DNA from: Octopus sinensis
Taxonomy: Eukaryota
Length of the DNA: 64,000 nucleotides
Direction of reading: 5' to 3'
NCBI RefSeq assembly: GCF_006345805.1
Contig: NW_021834001.1
Coordinates: forward strand, 1-64,000
Shown here piece after piece: positions 1 through 64,000 of the stretch (positions are counted from its first letter, which is position 1; every line of letters starts with the position of its first letter). The notes beneath the pieces were generated by a model. The model searched no databases. It saw only the letters and a program-made list of their open reading frames with translations, and had not been told where the DNA came from. The position numbers were made by a program, and so were the translations under genes.

Positions 1-94
1 TGTTTTCTGTTATAGCATCGGACCACCAAAGCCTTATAAGTGGATTTGGTAAACGAAAACTGAACACAACCTGTCTTATATATGTATATTTCTC

Positions 95-193
<99 letters not shown>

Positions 194-410
194 TGTGTGT
201 GTGTGTGTTTGTGTCTGTAACGCCACTTGACAACCAGTGTTAGCGTGTTTACGTCCCCGTAACCAAGTTCGTCAAAAGGGTCCGATAGAATAGGTATTAA
301 ACTTTAAAAATATTTAAGTACTGGGATCGATTCATTCAACTAAAAATTCTCCAAGGCGGTGCCCCAGCATGGCTGAGCTCTAATGACTGAAACAAGTAAA
401 AGATAAAGGA
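1..410 (+). mobile_element. SINE family A (tRNA-derived, internal microsatellite), 5' part cut by window edge
   Basis: GTGGATTTGGTAAACGAAAACTGAA, then (CT)n(TA)n(TG)n, then TTTACGTCCCCGTAAC and the tail GGCGGTGCCCCAGCATGG...GACTGAAACAAGTAAAAGA; homologous to the copies at 36057 and 47732. Confidence 0.85.
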
Positions 411-1532
411 TAATTATTCATCTGCAGCAAATCAACCTCGATGATCCACAGATAATGCTTAATACCTATTGCGGTGCCGCTTTGTTTGCTGCAGAGCACT
501 TAAATTAACATGAGGCATAAGAAAATTGAGCGTTAATGCTATTAGCTTAAATATCTGTGCTTTTATCTTTACCACATTTTGATTGGAATGTTCTCCAGTC
601 GTATTCATATTTGTAAGAGTTATCCTGAATGCGAAAATTTTGTTTCAAATATAAATGTAATATTCTCTTATTTTCTTTATCAAAGTCTCCTAAATGTGAA
701 GAAATGACAAAAAATGAGCAATAAAAGTTTTTAAATGTTTATTGCAGCTACCCCCTATACATATGACAATTAACAAACTATAGATAAACACATAGATTGG
801 GAAATAAGGTAAATACTTCAGATATTAAGTGTAAATATTAGTGAGTATCTCATTCTTCAGACATCTGTGATTCAAAATATGGGCTTTTTGTGAAGTGAAA
901 ATCCAATTAATTTATTCGAATGTTTAAAAAGCGCAATGGCAATAACTTTTGAAAATTTAGTCTTTAAATAATTCATCCGGTAAGCCAGAATATGTTTGGC
1001 GAGAAAATTATGTTCAACGTTACTTTGTGTATTTTTTGCAGCAATTTTTTGTCTTTGTTTTGTACAGAATTTTACAAATTTCATCACTTTTTTTAAATAA
1101 AAAAATGCACTGCCAGAAATATACTAGTGGCGTATTAGCAGCGGTATTGAAGAGGGAGACTTAATATAAAGTCAAATTTAGACGGAGTAATAAAATGATA
1201 AAGGAAGTGAAGGAAAGAGAGAGACAGAAAAAACAGACCGCAATTTCAGATATTGATGTCGACCATCTTACTCCTCAACCACCTCTGTCAGTCTTATAAT
1301 AAAAACCTTTGAAAATATGTGCTGATTTCCAAAACGGTAAAAGTCTAAACAACAAATTAAAAAGGGTCGCTTATTAGCAATTAGAACATAAAAGCAAAAT
1401 TAATAGAGGTCACAAAAGTGACAGATGGTATTGACTAGCACTGCTTTTGATAAAGATAAAAGTTCAACTATCTCAAAGCTGCAAACACACTGTTGTAAGT
1501 GAATGACAAAGGGAGGTAAGTCGCCAGCGTAT

Positions 1533-1592
1533 AAAGCAGGCTCGCGATTTCGGATTTTGACGTAGACCATCTTAATCGTCATCAGCGGCTCT
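1533..1592 (-). ncRNA. Decayed minimal hammerhead-ribozyme-like motif
   Basis: Minus strand reads AGAGCCG CTGATGA C GATT..AATC C GAAA T CGCG A G C CTGCTTT. Both core boxes are intact, stem III is palindromic (TCGCGA) and stem I pairs 6/7, but U16.1 is G. Confidence 0.4.
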
Positions 1593-3180
1593 TAACGCCT
1601 AGCTTTAAACTTAACCACTTCTCTCAGACAAGGAAATAAAAAAAGTGATTACTAGACAAAGGCAAAAAGGATTAGAGAAAAGGAGCTTAATATAATTGCC
1701 TCTTTTATTAATTTTGGTAAAGGTCCAGGGCTTTCTAGCGCGAAAGAAAGATATAAAGAAAATTGTTACTCTTATGACTTATCGAACTTGCGTAATTGAT
1801 GTGGTATGGGCCTTGTCGGTAATCAAAGCTGTAAATTTGGTTCGTCAGAATTCTAATTTTACCGCAAAACATTCACCATTTGTTGCTACGACAAATGCAA
1901 AGATTACATTATTATAAAGGAAAACAATATCATCACCATAAATGTTCATAATTCTTTCTGTATTTTGGCGAATGCCGTAAATTTGCAGAGTAGGAATTCA
2001 ATCGATTCTCTCCAAGTAAATGGATAGTACTTAAGTTTTGAAATGGTAAGGATGTAACACACGGTTAGCTCGAGTGAAATTTGAACAATGAACATAGATA
2101 AAGGAAGGTAATTAATTTCAAGCATTGTACTACAATTTAGTATTTCTACAGATCCGGAGAGGCACATGACGAAACGTTATTCCTTAAAAGAAAAATTAAC
2201 ACCAGAAGTATATAAGATGTATGCTTAGCAAGTAAAAATTACAGTGCCGTGTTTCATGAACAGTGAAAAAGTTAGAATTGATAAGTATTGCATGGAAGAG
2301 AGTAATCAGAAAAAAATATTGATGTTTTAAATAAGAAGCACAATATATAATGTTCGGTATCGGGGAAGAAGTGGGATTGGTTGACAGAGAATCAGAATAA
2401 ATGATACAAGGAAAGAAAATCCAGAAATTGGAAAAAAAATGCAAAGACTGTTTAGGTAGAATTAAGCTGAAGCAGCAAAAAGACAAATGTATATAGTTAA
2501 ATCTTTAACAGCTTCGAAAAAAAAAATGAAAAAAAAAACTCCCATTAAACTGTAACTTAGCCGAATAAGCATTGAAGAAATTGAGAAGAGTGGAAGTAAT
2601 ATTAGATTTGTAAAAGCTATACAAAAAAGAAAGTATGGAAATGAAAGCAAAGACAAAAATATGAGAAAACAAATAAAATCATTTCATAATCTAGCATCAG
2701 AATATAAAATATATATGCTGACAATTATTATATTAAAAGTTATTAGGAGCTAATTGGATAAAGTAAGAAGGATTAGTAAGAAAGTGTTTAGTTTGATATA
2801 GATCCCAAAGATAAATCCCAAAGGAGGAGTATGATATACTCTAGAGAACAAGAAAAAGAAGCTGGAGATACCAACATAAACAGAATATATTATTCATATG
2901 GTTTAACCAAGTGAGAAAACTATCCACCCAAAACAGCAAGATACACAAAGAAAATATCAACTTAATACCAAGTACGAAAGGATACTAGGAAACCATGCGA
3001 AGGCAGAGGATGTTGTGATTGGTTAGCAGATAATACAAATGGTTACAATTGATAAACTAGTAATAAAAATATATGTACGTTACCGATGCAAAAGACTGCC
3101 AGGAATGAGTGAAAGAGGGTTCGAAACGGATCTGCCTAGAAATGCAGAAACAGGATTTTAAGTCTTATTTTTCTAAGCAG

Positions 3181-3510
3181 CCATTAGTGTGGTTAGAGCG
3201 TCGGACTCACAATCATAAGGTAGTTAGTTCGATTCTGTGTTGTGTTCTTGAGCAAGGCACTTTATTTTCATGTTGCTCTAGTTCACTCAGCTGTAGAAAT
3301 AAGTTGCGATGTCACTGGTGCCAAGCTGTATCGGCCTTTGCTTATCCCTTGGATAACATCGGTGGCGTGGAGAGGGGAAACTGGTATGCATGAGCGACTG
3401 CTGGTCTTCCATAAACAAACTTGTCCGAACTTGTGCCTTGGAGAGGAACTTTCTCGGTGCAACCCTGTGGTCATTCATACCAAAAAGGGTCTTTATCAGT
3501 TACCCTTAAG
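3181..3510 (+). mobile_element. tRNA-derived SINE, head D' (CORE-like domain) + tail T3
   Basis: A/B-box-like head (AGTGTGGTTAGAGCG...GTTCGATT), TTGAGCAAGGCACTT...CACTCAGCTGTAGAAAT, tail homologous to 45148-45478 and 59603-59908. Confidence 0.85.
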
Positions 3511-3634
3511 ATTCGGGACATAAACATATAAACATAGGCACCAACATTCAAGTGGAGTCAGTATAAAAAGAGGTGCATTGATACAGTCACTAGCATACAC
3601 ACACCGTATATATATATAATATATTATATATATA

Positions 3635-3707
<73 letters not shown>

Positions 3708-4112
3708 TTATGTACACGATGTATTTCCACATAGTCTCTGTCCACCTATATTTCACTTATGAGTGATTCGAGTTGACTATGAAAGATCGCTTCATCTTAC
3801 AAAACCTCTTCCCACCGTTCACTTTTGCTTACTGAATGAGTCGACGACACCATCTTGAAAATTTCGAACATTTTTCTGTATTTAAATGTTCTGCATCGTA
3901 GAGCGATTAATAAAAGTATTTGAATTGTGCCTTGTGCCTTACAAATTCTGGTCAACGAAGAAACGCAGAAGAACAATAAATTGAAGACAAAGAGGCTTCT
4001 AAAATGGAAAAACAAAACGAAAAGGTACGGGGTTTCCAAAACCGGCCCCGCTTCGGCGATAAACAACAGTAAAAACAAGAACAATAATAATTATAACGAT
4101 GATGATGAGGAG

Positions 4113-4517
4113 GAATAGAAGAAGAGAGAAGAGACAGACGAGAAGAAGAAGAAGAAGAAGACGAAGAGAAGAAGGAAAAGAAAGAAAAGAAGAAGACGGA
4201 AAAGAAGAAGAGAGGAAAAGAGAAGGAAGAAGAAGAAGAAGAAGAAGAAGAAGAAGAAGAAGGAAAAGAAGAAGACGAAGAAGAAGAAGAAGAAGGAAAA
4301 GAAGAAGAAGAAGGAAAAGAAGAAGAAGAAGGAAAAGACGAAGACGAAGAAAAAGAAAAAGAAAAGAAAAGAAAAAGGAGGAGGAGAGAAGAAGAAGAAA
4401 AGAAGAAGGAAGAAGAAAAGAAGAAGAATAAGAAAAGAAGAGAAGAAGAAGAAAAGAAGAAGAAGAAGAAGAGAAGAAGAAGAAGAAGAAGAAGAAGAAG
4501 AAGAAGAAGAAGAAGAA

Positions 4518-4564
<47 letters not shown>

Positions 4565-4870
4565 AGAAGAAGAAAAGAAAAAGAAAAAGAAAAGAAGGAG
4601 AGAAGAAGAAGAAGAAGAAAGAAGAAGAAGAAGAAGAAGAAGAAGAAGAAAGAAGAAGAAGAAGAAGAAGAAGAAGAGAAGAAGAAGAAGAAGAAGAAGA
4701 AGAAGAAGAAAGAAGAAGAAGAAGAAGACAAAGAAGAAGAAGAAGAGAGAAGAAGAAGAAGAAGAAGAAGAAGAAGAAGAAGAGAAGAAGAAGAGAAGAA
4801 GAAGAAAGAAGAAGAAGAAGAAGAAGAGAAGAAGAAGAAGAAGAAGAAGAAGAAGAAGAAGAAGAAGAAG
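4113..4870 (+). repeat. Very long imperfect (GAA)n polypurine tract
   Basis: About 750 bp almost free of pyrimidines on the + strand; explains ORFs 3952..4989 and 4099..4431. Confidence 0.98.
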
Positions 4871-5519
4871 GAGGGGTGTGCGTACGCAGAAGCAGACAGT
4901 GAAATAGAAGAAATATTTGTATCTAGTGATTTCTGTTGATAAATTATGAAGGAAATGTTATCGTTTGTCGTCTGCTTACGCGTACGCATTTATGCAAGTG
5001 TATACGTGAGACGATTTGTCCATATGTGTATGTGTGTTATTTTGTTTTTCAACATCATTTCCGGTTCAGTGGAAATCTGTTATTTGCTAGACGTAAACAA
5101 TGTGTTTGAGATATTCAGTTGATTAGAGCATATTATACGTCGTTGGATATGTTTGGACTTTGGAAAGTGACAGAAAGAAATGATACGACTGAAGGTTGTC
5201 ATGTGAATGTGTATATGAAAAGGAAAAAGCTGAATTGATGTATACAGGAAACTGAGAGGCAGATAAAATGAAGAAAACGACGGAGTAAATATGTGAAGTG
5301 ATCGGAGGAGGCTGAAATATAATGTATGGTGCGAAAGACGGAAAGACAGACAAATAGAGAAGAGTATGATTATTAATACATTCATACATAAATACTTATA
5401 AACATGTATACATGACTGCCTGCAAACATACATGCATAGATACATGCATGCATACATACAAAAATCACGCATATTTACTTACGTACGTATGTACGATTGT
5501 GTGTGTGTGCTTATATACT

Positions 5520-5912
5520 CTCTCTTTACTCTTTTACTTGTTTCACTCATTTGGCTGCGGCTATGCTGGAGCACCGCCTTTAGCCGAGCAAATCAACCCC
5601 AGGACATATTCTTTGGTAACCCAGTACTTATTCTATCGGTCTCTTTTGCCGAACCGCTAAGTTACGGGACACTAGCACACCAGCATCGGTTGTTAAGCGA
5701 TGTCGTGGGGGAACAAACACAGACACACAAACACACACATAAATATATACATACATATATATACAACGGGCTTCTTTCAGTTTCCGCCTACCAAATCCAC
5801 TCACAAGGCTTTGGTCGGCCCGAGGCTATAGTAGAAGACACTTGCCCACGGTGCCATGCAGTGGGACTGAACCATGTAGTTGGTAAGCAAGCTACTTACC
5901 ACACAGCCACTC
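5520..5912 (-). mobile_element. SINE family A, near full length
   Basis: Reverse complement of the head GAGTGGCTGTGTGGTAAGTAGC, the body and the tail (GCTATGCTGGAGCACCGCC, CTTTTACTTGTTTCA). Confidence 0.92.
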
Positions 5913-5984
5913 AACACTAGTATGCGCGTAAATGCAAAACAAGTTGGAAAACGTAGTACTGGAATACCGATTGTAGTATAATGT

Positions 5985-6135
5985 GCTATTTTATTAAAGC
6001 TACAAAAACATTCACAAAAACTGTTACTCAGAGTTTCACGTTCCCATTTGTCGGGCAGCTGTGATAACAACTGCCCGACGAATGGCAACGTAAAATTCTG
6101 AGTAGCATGTTTTGTGATGCTTTTGCTGCTTTAAT
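5985..6135. repeat. Foldback / MITE-like inverted repeat with an 86-nt central hairpin
   Basis: Arms 6022-6058 and 6071-6107 pair (2 mismatches, 3 G.U pairs); degenerate outer arms 5985-6021 and 6108-6135. Confidence 0.8.
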
Positions 6136-6200
6136 GAAAAAAGTATGTATATATATATATATAAGAATCTTTTGCATAATAAGATAAAAAAAAACCAAGG

Positions 6201-6242
<42 letters not shown>

Positions 6243-6259
6243 GCATTTATAGATAGAAG

Positions 6260-6311
6260 GTCTTACAGCTGTTTCTAGGATATTAATTAATAATATCCCT
6301 TCATCGGAGAC
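6260..6311 (-). ncRNA. Minimal type-I hammerhead-like motif (U4C variant)
   Basis: Minus strand reads GTCT CCGATGA A GGGATATT attaatt AATATCCT A GAAAC AGCT GTA AGAC: stem I 4 bp, stem II 8 bp, palindromic stem III ACAGCTGT, GUA triplet. Confidence 0.6.
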
Positions 6312-6377
6312 GGTGTGAGAGGAAAAATTAAGTCATAGTCAGTTTCGAAACTATGACTTAATTTTTACTCTTACACC

Positions 6378-6428
6378 GTCTCCAATGAAGGATATTATTA
6401 ATTGATATCCTAGAAACAGCTGTAAGAC
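6378..6428 (+). ncRNA. Minimal type-I hammerhead-like motif (U4C, G5A; probably inactive)
   Basis: GTCT CCAATGA A GGATATT..GATATCCT A GAAAC AGCT GTA AGAC; the inverted copy of 6260-6311. Confidence 0.5.
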
Positions 6429-6444
6429 CTTCTATCTATAAATG

Positions 6445-6480
<36 letters not shown>

Positions 6481-6687
6481 AGAAGGGTAGTAATATTATT
6501 TACTACCAGGTGCCCAGCACAAAAGACGAATTAGTCATAAGACAAAAATATTATTCATATAGAAAAATATTATTCATGTAGTTATACAATTAAGGGCTCC
6601 TAAATAAAGATGCCGAGTGCTGGGAACATAAAAAGGGGATGAATTTATCGAGAGTGAAAATCAAAAACGTTTACCGATAACTTTAAC

Positions 6688-6763
6688 AACTCGTACCGCG
6701 GTTTCTGCTTCTTTCTAGCAAAGCACAGAATATGTTTGCTAAGGCCAGCTTCATCAGCGAGTC
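6688..6763 (-). ncRNA. Type-I hammerhead ribozyme, complete core
   Basis: Reverse-complement copy of 7108-7183 with one substitution in the stem II extension. Confidence 0.8.
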
Positions 6764-7107
6764 GCCTGAATTTAATCGAGGTCTGCAGCGATGTGGGACT
6801 ATATGTTACATCCGACTACTAGCAGATCTTAACTTTTCAAATCTCTGCGCAGACGCAAAATTTACACGGGCATGCCGGGAAGAATTTTACGAATAAATTC
6901 ATCATGTAGTATGCGAATATAAACAAGAAGGGTAGTAATATTATTTACTACCAGGTGCCCAGCACAAAAGACGAATTAGTCATAAGACAAAAATATTATT
7001 CATGTGTAAATTTTGCGTCTGCGCAGAGATTTGAAAAGTTAAGATCTGCTAGTAGTCGGATGTAACATATAGTCCCACATCGCTGCAGACCTCGATTAAA
7101 TTCAGGC

Positions 7108-7183
7108 GACTCGCTGATGAAGCTGGCCTTAGCAAACATATTCTGTGTTTTGCTAGAAAGAAGCAGAAACCGCGGTACGAGTT
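7108..7183 (+). ncRNA. Type-I hammerhead ribozyme, complete core
   Basis: GACTCG (7108-13) CTGATGA (7114-20) A GCT..TTAGCAAA..TTTGCTAG..AGC A GAAA (7166-69) C CGCG GTA (7175-77) CGAGTT. Stem I 6 bp, palindromic stem III ACCGCGGT, predicted cut after 7177. Confidence 0.82.
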
Positions 7184-7376
7184 GTGTAAAGTTATCGGTA
7201 ACGTTTTGATTTTCACTCTCGATAAATTCATCCCCTTTTTATGTTCCCAGCACTCGCATCTTTATTTAGGAGCCCTTAATTGTATAACTACATGAATAAT
7301 ATTTTTGTCTTATGACTAATTCGTCTTTTGTGCTGGGCACCTGGTAGTAAATAATATTACTACCCTTCTTGTTTAT

Positions 7377-7433
<57 letters not shown>

Positions 7434-7606
7434 CCTTAGTTTTTTTTATCTCATTATGCAAAAATTCTTATATACACACACTGACATAGAACAAACGTTG
7501 AACCCTTTATTCGCAATATTACTGAATCTGGAACTTAACTATGGTCTGTCTATAGCACTTATTCAGCATTATCTGATACCTTTGGGTTTCAATGACAACA
7601 TTATCA

Positions 7607-7679
<73 letters not shown>

Positions 7680-7742
7680 CATATATGGACAACATACTAA
7701 GGAAAAGCAAAGAAACAAAGAGAAAGAGGTCTATCAGATAAA

Positions 7743-7787
<45 letters not shown>

Positions 7788-9299
7788 AGAAAGTAAGAGA
7801 TTGAATGAGATAAAAAACATAGTGAAATGGTTATTAGGGAATGAAATTAACTTAGTTCATCACGAAAACTTTTGTTTTATGCTACCCCACTTATGCTACC
7901 ATGACTAACTTCAAGGAAGCAAACTCTTAGCTAGCCAATGACAATTACTCAACCTGAACAATTAACCTGCTAAAATAGCAACCAAATCTTGTACAAATTA
8001 CATCATGTAGCCTTAAAAGGGAAACACTGTATAACGCTGTGATAGATACACTGTAATTAAACAGAGGACAAGAAATCTCTGGACTGAAATTTCTTTGGAT
8101 ATAAGTCCGTTCCATTATTGTTGATATGAAGTTAAATAATGCCAAGAATGGTAACTTCATTCCGTTACCTTATTTTATAATGCCAGTTAATAAGAAAACG
8201 AACGAAATGACACTTGACAAAGGAGATACAAATGGTATATTGCACAAAAGTCGCCAGGTGTTTTCGCTAACGAGTGTGTTCTTATGAAAATTTTATGCGT
8301 TATAACAATTCTTTGAAAAGTTTAAAACCAAACGATTTAAAGATAGAAATTAAACGTGGCGCTAACAGCAAGAACATTTATTGTTTCTAAGTCCGAGATT
8401 AGCACTGATTGATGAGATATATAATTTAGGATATTCTAGTCGTGATCATCAAATTCGTTAGGCTATGTACATTCAAATTCACAGTATTTGACATGTGCTT
8501 CTTCTTTTAAGATGGTAGGCCTTGATATACGGAATACTTGACTTCCGTATCTTGCAGGTTGTGCGATCTCGTTGAGGCTCCCTTAGTATCTTGAGTAAGA
8601 GAAATACAAACGTTTTGGTTTGGATTATCAGCAGTGAAGGGATCTTACCAGGTGAAGAAAGTTCAAAACAATTGTAAGCGGCCATTTCAATTCGAAAAGT
8701 AACCAGACTTTGCAAAAAGGAAAGAAAAAGCAAAAGAACAAAAGAAAATCGACCAATTGAAATGCAGCAAGAATGTCCCAAATTTCAGGTCGAGGTATTT
8801 TTGAAACACGCAGAAAGTACTTGAACAATAAATATTTAATGACAGAGAAAGTGCTACAAACAACAACTAATTGGATTATCTAGCGTAAAGCCACAGATCC
8901 ATCACAACCTACCTGCTAGAGTGTACAGATAAAAGAAACAGTATCTAAAATGTATCATTTTTCGCTCCGCATGGTAATAGATCTTACTAAGCTCTTCTAC
9001 AGCCAGTGTTCAAACGTTTAATTGTAGCAATGGTTCAAAACTGTGATTACTTAAAAACGAAGTTTCACTTCCAGAAGACAATGCATGCTGCAAAATTACA
9101 AATGACTGTAAATAACAGTCATTACCGAAGAATATAACAGAAAGAAGAATCTGATTCACTAACAGAATGACATTTTACCATATTTCCTGTATATGGTCAC
9201 GAAAGTGTAGATATGAGTATAACGTAGCATAAATAGTAATGCGGTACAGAATCTTGTCAACTAAATGACGGCCAAGTCTCCCAGCATGAAGAAAACCAA

Positions 9300-11830
9300 A
9301 ACAAAACAAAATTCAATCAAAATGGACCCGGGTTCAAATATCGTGGTTCTATATAAAACCTTCTTTTGTATATAAACCGATGATTTGAAGTAGTACTCTG
9401 TAGATGATAAACAAACTAGTAACAATGTTACAAATACACATAAGGCTACGAATAAGAGCGAATATGATGATGATTTGTGTATAGGACATTTTAAAGATGG
9501 AAATTATGAATGAAGAAAGAATATATGAGTATAAAAGGGACATTATTAAAGAATTAATATTTATAGAACTTCCAATAGGCCAACAAAAAGTCTTTCAAAG
9601 GCAGGCTTTAACTATAAAGGAATAGAAAACAATACAATATACAAAGGTGACCATCGTTGACAAAGAAAATATCAACAAAGTAAACCAAAAATATATGCAG
9701 CAATCTTACTACTTAGGAAGGAAAGCCAAGTATTCCGTCAGTTCTATTCATATAAGAATATCAAAGCCTAAACAAACGAGGTATCCGACAAACACACAGA
9801 GAAAGACAGAAAATGACATAAAAAAGATCGCTCGATCTTTATAACAAAAATAACAAATGAAATCAGTGGATAAGACAAATACTGCTAAAATATTACATAA
9901 CAAAAACGAATCAGAAATCAAAGAATGCTTCAAAAAGAGATTCTTGCTAAATTGCGAAGAATCCGTTGTTATGAAAAGCTACACGAATTACTTGAACAAA
10001 ACGAACAGTTCCACTCCAGCGCAAAACAATTTTATCAATAACTAAATAAATAAAAAAATAGCAGCGCCAGCAAAACAACAACAACAACAAAAAGAAAACA
10101 AAATAAAAGCATAAACGAAAGCAAAAACAGGATAAAATAATTTATTCATAGGTATATATATTTTCGCAATCACGTGCAAAGAAGACAGTGGTGTATAACA
10201 GACATACAAGTGTTGACAAAACGGAAAAGAACATTTAATGTCGTACTGAAAAGACTCCCGGAAACAACATCTGAATGACTCCCCGAGGAATACGTTTAAT
10301 ATCCAAAAATAAAAATAAAATAGTAAACCCTACAAAACCAAAACAAGATCACCTACGGTGTGCAAACACATATTGACAATATTGTAACACAGGAGACATG
10401 ATTTCTCTAAAAAACATAACTCTCTCAAAGAAGAACAGAGTGGACACCGTAAAGGCATGTGGTTACACTGATTAATAACAAGTCAACAAAGGCTTCATTG
10501 CACACCGTAGAAGAACAAAACGTCTGTACATGCATGGATTGAATATGAAAAGGCTTTTAATAGTGTTAACGTTGCTCCTGGCTTCTGGATAAATTAACTA
10601 TGAGTGAGAGAGCACCAATTCATAAGCCGGAAGCTCAAACATACCATCAATTAATGGCAAAAAATTCTCTAGTTCCAAATATAAGTTATCTATAAAAATG
10701 AATCTAGCCTCATTTGGAAGAATGGCATTCCAAAGTAACTACCTCCGTCCACATTTTTTTATCTGGCGTAACGTCTGTTATCACCGTGTTAAGTTGGATT
10801 GAACAAATGTTAAGGTGTACAAATGTTAAGAGATACAAGTGCTAAAGCAAACAGATGTTAAAGGATACACATGTTAAGGGAGAACAATCAGCTAGCTTTT
10901 GTACACCGATAACATCATGTATTTTGCAGGAGCAAGGAAGAAATACTGGTAATAGGGGTACAGGAATTCAGTAATGGAAAATTTCGCGAAGACAATTTTG
11001 AAGTGTGGAAAAATTGATTAAAAATAGATGTACATCATGATAATTAAAGAAATAAATATATGGAAATTCCTCTTAATCACTGAATTATATGTAATTATGG
11101 AATTAAAATGAAAACAGTACACACAAGCGATAAAACTATCAAGAAAGACCATATAAACGCATTAGATTAAAACATTAAACTTCACTACATAAACTATAGG
11201 AAGAGTGGTATGAAATATATACGTATATATAATTTTATGCGTGTTTGTGCATCCGTAAGTGCGTATATACATATATATGTACTTATCAATACTCAACTGG
11301 AAGCCAATTAATTAGGTAGACTAGACCGGAAAACAAGAACAATATCAGCTATATTTAGGATGCATCATTCAAATGAAGTCATAAACAGATTATATTAGCA
11401 AGAAGGTTAAGATCTTCGAAAACATTTTTATTATAAACTATCAATAAAAATATATTTGCAAAGATTAAAAGGAAACAGTTAAAAAACTTTGAAAGCTAAA
11501 CGTTCTCTTTTTTCTTTTTGTGATGTAGCTAACAAATATGAAACAGCATGTGAAGTAACAGACAACTGAAAAGAAGAAGAAACAGCATACACTATGAAGA
11601 TATTAAAATTTTACCTGAATAGAGTCATGCTGATATGAAAGCAGAAATGCCCCTGCGTGGCTAACCCGATGCAACAGAAGTGGAAAAGCTACCATTGGCC
11701 GCAAAATGCAGGGTTGAAAGGGTGTTTTTATTGCATGATTTGCATAATAAATCATAAATTAAATATTTCCACCAGAATGCATCAAGCACATGCAGGGAAT
11801 CGCTATATAAAAATATCAGTAAACATTGTG
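9300..11830 (+). mobile_element. Decayed R4/Dong-like non-LTR retrotransposon (copy 1)
   Basis: Frameshifted motifs in the expected order: N-terminal KWTR (~9320), AWIEYEKAFNSV (~10530, RT 'AWIDYKKAFDSV'), GIP-like QG region (~10725), LYTDNIMYFA (~10900, degenerate YxDD). Confidence 0.7.
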
Positions 11831-12030
11831 GTTTTTGTGAAGAAATAATTAAACTATTTCTTCCTGCCCTGTCTTATCAAAAATGTCAAAAATGGAATGA
11901 TATATTGAGGCATGGCTGAAATAGATTCTTTATTTTCTGAAAATTATAGCCATTATCAAATACCCAGAATAAAAGTCTATTTTATAAATATACATTAAAA
12001 AATATTGTCAACGAATGAAACAAAATTGTA

Positions 12031-12194
12031 TAGGTGCAGGAGTGGCTGTGTGGTAAGTAACTTGCTTACCAACCACATGGTTTTGGGTTCAGTTTCACTA
12101 TATGGCGCCTTGGGTAAGTGTCTTCTGCTATAGCCTCGGGCCAACCAAAGCCTTGTGAATGGATTTGGTAGACGGAAACTGAAAGAAGCCCGTC

Positions 12195-12254
<60 letters not shown>

Positions 12255-12628
12255 TAGCAGTATCGCCCGGCGTTGCTCAGGTTTGTAAGGGAAATAACTA
12301 TAAAGCATTTTTAGAGAGTTATAACCAAAAAATAGCAAAAAAATGGAAAAAAATGATGGTAAATTTTTTTTGTTAAAAAAGGTGGAGTTGCGTCCCCTAG
12401 ACAGTTTGCGGTTTGTGTTTCTGATTCTCGACCCCATGTCGAATTTATCGATTTGTTTCAGAACTGGGGGAACTTTTCAAAATTTTCGCTGCGTTAGTCT
12501 TGAATTATGACATTGGGCTATGTGTGTGTCAAGTTTCATCAGAATCGGTTGAAAGCCGTGGTCAGGGTGAGGGTACAAGCAAACAGACACACAGAAACAC
12601 GCACAGACAAACTGCCGTTTATATAGAG

Positions 12629-12666
<38 letters not shown>

Positions 12667-12780
12667 CTGTCTGTCTGTCTGTCTGTCTGTGTGCCTGCGT
12701 TCGTGCATATTTGCGTTGGTCCTCCCACCATCGCTTGTCACCCGATGCTGGTGTGTTTACGTCCCCGTGACTTAGCCACA
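12031..12780 (+). mobile_element. SINE family A interrupted by a Helitron in its (TA)n, 3' truncated
   Basis: Head 12031-12195; the body resumes at ~12700 (ATCGCTTGTCACCCGATGCTGGTGTGTTTACGTCCCCG). Confidence 0.88.
12254..12629 (-). mobile_element. Non-autonomous Helitron-like element
   Basis: Minus strand starts A|TC and ends in GC-rich GAGCAACGCCGGGCG then CTAG|T. It is inserted between A and T of (TA)n and carries the AAGTTTCATCAGAATCGG and CAGAC-repeat motifs typical of Lep1-like Helitrons. Confidence 0.7.
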
Positions 12781-12834
12781 TTGGCACATTTAGGACATCC
12801 AGTCAGTACCGGTCGGATTGGTTTCAAATTTTAG

Positions 12835-13211
12835 CACAAACCCAACATTTTCGCGTAGGGAGTAACTCCATTACATCGACCCTAGTGCTTAACTGGCATG
12901 TACTTTATTGATTCCGAAGGTTGAAAGGTTAAATCGACTTCGGCGGAAATTGAACTCAGATCGTGAAGACGGAAGGAATATTAATAATAATAATCCTTTC
13001 TGTTAAAGGCACAAAGCCTGAAATTTGGTAGGAGGGGACTAGTCAATTACATCGACTTCGGTGTTTCACCGGTACTTAATTTATCGACCCCGAAAGAATG
13101 AAAAACAAAGTCGAACTTGGCAGAATTTGAACTCAGAACGTAGCGGCGTGTTAATGTTGGACGCATCGGCACAACGTAGCGGCATGTTAACGGTTCTGCC
13201 AGCTCACCGCT

Positions 13212-13274
<63 letters not shown>

Positions 13275-14192
13275 TAATAATAATAGGGGCTGATAGCTAC
13301 CTAACTCAGATACCGGAAACCCAAAAATGGCAGAAGTTCAAAAGATAGTGCTCATGGGAACTGCTCATATCCTACGCAAAATACTCTCTATGTAACCTCA
13401 AGGTTTAAAACAACCATAATTTTCGGTTTAAAAAAAAAAAAAAAACTTTTTTTTTTTTTTTTAGACATTCATTAGTACAACATCCCCACCCCCCAAATAT
13501 ATGGCACACTAGGCATAACAACAACATGAACTTCCAACCTGTTGTCTCTTGAGGTCTCTGGGTGAGACTTGTAGCCAACTTGTACAAATATAAAGCAAAA
13601 GTCAAACATAGAATAATAATAATAATAATAATCCTTCCTACTATAGGTACAAGGCCTGAAATTCTTGGGGAAGTCAATTACATCGAACCCAATACTCAAA
13701 TGCTACTTATTTCATCGACCCCGAAAAGATGAAAGGCAAAGTCGACCTCGGCGGAATTTGAACTCAGAACGTAAAGACGGACGAAATGCGAATTTTTTTG
13801 CCCGGCGTGCAAACGTTTCTGCCAGCTCGCCGCCTTAATAATAATAATAATAGTAATTATAAATAATAATGATAATAATAATCCTTTCTACTGGAAGCAC
13901 AAGCCTCATATTTGAGGGAGGGGATTAAGTTGATTATATCAACATCAGTGTGTAGCTGGTACTTATTTAATTGACCCCGAAAGGATAAAAGGCAAAGTCG
14001 ACCTCGGTAGAATTTGAACTCAGAACGTAGCGGCAGACGCCGCTACGTTCTGAGTTCAAAATCTGCCGAGGTCGACTTTGCCATTCATTCTTTCTGGGTC
14101 GATGAAATAAGTACGAGTTGAGTACTGGGGGGTAGATGTAATTGACTTACCTTTCCTCCAAAATTTCAAACCTTGTGCCTATAGTAGAGAGG

Positions 14193-14237
<45 letters not shown>
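12835..14237. mobile_element. Cluster of SINE family B copies (12835-12980 -, 12993-13211 -, 13633-13837 -, 13882-14038 -, 14039-14192 +) separated by (TAA)n
   Basis: Repeated GGCAAAGTCGACCTCGGCGGAATTTGAACTCAGAACGT (B-box-like GTTCAAATTCC on the sense strand); (ATT)n tails. Confidence 0.92.
13286..13611 (+). mobile_element. Young 5'-truncated R4/Dong-like LINE 3' end inside (TAA)n
   Basis: ADSYLTQI(P)GNPKMAEVQKIVLMGTAHILRKILSM* (one frameshift, stop 13393-95), then a 3'UTR ending in (AAT)n; (AAT)n on both flanks. Confidence 0.8.
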
Positions 14238-14239
<2 letters not shown>

Positions 14240-14249
<10 letters not shown>

Positions 14250-16960
14250 ACAATTTTGGACAACAGAAAAATACATTGAAGTATTACAAGCATACTATAA
14301 AGCAGCATTGTATTCAAAGATACAAGTATTGTAAAAAAAAGGCATATATGCTATAGAGAAAAAAACACGAAAAAAAAAGGGGAAATATTACAATAAATAC
14401 ACAAGCAAACTAGATTTGTAATAAACAATAACAAGATTCCTAAAATAGAAATAGACAAACTTATAGACAGAATACCCATTGATAATAAAAGATATCCAAC
14501 TATACAGAAAAATTGACATGCAATAAACAAAAGAAAAGCTTACAATAGTGCCCTGCATACACAAAACACGTAAGCCTCACAAAGGAAAGAAAGCAATATA
14601 ACTGAGGTGACCATACTTACAATAAGAGAGACCTCAAGACAAAGTGAATATACTACAGATCCCATCACGCAAGACAACAAACAAATCAGTACATCAAAGC
14701 AAAAATATAAATACAAAAGAAAAAATGAAGTAAAGCTAAAAGAAATAGAGAGAGGATGACCATAAAAGTCACCATAGAAACACTCAACAAAATACATAGC
14801 CACAACAAAAGTATATCCTCCACTCCACACATGTAACAACAAATAGAATAGAAACACACATCACAACAAAGTAACCAGAGTTAACGTTTGGGAGGCTCTA
14901 ACTGAAATAATAACGAAAATGGAAGAGAACATTATATAAAATCAATGACGAAGGTAAATGCTTTCCCAACTAGAAACCGAATAAGCAGCTTCTCTGAAAG
15001 AATAATTAAATATAATAGGACATTGCAAGATATTATGTTCACAGCAACAAACCGTCGGAATATTGATAGACTGAATAATCTAATCTATTCAATAGCCTTG
15101 ATAGTGTTGAGGGAACTCGAGATTGATCCTCACTGAAATATGAATAAAAGCACAGTCAAGTCCTATCCAAACGGAAGGAAATTTGTGATACATAGAATTG
15201 AGAAAAATAGCAGGTCCTATATCCTTAGTAAAATGCTAACAGAGACATCCAGCATGAAAAAGGACAAAAAAAATTATGATCCTAACAATAAATTCGTACA
15301 ATATCTATTTCTTTACCACCCACAAGGAGCTAAATACAGAGGGGACAAACAAGGACAGACAAACGGATTTAGTCGATTACATCGACCCCAGTGCGTAACT
15401 GGTACTTAATTTATCGACCCCGAAACGATGAAAGGCAAAGTCGACCTCCGCGGAATTTGAACTCAGAACGTAACGGCAGACGAAATACGGCTACGCATTT
15501 CACCCGGCGTGCTAACGTTTCTGTCAGCTCGCCGCCTTAAATTCGTACAATATCAATTAAGAGGAAGACACAACAGATGCAGATTAGAAAGATGTGCATA
15601 AACTACAGGAGGAAAGAGCAAATTAACTAGAAAAGCAACTATAAAATTAGACATAACACAACTAAGCGAATTTGATGAAATTTGACAATTAGATGAAAGC
15701 CACCGACTCAAATATTTAGAAAAGGATAACTCTGAAAATATACAATGCACTGAAATGAAGGATGTTATTAAAAAATATTACAGAAGAATTCAATAACATA
15801 TACTTCAAATTTCGGCCGGAACTTATTTTATCGGCCCCGAAGGATGAATTTGACGAAATGCCACTAAGCATTTCGTGCGGCATGCTTAAGGTTCTGGCCG
15901 CTCGCCGCCTTAAGACGTCGATTGATATTAACAATTGAATTTAATATTCGAATATAACACATTACGGTATAGCCCAACATCCAAAATGGTAGTCATATGG
16001 CCCTTGAGGTTACATTTACGATTTTGTTGTTAAAATTTATGCACAATAAATAGCTTATACTTCTACAATACACAAAATTTGTTAAAAATTGTTTAAATAC
16101 AATTCTTAGTAATATTTAATTATAAAAATATAATAGGAGTTTTTGATCATCCAATGGCTATGAGGGTCCAACAGAGTAAAATAGGAATCAAACCATAGGA
16201 AATGATGGTTGTGAATCACTGATCCAAAGTATTAAGTGGGAATTAAGTATAAAGGACTGAAAGTTAAGTGAAAAGGAGATCTTAGAAAAACATGTCAGGC
16301 AACTACTGACTGCGTTGCAAAATCACTAAACTAAAAGTGATGTAAATAGAATGCACTCGGAGTACAAGAAAAGCAGTGTCTGATACAAACGAATTGCTAC
16401 TACAAATTAGCAAGGTATACTGAGCATCAAGCAAAGAGAAAGTGTCAAATATAAGTTAACATACATATGCAAAAAAAACTTTTCTTTATTAGAAACAAGG
16501 AAACGATAAAGTACAGATCGGGTACTAACTGCACTAAAATAACAGGAGTGACAAAGCAACGTGAAAGGCTACAAAGTAAAAGACAAATTAAAAACAGGAT
16601 TCCAAAATCTACTGAAGAAAAAAACGAAGAGAAAAATCTCTTCTTAGCCATTATCTTGAATAACTCCATACACAGGAAGTACGCTAAAGTAAAAGCAAGC
16701 AATGACTGCTAGCACTTTCAGAGGAAAGTAGAAACATAAGGTTTGATTATTGCTTCCAAACATCAGTGCTTAGCTACAACTCTAAAAGAAAATAGAAAAT
16801 GAAATAGTTAAGAAAATGCTAAAATCAAGCTTAAACTATGCAACTACTGCAAAGAGAGGATTGAGCAGATCATCTCTGCTTTCCAACATATTGCAAGTGT
16901 GTGTATATTCATAGAGACAATAGAGTAAGTAGTTATGTCCACTGGGTGATATGACAACAC
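14240..16960 (+). mobile_element. Decayed R4/Dong-like non-LTR retrotransposon (copy 2) with SINE insertions
   Basis: FWTTEKYIEVLQAYYKA (N-terminus), LDESHRLKYLE..EMKDVIKKYY (~15690), ET*GLIIASKHQCLAT (~16730), CNYCKERIEQIIS..YIHRDNRV (decayed CCHC, ~16840-16925). Confidence 0.75.
15306..15537 (-). mobile_element. SINE family B, full length, with 17-bp TSD
   Basis: TAAATTCGTACAATATC at 15289-15305 and 15538-15554. Confidence 0.93.
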
Positions 16961-17452
16961 TTTTAGTGAAAATAAACAATTAATTAAACCATATATAAAA
17001 AAAAACACTGTATCAAGAGCCATTTGAACATAATCACCTAAAAATGCTTGTTTAAACTGAGATCAACGAAAAGCGTTCTGATATAATGATGAGCGAGTAG
17101 AATGAAAATACATAGACTCTGATAGACATAGCGATCTGCTCTGATCGGAGCGTTGCTCAAAGAAGTTGGAGACACTAAGATACACAAATCTTGAAACTGA
17201 AGCGAACAGATTGTGGAATATGAAAAGAAAAGTTACCGATAATACTTCGAGTAGTAAGTATGATGAAAATATACAAACAGAAACATAATAGGCGTGGCTG
17301 GGTGGTAAGAAAAATTTGCTTTGCTTCCGAATCACACGGTTCTGGGGTCGGTCCCACTGTGTGGCACCTTGGGAAAGTATCTTCTAGTATAATCTCGAGC
17401 CTAACAAGACCTTATAAGTGGATTTGGTAGACAGAAACCAAAAGAAGCTTGT

Positions 17453-17498
<46 letters not shown>

Positions 17499-17501
<3 letters not shown>

Positions 17502-17896
17502 GTTATCGCCATACTAATATGGCATTCTTATAAAAATAAGAATAAAGCTGTCTGCTTATTAGCTCCATGAGGCCATCGCCTTAAGTTAGCTATTTGATAC
17601 ACAAACTGTATCCATATAACCTTCGAACAAGGGAGGTCAGTCGCTTCACACTACTTGACCGGCAGCTACAGACGCGTTTCGGGGTATTGGCCCTTTTCAA
17701 TGCAGCGTAGCCAGCCAGTAGGTGTCGCTTCCGACAATCTCTGTTCGATGGTTTTATTTACCTAGTTTCGGTGGAATACATCCACTTGTTTTCAATAATA
17801 GAAATATTAAAATTACTAAGTCTCTCTAACTATTATTTTCCGGGAACGCTGCCGCTGTTCTCTTTTAGAGAGACTTAGTAATTTTAATATTTCTAT

Positions 17897-17899
<3 letters not shown>
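17499..17899 (-). mobile_element. About 400-bp non-coding hammerhead-bearing element with terminal foldback, in (TA)n
   Basis: Perfect 35-bp inverted repeat 17795-17829 / 17865-17899; hammerhead at 17665-17706; (TA)n flanks. Confidence 0.75.
17665..17706 (-). ncRNA. Minimal type-I hammerhead ribozyme with U3-A8 covariation
   Basis: Minus strand reads GCTGCA TTGAAAA GGG CCAATAC CCC GAAAC GC GTC TGTAGC: stem I 6 bp, stem II 3 bp with G10.1-C11.1, palindromic ACGCGT, GUC triplet. Confidence 0.78.
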
Positions 17900-17928
<29 letters not shown>

Positions 17929-18329
17929 ATATATGTGTGTGTGTGTGGTGTGTGTGAGCATGTGTGTGTGTGTGTGTATGTGAGTGTGTGTGTGTGTGTG
18001 TGTATGTGTAGTTATGTATGTATGTGTGTGTCTTTGTCTGACTTGGTCACCTACCACCACTAGACTGAGCAGTTCGGTAAACGATACTGATAGAATAAGT
18101 ACCAGTCTTTACAAAAGAAAAGAATAATAAGTAATGGAGTAGATTCGTCCGACTAAAACTAATGACTGAAACAAGTAAAAAATAAAAGAATAAAATACCA
18201 ACCATAATCTGTCTCGCAAGTTTATATCTACTCCAAATATAGCTCAGATAAATGTAGTTGACATCTACACAAGTTTCTTTCAATTCAATAGAATAATTGA
18301 AACTCTCAACACAGCACATCCCATATGCA

Positions 18330-19600
18330 ATATTGATCCCATAAAATATTCACTACTTTATCAACACAGTAAAAAAACTCCAAATCTGCTGCCGGCTTTG
18401 CATCCAACTCCACATTACACACACCCATGTACCAAATTTCCTTCAATTCTTTCTCATTGCACTCCATCACGTTCCCTCATATTGCATAAATACTCATCAA
18501 TGTGAAAATACATCTAGTTGCTTCAACCCACCAGTGCCAACGGCCCTGACATTTCTTTCAAATTACTATCAAATATTGCGCCTCATAGCTTGCTGTTATA
18601 CTCATAACACTTTTCAATCTCTCACTCACTTTAAGATATGCCCTGTTATCATATTTCCCATTTACCAGGCTAACCTTGCAAATTATCGTCTCATTTGGCT
18701 CCCAGTATATGAAACGACTTCCTTAAACCACAACCTTCTCTGACTCCTTGAAACTCTCTCTCTGTTTTTCCCTCTTCTTAACGACTACCTGTACATTTTT
18801 CGTAGAACCAGATCTATTGGAGATCAACTACCTTGTACTATTAACTAAGTGGAACATCATGTTAGAGGTTTCAGTGAAAGAAAATTTATCATCAGTAAAG
18901 CTTTCGACTGTGTTTGTCTTGCTAATCTGTCGACAGTTCCTGACCCTGAACTCCATCTGGCTATCACTTTCAATCATATAGGGTCGAACTGAAACATGGC
19001 TCTCACACCTGGAACGGTGCTGCCTTTGTTTATATTCAGACATCTTAAAGCACACCCAGAAAAATTCTACCCAATTGATTGGTATAACTCACTCACAGAC
19101 ACATTCAAAACTTTGGTCAACAGGCATCATACTTTTCTCCCTATCTTTTCTATCGTAACCATAATGGCTTCTATTCCATGGCCGTAGTTGGTCTTATGTC
19201 TCTTACTACCAGGCACTCTCAAACATCTGTATCCCATACCGTTATTACTCTTTTTATATGCCCAACCCTTTAGCCCTGCAGACACAAATTCACTAAATCC
19301 TTCCTTTGAGAATATCCCCACATCGGAAATCTTCTTCTAATATTGTTTTTGCAGTTATTAATTTTCAGTTTTTTAAGCAGAACATTAACAACATTATTCG
19401 ATTCGCACCGGTAACAGAGAACTGCGATGGCCTGGGGCATTTAATTTTACTTCAGACAATGCAATCACAATATGAACATAAGCAATACACTACTCTATAG
19501 CACCAACAACTTAACACCGTTTACATTCTGCATACGCAGCCAAGTAATGCCACACAGAATATAAAGCTCTTATTCTACATATTCACAGCACTATATGGAA
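18330..19600 (+). mobile_element. Decayed CR1/L2-like LINE reverse transcriptase
   Basis: ANYRLIWLP (~18680, cf. NYRPISL), SKAFDCV (~18895), PGTVLPLFIF (~19010, cf. PQGSVLGPLLF); many stops. Confidence 0.6.
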
Positions 19601-19877
19601 ATACTTAACACCAGTCACAATTCATCAACAAAACAGAATACGTCTCATATTGTACAAACTCTACACGGCTGAAGAAACACTAAATTATACACCATAAACA
19701 ATAAGCCAATGATATGGACATAAACATACAGAACATAACAAAGTATTGATATAGTGTATCTAAACAAACCTACAACCCTAAAAAATGAAAATGATAATGC
19801 ACATACTTCAAGAACATGGAGGTGCATTTGGTGATGCATTAGAAACTCTCGCAAAACTGCTAAAATTATAATTTTGG

Positions 19878-20255
19878 CACAAGGCCATTAACTTTAAGGG
19901 GCAGGGGTTTAGTCGATTTACATTGACTCCATTCAAAAGGAATGAAAGGAAAAATTTACATTAGCAGAATTTGAATTCAGAACGTAACAAATGGTAAGAA
20001 ATACTACTTCGCATTTTGTTCGACGCCTTATCTGCTGAAACAACCTCCCTATTATAGGCACAAAGCCTGAAACTTTGGGGGAGGAGGCTAGTCGATTCCA
20101 TCAACCTCAATACTCAACTAGTACTTATTTTATCGACCCCGAAAGGATGGAAGCGAAAGTCGGCCTCAACGGAATTTGAACTTAGAACGTAAAGGTGGAC
20201 AAAGTGCCACAAACGTTTTCCCCGGCGTGTTAACGATTCTACCAACACACCGCTT
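19878..20255 (-). mobile_element. Two tandem degenerate SINE B copies
   Basis: GGCACAAGGCC...GAATTTGAATTCAGAACGT and GGCACAAAGCCTGAAA...GAATTTGAACTTAGAACGT. Confidence 0.8.
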
Positions 20256-21299
20256 TAAATACTGAAATGATAATGATTTATTTTTGTCATTGATTTATTC
20301 ATTGTACTAAATAACTTCTATTTGGTCTCTTATGTATAGATTAAATTAGTGCAAAATGAAAGTAAACCATATAAAATAGAACCGATTCTTTACTGGATGA
20401 AAGTATATACAGATTAAAAGATAAGGTATTTTTGAAAAAATAATACAATGTGATTTTGGTGTTAATCATTTCTGTTTCCTCAACCATAAACATTCCATCA
20501 CAGAGAGGCACAAAGTACAAACAGCTTATGGAATTACAGGCGCAAATACGTACGGAAGATATAGACACACTCCTGTCACATTCACGGATATTTGCACAGC
20601 AAACACTTGCAGACGATTCACAACAAGAAGTGAAACACCGAATGTAGAATACACGGCTTCCTGAGTCCTCAGAACGTTCAGGTTGTCAAGACATTGATTT
20701 CCAATAATAAAGTATTTTGAAATCAATACCGATATCATGTTAAAATGTGTGATAGTAGCGTGAAGGTGGAGTGGGGAAAAATAGAAGCAGAATAATAATA
20801 TCAGAACAACGAAATTAACAACTGCAGCTATATGAACACCAATAACAACAATAACACCAAAACGTGAGCAAAATCAGAATTTGAACGAAAAGTGGTCGTC
20901 CAGTTTAAATAAGATAAGAAGCGGAAACATCAAAGTCAAAGTCAGTCAATGAAACTTTTGTGTAATCAGATTATTAGTCATGTGATGAGAACCGAAGAGG
21001 CATTCCATTAAACTAAAACTATTAATTTCATTTTTAACTCTACCGGAATGGTTTTATGAGTTCTCTGACCTAGATAGATATTTCTGGAGGCTTCTGTGGA
21101 CAAGTGATGGAAATTTCTGATTGAACTGATAATGCTGTGTTGGTAACTGTGTTCACAGTTGCGTGAAGGCATTCACTGATGTAGTTTTTGTTGTAAGCGG
21201 TTTTATACAACAGAAATAGATTAAATATTGTATCATGACAACCTTGAGATGTTGCAGGTTTATTTCTTTCCTTTCCCGTTCTTGTTTTTACAGCAATAC

Positions 21300-21850
21300 A
21301 GTTTAGTGTAGCAAAAGAAAAGTAGAAGTCTGCAGTAGGCTACAATATAAAATATTATTCAAACAGTTCGTTGCTTACTGTTATGTAGAACTCAAGTGTT
21401 TCCATTTACCAAAATGTAGAACAAGTTATTGTTCCAGAAAATGATGATTGGAAAAATGTTTGTTGTCGCTGTTATTGTTTAGCTCTAGGATAGCTTTGAG
21501 TATACAGTCGAGGAAATTCGTACCAATCATGTCCATCGTCTCTCTCTTTTTTTTTCAAGCGTAATGCATCGACGTTCAAATTATAAGATGTGTGTTCCCG
21601 TATTATTAAGATGTTACGATGATGTATGACGGAGATTTTGATTATCAGTTGAAGCAAATCGAACGACAAAATGCAACCTCTTTTATATAGGTAGCCTCGA
21701 AAAAAAAGTTCATTGCAAATGAGATACACAGTTAGAAAAATAAACTTTTTGCATCTGGCAGAATCTAGGCAAACAATTCCAAGTAAAAGGTTGCATGATA
21801 CGCCATATATATACGTTTCTCAAACTATGACAAAGATCGTCTTTACTTAA
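21300..21850 (+). mobile_element. Possible highly decayed piggyBac-like transposase fragment
   Basis: SRQTIPSKR (~21765, cf. FRQYIPSKP) and VMHRRS (~21560, cf. VMSRNRF) in the expected order; heavily disrupted. Confidence 0.3.
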
Positions 21851-21875
21851 AGCGCGTGAACAACACTAAAATGGT

Positions 21876-21965
21876 TAAGTGCCTTCTACTATAGCCTCGG
21901 GCCGACCAAAGCCTTGTGAGTGGATTTGGTAGACGGAAACTGAAAGAAGCCCGTCGTATATATGC

Positions 21966-21999
<34 letters not shown>

Positions 22000-22213
22000 A
22001 TATGCTTGTGTGCCTGTGTTTGTCCCCCCCCCCAGCATTGCTTGACGACCGATACTGGTGTGTTTACGCCCCCGTAACTTAGCGGTTCGGCAAAAGAGAC
22101 CGATAAAATAAGTACTAGGCTTACAAAGAATAAATCCTGGGGTCGATTTGCTCGACTAAAGGCGGTGCTCCAGCATGGCCACAGTCAAATGACTGAAACA
22201 AGTAAAAGAGTAA
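21876..22213 (+). mobile_element. SINE family A, 5' truncated, young
   Basis: Near-consensus body and tail GGCGGTGCTCCAGCATGGCCACAGTCAAATGACTGAAACAAGTAAAAGAG. Confidence 0.93.
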
Positions 22214-23139
22214 GACAATTGCTTTTGTTGTTTAGCCCTTGGTCAGCCCTGGTCGATCAGACTTATCATCAATAGCATTCCATTTCTGATCATACCCTTT
22301 TTTTATTATACATAGAGAATCTTCACCTTCATTACCTAATTCTCCTTTTCTAAAACAGCGCAGAACAATTTGATGGAGATTTAACTGCTTTTCCTTGCAA
22401 GTCTAGCAACCACGTATAATCTCTCCCATTGGCTCGTTTCAGACAGGAGAATATGTAAATGTATGGAGTAGAAAACCAACGATATTCACTCCATCTCATT
22501 AGTTGATACTTTCAGATTCTAGCTTCCTCTCCTCTCTCTCTTTCACTCCTACATATCTCCCTCTCCCCTTCCTCTCTCTCTTCCTCCTCCTTCCTCTCTC
22601 TCTTCCTCCTCCTCCCTCTCCTTAATAACTTCTTACTTCTATTTTCGCAGCATGTCTCCCCACTCAGCTGTTATACTTACACATATACTATTTCTCTCAC
22701 CTCTTTCCTCATCGTGAAAGTTAATATATAGTTTCTCATGTGACCACATAGCATAGACACATCTAGTGACAATTTCTTCACCAACGATATCCAGTTCTTC
22801 GTTTGATGTTCCAGGTGAAATTAAATAAAGGACATTATAAAACAGTTAACTCTTAACACTAAAACGCTTTTTCTCGTCTTTCTTTTTCCAGTTTCTGTCT
22901 TTCATTCACGCATTCAGTATTTTTCCATCACATTTTTTCTCTTCTCTTTCTCTCATTTCTCTATAATATACATACGTACATGCATACGTGCTACACACGC
23001 GCGCGCTATATCATATGTAAGTATGTTTGTATGTATGCAGTTAGACACCCACTCACACCCACACACATATGTAATTGTATAATTACATATGCACATACGT
23101 GTGCGTGTGTATATATACACATATTGTATTGCGTATTTA

Positions 23140-23173
<34 letters not shown>

Positions 23174-23240
23174 TATATATGCATATATATGTGTGTGTAC
23201 ATGTGAGTGCATATATATATAATTTCTATTGCCTATATAG

Positions 23241-23274
<34 letters not shown>

Positions 23275-23937
23275 ATATACATACACATTCACACACATAT
23301 ATACGTGTACACATAGGTACAGCCACGACCACATACATATACACATATATTGTCTATGTGTGTATACGTATGCGTATATGCTCGTGCACGTGTGTGCCTG
23401 TGTGTAATATGCATAAACAGCGGATGCATTGCTATATTTAATGGCTTTTGAGATTTAAAGAAACATCAAACACGCACACATACACGCATACACACCACAC
23501 GATGTATGCATGGAAAAGAAAAATATGTGTATATACCTTCTTTTTAACGATTCCTATCGGTGATCAATCCATTGAACATCAAACGTAATTTTACTAGTAA
23601 CTAGTTTGCAATTTAAATAACTAGGAACCAACGAAACGTCAAAGATTACCAGTTAGTCGAAGTTTTACTATAAACTCACTGCAGATCGAACACGGGCATA
23701 TAATAGTAAATTCATATTGATCATATTTGAAACACACATCTTCAAATGTTGTATATTTTAAGCTTTCCAATGATATATATATATAAATTCAATTTTTTTT
23801 TTTTTTTTTTTGTGGTTTCGCAAATGGTCTCGAATCAAATCAATAACGACAATGGATATGCAGATGTTGTTCGCAGAATGTAGATTCTATTGAACTATTT
23901 TTCGGGAGTGAAGTCGAATTTCATGTCAAAGAAAAGT

Positions 23938-24440
23938 GGGCGCAGGCAGGGTTGTGTGGTTAAGAAGCCTGTTTTTCCTCCATCTCGTGGTTACGGGTTC
24001 AGTTTCCTGATTGCGCGGCGCCTTGGATAAGTGATTCTACTACATCCTAGACTGACCAATACCTTCTTAATGGTCTCGATGGAGGAAAGCTGTGTGGGAG
24101 CCGTCGTGTTTAGATCCATACATACCTACATACATACATGTTCTGAAAAAACTGCACCTGTTTTATTGTAGGGCTGCAATTGCAACGGTTACTAATCGGT
24201 GCGATTGAAACGTTGGCCTATGTAAGGTGGTATATAAATTAAAGAATTAAAGGTAATACTGTGCAGCTTCGTAGTAATCCTTACACATACACACACACAC
24301 ACGTACACACACACACGCACATGTATATATATAGGGGATTGTTTATAGCCCTGTAATTTAGCGGTTGAGTAAAAGAGATTTAGAATAAGTACCAGTCATA
24401 AAAGAAGAAGAAACATAAATACATGGTGATCGATGTCTGT
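23938..24440 (+). mobile_element. Degenerate SINE family A
   Basis: Head GCGCAGGCAGGGTTGTGTGGTTAAG...CCTTGGATAAGTG; tail remnants GCCCTGTAATTTAGCGG, AGAATAAGTACCAG. Confidence 0.6.
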
Positions 24441-25499
24441 CAGCTTAACGTGATAGCTCTGTAAGTAAAAAGAATATGGATAGATAGATAGATAGATAGA
24501 TAGAGATTGGGTGTGCGGGAGAGAAAGAGAGGGAGATAGAGTATGTGGAGAATGAGTTGTGGGAGAGCAAATGAAAAGTGTTCAAGGAATTATATGTAAA
24601 AGCTATTGTTGATATTTTTTTTGAGCTGTAGATTAACTCTGTCGAGCAGATTTATGATTAAACGCTCTCTAAATCTCACCATACTATCTTTATTTCAGAC
24701 GTAATAAATATAGTTCTGCATTATATTAAGCATCAAAGTACGATAATTTCTCAAGATGATAGAGTGTAAGACGAGAGAGATTTAACTGCTTTTTCTAGCA
24801 GGCCGAGTCACAATGTAGACATCTTCTTGTTGGTTCGATCATATAATTTACTATGGAAAGAGGAGAATGAATAATCTCCAAGACTCTTCATCAATTTTCA
24901 AGACAACTATCTATATATCATTAACAGGCGATAAACATGAAAATCTTGTTCAAATCAGGTTATTTCGACAATTCACCAACCGACTAGAACTATTCCAAAC
25001 CATTAACCTTCAAAACCTAATCTACCAGAACTATTTTAGGGGGACTGGAGGTGCTGTGCTTGAATTCAGTAATGACTGAGAAATAGTTAACAAGGGAATT
25101 ACCAATCTACTGATAAAAATTGATAGTTTCTGAATTGTCTTATGCATTAATCAGCAACACAAGAACAATCAGGGCAAGATATTCATGGGGACAATAATAA
25201 GTGTAAATCATTGGACACCTAACGAGTATTATGTTGTTGTTGCTTGGTGTTTGGTCAGCTCTGATCGAGTATACATATCATAAAGTTATTTCAACCATGA
25301 TTACTACATGCATTTATGGGCATAAGTAATTACTATCTTAGTCAATGGGTCCATTCCTTATCTGTTGTATATTCACATATGGCCTGATCGGATAGATCCT
25401 TGGTTAAAGGCATTCACGGAATGAAAATCTGATATTTATAAATCAAAGACTATATTATTCTTTGTGTGCCTTAATTTGAGATGGTAGCGTATATCGATT

Positions 25500-25710
25500 T
25501 CAAATATTGGCACCATATCAAGTTCGGAGGAGGGGGGTAAGTCGATTACGCCCCTCCCCCCCGAGTACTCAACTGGTATTTATTTTATCGACCCCAAAGA
25601 GATGAACGGTAAAGTCGACTTCGGTGGAATTTGAACTCAGAACGTAAAGACGAACGAAATGCCGCTAATCATTTTCTCCGTCGTGGTAACATTTCTGTTA
25701 GCTTGCTGTT
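25500..25710 (-). mobile_element. SINE family B
   Basis: GTAAGTCGATTAC...ATCGACCCC...GAATTTGAACTCAGAACGTAAAGACG. Confidence 0.85.
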
Positions 25711-27329
25711 TTTGATGATTGTGAATATTTGAGAGAGTTTGGCTATGATTTCTCACCGAGGGTTCCATCCCACCACACCCCGTTTTCCGGACCGAAAAAA
25801 AGGGTTTTGTGGCATATTAGGAGGTCACCGTAATTCATTCAACGAAAAACTAAAACATTACCAATGATTCCGGAATGAGGGCCTGGGGGGGGGTCCGGTT
25901 TCCCACCACCACCTTTTTCCTGATAAAAATAAGGGGTTTGCAGCACATTAGGAGGTCAGGGATTTTTTTTCTTAGTGAAAATCGTGCGGGTGAAGTATCA
26001 AAATTTACCATATTCAGTAGGTAGGGACGTTTAGATTTTTCGCATTGCTCCGTTTGAATATCTATATTAACTCTCTTTGTGTATTATGTATATGTGTATG
26101 CATGTATGTATGTATCTATATATACACATATATACAAACTCAAACATATAAACATACAACCTCAAACACATGCACAGTTCTTGCATTAGGTATTTTTCAA
26201 TACATACATAATGATATCATGAAGCTTAGGAAACGTTCTAGGACCTGAGATAAATACATTGCGTCTCACCTAGAAGTCTTTATATAGTCTTTACTATACA
26301 AATATAAATAATAGAAAAAGAAAAATGGAAATAGCTATTAGAAACTTGATCATCTCAAGGAAAGAAAATGATTTCTACAGCTTTCCACGTGACAATATAA
26401 AATGACGATTGTACCATTTTATTTTTGAATGTATCACCCATTTCTTCAGTAGTGGACCAATTTTGAATGGAAGGTAATACTTTCCCATCACATATGACAT
26501 TCTCACTAAAATCTTCTGTAATGCTATCGGTAAGAAGAATTATGCAGATGACCTTATCAAAGGCACATCACAATCAGAGCAGAATATATCACAACTTTAA
26601 AATACAGAGTATGGTTGAAACATTCCAATAAAAACAGCAATCAAATATATGCGTAATAAACTAAGTGTTGTTGTTTGGGTCAAGAAGCAAAACTCAAGAA
26701 TTCTTGCAGAATCCAGTAGCCCGGCAGATGTGAATATTCCATTAAAATTTGCGTAAAGATTACAACATCAATGGATAATCAATCAAAATTACCTGCAGCT
26801 CATACCCAAATTATAGATTTCCATTTGTTTATGTTACTATAGATATATACGTAACAGAAGACTTGCATCAAAACTTATAAATACTGGAGTTCTACAAAGG
26901 AACAGAGCAGACTGATTCACATTCTTCAAATCTAATCGATAAGAGGTAGCGGAAATTTTATAAATTATTCAAGGGACTCTCCATTTGAAAGTCCCGGGCT
27001 GAAAACATCTAATCAAACACACATATTTTGCAAAGGAAAGAAAATTAAATAAACCCCAAAGAAAACATGTAATACATACATACATACATGATGAAACGCA
27101 CGCACCCCCTTAAGTAAGATTGTTCTTTATATCAAGTTTTTGTTCTTGATATTAACTCTCACGCGCACTCTTAACCTTTCTGTCCCATCCCTTTCTCAGC
27201 CTTCATTCTTTGTTTTCCTTTTCCTCTACTTAACTTGTCTCTTCCTCTCTCTCTCCCCCTCTCGATTCTTCATGGTTTCCTCGCAGCCATTCCCCTTTTT
27301 CTCTCCCTTTCTCTTGCTCCTCCTCCCCC

Positions 27330-27395
27330 CTTCCCGTCGTTCACCCGCGACGCGACTTCCGCCTTCCCGTCGTTCACCCGCGACGTCACTTCCGC
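27330..27395. repeat. CpG-rich 33-bp tandem duplication containing an ETS/CRE-like composite motif
   Basis: CTTCCCGTCGTTCACCCGCGACG(CG/TC)ACTTCCGC x2; the minus strand reads GCGGAAGTGACGTC. Confidence 0.85.
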
Positions 27396-27623
27396 TGCTG
27401 TCTCTCTCGCCTGGCTTTCTCAAGGTAATGGATGACATTCTTTTTGCTCCGCTCGTCGTCCATAAAAAATTCTGCGTTTGCAATACTGTTTTTCGTTCGG
27501 CGTCAACAGCCCTTCTTATCTTGTTTTTCCTTGTCCTGTCTTTTACTGTTTACAATTTGTACTGTCGTTACTGTCCTGTTGTAACCATTTTTTACCCCTC
27601 TGCGAAAAGATCTCAGAATTTTA

Positions 27624-28086
27624 ATTGATTGATTGATTGATTGATTCTAGTTTCAGCTTATGAGCTGTGGCCATGCTGGGGCACCGCCATTTGGTGTTGC
27701 TACTTGGTTTCACTTCATGGAGGCTTTCTAGCAACTGCTATTTGGTGCATGAGAGAGTTCGATGCAGCTGCCCTCATCTGCCCCTCCTGCCGTGAAGTTG
27801 GTTCATCTGGGACACCTGACAGGAAGAGATCCAGCTCCATTTTAAAGACATCTGTATCCACCACATGCAGGTCTCTCAGGTTCTTCGGGAGGATATTGAA
27901 GAGCTGTGGGCCTCGGAAGCCCAGGCTATCACAGAATCTTGTCCTACATCTTGATGGCAAGTTTGGAGTCCTAGGCACCACGCAGTGGCGCCCAGTTCTG
28001 GCATTTGCGTAACTCTCGATGCCAAAGTTCAGGACACTTCCCTCCAGGATCTTCCAGATGTATATTATGGCATATCTTTCCCGCCT
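27624..28086 (-). mobile_element. Young 5'-truncated CR1-like LINE 3' end
   Basis: Unbroken 123-codon frame 28086->27715: RRERYAIIYIWKILEG...GPQLFNILPKNLRDL...FKMELDLFLSGVPDEP...AASNSL; short 3'UTR with stem-loop and (TCAA)n tail. Confidence 0.88.
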
Positions 28087-29264
28087 GATTTGCTTTTCGC
28101 AGGAAGGAAAGTTTTCTTGTCGAAGATACGTCTCGCTTTTATCCTTCGAAACGTAGAGTAGATGAAACCTTTAGCGACTGAAGAAGGGGTTTTTTCTTTG
28201 TGTTAATTGTCCTGTACTCTATTTTTTTGCTGTTTTTAAAAAAATGTCCAGTTCCTTTGGTTTGTGTCTATGTTTTCGTTTCTCATTGTGTTCGACGTCC
28301 TTTTGGTGTCCTGTACTCATATATGCGTGTATATGTACATGAAGAGGTAGGTACGTACATATATGTTTATATATATGCATATGTTTTATTTTATTTATTA
28401 ATATATATATATATGTTTACAGCCATACATATACACACACGCACATACACACACACATACGTGCACGCAGACTCTTACATACATACACGGACACACGCAA
28501 AAAATGTGTACAAGCATTCAGGAGCGTTTGTACTTGGAAATGAATAATTTTCATCGAGTTTCTTCCAATGTATAAACAGTAAAGCAAATATATTACTACA
28601 AAAATAATGAAGTTTTAAATCATGGACTGTTTTCAGTCCAATTGAAAGAAATAGTGAGGAAGGATCAGAATGAAAGGAAGAGACAGTGTTTGAAAGAGGG
28701 AAAGAGAGAGAAAAAAAAGAGAGAGAGGACTATGAAAGAGAGAAAGAGAGTACTATACAATCGTTTTGTGGCAAAATAGATATATTATATTTATCCTGAA
28801 CGATATTAGCTTATAAATAGAGAATCTGCTGAGTAAAATTTGAGATATCAAATGGTTACTTTAGTTGTTGTAACAGAAGGAAAAATTACTGCAGCAGAAG
28901 AATTAGCTGAAAATACATCAAAAGAAAAATAATGACAACATTGATATATCTGTTGTCACTCGATGTGATAGAAATAGTTACCACATATCACTCAAACTAC
29001 ACCGTAATATCTTAAAGCATACTCGATAATGCAGCTCTGGATTTATATACCTTGTAAAAAATAGCTTTGGTGGATCAGATGTTATTTGAGGAAAACAACG
29101 ACAAACAGTAATGATAGAAGGACTACACGGGTTTGGTAAAAAACATTTGACATAATAATTATCAACACAGAAATCCCTACGATTAAAGCAACGCAAACTC
29201 AAGCATATTCATTTTCATCCCCCGATGTTATTATTATAATTATCATTCATCTTCGGAGACACAT

Positions 29265-29552
29265 GAGGCACAATGGTCCAGTGGTTAGGGCAGCGGACTC
29301 GCGGTCGGAGGACCGGGCGTTGTGTGTGTTTATTGAGCGAAAACACATAAAAGCTCCACGAGGCTCCGGCAGGGGGTTGTGGCGACCCCTTTTGTACTCT
29401 TTCGCCACAACTTTCTCTCACTCTCTCGCTTCCTGTTTCTTGAGTAACGCTGCGATGGACTGGTGTCCCGTCCACCTGGGGGAAACACATACGCCACAGA
29501 AACCGGGTAACCGGGCCCATGAGTCTGGCTAGGCTTGAAAAGGTCGACGTTT
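29265..29552 (+). mobile_element. tRNA-derived SINE, head C + tail T2
   Basis: GAGGCACAATGGTCCAGTGGTTAGGGCAGCGG head, AAAGCTCCACGAGGCTCCGGCAGG, then GAGT-AACGCTGCGATGGACTGG tail. Confidence 0.88.
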
Positions 29553-30379
29553 ATCGTTTTTCGGAGACAAATAATTGTTTGTATTAAACGACTTACTTAT
29601 GGTAAAAATGGGTAGAAAGGGCCAATACGAAAGTATTGATTCGTATAAAATAATACCGTAGTTGTTAAACTTAATGAACAGAAGATGATAGAAATGCACA
29701 CAGCGGTTCAAATCTTTGGTTATGAACGGGAATTCCTTATGTTATCCAAATAAGTGATTACTATGGTTTACGAAATATGTGTGTGCTCGTGTGTGCAAGT
29801 GTTTGTGTGCATATGGCTGTATGCATGTATATGTGTGTTACATGTTTTCTTTGGCATTTATTTAATCTTCTTTCCTTTGAAAAATATGTGCGGTTGAGAG
29901 CGTGTTTTTAGGCCAGGACTTTCAAATGGAGAGTTCTTGGAGTGTGTGTGTGTGTATGCGCACGCGTGTATGAATGCACATATATATATTTACATTATGA
30001 AAGTTATTGAAAATATTTCCTCGTCAAAAATGAAGTTCTTGAAGAAACTGGTGCTGTGCTACATTACGCAGGAATTTCTTTGACTTTCTCTTTATCTTTT
30101 AAGATTTTTTTAACGTCTTTCGATAACTGTTTGTTTACTATTTATATCAACTAAAGATAATTATTTTTACATTAGATTCAGAAAGAAAGTGTGGGCGAGG
30201 TTCTTAGAATGTGGTACCGCATGATTTTCTTTTTTTTTTTTTTTTTTGACAGGGTAATGATCACTTCCACAACCACTTGTGTGGCATAATTATAGGGTCT
30301 GAAGAGTGAAACAAACAATAAGTTGGGAACCGTTAACTTGTCTAGCGAAATAGAACAGCATAAAACTGGCAAAGAATAC

Positions 30380-30423
30380 ATATATACACTTAATTGCATA
30401 TATATATATATATATTATATATA

Positions 30424-30499
<76 letters not shown>

Positions 30500-30551
30500 C
30501 GTACATACACACACATCTGGAAGAATATGTATATTTATTTATATATATGTG

Positions 30552-30594
<43 letters not shown>

Positions 30595-30905
30595 TATATA
30601 TACAAATATATATTCAAAATACATATATATGTATATATATAGATACAAACATACCTATCTATCTGTCTGTCTATATATCTATCTATCTACCTATCTATCA
30701 ACCTACCTATCTATCTACCTATCCATCAACCTACCTATCTACCTACCTACCTACCTACCTACCTACCTACCTACCTACCTACCTACCTATGTATCTACCT
30801 ATCTATCTATCTGCCTATCTATCTATCAACCTATCTATCAATCAACCTATCTATCAATCAACCTATCTATCAATCAACCTATCTATCTATCTATCTACCT
30901 ATCTA
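30380..30905 (+). repeat. Compound microsatellite (TA)n / (ATCT)n / (ACCT)n
   Basis: Direct reading. Confidence 0.97.
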
Positions 30906-31964
30906 TACTGAATAAGTTTTTTATTGTCTTTCTGATATTTTCCAGACCAGTTTATTTCACTGTCTCTCTTTTCAGTTCTCTACACCATGTAGAAATTCAC
31001 TATCATGATATAAAACTATAAAACGAAATAATATATATCCAGAATGTGAAATTGGTAAGATCACGAAATAAGCTTTGATTTAAATAAATGTAAAATTAAT
31101 TACCATATAAGGTATAAAGCAGGTCACATTCTTTTAGACCCATCAAACATCGTGTATTGATTTTTGAATTTATTACTTACGACTTAAACATGATTTTCTT
31201 CTTCGACTGTTTTGACAATACATTAAAGTGTACAGGATAAAATATTGATATTGCAAAGAAATAACTTAGTTTATGGGTCTTGATGAGAAAGAAAAATCAA
31301 TATTCTGTTGCCTTTATTATATGTATATATTGACCTTATTCCAAAACAATACAGCTTTTGCTAAAGGAATTAAAGTGTTGCTGTCATTGAAAGGAAAATA
31401 TTCCACTGTTAAATCAGAACACTTGCAAAAATATACAGAATAAATAACCAATGAACGCCTATCTTATTTGACTCAAACTATAAAAGAAAAAAGAAAAGGA
31501 AACAAAGCGAGAGGGCTACATATAACGAGATTCTCAACTGACATATATGTGTGGGTTGCACTAGAAAAATAAAAGCAAAATTGGATGCGTTTCAGATATC
31601 CTAACTTGTAATTTGTAATCTGGTTTTCAGAAATAATAACCCTAGGGAATAACAATGGTTTATAAATAGCCAAATCACCATTACAACTTGACGTATGATA
31701 ATTCTGAACGATAGTAGCATACTCTAAGAGGTTTAATGTTAATAAAAACAAAAACAAATAAGGAAAAATAAACTCTCTTTGATGTCCACGGTTGTTTACA
31801 GTATGGGTAGTGAAAATAAGACAAATTTATTATTCTGTCCTTCTTAGTAAAGCTAGTCATTATGATTTTGGACTTCAAATAATCCCAATAATGAGTTTTG
31901 TATTTGTATTTTAAATATTCTCAGAGTATTTATTTCTGGGTTAAATTGTGATTGATTGTGATCT

Positions 31965-32445
31965 CCTTCGGTCATGAATGACCATGGAATTTGCACCTAG
32001 AAAGTTCCCCTCCGAAGTACAAGTCTGGGCAAGGTTGTTTATGGAAGACCAGCAGTCGCTCACGCATACCATCCTCACCTCTCCACGCCACCAGTGTTAT
32101 CCAAGGGAAAGGCAAAGGCTGATACAGCTTGGCACCGTTGACGTCGCAACTCATTTATTAATGTGCAAGTGTACTCTTAACGTAGTTCTCGAGGAGATTC
32201 AGCGTGACACAGAGTGTGACAAGGCTGGCCCTTTGAAATACAGGTACAGCAGAAACAAGAAGAAAGAGTGAGAGAAAGTTGTGGTGAAAGAGTACAGCGG
32301 GGTTCACCATCACACCCTGCCGGAACCTCGTGGAGCTTTAGGTGTTTTCACTCATTAAACACTCACAATGCCCGATTTGGGAATTGAAACCGCGATCCTA
32401 CGACCGCAAGTCCGCTGCCCTAACCACTGGGCCATTGCGCTTCCA
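31965..32445 (-). mobile_element. Two abutting SINE pieces: tail T3 (31965-32155) and head C + partial T1 (32160-32445)
   Basis: Reverse-complement homology to 3181-3510 and 40285-40665. Confidence 0.85.
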
Positions 32446-32592
32446 CGGATTAAATTGTAATGTCTTTAAAATAAGGCCCAATTTATTCTAGTTTGTTGTA
32501 AAATTTAAAAAAACCTAACTGTTTAATTGTTAGATATCTCTATTGAGAACCCAGTAAGGTTCGAAGATCGATTAAAGCTGTTTATCATTTTA

Positions 32593-32760
32593 TAAGTGCA
32601 GGCATGGCTCTGCGGCAAAAAGTTTGCTTTCCAGCCGCATGGTTCTGGATTCAGTCCCATTTCGTGTAACCTTAGGCAAGTGTCTACTACTGTAGCATTG
32701 GGACGCCCAAAGCCTTGTGAGTGGATTTGGTAGACAGAAACTGAAAGAATTTCGTCGTGT
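32593..32760 (+). mobile_element. SINE family A, 5' half
   Basis: CCTTAGGCAAGTGTCTACTAC...GTGGATTTGGTAGACAGAAACTGAAAG then (TA)n. Confidence 0.8.
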
Positions 32761-33249
32761 GTATATATATATATATATATATTATATATCCACTCGGCTT
32801 AATGACAAGAAACTAGTGCATAATAAATGATATTATGTTAAATACTTCCCAAAGGTCAGGATTTATATTAACCTAAAACTAATAATTGCAAAGAACAAAT
32901 AAAACCGTTTCTTGACAGATTTTTCTCGTAGGTTTTACATTATACTTACATGTTTATAGTAGCCTAGTGGTTAGGCTGGTCGTCACATGACCATAGGATT
33001 TCTGGACCGGGGTGGAGTGGGAGTGGTAGTCAGATTGTGACCTTGGACAATCTACTTCATTTCACATTGCACCAGTCTTCTCAGCTATGAAGAACACCAG
33101 CTCAGTGCCGGTGCAGCCCTCTCTGCCTCCTGATATCACACGTTAGGTTTTCGCGCTGGGTCAATGGTGAGTTTATCAAGAGGGCGTCTCTATTCACGAC
33201 TATATAGAAATCTAGAACAGTTAATGAACGCATGGTACATGCTACTAAG

Positions 33250-33790
33250 CCAGACTAGTCCAGCAGTGATGACTGGCTGCAGTGTACTTCAGGCCTTTGT
33301 TTAAAGTAGCGATTCTTCATCGAACTATGAAAAAGAATCCGTTGAAGAAAGAAGGTGAAAGGTGAAATGCAAATTGCATTGATGTGAAAATTATTTCTGC
33401 TCAAGGAATAATATATCTCACATATGATAGGTTTCAAAATCTTACTCATATGATATTCTCTTTCACTGTGTATTTTATACCATCTCATTCCAAAATCAGA
33501 GCACACTTGTCCAAGTCCATGAGTAGTTTGTCGTCAGCACCGCGTTAATTTTGCCGGGAACATTCTCTCTCTCTTGTATATCTTAAGAATATTTGACTTT
33601 CATTTTTAAACTCTCATTTGCCTTCAGGATATTAATCTTCCATAAATAACGCCGTGTGAATGTTCGTGGGAGGTCACTCCCAATGTCCATTGCTTCAGAA
33701 GTGAAAAACGGGTTCAGTGACACACTTCTCTCTCTCCATCCCACCACATAAAAATCCGAAGGAAAGCCCAATGTTCAATACAACATGGAA
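33250..33790 (-). mobile_element. Decayed RTE-like reverse transcriptase fragment
   Basis: Minus strand: SVSLNPFF..AMD (cf. LSPLLF..MD), ADD, CSDFGM in RT order; frameshifted. Confidence 0.4.
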
Positions 33791-36056
33791 CGGAAATAAA
33801 AGAAACTCGGGTAATTAGCTAAGAACATCCTCATAACCTGTTAGTATTCACATTTTACCAACATAAGGTTGTGGAAACAGGGGATAAGAAGTAGCTATAT
33901 TCGATCTTGTGGCTCAGCAAAATAATTTGCGTTCAGTTACCACCTATATGTACTAATGTGACAACTATATGCCTAAATTCAGAACACAACATAATCTCAT
34001 TGGTAGACTACAAACTCTTAACCTATGTACTGCAAGGTAGTAACTTAAATAATTGTTTGGCCAGAAGTTTTAAATATAAAAGATCTATAAAGATTATTTT
34101 TCTTTTTTACATTTAAAAATATAAAACTGGTAAAAGTCCAAATCAATTTACACATATTTTTAAATGTTTGTTAGGTCAGTTCTAGTTTCTACTCAACACA
34201 TACCAATTCTGCCCATTTAGTTCGGACTAAATTATTAATAGCCATTATCATTTTTTTTTCAAGTTTGATTGAGCTCTCTTCAAGAAAATAGCTTGGAACA
34301 TTGCAGCAATTTCGATAAACTTTAACGAGATTGCGGTAACGAGTTACAGAGTTTGACTAGATGATTGATTATGAGTTTAAAGTATTAATTTAGATTATTA
34401 GTTTAAAAATACATATCACAATGTATCTATTTCAATCAGGCGCCATTTGGATTACTATCTGAACATAGTTCTTCTGAAGTTAAAAGAGCTCACTCATACC
34501 ATTTAAATCAGAATCTATATCAGATTTTCAACGCATTAAAAAGATCTCACTCATATTATCAACCTGACAACTAATCAAACTCAATTTTACGTGGTAACCT
34601 ATCAAGGAATCGACAGAACACAAATTACTGTATGGAAAATAAGACAGGCATTATATTCCCTCATACGATGATTTGTACGATGATTTGATGTGAAATTCTT
34701 TTAGATTTCTCTCCGTCTTCAAGTTTGGACAAAACACAGAATCGAGACACAACATCACAAGAAACCAGCTGTTATATTTTATTAGATTTTAATGACAGGT
34801 TCCTTCCTTTCCTTTTCTGGTACAAAGGATATATAGAATAATCGCAATCTAATTTATTATTCTCGCATGTCTTTTTAAGCTTATCGATTTTTATTATCAA
34901 AGTTATTTCATTATATTACTAATATTCTCTATCGCACTGTATTTACGACTTCCAATCACCTCTTTCTGCATTCTTTTATATTTTTCTTAAAATAAATGTT
35001 GATTAGCACAGAAGAAGAAGAAAGAATTATTTTCATAATTACACTAGAATACAACAGAAAGAAAAAAAATACTGTATTGAGCTTTTTAAAACTGACTAAT
35101 GGAAATTTTGGTGATTTAATTTTTTCTGTTTTCAAGTCTCGCTCTTTTATCCTTTTTATACTCATGCGTATATTGATGTTTACTCACAAAAAATACACGC
35201 ACAAACGCATGCACGCAGATACACAGAAACACACGAGCACACAAGCAAATATTCTCCCACATGCAAGCAACAGACGGAGACACGCACACATACGTATATA
35301 GACTCATATACGCATTTGCGCGCACACACAAGTGGAGAGTAAAACTTGGAGCAAAATGCATTTTGAATAATATAAGCAATCGTGCTGAATAAGTGTTTTT
35401 AAATTCATATCTATTCTTTATATTATATACTTTGTGTAAATTACAATTACACATGAGCGCACACATTCGCATCTACATATCACATGTGTGTATTTGTATG
35501 TGTGTGTGTGTATGTCTCTGTAAATAAGAATGAGTATGTATAATAGGCCTTTCCTGTGAATCCTGAAAAGAAGCATTATTTTCTATTCAGTAGCGAATGT
35601 AAAAAAAAAGTAAAGAAACAAGTTTTATTATTCAAGTATAATCATACATATTTGCAGTATTGTCAGGTTTTGTTAACTATCCAAGTGTTATTCTACCGTC
35701 TTTGTTTAAGCTATATTCTAGAAGTACATAGCGGGAGTCGTTAAATAAAAGAAGGAGTTTCATGACACAAATACAATTCGTATTTTCGGCTATTATATTT
35801 ACGTATCATTACAGTATGGGTTGCTGAGAAAGTCAAGAAATTCGCCTAATTACAATCATTCGTTACCAGGAAACTGAGACATTATATTTCAGTAAGTAGA
35901 AGTAGATTTTCATTGTGCACACATTGATCTGGCTGCTTGTAGGAAAGGTTAAATAGGAATTTGTAAATTTAGAACATTAATGACTATTGGCTGGTCAATG
36001 CCTTACAATTTAGTATCAAATTAAAAACATTTTATATAACGTTATATGTATATATA

Positions 36057-36221
36057 TAGGCGCAGAAATGGCTGTTTGGTAAGTAGCTTGCTTACGAACC
36101 ACATGGTTCCGGGTTCAGTCCCACTGCGTGGCACCTTGGGCAAGTGTCTTCTGCTATAGCCTCGGGCCTACCAAAGCCTTGTGAGTGTATTTGGTAGAGG
36201 GAAACTGAAAGAAGCCCGTCG

Positions 36222-36255
<34 letters not shown>

Positions 36256-36332
36256 CATACATACATATATATATATATACATACATATACATACATATAC
36301 ATCATACATACATACATATACATACGTACACA

Positions 36333-36366
<34 letters not shown>

Positions 36367-36611
36367 CATACATACATACATACATACATATGTTTTTGTG
36401 TCTGTGTTTGTTCCCCACCATCGCTTGACAATCAATGCTGGTGTGCTTACGTCCTCGTAAGTTAGCGGCTCGGCAAAAGAGACCGATAGAATAAGTACTA
36501 GGCTTACAAAGAATAAGTCCTGGGTTCGATTTGCTCGACTAAAGGCGGTGCTCCAGCATGGCCGCAGTCAAATGACGGAAACACGTAAAAGAGCAAAAGA
36601 GAGAGTAAGAG
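36057..36611 (+). mobile_element. SINE family A, full length
   Basis: Head, internal (TA)/(CATA)n and tail; imperfect long TSD TATATAACGTTAT(C)ATGT at ~36033 and ~36612. Confidence 0.93.
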
Positions 36612-36659
36612 TATATAACGTTATCATGTTATATAGATAGAAAGCCATGTGGCTTATAA

Positions 36660-36845
36660 TTCTTACTTTTGGTACAAGACCAGTAGTTTTGAGAGGAGGG
36701 GTAGTCGATGACACCGACCTCATTGCTTAACTGGTACTTAATTTATCGCCTCCGAAAGGATGAAAAGCAAAGTAGATCTCGGTGGCACTGAACTCAGAAA
36801 GTGAATAACCGGTAGAAATGCTGCTAAGCATTTTGTCCAGCGCAG
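36660..36845 (-). mobile_element. Degenerate SINE family B
   Basis: AACTGGTACTTAATTTATCG..AAAGGATGAAAAGCAAAGT..GAACTCAGAA. Confidence 0.8.
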
Positions 36846-37187
36846 TATTGCTTATAAGGATTAACTATTTTAAATTCTTAAACCTCTCAGAGTAAGGAAA
36901 GTGGGGAAAATTGTTGCCAAAATATATGATAGTTATGGTATAATTATTGCAATTCATAAATGATTTATTTGATCCTAATATAAGAAATCTGTACTTGGCT
37001 TCTGTAGGTAACATCGGTGCTCAATGATAATAATGACTTGTAGGGATGCAGTAATTCGTTATGCAATTATAATATACTATAGAGTATATTAAACGTTTTT
37101 GTAAGTCAATACCATGGTCTATAGTGTTAGCAGTGCGCTTTACATCACTTGTTAGGGTTACCTCTACCGAAAAGAATATCTGTAGAG

Positions 37188-37774
37188 AGCTGGCGAGCTG
37201 GCAGAATAGTTAGCACGCCGAGCGAAATGCTTAGCGGTATTTCGTCTGCTGTTAGGTTCTGAGTTCAAATTCCGCTGAGGTCGACTTTGCCTTTCATCCT
37301 TCCGGGGTCGATAAACTAAGCACCAGTTACGCACTGGGGTCGATGTAATCGATTTAATCCGTTTGTCTGTCCTTGTTTGTCCTCTGTGTTTATCCCCTTG
37401 TGGGTAGTAAAGAAATAGGTATTTCGTTTGCTGTTACGTTCTGAGTTCAATTTCCGCCGAGGTCGACTTTGCCTTTCATCCTTCCAGGGTCGATAAACTA
37501 AGTACCAGTTACGCACTGGGTTCGATATAATCGACTTAATCCCTGTGTCTGTCCTTGTTTGTCCCCTCTGTGTTTAGCCCCTTATGGGTAGTAAAGAAAA
37601 AGGTATTTCATCTGCCGTTACGTTGTGAGTTCAAATTCCGCCGAGGTCGACTTTGCCTTTCATCCTTTCGGGGTCGATAAATTAAGTACCAGTTACGCAC
37701 TGGAGTCGATATAATTGACTTAATCCCTTGTTTTCCCCTCTATGTTTAGCCCCTTGTGGGCCATAAAGAAATGA
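37188..37774 (+). mobile_element. SINE B head-to-tail trimer with one TSD
   Basis: Units ~37188-37417, ~37418-37603, ~37604-37774; TSD GA(A/G)TATCTGTAGAG at 37174-37187 and 37775-37788. Confidence 0.92.
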
Positions 37775-39320
37775 GAGTATCTGTAGAGGTAAACCTAACA
37801 CGTGCTGTTCAATAAATGAAGTAACCCAGAAGTCAACGATGGAAATCGATTAAACGATAGTTGTATACAACGATAGTTGTATATTTAAAATATTTGGAAG
37901 AGTTATGGGTCTTGTTCCACCATGTAATAAAGGCATTTCTCTACTGCAATAGGGGAAAAAACAACTTGAATATTAGATTTATATTTCCATTGATGATGTT
38001 GCAGCTTCCTCACTGAAATTCTAGTTGTCCTAGAAATCTTACATATATATATGTATATGTATATATGTATGTATATGTATATTTCTATGACTAGTGTTCA
38101 CTTTTATGTGTAAACTTGAAACTCATATACATTTCCATGTGTCTGAATATATTTCATTTCCCTATAATACATGTTTAAATTGAAAATATCATTAGCTATC
38201 TAATATTATATTCTGAAATAACAGACAATCATGCACATATATGTACATAAATTTTTAGTGATCGAAATATTTTTATGCTTTTAATGATCACTATTTATGA
38301 TCAGCAATGCCTAATGTTCTTATCAAGTAAAAAATAATGGTAAATCGCATTCAAAGGACTCTAAGTTAATAACCATTTATTTTCTAAAAATCAGGAATAT
38401 TTTATAACTTTCAGAACTTTCCTGTGATTTTATTGTTATTCTGTTTTGAAGCGTCTTCAATATGAAAAAAAAGAAAAGAGAAATAATGAGGCTATATTTT
38501 GTTGCAGAAGAAGACTTGTTATATTAAAATGCCACCGCAAATGAAAAACAAACAAACAATCAAACAGAAGAAAGAATAAAAAAAAAGAAAGCAAAAAGGT
38601 AACAGGAGAGAGTTGCCGAAGAGGATGGAACCGGAAACAAACAGTGAGCGGAGTTGGCTTTGAAGAGGCGTACCATCACTTTACAGATCCCGTGATAGCA
38701 AAGGCGTCCTTTATTCTAAATGTCAGCGAATTCGTAGCACGCGGTGTTCCCTTATCCAGATATTTATATCATTACATTTAGATGCTCCTTCTCTGACCAT
38801 TTTCTGATTCTCTATAGTGCTTAGATGTGATCCATATAAGAGACAGGGATATATTTAGCGATAGTGCACATAGGAAATACGTAAACGTCCTTGACTTCAT
38901 CAATTCATCAAAAAAAAAAAGCGTTAGTGATGGTTTTCAGGGACATTTTAAGTTGCAAAGATTCACTCTCCAACTGGCTAAAAGCCACTGGCTCAAAGAT
39001 AAGATTCTCCTCTTCCACCTCCCCTCTTCCACCTCCCGTTCCCCTCCCATTACCCTGCTACTCTCCCTCCACTACCCTCTTTCTCTCTGTCACTCTGTAC
39101 TCCTCTGTTCCAAATGCAATGGTTTATGCTTCTCTGAGGGAGCATAACAAAAACCACTTCTATATTTTTCCAAATTATGCGCCAGTAACATTACAGTGTC
39201 TCATAAAAAAACCCCTCATGATATTAAATCCCCTAATCGTTGTTTTTTTCATAGAGTTTAACCTGTCTGGAATTGTTTAATATGAATAATTTTCTTCCAA
39301 GAATTGACCTACTAAATATC

Positions 39321-40118
39321 CTTTTCTAATCTAGGCACAAGGCCAGACATTTTTCTGGGAGGGGGTCAGTCGATTAGATCGACCTCAGTACGCAACTGGT
39401 ACTTAATTTATCGACCTCGAAAGGATGAAAGGTAAAGTCGAACTCGGCAGAATTTGAACTCAGAATGTAAAGACAGACGAACTACCGCTAAGCATTTCGC
39501 CCGGCGTGCTAACATTTCTTATTTCTTTATTGCCCATAAGGGGCTAAACATAGAGGAGACAAAAAAGGACAGACAAACGGACTACGTCGTTTATATCGAC
39601 CCCAGTGCGTAACTGGCACTTAATTTATCGACCCCGAAAGGATGAAAGGCAAAGTCGACCTCAGCAGAATTTGAACTCAGAATATAAAGACAAACAAACT
39701 ACCTATTTCTTTACTACACATAAGGAGCTAAACACAGAGAGGACAAACAAGGACAGACAAACGGATTAAGTCGATTACATCGACCCCAGTGCGTAACTGG
39801 TACTTATTTAATCGAACCCGAAAGGATGAAAGGCAAAGTCGATCTCGGCGGAATTTGAACTCAGAACGTAACGGCAGACGAAATACCTATTTCTTTATTA
39901 CCCACAAGGGGCTAAACACAGAGGGGACAAACAAGGACAGACATAGGTATTAAGTCGATTACATCGACCCCAGAGCGTAACTGGTACTTAATTTATCGAC
40001 CCCGAAAGGATGAAAGGCAAAGTCGACCTCGGCGGAATTTGAACTCACAACGTAACGGCAGGCGAAATACCGCTGAGCATTTCGCCAGCTTGCTAACATT
40101 GCTGCCAGTTCGCCGCCT
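39321..40118 (-). mobile_element. SINE B head-to-tail tetramer with one TSD
   Basis: Four ~185-230 bp units; TSD TTGA(C/T)CTACTAAATATC at 39304-39320 and 40119-40135. Confidence 0.92.
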
Positions 40119-40284
40119 TTGATCTACTAAATATCAAACTAGACATCTGCGCTATAGAGCTTAGTAGTATAGGAGGACATACACAAATATAGAACGACTC
40201 CTCGTTAGTGTTTCTCCGATTAAAGCTTAAACATCACTATGGTTGTCTTTGTCAATCATCCATCTAGATGTATTACAACCCTAG

Positions 40285-40665
40285 TGGAGGCGCAATGGCC
40301 TAGTGGTTAGGGTAGCGAACTCGCGGTCATAGGATCGCGGTTTCGATTCCCAGACCGGGCGTTGTGAATGTTTATTGAGCGAAAACACCTAAAGCTCCAC
40401 GAGGCTCCGGCAGGGGATGGTGGTGATCCCTGCTGTACTCTTTCACACACAACTTTCTCTCACTCTTACTTCCTGTTTTCTGTTGTACTGTATTTCAAAG
40501 GGCCGGCCTTGTCACTCTCTGTGTCACACTGAATATCCCCGAGAACTACGTTAAGGGTACTTGTGTCTGTGGAGTGCTCAGCCACTTACACGTTAATTTC
40601 ACGAGCAGGCTGTTCCGTTGATTCGGATCAACCGGAACCCTCGTCGTTGTAACCGACGGAGTGCT
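40285..40665 (+). mobile_element. tRNA-derived SINE, head C + tail T1
   Basis: A box TGGCCTAGTGG, B box GTTTCGATTCC; tail ends CCCTCGTCGTTGTAACCGACGGAGT. Confidence 0.92.
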
Positions 40666-40767
40666 TCCATTACAACCAGTTCCAGTCATATACTGTGGTT
40701 TACTCAACCAACCAAATGTGTTCTTACAAACGCATACCTATTCACCTTCTTTTTTTTTTTTTTTTTA

Positions 40768-41087
40768 CTCCGCCGGTTACGACGACGAGGGTCCCAGCTG
40801 ATACGATCAACGGAACAGCTTGCTCGTGAAATTAACGTGCAAATGGCTGAGCATTCCACAGACACGTGTACCCTTAACGTAGTTCTCGGGGATAATCAGC
40901 GTGACACAGAGAGTGACAAGGCTGACCCTTTGAAATACAAGTACAACTCATTTTTGCCAGCTGAGTGGACTGGAGCAACGTGAAATAAAGTGTCTTGCTC
41001 AAGGACACAACGCGTCGCCGGGAATCGAACTCACAACCTTACGATCATGAGCCGAATGCCCTAACCACTAAGCCACGCGCCCTCACT
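40768..41087 (-). mobile_element. tRNA-derived SINE, head D (CORE-like) + tail T1
   Basis: Minus strand: GGCGCGTGGCTTAGTGG..TTGAGCAAGACACTTTATTTCACGTTGCTCCAGTCCACTCAGCTGGCAAAAATGAGT + T1. Confidence 0.92.
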
Positions 41088-41794
41088 CTATTCACCTATT
41101 TGAATAGTCAACAACTGTTTATCTTACAAATATATTCAGCATTACATAATTTTATCGAATAAAAATTATTACTGTATTATTAATAGGTGATAAGATCTTA
41201 CGGAATTTGACTGATGTTAATAATTCTGTTTGAGTGAAGCCAATTATATAACCTACGGTAGATTAATTTGTTTCATCTATTTAATGCTAAATAAACCGGA
41301 GTCAAGTATTTAGCATATGGATTATAATTATTCTCAGAAATAAAGTTTCATCTCAAAGTTCTGTTTGGGGGGAAAATGGGTAGTAAAGTGTCAACAACTA
41401 TTTTTAACATTAGTTATGTAACAGAAATCAAGGGTCATAATCTGAAAATTTAACGCTACTGTCACTAGGTTGATATTGATGAAATCAACTCAAATTCCTA
41501 TACAAATCTCTTACGTTAAATGTTTAACTATATGAAAAGAACAGAAACATAAAAACCATACACAGAGTGAACAAAAAGAAAGGGCGTTTCTATATGTTAG
41601 TTCGATCAGCAAGAAATACCATTTTAATTTCTTGTCGGTCAAAACCTATTGTCTTACGACTGACCTAGTCGACAGGATCGTCGGTGAGATTCACGCGTGG
41701 AAACCGTTACGGCATATTGCGGTTCCACTTCAACTTCTTTCGGTCTCAACTTTGTCATTATTTCGGAGTCGATAAATAAAGTATTAGTCCTGTA

Positions 41795-41806
41795 GTTCTT
41801 TCCTTC

Positions 41807-41879
<73 letters not shown>

Positions 41880-42069
41880 TTTCTCCTTTTCTCCCTTTCT
41901 TTCTTTCTTTCTTCCTCTCTTTTTTATTTCTTTCTCCCTTCCTTTCTGTCTTTCGTCCTTCCTTCCTTCCTTCCTTCCTTCCTTCCTTCCTTCCTTCCTT
42001 CCTTCCTTCTTTCTTTCTTTCTTTCTTTCTTTCTTCTTTCTTCTTCTTTCTTCCTTCCTTCCTTCCTTC

Positions 42070-42110
<41 letters not shown>

Positions 42111-42218
42111 TTCCTTTCTTCCTTCCTTTCTTCCTTCCTTCCTTTATTTCTTTTTTCTTTCTTTTTTCTTTCTTTCTTTCTTTTTTCTTTCTTTCTTTCA
42201 CTCTTTCTTTCGTTCTTT

Positions 42219-42250
<32 letters not shown>

Positions 42251-42262
42251 TCCCGCCCCTCT
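41795..42262 (+). repeat. (CTTT)n/(CCTT)n polypyrimidine tract
   Basis: Direct reading; explains ORF 41758..42201. Confidence 0.97.
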
Positions 42263-42874
42263 CTCTCCTTTCTTCTCTATCTGTCTTCATCGCTTCCCGT
42301 TGCGAGTTTGGAAGAAATGGATTGTGTTTAGGCTTCAAAAAAAAAAGGCTAGACTCCGCCGTGTCGTACGTCATGACATCACCATAATGATTCCACAAGG
42401 AGTTGAAGGCCCGGAGCAAAGTATAAGGTATTGGGCATGATTTGTGGATTAAACAACCAAAAAGATTAAATGTGTGTTGAAAACAAACATTAAGCATACA
42501 TTATCGAAAAATGTAAGAACAAAAAAAAAGGAGAGAAGAATATACTATCGACAACCAAATGATTCTAAATAGTTATATTTTAACATAAGAAATGATTTTT
42601 ATATATATATTAAAAGAGGGTTACCAAAATTCTATTGAGAAAAAAAAAAAAAGACCCGGGATTTTATGATTAAATATAACAACAAAACAACACAAAACAT
42701 ATGTAGGCGACAGCATTTAAAAAATTTTCTAAATACAATTTGCAATGTAAATACTTGTTGCAACATCAAAATTTTATCTTCATCTGGAAATTTCGCATTA
42801 TTTTCCATTCCTTATTAAATTCAAAAGCGGTATCATAATACCATCTAGTGCTAATAATATTAATGTTGCCGCTA

Positions 42875-42898
42875 CTGTTGCTGCTGCTGCTGCTGCTG

Positions 42899-42960
<62 letters not shown>
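42875..42960 (+). repeat. (CTG)n-(CTA)n trinucleotide repeat
   Basis: Direct reading. Confidence 0.95.
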
Positions 42961-43135
42961 GATGATGATGATTATGATGGTGATGATAATGATGACAATG
43001 CCTTCACATATTAAAGATCGTAAAAAGTAATACAATATATATACATCCATATGCATATATACATGCATATATCTGTATGCATAAATATAAAGGTATGTAT
43101 ATATATATATGTATATATATGTGTATATATGTGTG

Positions 43136-43174
<39 letters not shown>

Positions 43175-43867
43175 ATATTACACCTGGTATGTATGCCTAT
43201 ATATATACACATATATGTACATATATATATATATATATACACATATATATATGCACATATATATACATATATATACATACATACCAGGTGTAATAGATAT
43301 AGCATATATATTTGTATATATATATATATATATATATATTTCACACGTACATATATTTCTGTATGTAGTTCTGCATTCTGTATAATATACAATAGTATAA
43401 TACAATGTATAACACACATAGGTATGTGTGAACGTGCTTGCGATTGTTACATTGCATTGTATTAAACATACAAGACATTTTATTCATTTCGTAACGAAAT
43501 CACACGCATATACATACATACGCGCGCTCTGTATCACACACACACACATACACATACACTCGTACAAATCTTCATAGAGACAGAACTCTTGGAGTCATCA
43601 ACACTCCAGCATTAGAAACTACAATCGTATCGCCACCGCCATCATCACCCCTACCGTAGGACACATATACAGAGAAATTTTGAATATCTTATTGATTAAA
43701 ATCGCATTTTTTTTTCTTCACATTTTCAAGTATTTGATGGTGTTAAAATATCTGCTAATTTTCTAAAGCAGCAACAATTTTCGTTGGCGAATATTCATGC
43801 TGACGAACACCACTCACATGAATTAACTTTCAAATCTAAAATTAATTACATTGTAGTCTCCAGAACT

Positions 43868-43869
43868 TA

Positions 43870-43929
<60 letters not shown>

Positions 43930-43958
43930 CATTATTATTATATTATTATTATTATTAT
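43868..43958 (+). repeat. (ATT)n
   Basis: Direct reading. Confidence 0.95.
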
Positions 43959-44062
43959 TATATTACTATATGCGCATTTGTAAATACATACATATATGTG
44001 TATACCAATATGAAATATGCAGATATATATAAATACACACACACCACATATTAATATATATA

Positions 44063-44113
<51 letters not shown>

Positions 44114-44140
44114 GTATGTATGAGCAATATATATGTATGT

Positions 44141-44172
<32 letters not shown>

Positions 44173-44324
44173 ATATTACACTTAAAAAACATTACAAAAT
44201 TTACGTTTATATATTCATGTATATAGAGGTATATGTATATATTTACGTGTATCCATATACATACGTATATACATATACATATACATGTATATATATCTAC
44301 ATGCATACATACATACATATATAT

Positions 44325-44356
<32 letters not shown>

Positions 44357-45087
44357 GGATATATAAAATTGTGCACATTCCAGTCTATGGCTCTATGTAT
44401 CCACAAATGAATCTGTGTATCTGAGGTTTGTGTATATGTGAGTCTCTATTTGTGTGTAAATTTATGTGTTTGTGTGTGAGTATGTATGTATGTATGTATG
44501 TATGTATGTATGTATGTATGTATGTATGTTGTATGTATGCATGTATGCATGCATGTATGTTTGTGTGTGTCTGTGCATTGTGTACAAAAATCATATACAG
44601 CAACAGGAATGAAATACAATCTAAGAAGCAGTTTTAATGGCTTCATATTATCTGTACGGCAGGAAAAAAAAACTTCTTTTATAAACTTGAAATAATATAA
44701 CTTAATTCATGTTCACACCATGAATAATAATATTACATTAAAACTGAGAGTAATTTTCTGCCTTCAATATTAAATTTATTACAAAATCTAATATAATAAG
44801 TGGTGAGGTTAGAACTTCAAATTCTATGGAACTAAATATTGATTAAGAATGTAAAAGAGGCAGCAGGCGGAAGCAGATAGAATGGAAATTGCCTTACTTT
44901 TGCCACCGAGCTTTCAGATGCCATTTTCCTGCAAGGATTTCGAAACATTAAAAATCTGCATCGTATTATGGCCAGTGTGGTTAAAAATTAGAAATAAATT
45001 ATTTGTATCTGCATATATACATATACGTGTGTGCGCGCGTATGTATGTGTCTATGGCTGTACATATGTATATATATATATATATATA

Positions 45088-45141
<54 letters not shown>

Positions 45142-45147
45142 TAATGC

Positions 45148-45473
45148 GTATGGCTCAGTGGTTACAGTGTTGGTTTCACTATCATGACGTACTAAGTTCG
45201 ATTCCCGGACCGGGCCGTGTGTTGTGTTCTTGAATAAGACACTTTATTTTCATGTTGCCCCAGTTCACTTAGCTGTAGAAATGAGTTGCGACGTCACAGG
45301 TGCCAAGCTGTTTCGGCCTTTGCCCTTCTCTTGGATAACATCGGTGGCGTGGAAAAGGGAGGCTGATATGCATGGATGACTGCTGGTCTTCCATAAACAA
45401 CCTTGCACAGACTTGTGCATCGGAGGGGAATTTTCTAGGTGCAATCCAATGGTTATTGATGGACCGAAGGGGT

Positions 45474-45478
<5 letters not shown>
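45148..45478 (+). mobile_element. SINE head D' + tail T3
   Basis: TGGCTCAGTGG..GTTCGATTCC..CAGCTGTAGAAATGAGT-TGCGACGTCAC. Confidence 0.9.
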
Positions 45479-45518
<40 letters not shown>

Positions 45519-45539
45519 GTATGTGTGTGTGTGTGTCGC

Positions 45540-45748
45540 CATGATAGATCGGTAGCCACTACACACATTTTTTTCTTCTCTCCTTGTTTTTCTCCTTGTT
45601 TTTTTTTTTCTGTGCCCCTTTCTGTGGAAGAGCGTAGGCTCGAAACTTAAAAGACTTTTTTCAATTCCTGAGCGTCATACTAATACATCTGTTTGTTTTG
45701 TACACCACCTGTCTTCGTCTTTTGTTGTTTTTTTCGTGAACTCTCCCC

Positions 45749-45750
<2 letters not shown>
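45540..45750 (+). mobile_element. Short repeat (copy 1) with a hammerhead-like motif at 45618-45653
   Basis: CTTT CTGTGGA A GAGC GTAG GCTC GAAAC TTA AAAG; homologous to 58680-58850; lies in TA/TG microsatellite. Confidence 0.6.
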
Positions 45751-45786
<36 letters not shown>

Positions 45787-46854
45787 TCTTTCTTTTAGGC
45801 TCCCTCATACTTTTTCTTTTATCTTCCTACTTCCCCTCCTCGTTTATCTGCCTTGTACCTTTCTCTATGTCCCTTTGACATTCTCTCTTTCTCGTTCTTC
45901 CCCCAATTCTTCAATCCCTCTGCTCCTACTTCTTTCCTTTCCATTCACGTGACCGGTGTTCGGCCAATATTGATCTTTCTTGGCTCGACTGCCCCACGAA
46001 GCATCTCTTATCATGACTTTCATCCCTTATGTTCATCTCCTATGTTCCTGCCTCAAGGCTTTCACTCTACACACAGCAGGTCAACTTGATTTGTTTTTAT
46101 AAGTCGAAAGACACCTGTTGTTTTTTTTTCTTGTTACTTGTAATTGTGTAATATTTTCTCCGTTCCTTTAAAACATGTAGGAAATATGTACGGCTGATTT
46201 TCTTTTCTTCTGTGTTTTTTTTACTTTCTTACTCTGTGGACAGTTAATATTCTGAAATGGGGAATATAACATTGTTTGTGCATTCCTTAAGTAGATTAAA
46301 TCACTTTTCCATTATGTAATTATCCAGTGTGATCATTCTAAATTTCATGGAGATTTAGCTGCTATTTCTTGCAGATCGATCAAGCACATATAATCTTTCT
46401 GATTGATGATTGAGTTTATTGATGCATGAGTGTATATCAATCAGTCAGATGACATTTATTTCAAACCGTTTTAGAATATTTTATGACTTTCCCAACGGAT
46501 TTAGTGAAATACTGCATTTCAATAGAAGAACAAGAATGGAACAGTGTCGCCGATTCGGCTCACTCGACCGCTGCTTTAATGATTCGTATTAACACATCTA
46601 CACAAATTTAACATTGATTTTGATCTCTTCACACCATTTGCACAGCTTTAGCTAGTTAAGATTACGTATGTCGTATAACTTCGTTAATGGTTTGACATAA
46701 TGTGTTGGTAGGACTTACATTTGATGCAACATATATTTATGTTTTATAAGATTTACTGAAATGTTATTTTTTGTCAAAAGAAAACTTGAATTTCTTCCTA
46801 AATTTCTAAAATACAGAATAATTAAATAAAATAAAATAAAATAAATGCGGTCTT

Positions 46855-47095
46855 TTTAAATCCTAGCCAGTCTCATGGGCCAGGTTTCCCGGTTTCAATG
46901 GCGTATGTGTTCCCTAGCTGGACAGGATGCCAGTCCATCACAGCGTCACTCATTTTTGCCAGCTGAGTGGACTGGAGCAACGTGAAATGAAGTGTTTTGC
47001 TCAAGAACAGAACGCATCGCCCGGTCCAGGAGTCGAAACCAGAATCTTACGATCATGATGCTGACACCCTAACAACTAAGCCACGCGCCTCCACA
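46855..47095 (-). mobile_element. SINE head D + tail T2
   Basis: Minus strand: ..CAGCTGGCAAAAATGAGT-GACGCTGTGATGGACTGG.. Confidence 0.9.
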
Positions 47096-47731
47096 AAATA
47101 CCAAATATACAACCTTAATATATCTATGACGTAATTATTTCTTGATTGGAGTTTCGTTATGGAAAGTTCAAATGAATTTACGCCGACGTCTTCCAGTAGG
47201 GAGTGTCTTAACAAAGATTAACCTTTCTTAGATATACCATTCCTTTATCAGACTTTCAGTTTGTCTCGGAGTTAAGCAAGTGTTGGAATGTACAAGCTAT
47301 TATAGTAAATTTATACCCTAAATTTCTAACGTTCGAAAAAAGAAAAGAAGCGCAAATAGATTTCTAACTTTCATCACTCTGGTAGGGTAAAACAACAGTT
47401 ACAACTTATGACAACTCAACAAACAGCCTAAGCATCAAATTTATTCATTTCACGCTTGAAACCGATTATAGATTACACCTAACAGAAATTGTGATAGGCC
47501 AGATTCCTTTCTATAGAGGAGAGCTAAACAGCTCAACACCAAGAAACTGCTGTACCCTCCTTATATACTAATTTGCGTAGTTTGTAAAGGATAAATAAAA
47601 ATTATAAAACTAAAGCGAAAATACAATAGAACAGGATGATAGTGACGTACAACGCCGTTGAATATTGAAATATAATGCCTTCAATTCTGTATTAAAACTG
47701 CGTTAAGTTTCAGGGTTGTGTTGGTTGAGAC

Positions 47732-48169
47732 TCTTTTTTACTCTTTACTCTTTTACTTGTTTCAGTCATTTGACTGCGGCCATGCTGGAGCACCGCCTTT
47801 AGTCGAGAAAATCGACCCCGGGACTTAGTCTTTGTAAGCCCAGTACTTATTCTATCGGTCTCTTTTGCCGAACCGCCAAGTGACGGGGACGTAAACACAC
47901 CAGCATTGGTTGTCAAGCAATGCTAGGGGGACAAACACACACACACAAACACACACACATACATATATATACATATATATATATATACATATATATATAC
48001 TATATACGACAGGCTTCTTTCAGTTTCCGTCTACCAAATCCACTCACAAGGCATTGGTCGGCCCGAGGCTATAGCAGAAGACACTTGCCCAAGATGCCAC
48101 GCAGTGGGACTGAACCCGGAACTATGTGGTTGGTTAGCAAGCTACTTACCACACAGCCACTCCTGCGCC
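47732..48169 (-). mobile_element. SINE family A, full length, young
   Basis: Near-consensus reverse complement of head and tail. Confidence 0.94.
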
Positions 48170-48654
48170 ATTTACTTTGTTCTGTATTTTGTATGAAATT
48201 ACTAACGATAGACTGACATTCATCATTATATTTCTTATAAATCATATTTTCGTTTCTACATTTCATAACAAAGACAATAATTTATCTGACGACAAGGAGG
48301 AAAGCTTTCTGTTTGACGTATTCAATAACATGTGATAATTGATAAATATAGTTACGAACCAAAGAAGCCTATGATGATAGTACTTAGCTACGCATTCAAG
48401 AACGCCAAACAGATAAGACAAGAATCTTCTCCTAAGTGGGTTAGGTTAGACAATAGCATTTTGCATGTAATATTTCCATAAAAGATATGGTATCTATTCG
48501 CGATAGTTAACAGAACCACCAGAGGCCATGTACAATTACGGTTCTCGTCTAGTGACACGATGGAACTCATACAATGTATTAACTCGCAATTGTTAAACTG
48601 GTGAGAGGAGTGTTTTATCCATTCAGTAGGTTTATTTATACACAGAACAATTAT

Positions 48655-48990
48655 TTTAGGCACAGAGCCAGCAGTTTTGAGGGGGGGGGTAAGAGAATTA
48701 TATTGACCTCAGTGCTCAACTGGTATTTATTCCATCGACCCCCGAAAAGTTGGAAGACAATGCCGACCTGAGCGGAATTTGAACTCAGAGCGTAAGACCG
48801 GAAGAAATATCGCTAAGCATTTTATCCAGCATGCTATTGATTCTAGAGGCACAAGGCCTGGAATTTTGGGGAATGAGCAAGTCGATTACATCGACACCAG
48901 TATTCAACTGGTACTTTTATCGACCCCCATATTTAATCGACCCCGGTGCTACTTGAACTTAGAAAGTAAAGTTGAAGTTAATGCTGCTAA
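48655..48990 (-). mobile_element. Two degenerate tandem SINE B copies
   Basis: GGAATTTGAACTCAGAGCGT; GGCACAAGGCCTG..GTCGATTACATCGAC. Confidence 0.75.
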
Positions 48991-50411
48991 ACATTTCCCC
49001 GCCATTATATATAAAGAGTTTTAATGCCGAGAAAGTGAATATTTCTTTTCCAACGTCAGATTTTAGAGTTAATTATTTTCGTTACCTTCATTTAACTTTC
49101 CTATAAATTCATGTGTCAGTGAAGACAACTTCTTGTATGCAATTAATATTTTATAGTTATATGATGATAGTTGAATATACTTTTCAAAACCTACTTACGT
49201 TCAGAGATGCTCAGATGTTCTAAATGCAGAATTACTTCAAATATTGTGTGATAAAATATCAAGAGATCTTATTAACATCCCTAATGATACAAAAGTAAAT
49301 GTATAGAGATCATATATAACATATGAACGATACTTGTTTGAATTAATATATTGATCGACCTTTAGGTCATAATAACAGAGTTACAAAGATTTACTTGTGG
49401 CAGAAGTAACATATACGCACTTGAACATCTTGCCAAGAGCATTCTCTCACATACTATTATGAACTAATTAAAAACATCGTTGGGGACAGAGGATCGATTG
49501 ATCAAATAGTGATTCTACTTGAAAGACGTGATTAGTTAGCTTTGAATTTTTATGGTCACACCACAGATGTGTCTATATTGAAAGGTCAATAAAGTTTACT
49601 TTATAACTGTTTTACAATGCTTTAAACTTTCAGCCAGCTAAAAAGGCAAAGGAAGAGTAATGCACAGTAGGCATTTAATGTTCATGTAGCACAAAGTTGC
49701 GTTGCGGACAGAAAACTTTAGATGCAGACACATACAAAATATACACACGTGTTTCTCTATTTCTTTATATCATATACTACCCAAGACACGCGCAACATAC
49801 GCATATAGACGAGTGGAGAAACGAACGAAACCAGCACTTAACACACACACACACACACATACACACATGTAAATATATCCAACACGATCAGCTGTATAAT
49901 TTCGTGTAGTTTGTACTTGAAGAAATCGCTCTATTACACCCAATCTTTCCTTTTCTAGAATGTCGGCTCCCGCCTCGCCTGAGAATGTTAGTTTACAACA
50001 AATTATCCGGTACATTAACGGCATCAAACTGACATGTCTGAACTTTCCAATAACTTGAATAACTGAACTAGCAAGTCCATTATATGAGCATGTATGTGGT
50101 CGAGTACTCCTCATTTGCATGTATCCTTATAGTAAACTACAAGAGAAATGAACATGACATATGTGACCAGGCTATATTATATATTTAAAGTGAAACTCCA
50201 TCCGACGGACTTTCATAGAGATTCTGTCAACAAAATCAAAACATATTCACACAAAAGGAACGACTATGTAAAATGATGGTCACCCATGAAATCATATAAA
50301 ACGTAGAACCCGTGACCGGAAGATAGCAAAACCAACATCTTAATTCGCCCATTTTTGCCGACATATAAAATATGCATATTCATTCATAACTGTCTGTGCT
50401 TTTATATATGG

Positions 50412-50720
50412 TTACGACGGCGAGGGTCCCAGGTGATATGATCAACGGAACAGCCTGCTCGTGAAAGTAATGTGCAAGTGGCTGAGCACTCCACAGACGC
50501 GTGTACCCTTAACATAGTTCTCGAGGAGATTCAGCATGACACCGAATGTGACGAAGCTGGCCCTTTGAAATACAGGTACTACCCATTTTTGCCAGCTGAG
50601 TGAACTGGAGCAACGTGAAATAAAGTGTCTTGCTCAAGGACCCAACGCGTCGCCAGGAATTGAACTCACGACCTTACGATCGTGAGCCGAATGCCCTAAC
50701 CACTAAGCCACTCGCCTTCA
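50412..50720 (-). mobile_element. SINE head D + tail T1
   Basis: Close homologue of 40768-41087. Confidence 0.92.
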
Positions 50721-50722
50721 CT

Positions 50723-50764
<42 letters not shown>

Positions 50765-51829
50765 TATATATACATATAAGAAAATAGAGAAGAAATGTAG
50801 TGGATATTTATTTTATTTTATTTGTATCACGATGAAAACCTCAAATAGCGTAATACAAATAAGATTTAAAGGAACAGAATCAACATAAGAAATAAGCATA
50901 AAAGATGTCTACACATGTTTCAATCCGGCTACCGGATGAACACCGATTCGGATCATCCCGATTTCGAACCATGTTAAATGTAAAAGATCCCCCTCAGTAT
51001 GACCTGATTTCATCGGGGCAAATCCTTACATATTAGTGGTAAACAACGAATGCAGTATGATGGGTGTGGACTGTATTTTCAAATATTCCAATAACATAAA
51101 CAATTATTTGTTAGTAAAGATAGGACGCGGAGGTAGTTGTAGAGGGAGATATGATGTGATGAAATCTTACTATAATACTACGATATACTGTTATAGGTAT
51201 TAAGAGACATAAAGTAGTCATTTAAGTAGAATATAGGCTGTTATGGATATTGAAGAAAAGGGAGAAATGAAACAAATAAGGGTATAGAGAGGAATAGATT
51301 TTTCAGGAGGAAAAATAACGAAATGGGAATAGCATCAATATTGTAGTGGAGAAAGCTGCTTATTAGTTAGGTATGTAACAATTACTAAAAGTACTAAAAG
51401 AAAGCAATTATTAAAGAGTTGACCATCTGCAAATATTTTTATAAATTCATGTTCTAAGAAGTTTCATATAATTTCGATTTCTCAAGTTTATTGGATTTTT
51501 TAAAACAATCTAAATATTCATTGCATTCACTGCGTCCAATGCTTCACAAATTTAATTATTCATTGCATTCACTCCGGAGTATTCCATTTTTATTTGTAAA
51601 GTCTCACTTTCTCTTTTAATGTTTTCATTTCAAGTTTTAATTCGCTATCTGGACAACCGACAGTATATTTGATTAATGTATACGTGATGTAAAAATGAAT
51701 GAAATTCTTTTTGAAAAACCCGTATAATATTGTAAAAATAATTTAAAAGTGATTTTGTTCTTATGACTGTTTAGAACCCTATAAGCCTTGCAATAACTAT
51801 CCTGACCGATTTTGGTCATTTTCTTTTTC

Positions 51830-52640
51830 AGCTTAAAAACCATATGCTTTTCGGTAAAAAAAATGAGAAAAACAAAACAAAATGTAAATATTTTCAGAGG
51901 AAAAGGTGAACAATTCAATGGAAGTTTTGCTGTTGTTTCTAGCACAATCCAAACCACTCTCACTTTTTATTCTCACATGTATTGATGTTTGTTTCAATAT
52001 TTTTCTCCTACTGAACAGATTTTATGGAATGATGATGCTGAAGTAACACAAGAAAAAAAAAATTGTAATCTAAATTTTTAACCCAACCTTCGCGCTTCAA
52101 ACCGCGACCTGTTCACTGACAAAACTTCGTGCTGCATCATTTTTGTGAAGTTTTGTCAGTGAACAGGTCGCGGTTTCAAAGCGACGAAAATATTTTGACA
52201 CAAAAATGAAATTTAAATGTTGAAACTTACCAACATCTTCCACGCTGCAATTGTTTTTGCTTCAGCACACGATCTCAGATCAAGTCGCTTGCTATGCAAA
52301 TACATCTCCGTCATTTAAAAATATCCATGTGGATAAATGCCAGCAATGACCTTCTCATGGCTCTCCGATATTTTGATTTCTAAACAGAAACAATAGGGAG
52401 CAGTGAATGGGGTTGCAAAAATTCATAATTCCACAAATTTTCGTTTTTATAGTATATAAATGTATTTATGGGGGAAAATATTGAAAAGCATCAATACACG
52501 CGAGAGTGATTAAGAAACGATGAGGATTGTTTTGGGATGTGCTAGAAATAACAACCAAATCACTCTTAAATCACTCAGTTTTCCCTTTGAAAAAAATTTT
52601 TTTTTTTACCGAAAATGCTCTTCCCATGGTTTTGAAGTGC
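51830..52640. mobile_element. Degenerate foldback/MITE-like DNA element with a perfect central hairpin
   Basis: Outer arms ~51830-52010 and ~52470-52640 match only patchily (TTTTCGGTAAAAAA / TTTTTTACCGAAAA); inner 30-bp perfect IR at 52099-52128 / 52147-52176. Confidence 0.65.
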
Positions 52641-53185
52641 AAGTCGATTACAACGAGCCCCGTGCTCAACTAGTACTTACTTATTTGACCGCGAAAGGAA
52701 GAAGTCGACCTCGGTGGAATTTGAACTTAGAACGCGCACACAGACTGAATGCCGCTAAGCATTTTGCACAGCGGGTTAACGATTCTGCCGGCTCACCGCC
52801 TTAGTGTATGCTCGGGTATTGCTTTTGTTATTTCTCTGGTTTCGTTCCTTGCTTGGATCTTACGGAAATTTAATTTTTTACTTATTTTACGTATAACTTT
52901 GGTTATTATTATCTACTTATTATTTGTTGAACTGTATTTTTTCTGTATACTATATTTTTCCTATATTCATATTGTTTCCTATATTCACAGTCATACAGGT
53001 TTCAAATTTTGGGACAAGGCTAGAAATTTCGAGGAAGAGGATAAGCCGATTACATTGACCACAGTACTAAACTCGTACTTATTTTATCGACTCCAAAAAT
53101 CTAAAAGGCAAAGTAGACGGAATTTGAACTCGGTGGAATTTGAACTCAGAACGTAAGGATAGACGAAATGCCACCTCGCCGCCTT
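52640..53185 (-). mobile_element. SINE B copies (52640-52802; 52995-53185)
   Basis: GTCGACCTCGGTGGAATTTGAAC..; the second copy has a duplicated GGAATTTGAACTC. Confidence 0.8.
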
Positions 53186-53315
53186 CAGATTGACAGTTAT
53201 ATGTACCTACTCATATATTTTGTGCTTCAATTTACATAATGTGCCTGTGCGTCTGTGTGTGTATCTATAAATAGAATACGTGTACACTTTTTTGTTGATC
53301 TTACCATCACGGTAC

Positions 53316-53352
<37 letters not shown>

Positions 53353-53728
53353 ATGGGGGGGGTCTGTGTGTGTGTGTGTGTATGTATGCATGTATGTATA
53401 TCGTGGCTCTTTTAAGAGTTGACATCCTGCCCGCCCGAGTATTAATAACTTTATTATACTGTAGAGTATTTCCCTTTGATCTGACAGCCATACTGCCCTG
53501 TAACCCGATAAATAGTAGACAAGACAGTTTCTTGTCAAATATTTGAAATCGACCTGCGAACTTATGCACTTATTCTTTATTACTTCCTATTTCTTATTCT
53601 CTTTGCATTTTTATCATTTATTTACTCACACATACACACACACATACACACACATACACATACATGTATACACATATATGTACATATACAAACATACATA
53701 TGTATATCGATCTATCTATCTATGTATC

Positions 53729-53764
<36 letters not shown>

Positions 53765-53791
53765 CTATAGATATACATATGTGTATTTATA

Positions 53792-54010
53792 TACGATGTA
53801 GTGCCGAAAGTTCATGGCTTTAAGGGTGGCGTGAAAAGCTTGGCTGGAGACCCAATCCTCTGAGTTCTTTTACAGGGTTTAGAAAAACTGAAGGATCATT
53901 GCAATATGTGTGTGAATCTGAGAGGGGAATGCGTTGAATAAAATCATGATTAACTGATTCTCCTGTATTTTCTTTTATCCAAAACCAGAAACTTTCAGTA
54001 CCTCATCGTA
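53792..54010 (+). mobile_element. Internally deleted mariner-like element
   Basis: TA..TA ends; imperfect ~30-bp TIRs (TACGATGTAGTGCCGAAAGTTCATGG vs reverse complement TACGATGAGGTACTGAAAGTTTCTGG); C-terminus WLETQSSEFF/QGLEKLKDHCNMCVNLRGECVE* as in mariner transposases. Confidence 0.8.
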
Positions 54011-54034
54011 TATATAATATATATATATATATAT

Positions 54035-54146
<112 letters not shown>

Positions 54147-54164
54147 GTATATATATCTCAGAGA

Positions 54165-55450
54165 GCCGAGAGTGCATCCTAAGTAACTGCCTAATACTAT
54201 TGGCCAAAAAAAACGCCAGTGCTGTTTTCCTGAAGGTATAGGGGATAGAATCTGCGATGCTTGTAGCCAGTGATGACATATATCGCTTTTGACAAAGCAA
54301 GACGATGGCTGCTAGTACCGATAAAATATTGGCAAGACAGCTGAAGTTCATCAAAACTGTTACCTCAATATCACAAAGGTCAAATTGGTAATGATGTTGG
54401 AGATGTCGAAACAGGTTATTCCGTTAGTACTCCTCTTTTCCTGGAAAAAAAGTCGAGGAAGTGCTTCAGCAGAAAAGATCAACAGGTGTAGGGTTCGTGG
54501 ATTTATGTGAAAACATTGAACGGTGAGCAAAGAGTGATCTCAGTGAGGTGAAACAAAGAGGGTTTGCAAGCCAGTTCCTCTACAGAGCACACAATATAGG
54601 GAAGAACCATAGGGGCAGAAATGCGGAAAGCCATCAATATGCGTATAGAGGTTGCAGAGATTTCTTCCAGGGTCATGCATGGTTGTTACCATCTGGATGG
54701 ACACAAGTTGGCTTTCAACAATCTCACCCTCTCACTTGGTGTGAAAGAGTGACATTATACAGGTATATCAAATACAATATACATTCTAAACTTTGTTAAA
54801 ATTATTTCCACCTCTAGGGGATATGTTACACTTACCATATCTTAATCGAGAAAATCTGCGCTTGAGAAAGGTTTATAACTAAACAATCAAGAATTCTCCA
54901 AAGCTGGCAAGCTATTAAGGAAACGTATAGGCATATTGTCTGGATATAAGAGGACATTTGTGAGACATGTTTCTGCGTCATGTGGCGTTATCAGCACAAC
55001 ACTTGTTCTATGCAATTTGAAGTAAACAAAGAGCTCAGACTTTCACAAAACCCGTGAACAAATTTTAGGCAAGTCATTTGCATATATGACATTTATAAAC
55101 TTTGCTCAAATGTCATTGGTCAACCTATGGTTACAGAACACAGACGGTTATAGTACTGTAGACTTTCTTATCTTGTAGAGAAATCAAAACGCCACTTGAT
55201 CTACAAGAGTCTTTCCTGAACAGTAGCTACTTTCATGCATAATATTGACATTATCATTTGTTATGGCAGTATATACTTTACCAAATTCTAAGCCTGTAGG
55301 AGCAAGTCCCTTTCAATGGAGGTGTAGAGCCTCATTATATTATACTGAGGTGGAATAAATCTGCAGTAAATTTGTTTCCGATATTGTTGAATTATTAGAT
55401 GGCAGAGATAACTACAATGGATAGATGTCCATTTATTATCTATGCCCAAA
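54165..55450 (+). mobile_element. Decayed RTE-like LINE reverse transcriptase region
   Basis: ASTDKILARQLK (cf. STAGKILAR), VGFVDL (cf. AFVDLTKAFD), LGVK (cf. GVKQG), CET..W (cf. YGCETW) in order. Confidence 0.6.
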
Positions 55451-55497
55451 CATTTCTTTCTATAATTGTTATTCCGTATACATTCTCCATGCAAACA

Positions 55498-55826
<329 letters not shown>

Positions 55827-56223
55827 CTCCTCTAAACATATACTTTTTCATGTTTTTTACTATTCAATTTTTAAAAATTTCTATTTACCATATTTTTCGA
55901 TTTATACGTTTCTTTACATTTTCTTTTTATGTATATCAACGTCTTATAGAACATAGTTGCAGCCTTATCAATTGAGAGATGCTGTTCATGCTTTTAGGTG
56001 CTGTGTCTATATACTTTCTGCGACGATTTATTTTGCGTACAATCATTACGAGTGATCGTTCCTCACAATGCTAAAATGGTTGAAACGATATCTTTGAAAA
56101 GTAAGAACAAAGCATTCACCTATTACTACTACTACTGGTGATGGCGATGTTGGTGATGATAATGCTGTTAATGATGACAATTATATATACATACATATAC
56201 ATATCTATAATCATTACAATATC

Positions 56224-56450
56224 TAGCGAACTGGCAGAATCGTTAGCAAGCCGGGCGAAATGCTTAGCGGTATTTCGTCTGCTGCTACGTTCTGAGTTCA
56301 AATTCCGCCGAGGTCGACTTTGCCTTTCATCCTTTCGAGGTCGATTAAATAAGTACCAGTTACGCACTGGTCGATATAATCGACTTAATCCGTTTGTCTG
56401 TCCTTGTTTGTCCCCTCTATGTTTAGCCCCTTGTTGGTAGTAAAGAAATA
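56224..56450 (+). mobile_element. SINE family B, full length
   Basis: GCGAACTGGCAGAATCGTTAGC..GTTCAAATTCCGCCGAGG..GTAGTAAAGAAAT. Confidence 0.93.
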
Positions 56451-56451
56451 T

Positions 56452-57317
56452 ATTATTTATCTTTTATGGCTTACTTGTTTCAGACAGTGGACCGTAGCCA
56501 TGCTAGGGTACCGCTTTGAAGGGTTTTAGTGAAAAAAATCGACTGCACTTCTTACTTTTAAAAGTCTGGTACTTATTCTATCAGTCTCTTTAACCGAACC
56601 ACTAAAATACGTAGACGTAACCAAATAAACAAACATCAGTTGTCAAGCGATGTGAGAATGGACCCAAACACAAAGACACAAACATACACACACACATACA
56701 CACACACACGTACACACACATTTTTAATCCCGCCAAACTTATGAGGAAATGATTATCGCCCTTGTAATGGCCGTGACCACAAAGGGAATTACATGTGCTT
56801 GACAACGGTATGTTTCCGAGGATTAATAATTTCTTATTTAAAAAGAGAAGAAGGGAAATCTTATTACCTTAACTAAAGTTTAAGACATTAAAACCACCAC
56901 AGAGCCATATGTTTGTTTGTTTGTTACGTGTTTCAGTCATTTTGACTGCGGCCATGCTGGAGCACCGCCTTTAATCGAGCAACTCGACCCCGGAACTTAT
57001 TCTTTGTAAGCCCAGTACTTATTCTATCGGTCTCTTTTGCCGAACCGCTAAGTTACGGGGACATAAACACACCAGCATCAGTTGTCAAGCAATGCTAGGG
57101 GGATAAACACAGACACACAAACATACACGCACATACATATATATACATATATACGACGGGCCTCTTTCAGTTTCCGTCTACCAAGTCCACTCACAAGGCT
57201 TTGGTCGGCCCGAGGCTATATTAGAAGACACTTGTCCAAGGTGCCACGCAGTGGGACTGAACCCGGAACCATGTGGTTGGTAAACAAGCTACTTACCACA
57301 CAGCCACTCCTGCGCCT
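56452..57317 (-). mobile_element. SINE family A: degenerate 3' half (56452-56720) and full copy (56925-57317)
   Basis: Reverse-complement tail GCCATGCTGGAGCACCGCC and head CCACACAGCCACTCCTGCGCCTA. Confidence 0.88.
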
Positions 57318-57943
57318 ATCATTGCAATCATTTGCGAAGTGTCACATTACAACCACATCGTAGTTTGTATCGTTACAATCACAGCATAGCTGTATCACTT
57401 CAATCATTGCTGGGCTGTTTCATTGCAATTGACACAGTATTGTGTCATCACAGGTACCACGGCAATCTCATCTGAATTACCTATGCTGTCTCATTACAAC
57501 CACCGCATATCCGTGCCATTAAAAACACTACTGAGGTGTTTCATTACAGTTACTCGTAGCTCTTTTTCAATACACCCAGCATTGAATTGAGCTTTGTCAT
57601 GAGATCCACTGCAAATACTATTGGCGGTATCATAATCAATTAAAGATATCACTGCAACCACCGACAAAGTGTTTCATTATAACCAATGCACTTTCATGTT
57701 GCGCAGATTTTTATACGTATTAAGCTTCAAAAGTATTTTCCTGTATATTTTTTTCATAATATGAATATTTAAAGTACTTAAGGAATTTGTCTGTCTCTTT
57801 TCACATTTAATTATTTTATAAGTTTTTTTTACTTATTTATCAGTTGATTAAAGAATCATTGGGCAATGTGATCTGATAAGGTTATAGATATTACATAAAC
57901 TATAACAATATATATAACTACACCTATAATACAATACATATTA

Positions 57944-58099
57944 TAGGTGTAGGAGTGGCTTTGTGGTAAGTAGTTTGCTTACGAATCATATCGTTCCCAC
58001 TGCGTGGCACCTTGAGCAAGTGTCTTCTATTGCCGTCTCAGGCCGACTAAAGCCTTGTGAGTGGATTTGGTAGACGGAAACTGAAAGAAGCCCGTCGTA

Positions 58100-58154
<55 letters not shown>

Positions 58155-58350
58155 TATATATATGGCCTGCTCGCTTAGCCAGCGGGGTGGCGTCATTCGA
58201 AAGCTAAAACAATGCGAACGCATTGTGAGCAGCGATGTGTAGCAACATCTGATAGTCTGGTCGGTCACGTGATCACGTGATATATATATGTATGTATGTG
58301 TGTGTATATGTTTGTGTGTGTTTGTCCCTCCCCAACACGCAGACGATTTA
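57944..58350 (+). mobile_element. SINE family A with a 115-bp structured insert in its (TA)n
   Basis: Head 57944-58097; insert ~58164-58280; body resumes TTTGTCCCTCCC. Confidence 0.85.
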
Positions 58351-58497
58351 CCAGTATAATTTGATTAAGGGTATTCTGAGAAAACAGAGGCTAATTTCAG
58401 AGCATAAAATATCTCATACATACATACATACATACATACATACATACATACATACCTATGTGTGTATATGTATATATACTTACGCACATACATACAC

Positions 58498-58589
<92 letters not shown>

Positions 58590-58679
58590 CATATTTACGT
58601 GCATGAATACACATAACCCCCACGCAGACACACACCTACATACATGCATACACGCAAACATACACACACACACGCACAT

Positions 58680-58850
58680 ACATATTTTCTCTCCTTGTTT
58701 CGTTCTGTGTTCCTTTTGTGGAAGAGCGTAGATCGAAACGTTAAAGACTTTTTTTCACTTTCCGAGCGTTATACTAATACATCTGTTTGCTGTCAACACC
58801 ATCTGTCTTCGACATTTTTCTTTGTGAATTCTTCCCCTATATATTTATAT
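58680..58850 (+). mobile_element. Short repeat (copy 2) with a hammerhead-like motif at 58713-58746
   Basis: CTTT TGTGGA A GAGC GTAG ATC GAAAC GTT AAAG followed by GAGCGTTATACTAATACATCTGTTTG, as at 45540. Confidence 0.55.
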
Positions 58851-59602
58851 ACTACAACAAGCACACGCATACATATAAACACACGTTTAGTGTTGACTGT
58901 CAGAAGAAAAATAATCAATAAAATAGTCGTGGTTTATTAATATATTTTATTTTGTCTAGGTGAATTGACCTTGTCCTTCATTCTTGTAAAGTGGAAAGTG
59001 TTTGTGGATTGACAGTTTGCACGGATCGCTGACTTCGGTATTGTTTGGTTTTCTTTGTGAGTAACCTAATTAGTCTTGGATAATGATTAAAGAAATCGTG
59101 TCTAACTGTGAGATTGTGCGGCATATGTGTGTGCATGTGCGCGCGCGCGTGTGTGTGTGTGTGTGTGTGGTGTGTGCCTGCGGATATGTGTGCACGTACG
59201 TATCTATATGCGTATGTGAACTCGTAAGTCTTTTGACAACTTATAGAAATTGTCCATAACATCTGTTGATATTTTGGCTTGAAAAGATGCCATACTCACA
59301 GCAAGACAAACAAAGCGAATAGTAATAAACACTTATAAGTAAGAATAAGAACGAAACAAATGAAGACAATAAGAATTCAAATGTTGCAAGATGGTATTCT
59401 TGAAATTAAATTTCTAAACAAGTATCATTCCAGATTCTTCCGAACATAAAACCATTCTTCGTTGTCTGCAATTATCCTGTCAGTCCTTCGGAAAAAAAAA
59501 TATGTCCTATATATATAACTTCTTTACAAATACTTTTTACATCTAGTTGCTGACCTGATTCACCATCGCACTGTCTCCCTCTTTCTCCAATATCACCATA
59601 AA

Positions 59603-59908
59603 TAAACCCACTTCGGTCATGAATGACCATGGTATTGCACCAAAAAGTTACCCTCCTAGACACAAGTTTGGGCAAGGTTGTTTATGGAAGGCCAGCAGTA
59701 GCCACCAATATTATCTCCATGCCACCAATGTTATCCAAGAGAAAGGCATAGACTGATAAAACTTGGCACCAGTGACGTCGCAACTCATTTCTACAGCTGA
59801 GTGAACTGTCTTGCTCAAGATCACAACACACGGCCCTGTTCGGGAATCAATCTCACTACCTCATGATTGTGAGCCTGACGTTCTAACCACTGAGCCATAC
59901 ACCTTCAC
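59603..59908 (-). mobile_element. SINE head D' + tail T3 with internal deletions
   Basis: Reverse-complement homologue of 45148-45478. Confidence 0.88.
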
Positions 59909-60254
59909 AATATCTCCATATACAGTTGTTCTATAACTTCTACTGACTTGCATGAATATTCGCGATCTCTTTAAATGCTTGGTAACTGATTTTAAAATGT
60001 TATTATTGTTCTAGTGACGTTTTTTTCATTTCAAACTCTCCATTAATCTACATATATCACCGCCCGAGAGATTAATTCGTAAATGAAGTGTGTGTATAGA
60101 TAATTTAATATAAATGTTGTGAAAATATATGATTATCAGGTATACATAAACAAATAAGATTTGAAATAAGTTGTCCATGGCATGAAAAATAGCGATATTA
60201 ACAAGAACCAAGAGCAATATATATATTATATATTATATATATATATAATATATA

Positions 60255-60413
60255 TATATATAATAAATAGGGTTCAGCAAAGATTTGCTTTACCACATAC
60301 CTAAGTTTATAGATAGCAGCCAAAAACCGTTAGATATTTCTTCAACTTTAAAAAGGGACTCCAGAAAAATCAAAATACTTGTTTTCAAGTATTTTATTTT
60401 TCTGGGAGTCCCT
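60255..60413. mobile_element. Short (TA)n-embedded element with terminal foldback
   Basis: AGGGACTCCAGAAAAATCAAAATACTTG TTTT CAAGTATTTTATTTTTCTGGGAGTCCCT (~28-bp arms). Confidence 0.6.
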
Positions 60414-60499
60414 ATATATATATATGTTAAAGGCGGTGCTCCAGCATGGCCGCAGTCAAATGACTGAAACAAGTAAAAGAGTAAAAGAGTATATATATG

Positions 60500-60587
<88 letters not shown>

Positions 60588-60599
60588 TATATAAATATA

Positions 60600-61200
60600 C
60601 GTATCTACGTATAAGCTCTGATAGAGTAAGGGAGATAATTTCCAGGATCTAGAAAACATGCCAGAAAAGGAATAGGTTGATTTTCAAAAGCCACATATAG
60701 ACTGATGATGTCCTCAATTAGCATACTGAAATTATTATCTACACTTCGTACTACAGCCCATATTCATAGTGCAGTCTACTATTTTCTACAGGTCATTAAC
60801 AAGATTTGTCTATTGAAATACAAAAGAATCTAAAATGTAAACAAAAACTTTGAGTATATTCTCGGTTAAATTTAAACTAAAACTAAAAATAGCTACGGGA
60901 AATAACAAATTTATACAGGTTAATGTCATGAGTATGTTAAAGAATGATTATTCACAATATAATCTTACTCTATTGATAGTTCCTTCTGAATGTAAATAAA
61001 ATCTTCTCGGAAAATGCTAATGAATCACAACGAGGAAGGGAGATAATTCCAAGAAAGTAAGAACGAATTACATGTATTAAATGTTTAAGGAAAAGACAGC
61101 CTGACCTCTGAGTACAGGAGAAGGGGAAATACGGATTTTGCTGGCGAAGCAAAATTGTATTTCGGTCAGCTTGACATCACTACCGTAGTACAATCTTGTA
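60600..61200 (+). mobile_element. Decayed CR1-like RT fragment
   Basis: VDFQK (~60678, cf. LDFQKAFD) and FAGEAKLY (~61139, cf. FADDTKLY). Confidence 0.35.
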
Positions 61201-61543
61201 AACCCTGTTTATAACGACATATTCCCCTTCACACACACACATACATACACACATACACACACGCGCGCTGACGCACACACATACGTAGGTACATTCATCT
61301 GTTCGACAGTGCATTGTCCTATGCTCATGAGATACAAAGTATGTATCAGTGTATATATATATTTTTTTTTCTCTTTTTTCTCTAGTTTCAGCTCAAAGCT
61401 GCGGCCATGCTGATGCACCGCCATTGATATATATATATATAAATACATATACATGCACGTATATATATATAGACACATACATATACATACGCGTATATAT
61501 ATACATATATATATATATTATTATATACACACATACGCATATG

Positions 61544-61585
<42 letters not shown>

Positions 61586-61632
61586 AACGCATATGTATGT
61601 ATATATATATAATATATACACAAACGCATATG

Positions 61633-61676
<44 letters not shown>

Positions 61677-61702
61677 GTTTCTTTCTCCCCCCTCTCTCTC
61701 TC

Positions 61703-61751
<49 letters not shown>

Positions 61752-64000
61752 CATATATACACATATATATATACATATATATACATATATACACATATAT
61801 ATATATATATACATACATACTTATATACATATATATATGTACACATCTATTTGTTTGTGCATTTATATGCATAATGCTGCATCAACATATGCGCATGAGT
61901 TTGCAGAAATCCTCACAAACACAGACACACACATACACGTAAAGAGTGTGTGAATATGTGAGATCGGGAGTTCTTGCATTAATACTTGTGTGTGATATGT
62001 TTCCCTAGATACGTATGTAATTTACTAGAAATTTGGTGGAAAACCATTTTTTTTCCCTTTCAGAATAGGAATGTTCGAAATAACTCTTGTAAAGATTTTT
62101 TTCTTTTTCATAAAATAATTAGATATCGGAATATATACATAGGAGTGGGCTGAGACTACGTAAACACTAATGAAAGAAAAATTTTTGAATAGTGGGAGGA
62201 AGCAGCAATGGAATTTGTTTGCAAGGGTTAAAATGTTGGAAATTTTCCCAGCTATGTGAAATTAGGAAATGTATTTTATGTTTGCTTTTGTTTCTGTTTG
62301 TATTTTCTTTTTTGGATTTTTCGTTTTTATTGTCAAAGGTAAAGCCTATCTGAAAGGAGGTTTCCAATACAGATGGAATATTTGAATAAATGAACAGCCT
62401 GATAAACAAATAAATTATCGGTAGCATTTTACTGTCTGCTGGAAATTTCGTGCTTGGAATCATAAACGATATCTTCTTCCGAGTAGTAATTGCCAACAAC
62501 ACTTTATTTCACATACAACTCTGTCGTCTGTTTTGACCGATTCAGCTTTCTTCTCTCGCTCATTAACGTTTCAGAACCAAAAAAAAAAAAAGTATTCATT
62601 CAATATGGTGGCAGAAACACAGAGCTATTTTTGTAAGTCAATAAGAGCTAATAACAACTGTATAGTTAGTATGCAATGAGAGATATACTTATAATTTTTT
62701 GCCATTATGGTTTATATCAAATGGAGCCTACTTGTAATAAAAGTTAATAGCGCAGGAGAGACTACAAGCGAACATACACATTTCAGCAAACAGTGCAATA
62801 AAGCGTATGAGCTACAAGACGGCTTGAGAATTATTTCAAAATGCGGTTTTTATTATATTGTTAATAAAAACGTGTCGCATTATTAGAATTGGTTTCTATA
62901 ATGTTTCATCGAGACACATAAATGAAATACCTACTCGCTCGCTCACCCACTCACTCACTCATTCTATCGCTCTTTCGCTCTCCTTCTTTCTCTCTCTATA
63001 TATACATAATGCATAAACAGACTAATATAATGTACTTGTAGACTAAATGATTTATAAAACGATAATAGTATTGTATTTCCATATATGACATTGGAAAACT
63101 AAATACATAAATAGAATTTCCTTTAATAGAAGACTGCACCTCAATTAAATTAGTTTATGGAACCAAAACTACAATACAGACCAAATTTATCATCAATTCA
63201 TTAGTATTATATTTCGTAATATATGTATATTATGTAGTAAAGGTTCATAAAAGCTAAGAAATTCACGTATTACAAATTCAAACTACTGTAATTGTTTAAA
63301 ATCTAATTAGAGAGAAGCTGAGAGCAACAGAAAATATTTTTATGAATATATTAACGATGTATATAATTACACGATTTTATATTTAAATATGTATGAATGT
63401 ATGTATGTGTATATATCTGTGTGTGTGCAAATGTATAAATGTTATTATATATGCATGGTTGTGTGTATATATGTATAGAGTGCAATTTAAGTTGTATGAT
63501 ACATAACCGGTGTTTACATACCTATATCTGCTTTTTAACATCGAAAGAGAGCAGATATAACTTTCACTGAAACATATGTAAAATGGCGTAATTAAATAAT
63601 TTATGAAGCAAGTCGGCGACTGTGTTTTACACGCACACAGACACACATACACGGTTGTAGATCTTTACCATCTTGTCTGATATTTAATCTCGGCATGAAT
63701 TTAAAAAATTTCGAAGTATTTTAACTGAGCGCTCTTCTCACTATTGCTCGACGCCTACAATATTTTACCACTTTAAAAAGGTCATGTTTACTCCCATACA
63801 TACACATAACACAGTTCAACGTAAATACGAAATCCTACGCCAATTACCAATTCCTCAACAACTTTGTTTACACTGACAGACATAGACATACACTCACATA
63901 AACTCACCAAATTCCCGTGCAACCGTTCTCACCACCCACGTAACAATTACACGTACACCGATATATGCCTATTCAAGCCCAGTAACCAACACTACCAAAT

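What the first reader, a model, noticed from the sequence alone, without database searches (positions are those of the whole stretch)
6479..7371. Foldback element with two complete-core hammerhead ribozymes pointing outward (Penelope/retrozyme-like RNA mobile element)
Seen: 7108-7183 (+) folds as a type-I hammerhead, with stem I GACTCG/CGAGTT, CUGAUGA, an extended stem II, GAAA, a 2-bp stem III closed by the palindrome ACCGCGGT, and GUA at the cut site. Its mirror image lies at 6688-6763 (-). The two ~370-390 bp arms are almost identical (young), there is an 80-bp partial tandem copy (period ~445 bp), no ORF, and the element sits in (TA)n. Known: Penelope-like elements carry minimal type-I hammerheads with palindromic stem III that cleave as dimers and often form tandem or inverted ends; non-LTR retrozymes are small hammerhead-bearing tandem repeats that give circular RNAs (de la Pena lab). 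Inference: this is a recently active, non-autonomous ribozyme retroelement family. Read-through transcription would bury the ribozyme in ~370-bp dsRNA (an ADAR/Dicer substrate), whereas divergent transcription from 7003/7004 would give cleavable RNA.
Basis: partly seen in the sequence, partly recalled or inferred. Interest (0 to 1): 0.88.

Follow-up and report, generated by a model that had tools for sequence, protein, structure and literature searches.

The report
Hammerhead retrozyme inserted head-to-head, Penelope-style
This is a real, young copy of a small non-coding mobile repeat that carries a hammerhead self-cutting RNA motif and was pasted into a (TA)n microsatellite by Penelope-like retrotransposon enzymes: a new family of an already described class ("animal retrozymes"), not a new kind of element.

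Summary
Confirmed. Window 6472-7378 is one small locus of a ~445-nt non-coding repeat family. One full unit plus 87 nt lie on the minus strand. They join head-to-head at 7003/7004 to a 5'-truncated unit on the plus strand. Both 3' ends abut (TA)n.

Each arm carries a Penelope-type minimal type-I hammerhead: CUGAUGA, GAAA, palindromic helix III ACCGCGGU, GUA cut site. The window holds 3 such motifs against 0.005 expected; the genome holds 331 against 0-2 in controls. Sister families keep the searched core motif while helices I and II change by compensatory substitutions. Rfam misses it, and also misses this genome's Penelope hammerheads. The core/helix II junction is A.A, not G10.1-C11.1, so catalysis is unproven.

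All 18 sequenced two-armed loci are head-to-head. Arms of one locus differ by 0.3%, against 2.1% between loci. Inner junctions vary. Outer ends fall at recurrent TA-microhomology sites, one of each kind in 17 of 18 loci. This is the footprint of dual-strand target-primed reverse transcription by Penelope-like elements, which are abundant and intact here.

Verdict: a new member of a known class. The scan has already flagged many sister families on other DNA of this genome. Cleavage, circles and expression remain untested.

The parts
6450..6478 (.). (TA)n on the left side of the insertion; it merges with the TATAT end of the unit.
6472..6916 (-). One full 445-nt repeat unit (unit positions 1-445). 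Its 3' end points left into (TA)n.
   Evidence: BLAST of the unit against the window and 20 other loci. GC is 37.5% (base counts).
6917..7003 (-). Last 87 nt (unit positions 359-445) of the preceding tandem unit. This is the 5'-truncated start of the minus-strand arm.
   Evidence: Direct repeat D4, spacing 445, 96%.
7003..7004 (.). Head-to-head inner junction. The 5' ends of the two arms meet here with no filler.
   Evidence: Other loci have different junction positions and 0-21 nt of filler.
7004..7378 (+). 5'-truncated unit (positions 50-445, lacking one 19-nt internal duplication). Its 3' end points right into (TA)n.
6686..6765 (-). Minimal type-I hammerhead motif of the left arm. TCATCAG at 6751-6757 is CUGAUGA on the minus strand. 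The helix III palindrome is at 6695-6702 and A17 at 6694. The predicted cut is between 6694 and 6693.
7106..7185 (+). Minimal type-I hammerhead motif of the right arm.
- Stem I: 7106-7113 pairs with 7178-7185.
- CUGAUGA: 7114-7120.
- Helix II: 7121-7165.
- GAAA: 7166-7169.
- Palindrome ACCGCGGU: 7169-7176.
- A17: 7177. The predicted cut is 7177|7178.
   Evidence: Unconstrained co-folding of two copies gives the double-hammerhead topology at -58.1 kcal/mol, against 2 x -22.1 for monomers.
7365..7378 (+). CTTCTTGTTTATAT, the principal 3' end and presumed reverse-transcription start site of the family. Its mirror lies at 6472-6485 on the minus strand.
   Evidence: At least one arm ends at this motif (some a few bases further into the next unit) in each of 18 sequenced two-armed loci.
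7280..7290 (+). TTGTATAACTA, the family's second recurrent 3'-end site (unit positions ~331-342). It is not used at this locus. Its mirror lies at 6580-6590 on the minus strand.
   Evidence: It is the outer end of the other arm in 13 of 18 loci.
7379..7430 (.). (TA)n on the right side of the insertion.

Best explanation
The stretch is one insertion of a ~445-nt non-coding, hammerhead-bearing tandem retroelement. In the literature's terms it is an animal 'non-LTR retrozyme', that is, a non-autonomous parasite of Penelope-like elements (PLEs).

Proposed mechanism:
1. A source array is transcribed into a longer-than-unit RNA.
2. A PLE reverse transcriptase/GIY-YIG endonuclease complex cuts both strands of a (TA)n microsatellite.
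3. Each 3'-OH primes cDNA synthesis on the RNA, at UAUA-containing sites downstream of the hammerhead.
4. The two cDNAs grow towards each other and are joined at an arbitrary point.

The product is two arms with their 3' ends outward in (TA)n, their 5'-truncated ends meeting in the middle, and their hammerheads 'pointing outward'.

Shown here: the anatomy, the polarity rule, the recurrent ends, the single-event origin of both arms, conservation of the hammerhead helices by compensatory change, and the presence of intact PLEs that end in (TA)n.

Inferred: the RNA intermediate, which PLE supplies the enzymes, and any role of the hammerhead. It may self-cleave as a dimer through the 8-nt palindromic helix III, or serve mainly as part of the protein-recognition module. 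This locus is probably a dead-on-arrival copy, because it has one hammerhead per strand.
For: **1. Family size.** The genome holds at least 184 BLAST matches from 867 first-look candidates. They form ~445-bp-period arrays on more than 20 chromosome-scale contigs. The hammerhead pattern matches exactly 331 times, against 0 and 2 for the reversed control.

**2. Polarity.** All 18 two-armed loci held as sequence have minus copies on the left and plus copies on the right. For 16 of 16 the chance probability is 1.5e-5.

**3. Junctions and ends.** Inner junctions fall at different unit positions in every locus, with 0-21 nt of filler. Outer ends always abut (TA)n, at TATA microhomology.

**4. Target.** (TA)n also lies on the 5' side of the single-arm loci L040 and L048. 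So (TA)n is the target, not just a 3' tail.

**5. One event per locus.** Units differ by 0.23% within an arm, 0.33% between the two arms of a locus, and 2.1% between loci.

**6. Two kinds of end.** In 17 of 18 loci exactly one arm ends at CTTCTTGTTTATAT. The other ends upstream, mostly at TTGTATA(ACTA). For 15 of 16, P is about 2.5e-4. This matches the two internal RT start sites ('tail') and the cutting and extension of both strands shown in vitro for a PLE (PMC11167929).

**7. Hammerhead under selection.** Homologous families A, B, C and D keep the core and helix III. The pattern search required these, so their conservation across families is not an independent result.
- Stem I changes from GACUCG/CGAGUU to UCCUG/CAGGA, UCUUG/CAAGA or UCCCA/UGGGA.
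- The helix II base changes from GCU/AGC to UCU/AGA or AACU/AGUU.
- The distal hairpin changes from UAGCAAA/UUUGCUA to CAGCAAA/UUUGCUG.
- In the 86 aligned units, which were not selected by pattern, the core positions that vary noticeably are N7 and H17, the two positions the hammerhead consensus leaves free. C3, U4 and A13 vary in under 5% of units.

**8. Intact autonomous PLEs are present.** The GIY-YIG search gave 5029 candidates and many 781-aa open frames. Locus L058 has RVT_1 plus a C-terminal GIY-YIG domain. Its 3' UTR carries a U3-A8 minimal hammerhead with palindrome ACAUGU, and the copy ends ...CTTCTTTTTTACAAATAT(AT)n.

**9. Literature.** Tandem copies plus an inverted 5'-truncated copy, and a microsatellite/(TA)n bias, are PLE hallmarks (PMC8557442). 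Retrozymes are tandem 150-450-bp, low-GC repeats with type-I hammerheads (PMC7229834) and are related to PLE pLTRs (bioRxiv 10.64898/2026.07.22.740005).
Against: - No RNA evidence. No run holding the repeat is on record as RNA, and only assembled contigs could be laid, so neither ends at the cut site nor circles can be seen.
- No Rfam hammerhead model matches, even at E <= 10 on 101 nt. The same models also miss the hammerheads next to PLE ORFs in L054, L058 and L059, so this says little.
- The core/helix II junction is A.A (U.U or U.C in family C). The PLE minimal hammerhead consensus has G10.1-C11.1 plus one extra nucleotide (PMC4209133). Activity could be low or nil.
- Arrays of up to 15.7 units imply that the template RNAs were not cleaved, or that the template was circular.
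- No sequence similarity was found between the unit and the pLTR of the PLE copies in hand, so the partner is not identified.
- No empty-site allele was examined.
Confidence: 0.8

Rival explanations
1. The template is a circular RNA. A unit-length circle, made by hammerhead cleavage plus ligation, is reverse-transcribed by rolling circle from both target strands. That would produce the arrays. It would also explain why the two arms use two different start sites, because a monomeric circle has only one copy of each site.
For: - The one-of-each rule holds in 17 of 18 loci.
- Units within a locus are almost identical in both arms.
- The monomer folds with its 5' and 3' ends paired in stem I, z = -2.2.
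- A rolling-circle model has been proposed for PLEs and retrozymes (PMC4209133; abstract).
Against: - The 5' truncation point of the arm that ends at position 445 tends to lie near the other arm's start site. The mean circular distance is 77.5 nt against 111 expected, P about 0.02. Classical twin priming on one linear multimer predicts this; a circle does not.
- In vitro, a PLE uses unprocessed RNA, and hammerhead mutants insert normally.
- No circular RNA evidence was obtained.
- The window locus has both ends at the same site.
Confidence: 0.2
2. The arrays are not a separate non-autonomous family. They are multimerised pseudo-LTRs, the terminal non-coding part, of a specific autonomous PLE whose ORF-bearing copies were not sampled.
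For: - PLE hammerheads lie in pLTRs, and retrozymes are sister to pLTRs in Xenopus.
- Hammerheads with the same ACCGCGGU palindrome but an unrelated helix II exist at C2:207905638 and C3:79718981. They could belong to such a PLE.
- Only 40 of 867 candidates were scored.
Against: - Every match listed lies in arrays of ~445-bp period. None is spaced by an ORF-sized gap.
- No ORF lies in or beside the 20 loci examined.
- BLAST of the unit against 12 PLE loci gives only chance hits.
Confidence: 0.08
3. The element is a DNA-level satellite or foldback with no RNA intermediate. On this view the 445-bp satellite spreads and inverts through replication errors or palindrome formation at fragile (TA)n tracts, or as a foldback/TIR DNA transposon. 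The hammerhead-like motif would be a relic.
For: - (TA)n tracts are prone to hairpins and rearrangement.
- Long inverted repeats made of tandem units recall Drosophila Foldback elements (own knowledge).
- No RNA evidence was obtained.
Against: - Polarity is strict: the 3' end, as defined by the hammerhead, is always outward in 18 of 18 loci.
- The arms are asymmetric, for example 2.7 against 15.7 copies, and the inner junctions are not palindromic.
- Termini are not fixed, but fall at a few microhomology sites.
- Loci are dispersed on many chromosomes, and each is internally homogeneous.
- Compensatory changes maintain the RNA helices.
Confidence: 0.06
4. The hammerhead motif is retained but does not self-cleave. 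It serves as part of the structured RNA module that the PLE protein recognises, or it is protein-assisted only. This rivals the ribozyme part of the main explanation, not the retroelement part.
For: - A.A replaces G10.1-C11.1.
- Long uncleaved multimers were evidently copied.
- PLE minimal hammerheads cleave poorly in vitro.
- The anole PLE hammerhead cleaves only with protein and is dispensable for insertion.
- Eight of nine Xenopus retrozyme dimers did not cleave.
Against: - In the 86 aligned units, which were not selected by pattern, the core positions that vary noticeably are N7 and H17, the ones catalysis tolerates.
- The helix III palindrome and all three helices are maintained across the families found with the core pattern.
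- The dimer co-fold gives a textbook double hammerhead.
Confidence: 0.4

Closest known systems
Metazoan non-LTR retrozymes (Cervera and de la Pena 2020, PMC7229834; Li, Clavereau and Pollet 2026 preprint)
   Same: - Non-coding tandem repeats of 150-450 bp with low GC (37.5% here).
- One type-I hammerhead per unit.
- Coexistence with PLEs.
- Dimer-dependent hammerhead architecture, as in amphibians.
   Different: - The hammerhead is of the PLE 'minimal' type, with no loop-loop tertiary contacts evident and a 45-nt helix II, not the canonical invertebrate type.
- A.A sits at 10.1/11.1.
- Expression and circular RNA are untested here.
- No paper in the searched library describes retrozymes in cephalopods.
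Minimal hammerheads of Penelope-like elements (Cervera and de la Pena 2014, PMC4209133)
   Same: - The CUGANGA and GAAA boxes.
- A long helix II.
- An extra nucleotide after A9.
- A palindromic helix III with no real loop.
- Occurrence of pairs on opposite strands 100-700 bp apart.
   Different: - An extra A also precedes G12, so G10.1-C11.1 is not adjacent to the core. Family C has U.U or U.C at this position.
- Stem I is longer (8 bp) than the 4-5 bp described.
PLE insertion architecture and mechanism (Craig et al. 2021, PMC8557442; Frangieh et al. 2024, PMC11167929)
   Same: - Partial tandems plus an inverted 5'-truncated copy at the 5' end.
- AT-rich or (TA)n targets.
- Both DNA strands used as primers.
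- Two alternative internal RT start sites, giving an optional 'tail'.
- Unprocessed multimeric RNA as the template.
   Different: - There is no ORF; the element is non-autonomous.
- The 'tail' between the two start sites is about 105-111 nt, not 30-40 nt.
- The start sites share TA microhomology with the target. In the anole PLE they are not homologous to it.
- The two arms of one insertion almost always use different sites. The in vitro work saw no strand difference.
Twin priming of human L1
   Same: One arm starts at the canonical 3' site and the inverted arm starts at an internal microhomology site of the same RNA. The 5' end of the first arm tends to lie near the second arm's start site (P about 0.02).
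   Different: The enzymes differ (GIY-YIG/telomerase-like RT), the template is multimeric, and inversion is the rule rather than the exception.
Drosophila Foldback (FB) elements and TIR DNA transposons (own knowledge)
   Same: Long inverted arms built of tandem repeats, which fold back.
   Different: There are no fixed termini, no recognisable target-site duplication and no transposase. The arms are asymmetric with variable junctions. The polarity is that of reverse transcription.

Membership tests
Animal non-LTR retrozyme | Non-coding tandem repeat unit of about 150-450 bp with low GC | tested here: met
   The period is 445 bp in 20 loci, with up to 15.7 copies per arm. GC is 37.5%. There is no ORF of 100 aa or more.
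Animal non-LTR retrozyme | One type-I hammerhead per unit | tested here: met
   The motif is present in each full unit. The genome holds 331 exact matches against 0-2 in the control. The window holds 3 against 0.005 expected. Caveat: A.A at 10.1/11.1.
Animal non-LTR retrozyme | Transcribed, and accumulates as linear and circular unit-length RNA | tested here: inconclusive
   No holder run is on record as RNA, and only contigs could be laid. One contig rich in A>G changes hints at edited RNA but is weak.
Animal non-LTR retrozyme | Self-cleavage of the hammerhead, as monomer or dimer | not testable with these tools
   Only a thermodynamic prediction is available: the dimer co-fold adopts the double-hammerhead topology.
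PLE-type minimal hammerhead | Conserved CUGANGA and GAAA boxes with helices I and II maintained by covariation | tested here: met
   Families A to D show compensatory changes in helix I, the helix II base and the distal hairpin. Conservation of the core between families was partly imposed by the pattern search. In the 86 aligned units, which were not selected by pattern, N7 and H17 vary noticeably and C3, U4 and A13 vary in under 5% of units.
PLE-type minimal hammerhead | Palindromic positions 15.2-16.2 / loop 3 (helix III formed by a dimer) | tested here: met
   ACCGCGGU is an 8-nt palindrome. The co-fold forms it between molecules.
PLE-type minimal hammerhead | One extra nucleotide between A9 and 10.1, with a G10.1-C11.1 pair adjacent to the core | tested here: inconclusive
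   The extra A after A9 is present and a G-C pair follows. But a second extra A lies between C and G12, giving A.A. Family C has U.U or U.C and family E has A-U.
Penelope-like element (autonomous) | ORF with a telomerase-like RT and a GIY-YIG endonuclease | tested here: not met
   No ORF lies in the unit or in the arrays. The element is therefore not a PLE itself, but it behaves as a PLE-dependent passenger.
PLE-made insertion (footprint) | Tandem copies plus an inverted 5'-truncated copy, an AT-rich/microsatellite target, and alternative internal RT start sites | tested here: met
   compared with the descriptions.
Rfam Hammerhead_1 and other Rfam hammerhead models | Score at or above the gathering threshold | tested here: not met
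   No hit appears at the gathering threshold, nor at E <= 10. The models also miss the hammerheads in the PLE-containing loci L054, L058 and L059. The test is therefore uninformative for this subtype.
TIR / foldback DNA transposon | Fixed terminal sequences, target-site duplication, and symmetric arms | tested here: not met
   Outer ends fall at several unit positions. Inner junctions and arm lengths differ at every locus.

The most novel reading that the evidence does not exclude
The genomic scars of this family record a mechanistic rule of Penelope-type integration that has not been reported. Both target strands are extended in a single event, from one long uncleaved multimeric RNA. The two strands use two different initiation sites, one per protomer of a dimeric RNP: position 441-445 in one arm and about 334-342 in the other. 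The first arm stops near where the second began. In addition, the CUGAUGA-A...A-GAAA junction (A.A at 10.1/11.1), shared by several octopus families, would be a functional core variant of the hammerhead.
Probability: 0.3. Interest if true: 0.6.

Novelty: new member of a known kind. Interest (0 to 1): 0.4.

Why it matters
The class is known, so the find does not change the picture of ribozyme-bearing retroelements.

Its value is as clean natural data on how Penelope-like enzymes integrate. The family consists of dozens of very young, internally homogeneous insertions. They show strict head-to-head polarity, (TA)n targets and two recurrent start sites, used one per arm. That supports, in vivo and in a mollusc, what has so far been shown in vitro for one lizard element: both strands cut and extended, internal initiation, and an unprocessed multimeric template.

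It also adds cephalopods to the hosts of retrozymes. The searched literature, including a 2026 repeat annotation of Octopus vulgaris, does not mention them.

Head-to-head arms give long perfect hairpins if transcribed. This is relevant in an animal lineage known for heavy A-to-I editing, a point from my own knowledge that was not tested here.

Tried and rejected
- **Rfam scans** at gathering and at E <= 10 found no hammerhead. The MIR8007 hit (77 bits against a gathering score of 195) is only the hairpin made by the inverted junction. I rejected this as evidence against the motif, because Rfam also misses the PLE hammerheads of L054, L058 and L059.
- **Single-molecule minimum-energy folding** does not give the hammerhead, z = -0.7. 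This is expected for a dimer-dependent motif.
- **RNA evidence.** The look-up of sequencing runs returned only runs guessed to be RNA and kept as contigs. Read laying showed no ends and no joints.
- **Partner identification.** So the partner PLE could not be identified, and covariation had to be read from the printed pattern matches rather than from a computed alignment.
- **BLAST of the unit against 12 PLE loci** gave only chance hits.
- **Substitution spectrum between loci.** T>C occurs 19 times and A>G 8 times in unit sense. This is not significant and its polarity is uncertain, so I did not use it.
- **A recurrent 5' end at unit positions 48-50.** Two of the four cases turned out to be the point where subfamily B diverges from the consensus. 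I dropped it as evidence for a transcription start.
- **The 238-nt contig without a hammerhead** from run X16. Its junction is absent from this genome with up to 2 mismatches, so I left it as an aside.
- **A bacterial-type promoter/terminator scan** was not run, because it is not meaningful here.
Full report
**Observation**

Reading the window and the repeat finder confirm the layout.
- 6472-6916 on the minus strand is one complete unit of 445 nt.
- 6917-7003 repeats its last 87 nt (direct repeat, spacing 445).
- 7004-7378 on the plus strand is the same unit lacking its first 49 nt.

Aligned to each other, the arms differ by 2 substitutions, four 1-nt indels and one 19-nt slippage deletion. 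They share variants that the family consensus lacks. So 'almost identical' is right. The longest ORF inside is 60 aa. (TA)n runs lie on both sides.

**The hammerhead motif**

Each arm reads as follows:
- an 8-bp stem I (GCGACUCG/CGAGUUGU);
- CUGAUGA;
- a 45-nt helix II, made of a 3-bp base, an internal loop and the 7-bp hairpin UAGCAAA/UUUGCUA;
- GAAA;
- the 8-nt palindrome ACCGCGGU;
- A17.

The cuts are predicted at 7177|7178 and 6694|6693.

A descriptor requiring the core, a palindromic helix III, at least 4 stem I pairs and a helix II base finds 3 motifs in the window. Two are here and one is at about 17.7 kb. The expectation from 200 dinucleotide shuffles is 0.005.

Genome-wide, the pattern CTGANGA-N25-60-GAAACCGCGGTH matches 331 times, against 0 and 2 for the reversed control.

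Rfam finds no hammerhead at any threshold. It also misses the hammerheads in the PLE-containing loci L054, L058 and L059. So Rfam is blind to this helix-III-less subtype.

The monomer minimum-energy fold is not the hammerhead. Unconstrained co-folding of two copies gives the classical double hammerhead: helix III formed by the two palindromes, and stems I formed in trans. Its energy is -58.1 kcal/mol against 2 x -22.1.

One real departure is the base of helix II. Where the PLE minimal hammerhead consensus has one extra nucleotide and then G10.1-C11.1 (PMC4209133), this motif has an A on both sides (A.A).

**Selection on the RNA structure**

Pattern searches printed homologous sister families. 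They share the GGCC...GCU core of helix II.

| Feature | Family A (window) | Family B | Family C | Family D |
|---|---|---|---|---|
| Stem I | GACUCG/CGAGUU | same as A | UCCUG/CAGGA or UCUUG/CAAGA | UCCCA/UGGGA |
| Helix II base | GCU/AGC | same as A | UCU/AGA | AACU/AGUU |
| Distal hairpin | UAGCAAA/UUUGCUA | same as A | not compared | CAGCAAA/UUUGCUG |
| N7, H17 | U, A | C, U | U, A | A, C |

These are compensatory changes in all the helices that can be formed in cis. Conservation of the core between families was imposed by the pattern. But among 86 aligned units not selected by pattern, the core positions that vary noticeably are N7 and H17, and C3, U4 and A13 vary in under 5% of units. 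One-sided stem changes preserve pairing (G.U to A-U, C-G to U.G).

The non-Watson-Crick 10.1/11.1 position persists (A.A, U.U, U.C). It is A-U in another family.

**Family and locus architecture**

The 375-nt arm finds at least 184 matches from 867 first-look candidates on more than 20 chromosome-scale contigs. Nearly all are in arrays of ~445-bp period.

In 20 fetched loci plus two more, four rules hold.

1. Every two-armed locus (18 of 18) has minus copies on the left and plus copies on the right. The 3' ends are outward and the 5' ends meet in the middle. For 16 of 16 the chance probability is 1.5e-5.
2. Inner junctions lie at a different unit position in every locus, with 0-21 nt of filler. 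Arms are unequal, for example 2.7 against 15.7 copies.
3. Outer ends always run into (TA)n, at unit positions that contain TATA. (TA)n also flanks the 5' side of the single-arm loci L040 and L048. So (TA)n is the target.
4. Units differ by 0.23% within an arm, 0.33% between the two arms of a locus, and 2.1% between loci. Each locus, both arms included, therefore comes from one template in one recent event.

**A regularity in the ends**

In 17 of 18 loci exactly one arm ends at ...CTTCTTGTTTATAT, sometimes running 4-7 nt into the next unit. The other arm ends upstream:
- 13 times at ...TTAATTGTATA(ACTA), unit positions about 334-342;
- otherwise at positions 287, 310, 49 or 57.

For 15 of 16, P is about 2.5e-4. 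The window locus is the one exception, with both ends at position 445. Coordinates suggest that about six further loci obey the rule.

The 5' truncation point of the arm ending at 445 tends to lie near position 338. The mean circular distance is 77.5 nt against 111 expected, P about 0.02. Twin priming on a single linear RNA predicts exactly this. I treat the second result as suggestive only.

**Enzymes available**

- A GIY-YIG search gives 5029 first-look candidates and dozens of identical-scoring copies with 781-aa open frames.
- Locus L058 carries RVT_1 plus a C-terminal GIY-YIG domain, which makes it a canonical PLE.
- About 570 nt past its stop codon lies a minimal hammerhead with the U3-A8 core covariation (UUGAUAA-GGUUC...GAACC-GAAACAUGUA).
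- The copy ends ...CTTCTTTTTTACAAATAT(AT)n about 65 nt downstream of the predicted cut.
- PLE fragments in L054 and L059 are likewise bounded by (TA)n. L059 contains another small head-to-head hammerhead pair, with palindrome ACGAUCGU, between two (TA)n runs.
- The unit shows no significant similarity to these PLE copies. The partner is therefore unidentified.

**Comparison with the literature**

- Tandem copies, an adjacent inverted 5'-truncated copy, and a microsatellite bias including (TA)n are described hallmarks of PLE insertions (PMC8557442).
- A purified anole PLE cuts and extends both DNA strands and prefers AT-rich DNA. It starts reverse transcription at two internal RNA sites, whose spacing explains the genomic 'tail'. 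It uses unprocessed multimeric RNA, and its hammerhead is protein-assisted and dispensable for insertion (PMC11167929).
- Animal non-LTR retrozymes are tandem 150-450-bp, low-GC repeats with type-I hammerheads, expressed as linear and circular RNA (PMC7229834).
- Retrozymes are argued to be non-autonomous derivatives of PLE pLTRs. Eight of nine Xenopus dimers did not cleave in vitro.

This element fits all of these. It differs in four ways: the A.A junction, a tail of about 105-111 nt, start sites that share TA microhomology with the target, and the one-site-per-arm rule.

No paper in the searched library describes retrozymes or hammerheads in cephalopods. A 2026 repeat annotation of Octopus vulgaris lists Penelope-like families but mentions no hammerhead or retrozyme.

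Other notes from this scan call the genome an octopus. I did not verify the species.

**RNA evidence**

This is weak. No run holding the repeat is on record as RNA, and all are kept as contigs. Laying four of them gave coverage by pieces that are 95-100% alike from three organism labels. It showed no ends and no joints.

One low-depth contig of run X10 differs from the window mainly by A>G changes on the plus strand. At least 10 are listed between 6727 and 6818. That strand is antisense to the unit. This looks like ADAR hyperediting of double-stranded RNA. It is a single contig at depth 2.4 from a run only guessed to be RNA, so it is a lead, not a finding.

**Verdict**

The element is a young, non-autonomous, hammerhead-bearing tandem retroelement, inserted into (TA)n by dual-strand target-primed reverse transcription of the Penelope type (confidence 0.8). 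Whether the hammerhead cleaves (about even odds), whether circles form, and which PLE is the partner all remain open.

This particular locus has one hammerhead per strand. It is most likely a dead-on-arrival copy. If transcribed through, it would form a hairpin of about 370 bp.

It is a new member of a known class. This scan has already reported sister families in the same genome, with units of 349-505 nt and the same reading. Those are unchecked AI notes and I did not use them as evidence.

Interest is moderate. It rests mainly on the clean in vivo footprints of PLE integration.

Noticed in passing
window 6239-6449: A separate ~210-bp near-perfect palindrome sits in the same (TA)n tract: arms 6210-6298 and 6390-6478 at 98%, inner arms at 93%.
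- It looks like another head-to-head pair of 5'-truncated copies of a much more abundant family. Contig depth is 10-50x that of the 445-nt unit.
- Other copies continue past the centre at 6344/6348.
- Each arm carries a hammerhead-like motif with a degenerate core here: CCGAUGA or CCAAUGA, the GGAUAU/AUAUCC hairpin, GAAA, and the palindrome ACAGCUGU. One contig from another copy reads CUGAUGA.
   Followed up: partly
window ~17497-17890 (-): A second small hammerhead element lies between two (TA)n runs. It has the U3-A8 core variant (GCUGCA-UUGAAAA-GGG...CCCC-GAAACGCGUC-UGUAGC), a 6-bp stem I and the palindrome ACGCGU. At its 5' end there is a 28-nt inverted stub.
   Followed up: partly
window 6144-6205 and 7430-7480: A ~50-nt inverted repeat (AAGAAT..AAAAAACCAAGGCTG / CAGCCTTAGTTTTTT..ATTCTT, about 90%) brackets the whole (TA)n block that holds both insertions. 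Its nature is unknown.
   Followed up: no
window 6635-6850, run X10, record 15: One 229-nt contig at depth 2.4 differs from the window by 26 letters. At least 10 of the listed differences are A>G on the plus strand, which is antisense to the unit. The cluster looks like ADAR hyperediting. The run is only guessed to be RNA.
   Followed up: partly
run X16 (organism C), record 17; unit positions 104|312: A 238-nt contig at depth 49 joins unit position 104 to position 312. It would be a circularly permuted 238-nt repeat lacking the hammerhead. The junction is absent from this genome with up to 2 mismatches.
   Followed up: partly
L058:1-2477 (G000:C6:82398301-82400777): A canonical Penelope-like element: RVT_1 plus a C-terminal GIY-YIG domain. 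It has a U3-A8 minimal hammerhead at 2362-2405 and its 3' end lies in (TA)8 at 2462. Many genome copies have 781-aa open frames.
   Followed up: partly
L059:~751-1250 (G000:C6:110417818-110418317): Another family shows the same architecture. Two outward-pointing hammerheads (CUGAUGA...GAAACGAUCGUA, A.C at 10.1/11.1) lie about 35 nt apart. The arms are unequal and the element is bounded by (TA)n on both sides.
   Followed up: partly
G000:C4:97362260 and C6:18152164: Canonical-looking type-I hammerheads also exist in this genome: CUGAUGAGAAC...GUUCGAAAC, stem I AUUACA/UGUAAU, and a 1-bp helix III with a tetraloop, as in amphibian satellites.
   Followed up: no
window 5760-5900 and L032 flank: The same SINE-like repeat (GGGCTTCTTTCAGTTTCCG..CCAAATCCAC..GGCCCGAGGCTATAGTAGAAGACACTTGCCC) flanks this locus and the C29 array. 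It is an abundant interspersed repeat, unrelated to the finding.
   Followed up: no
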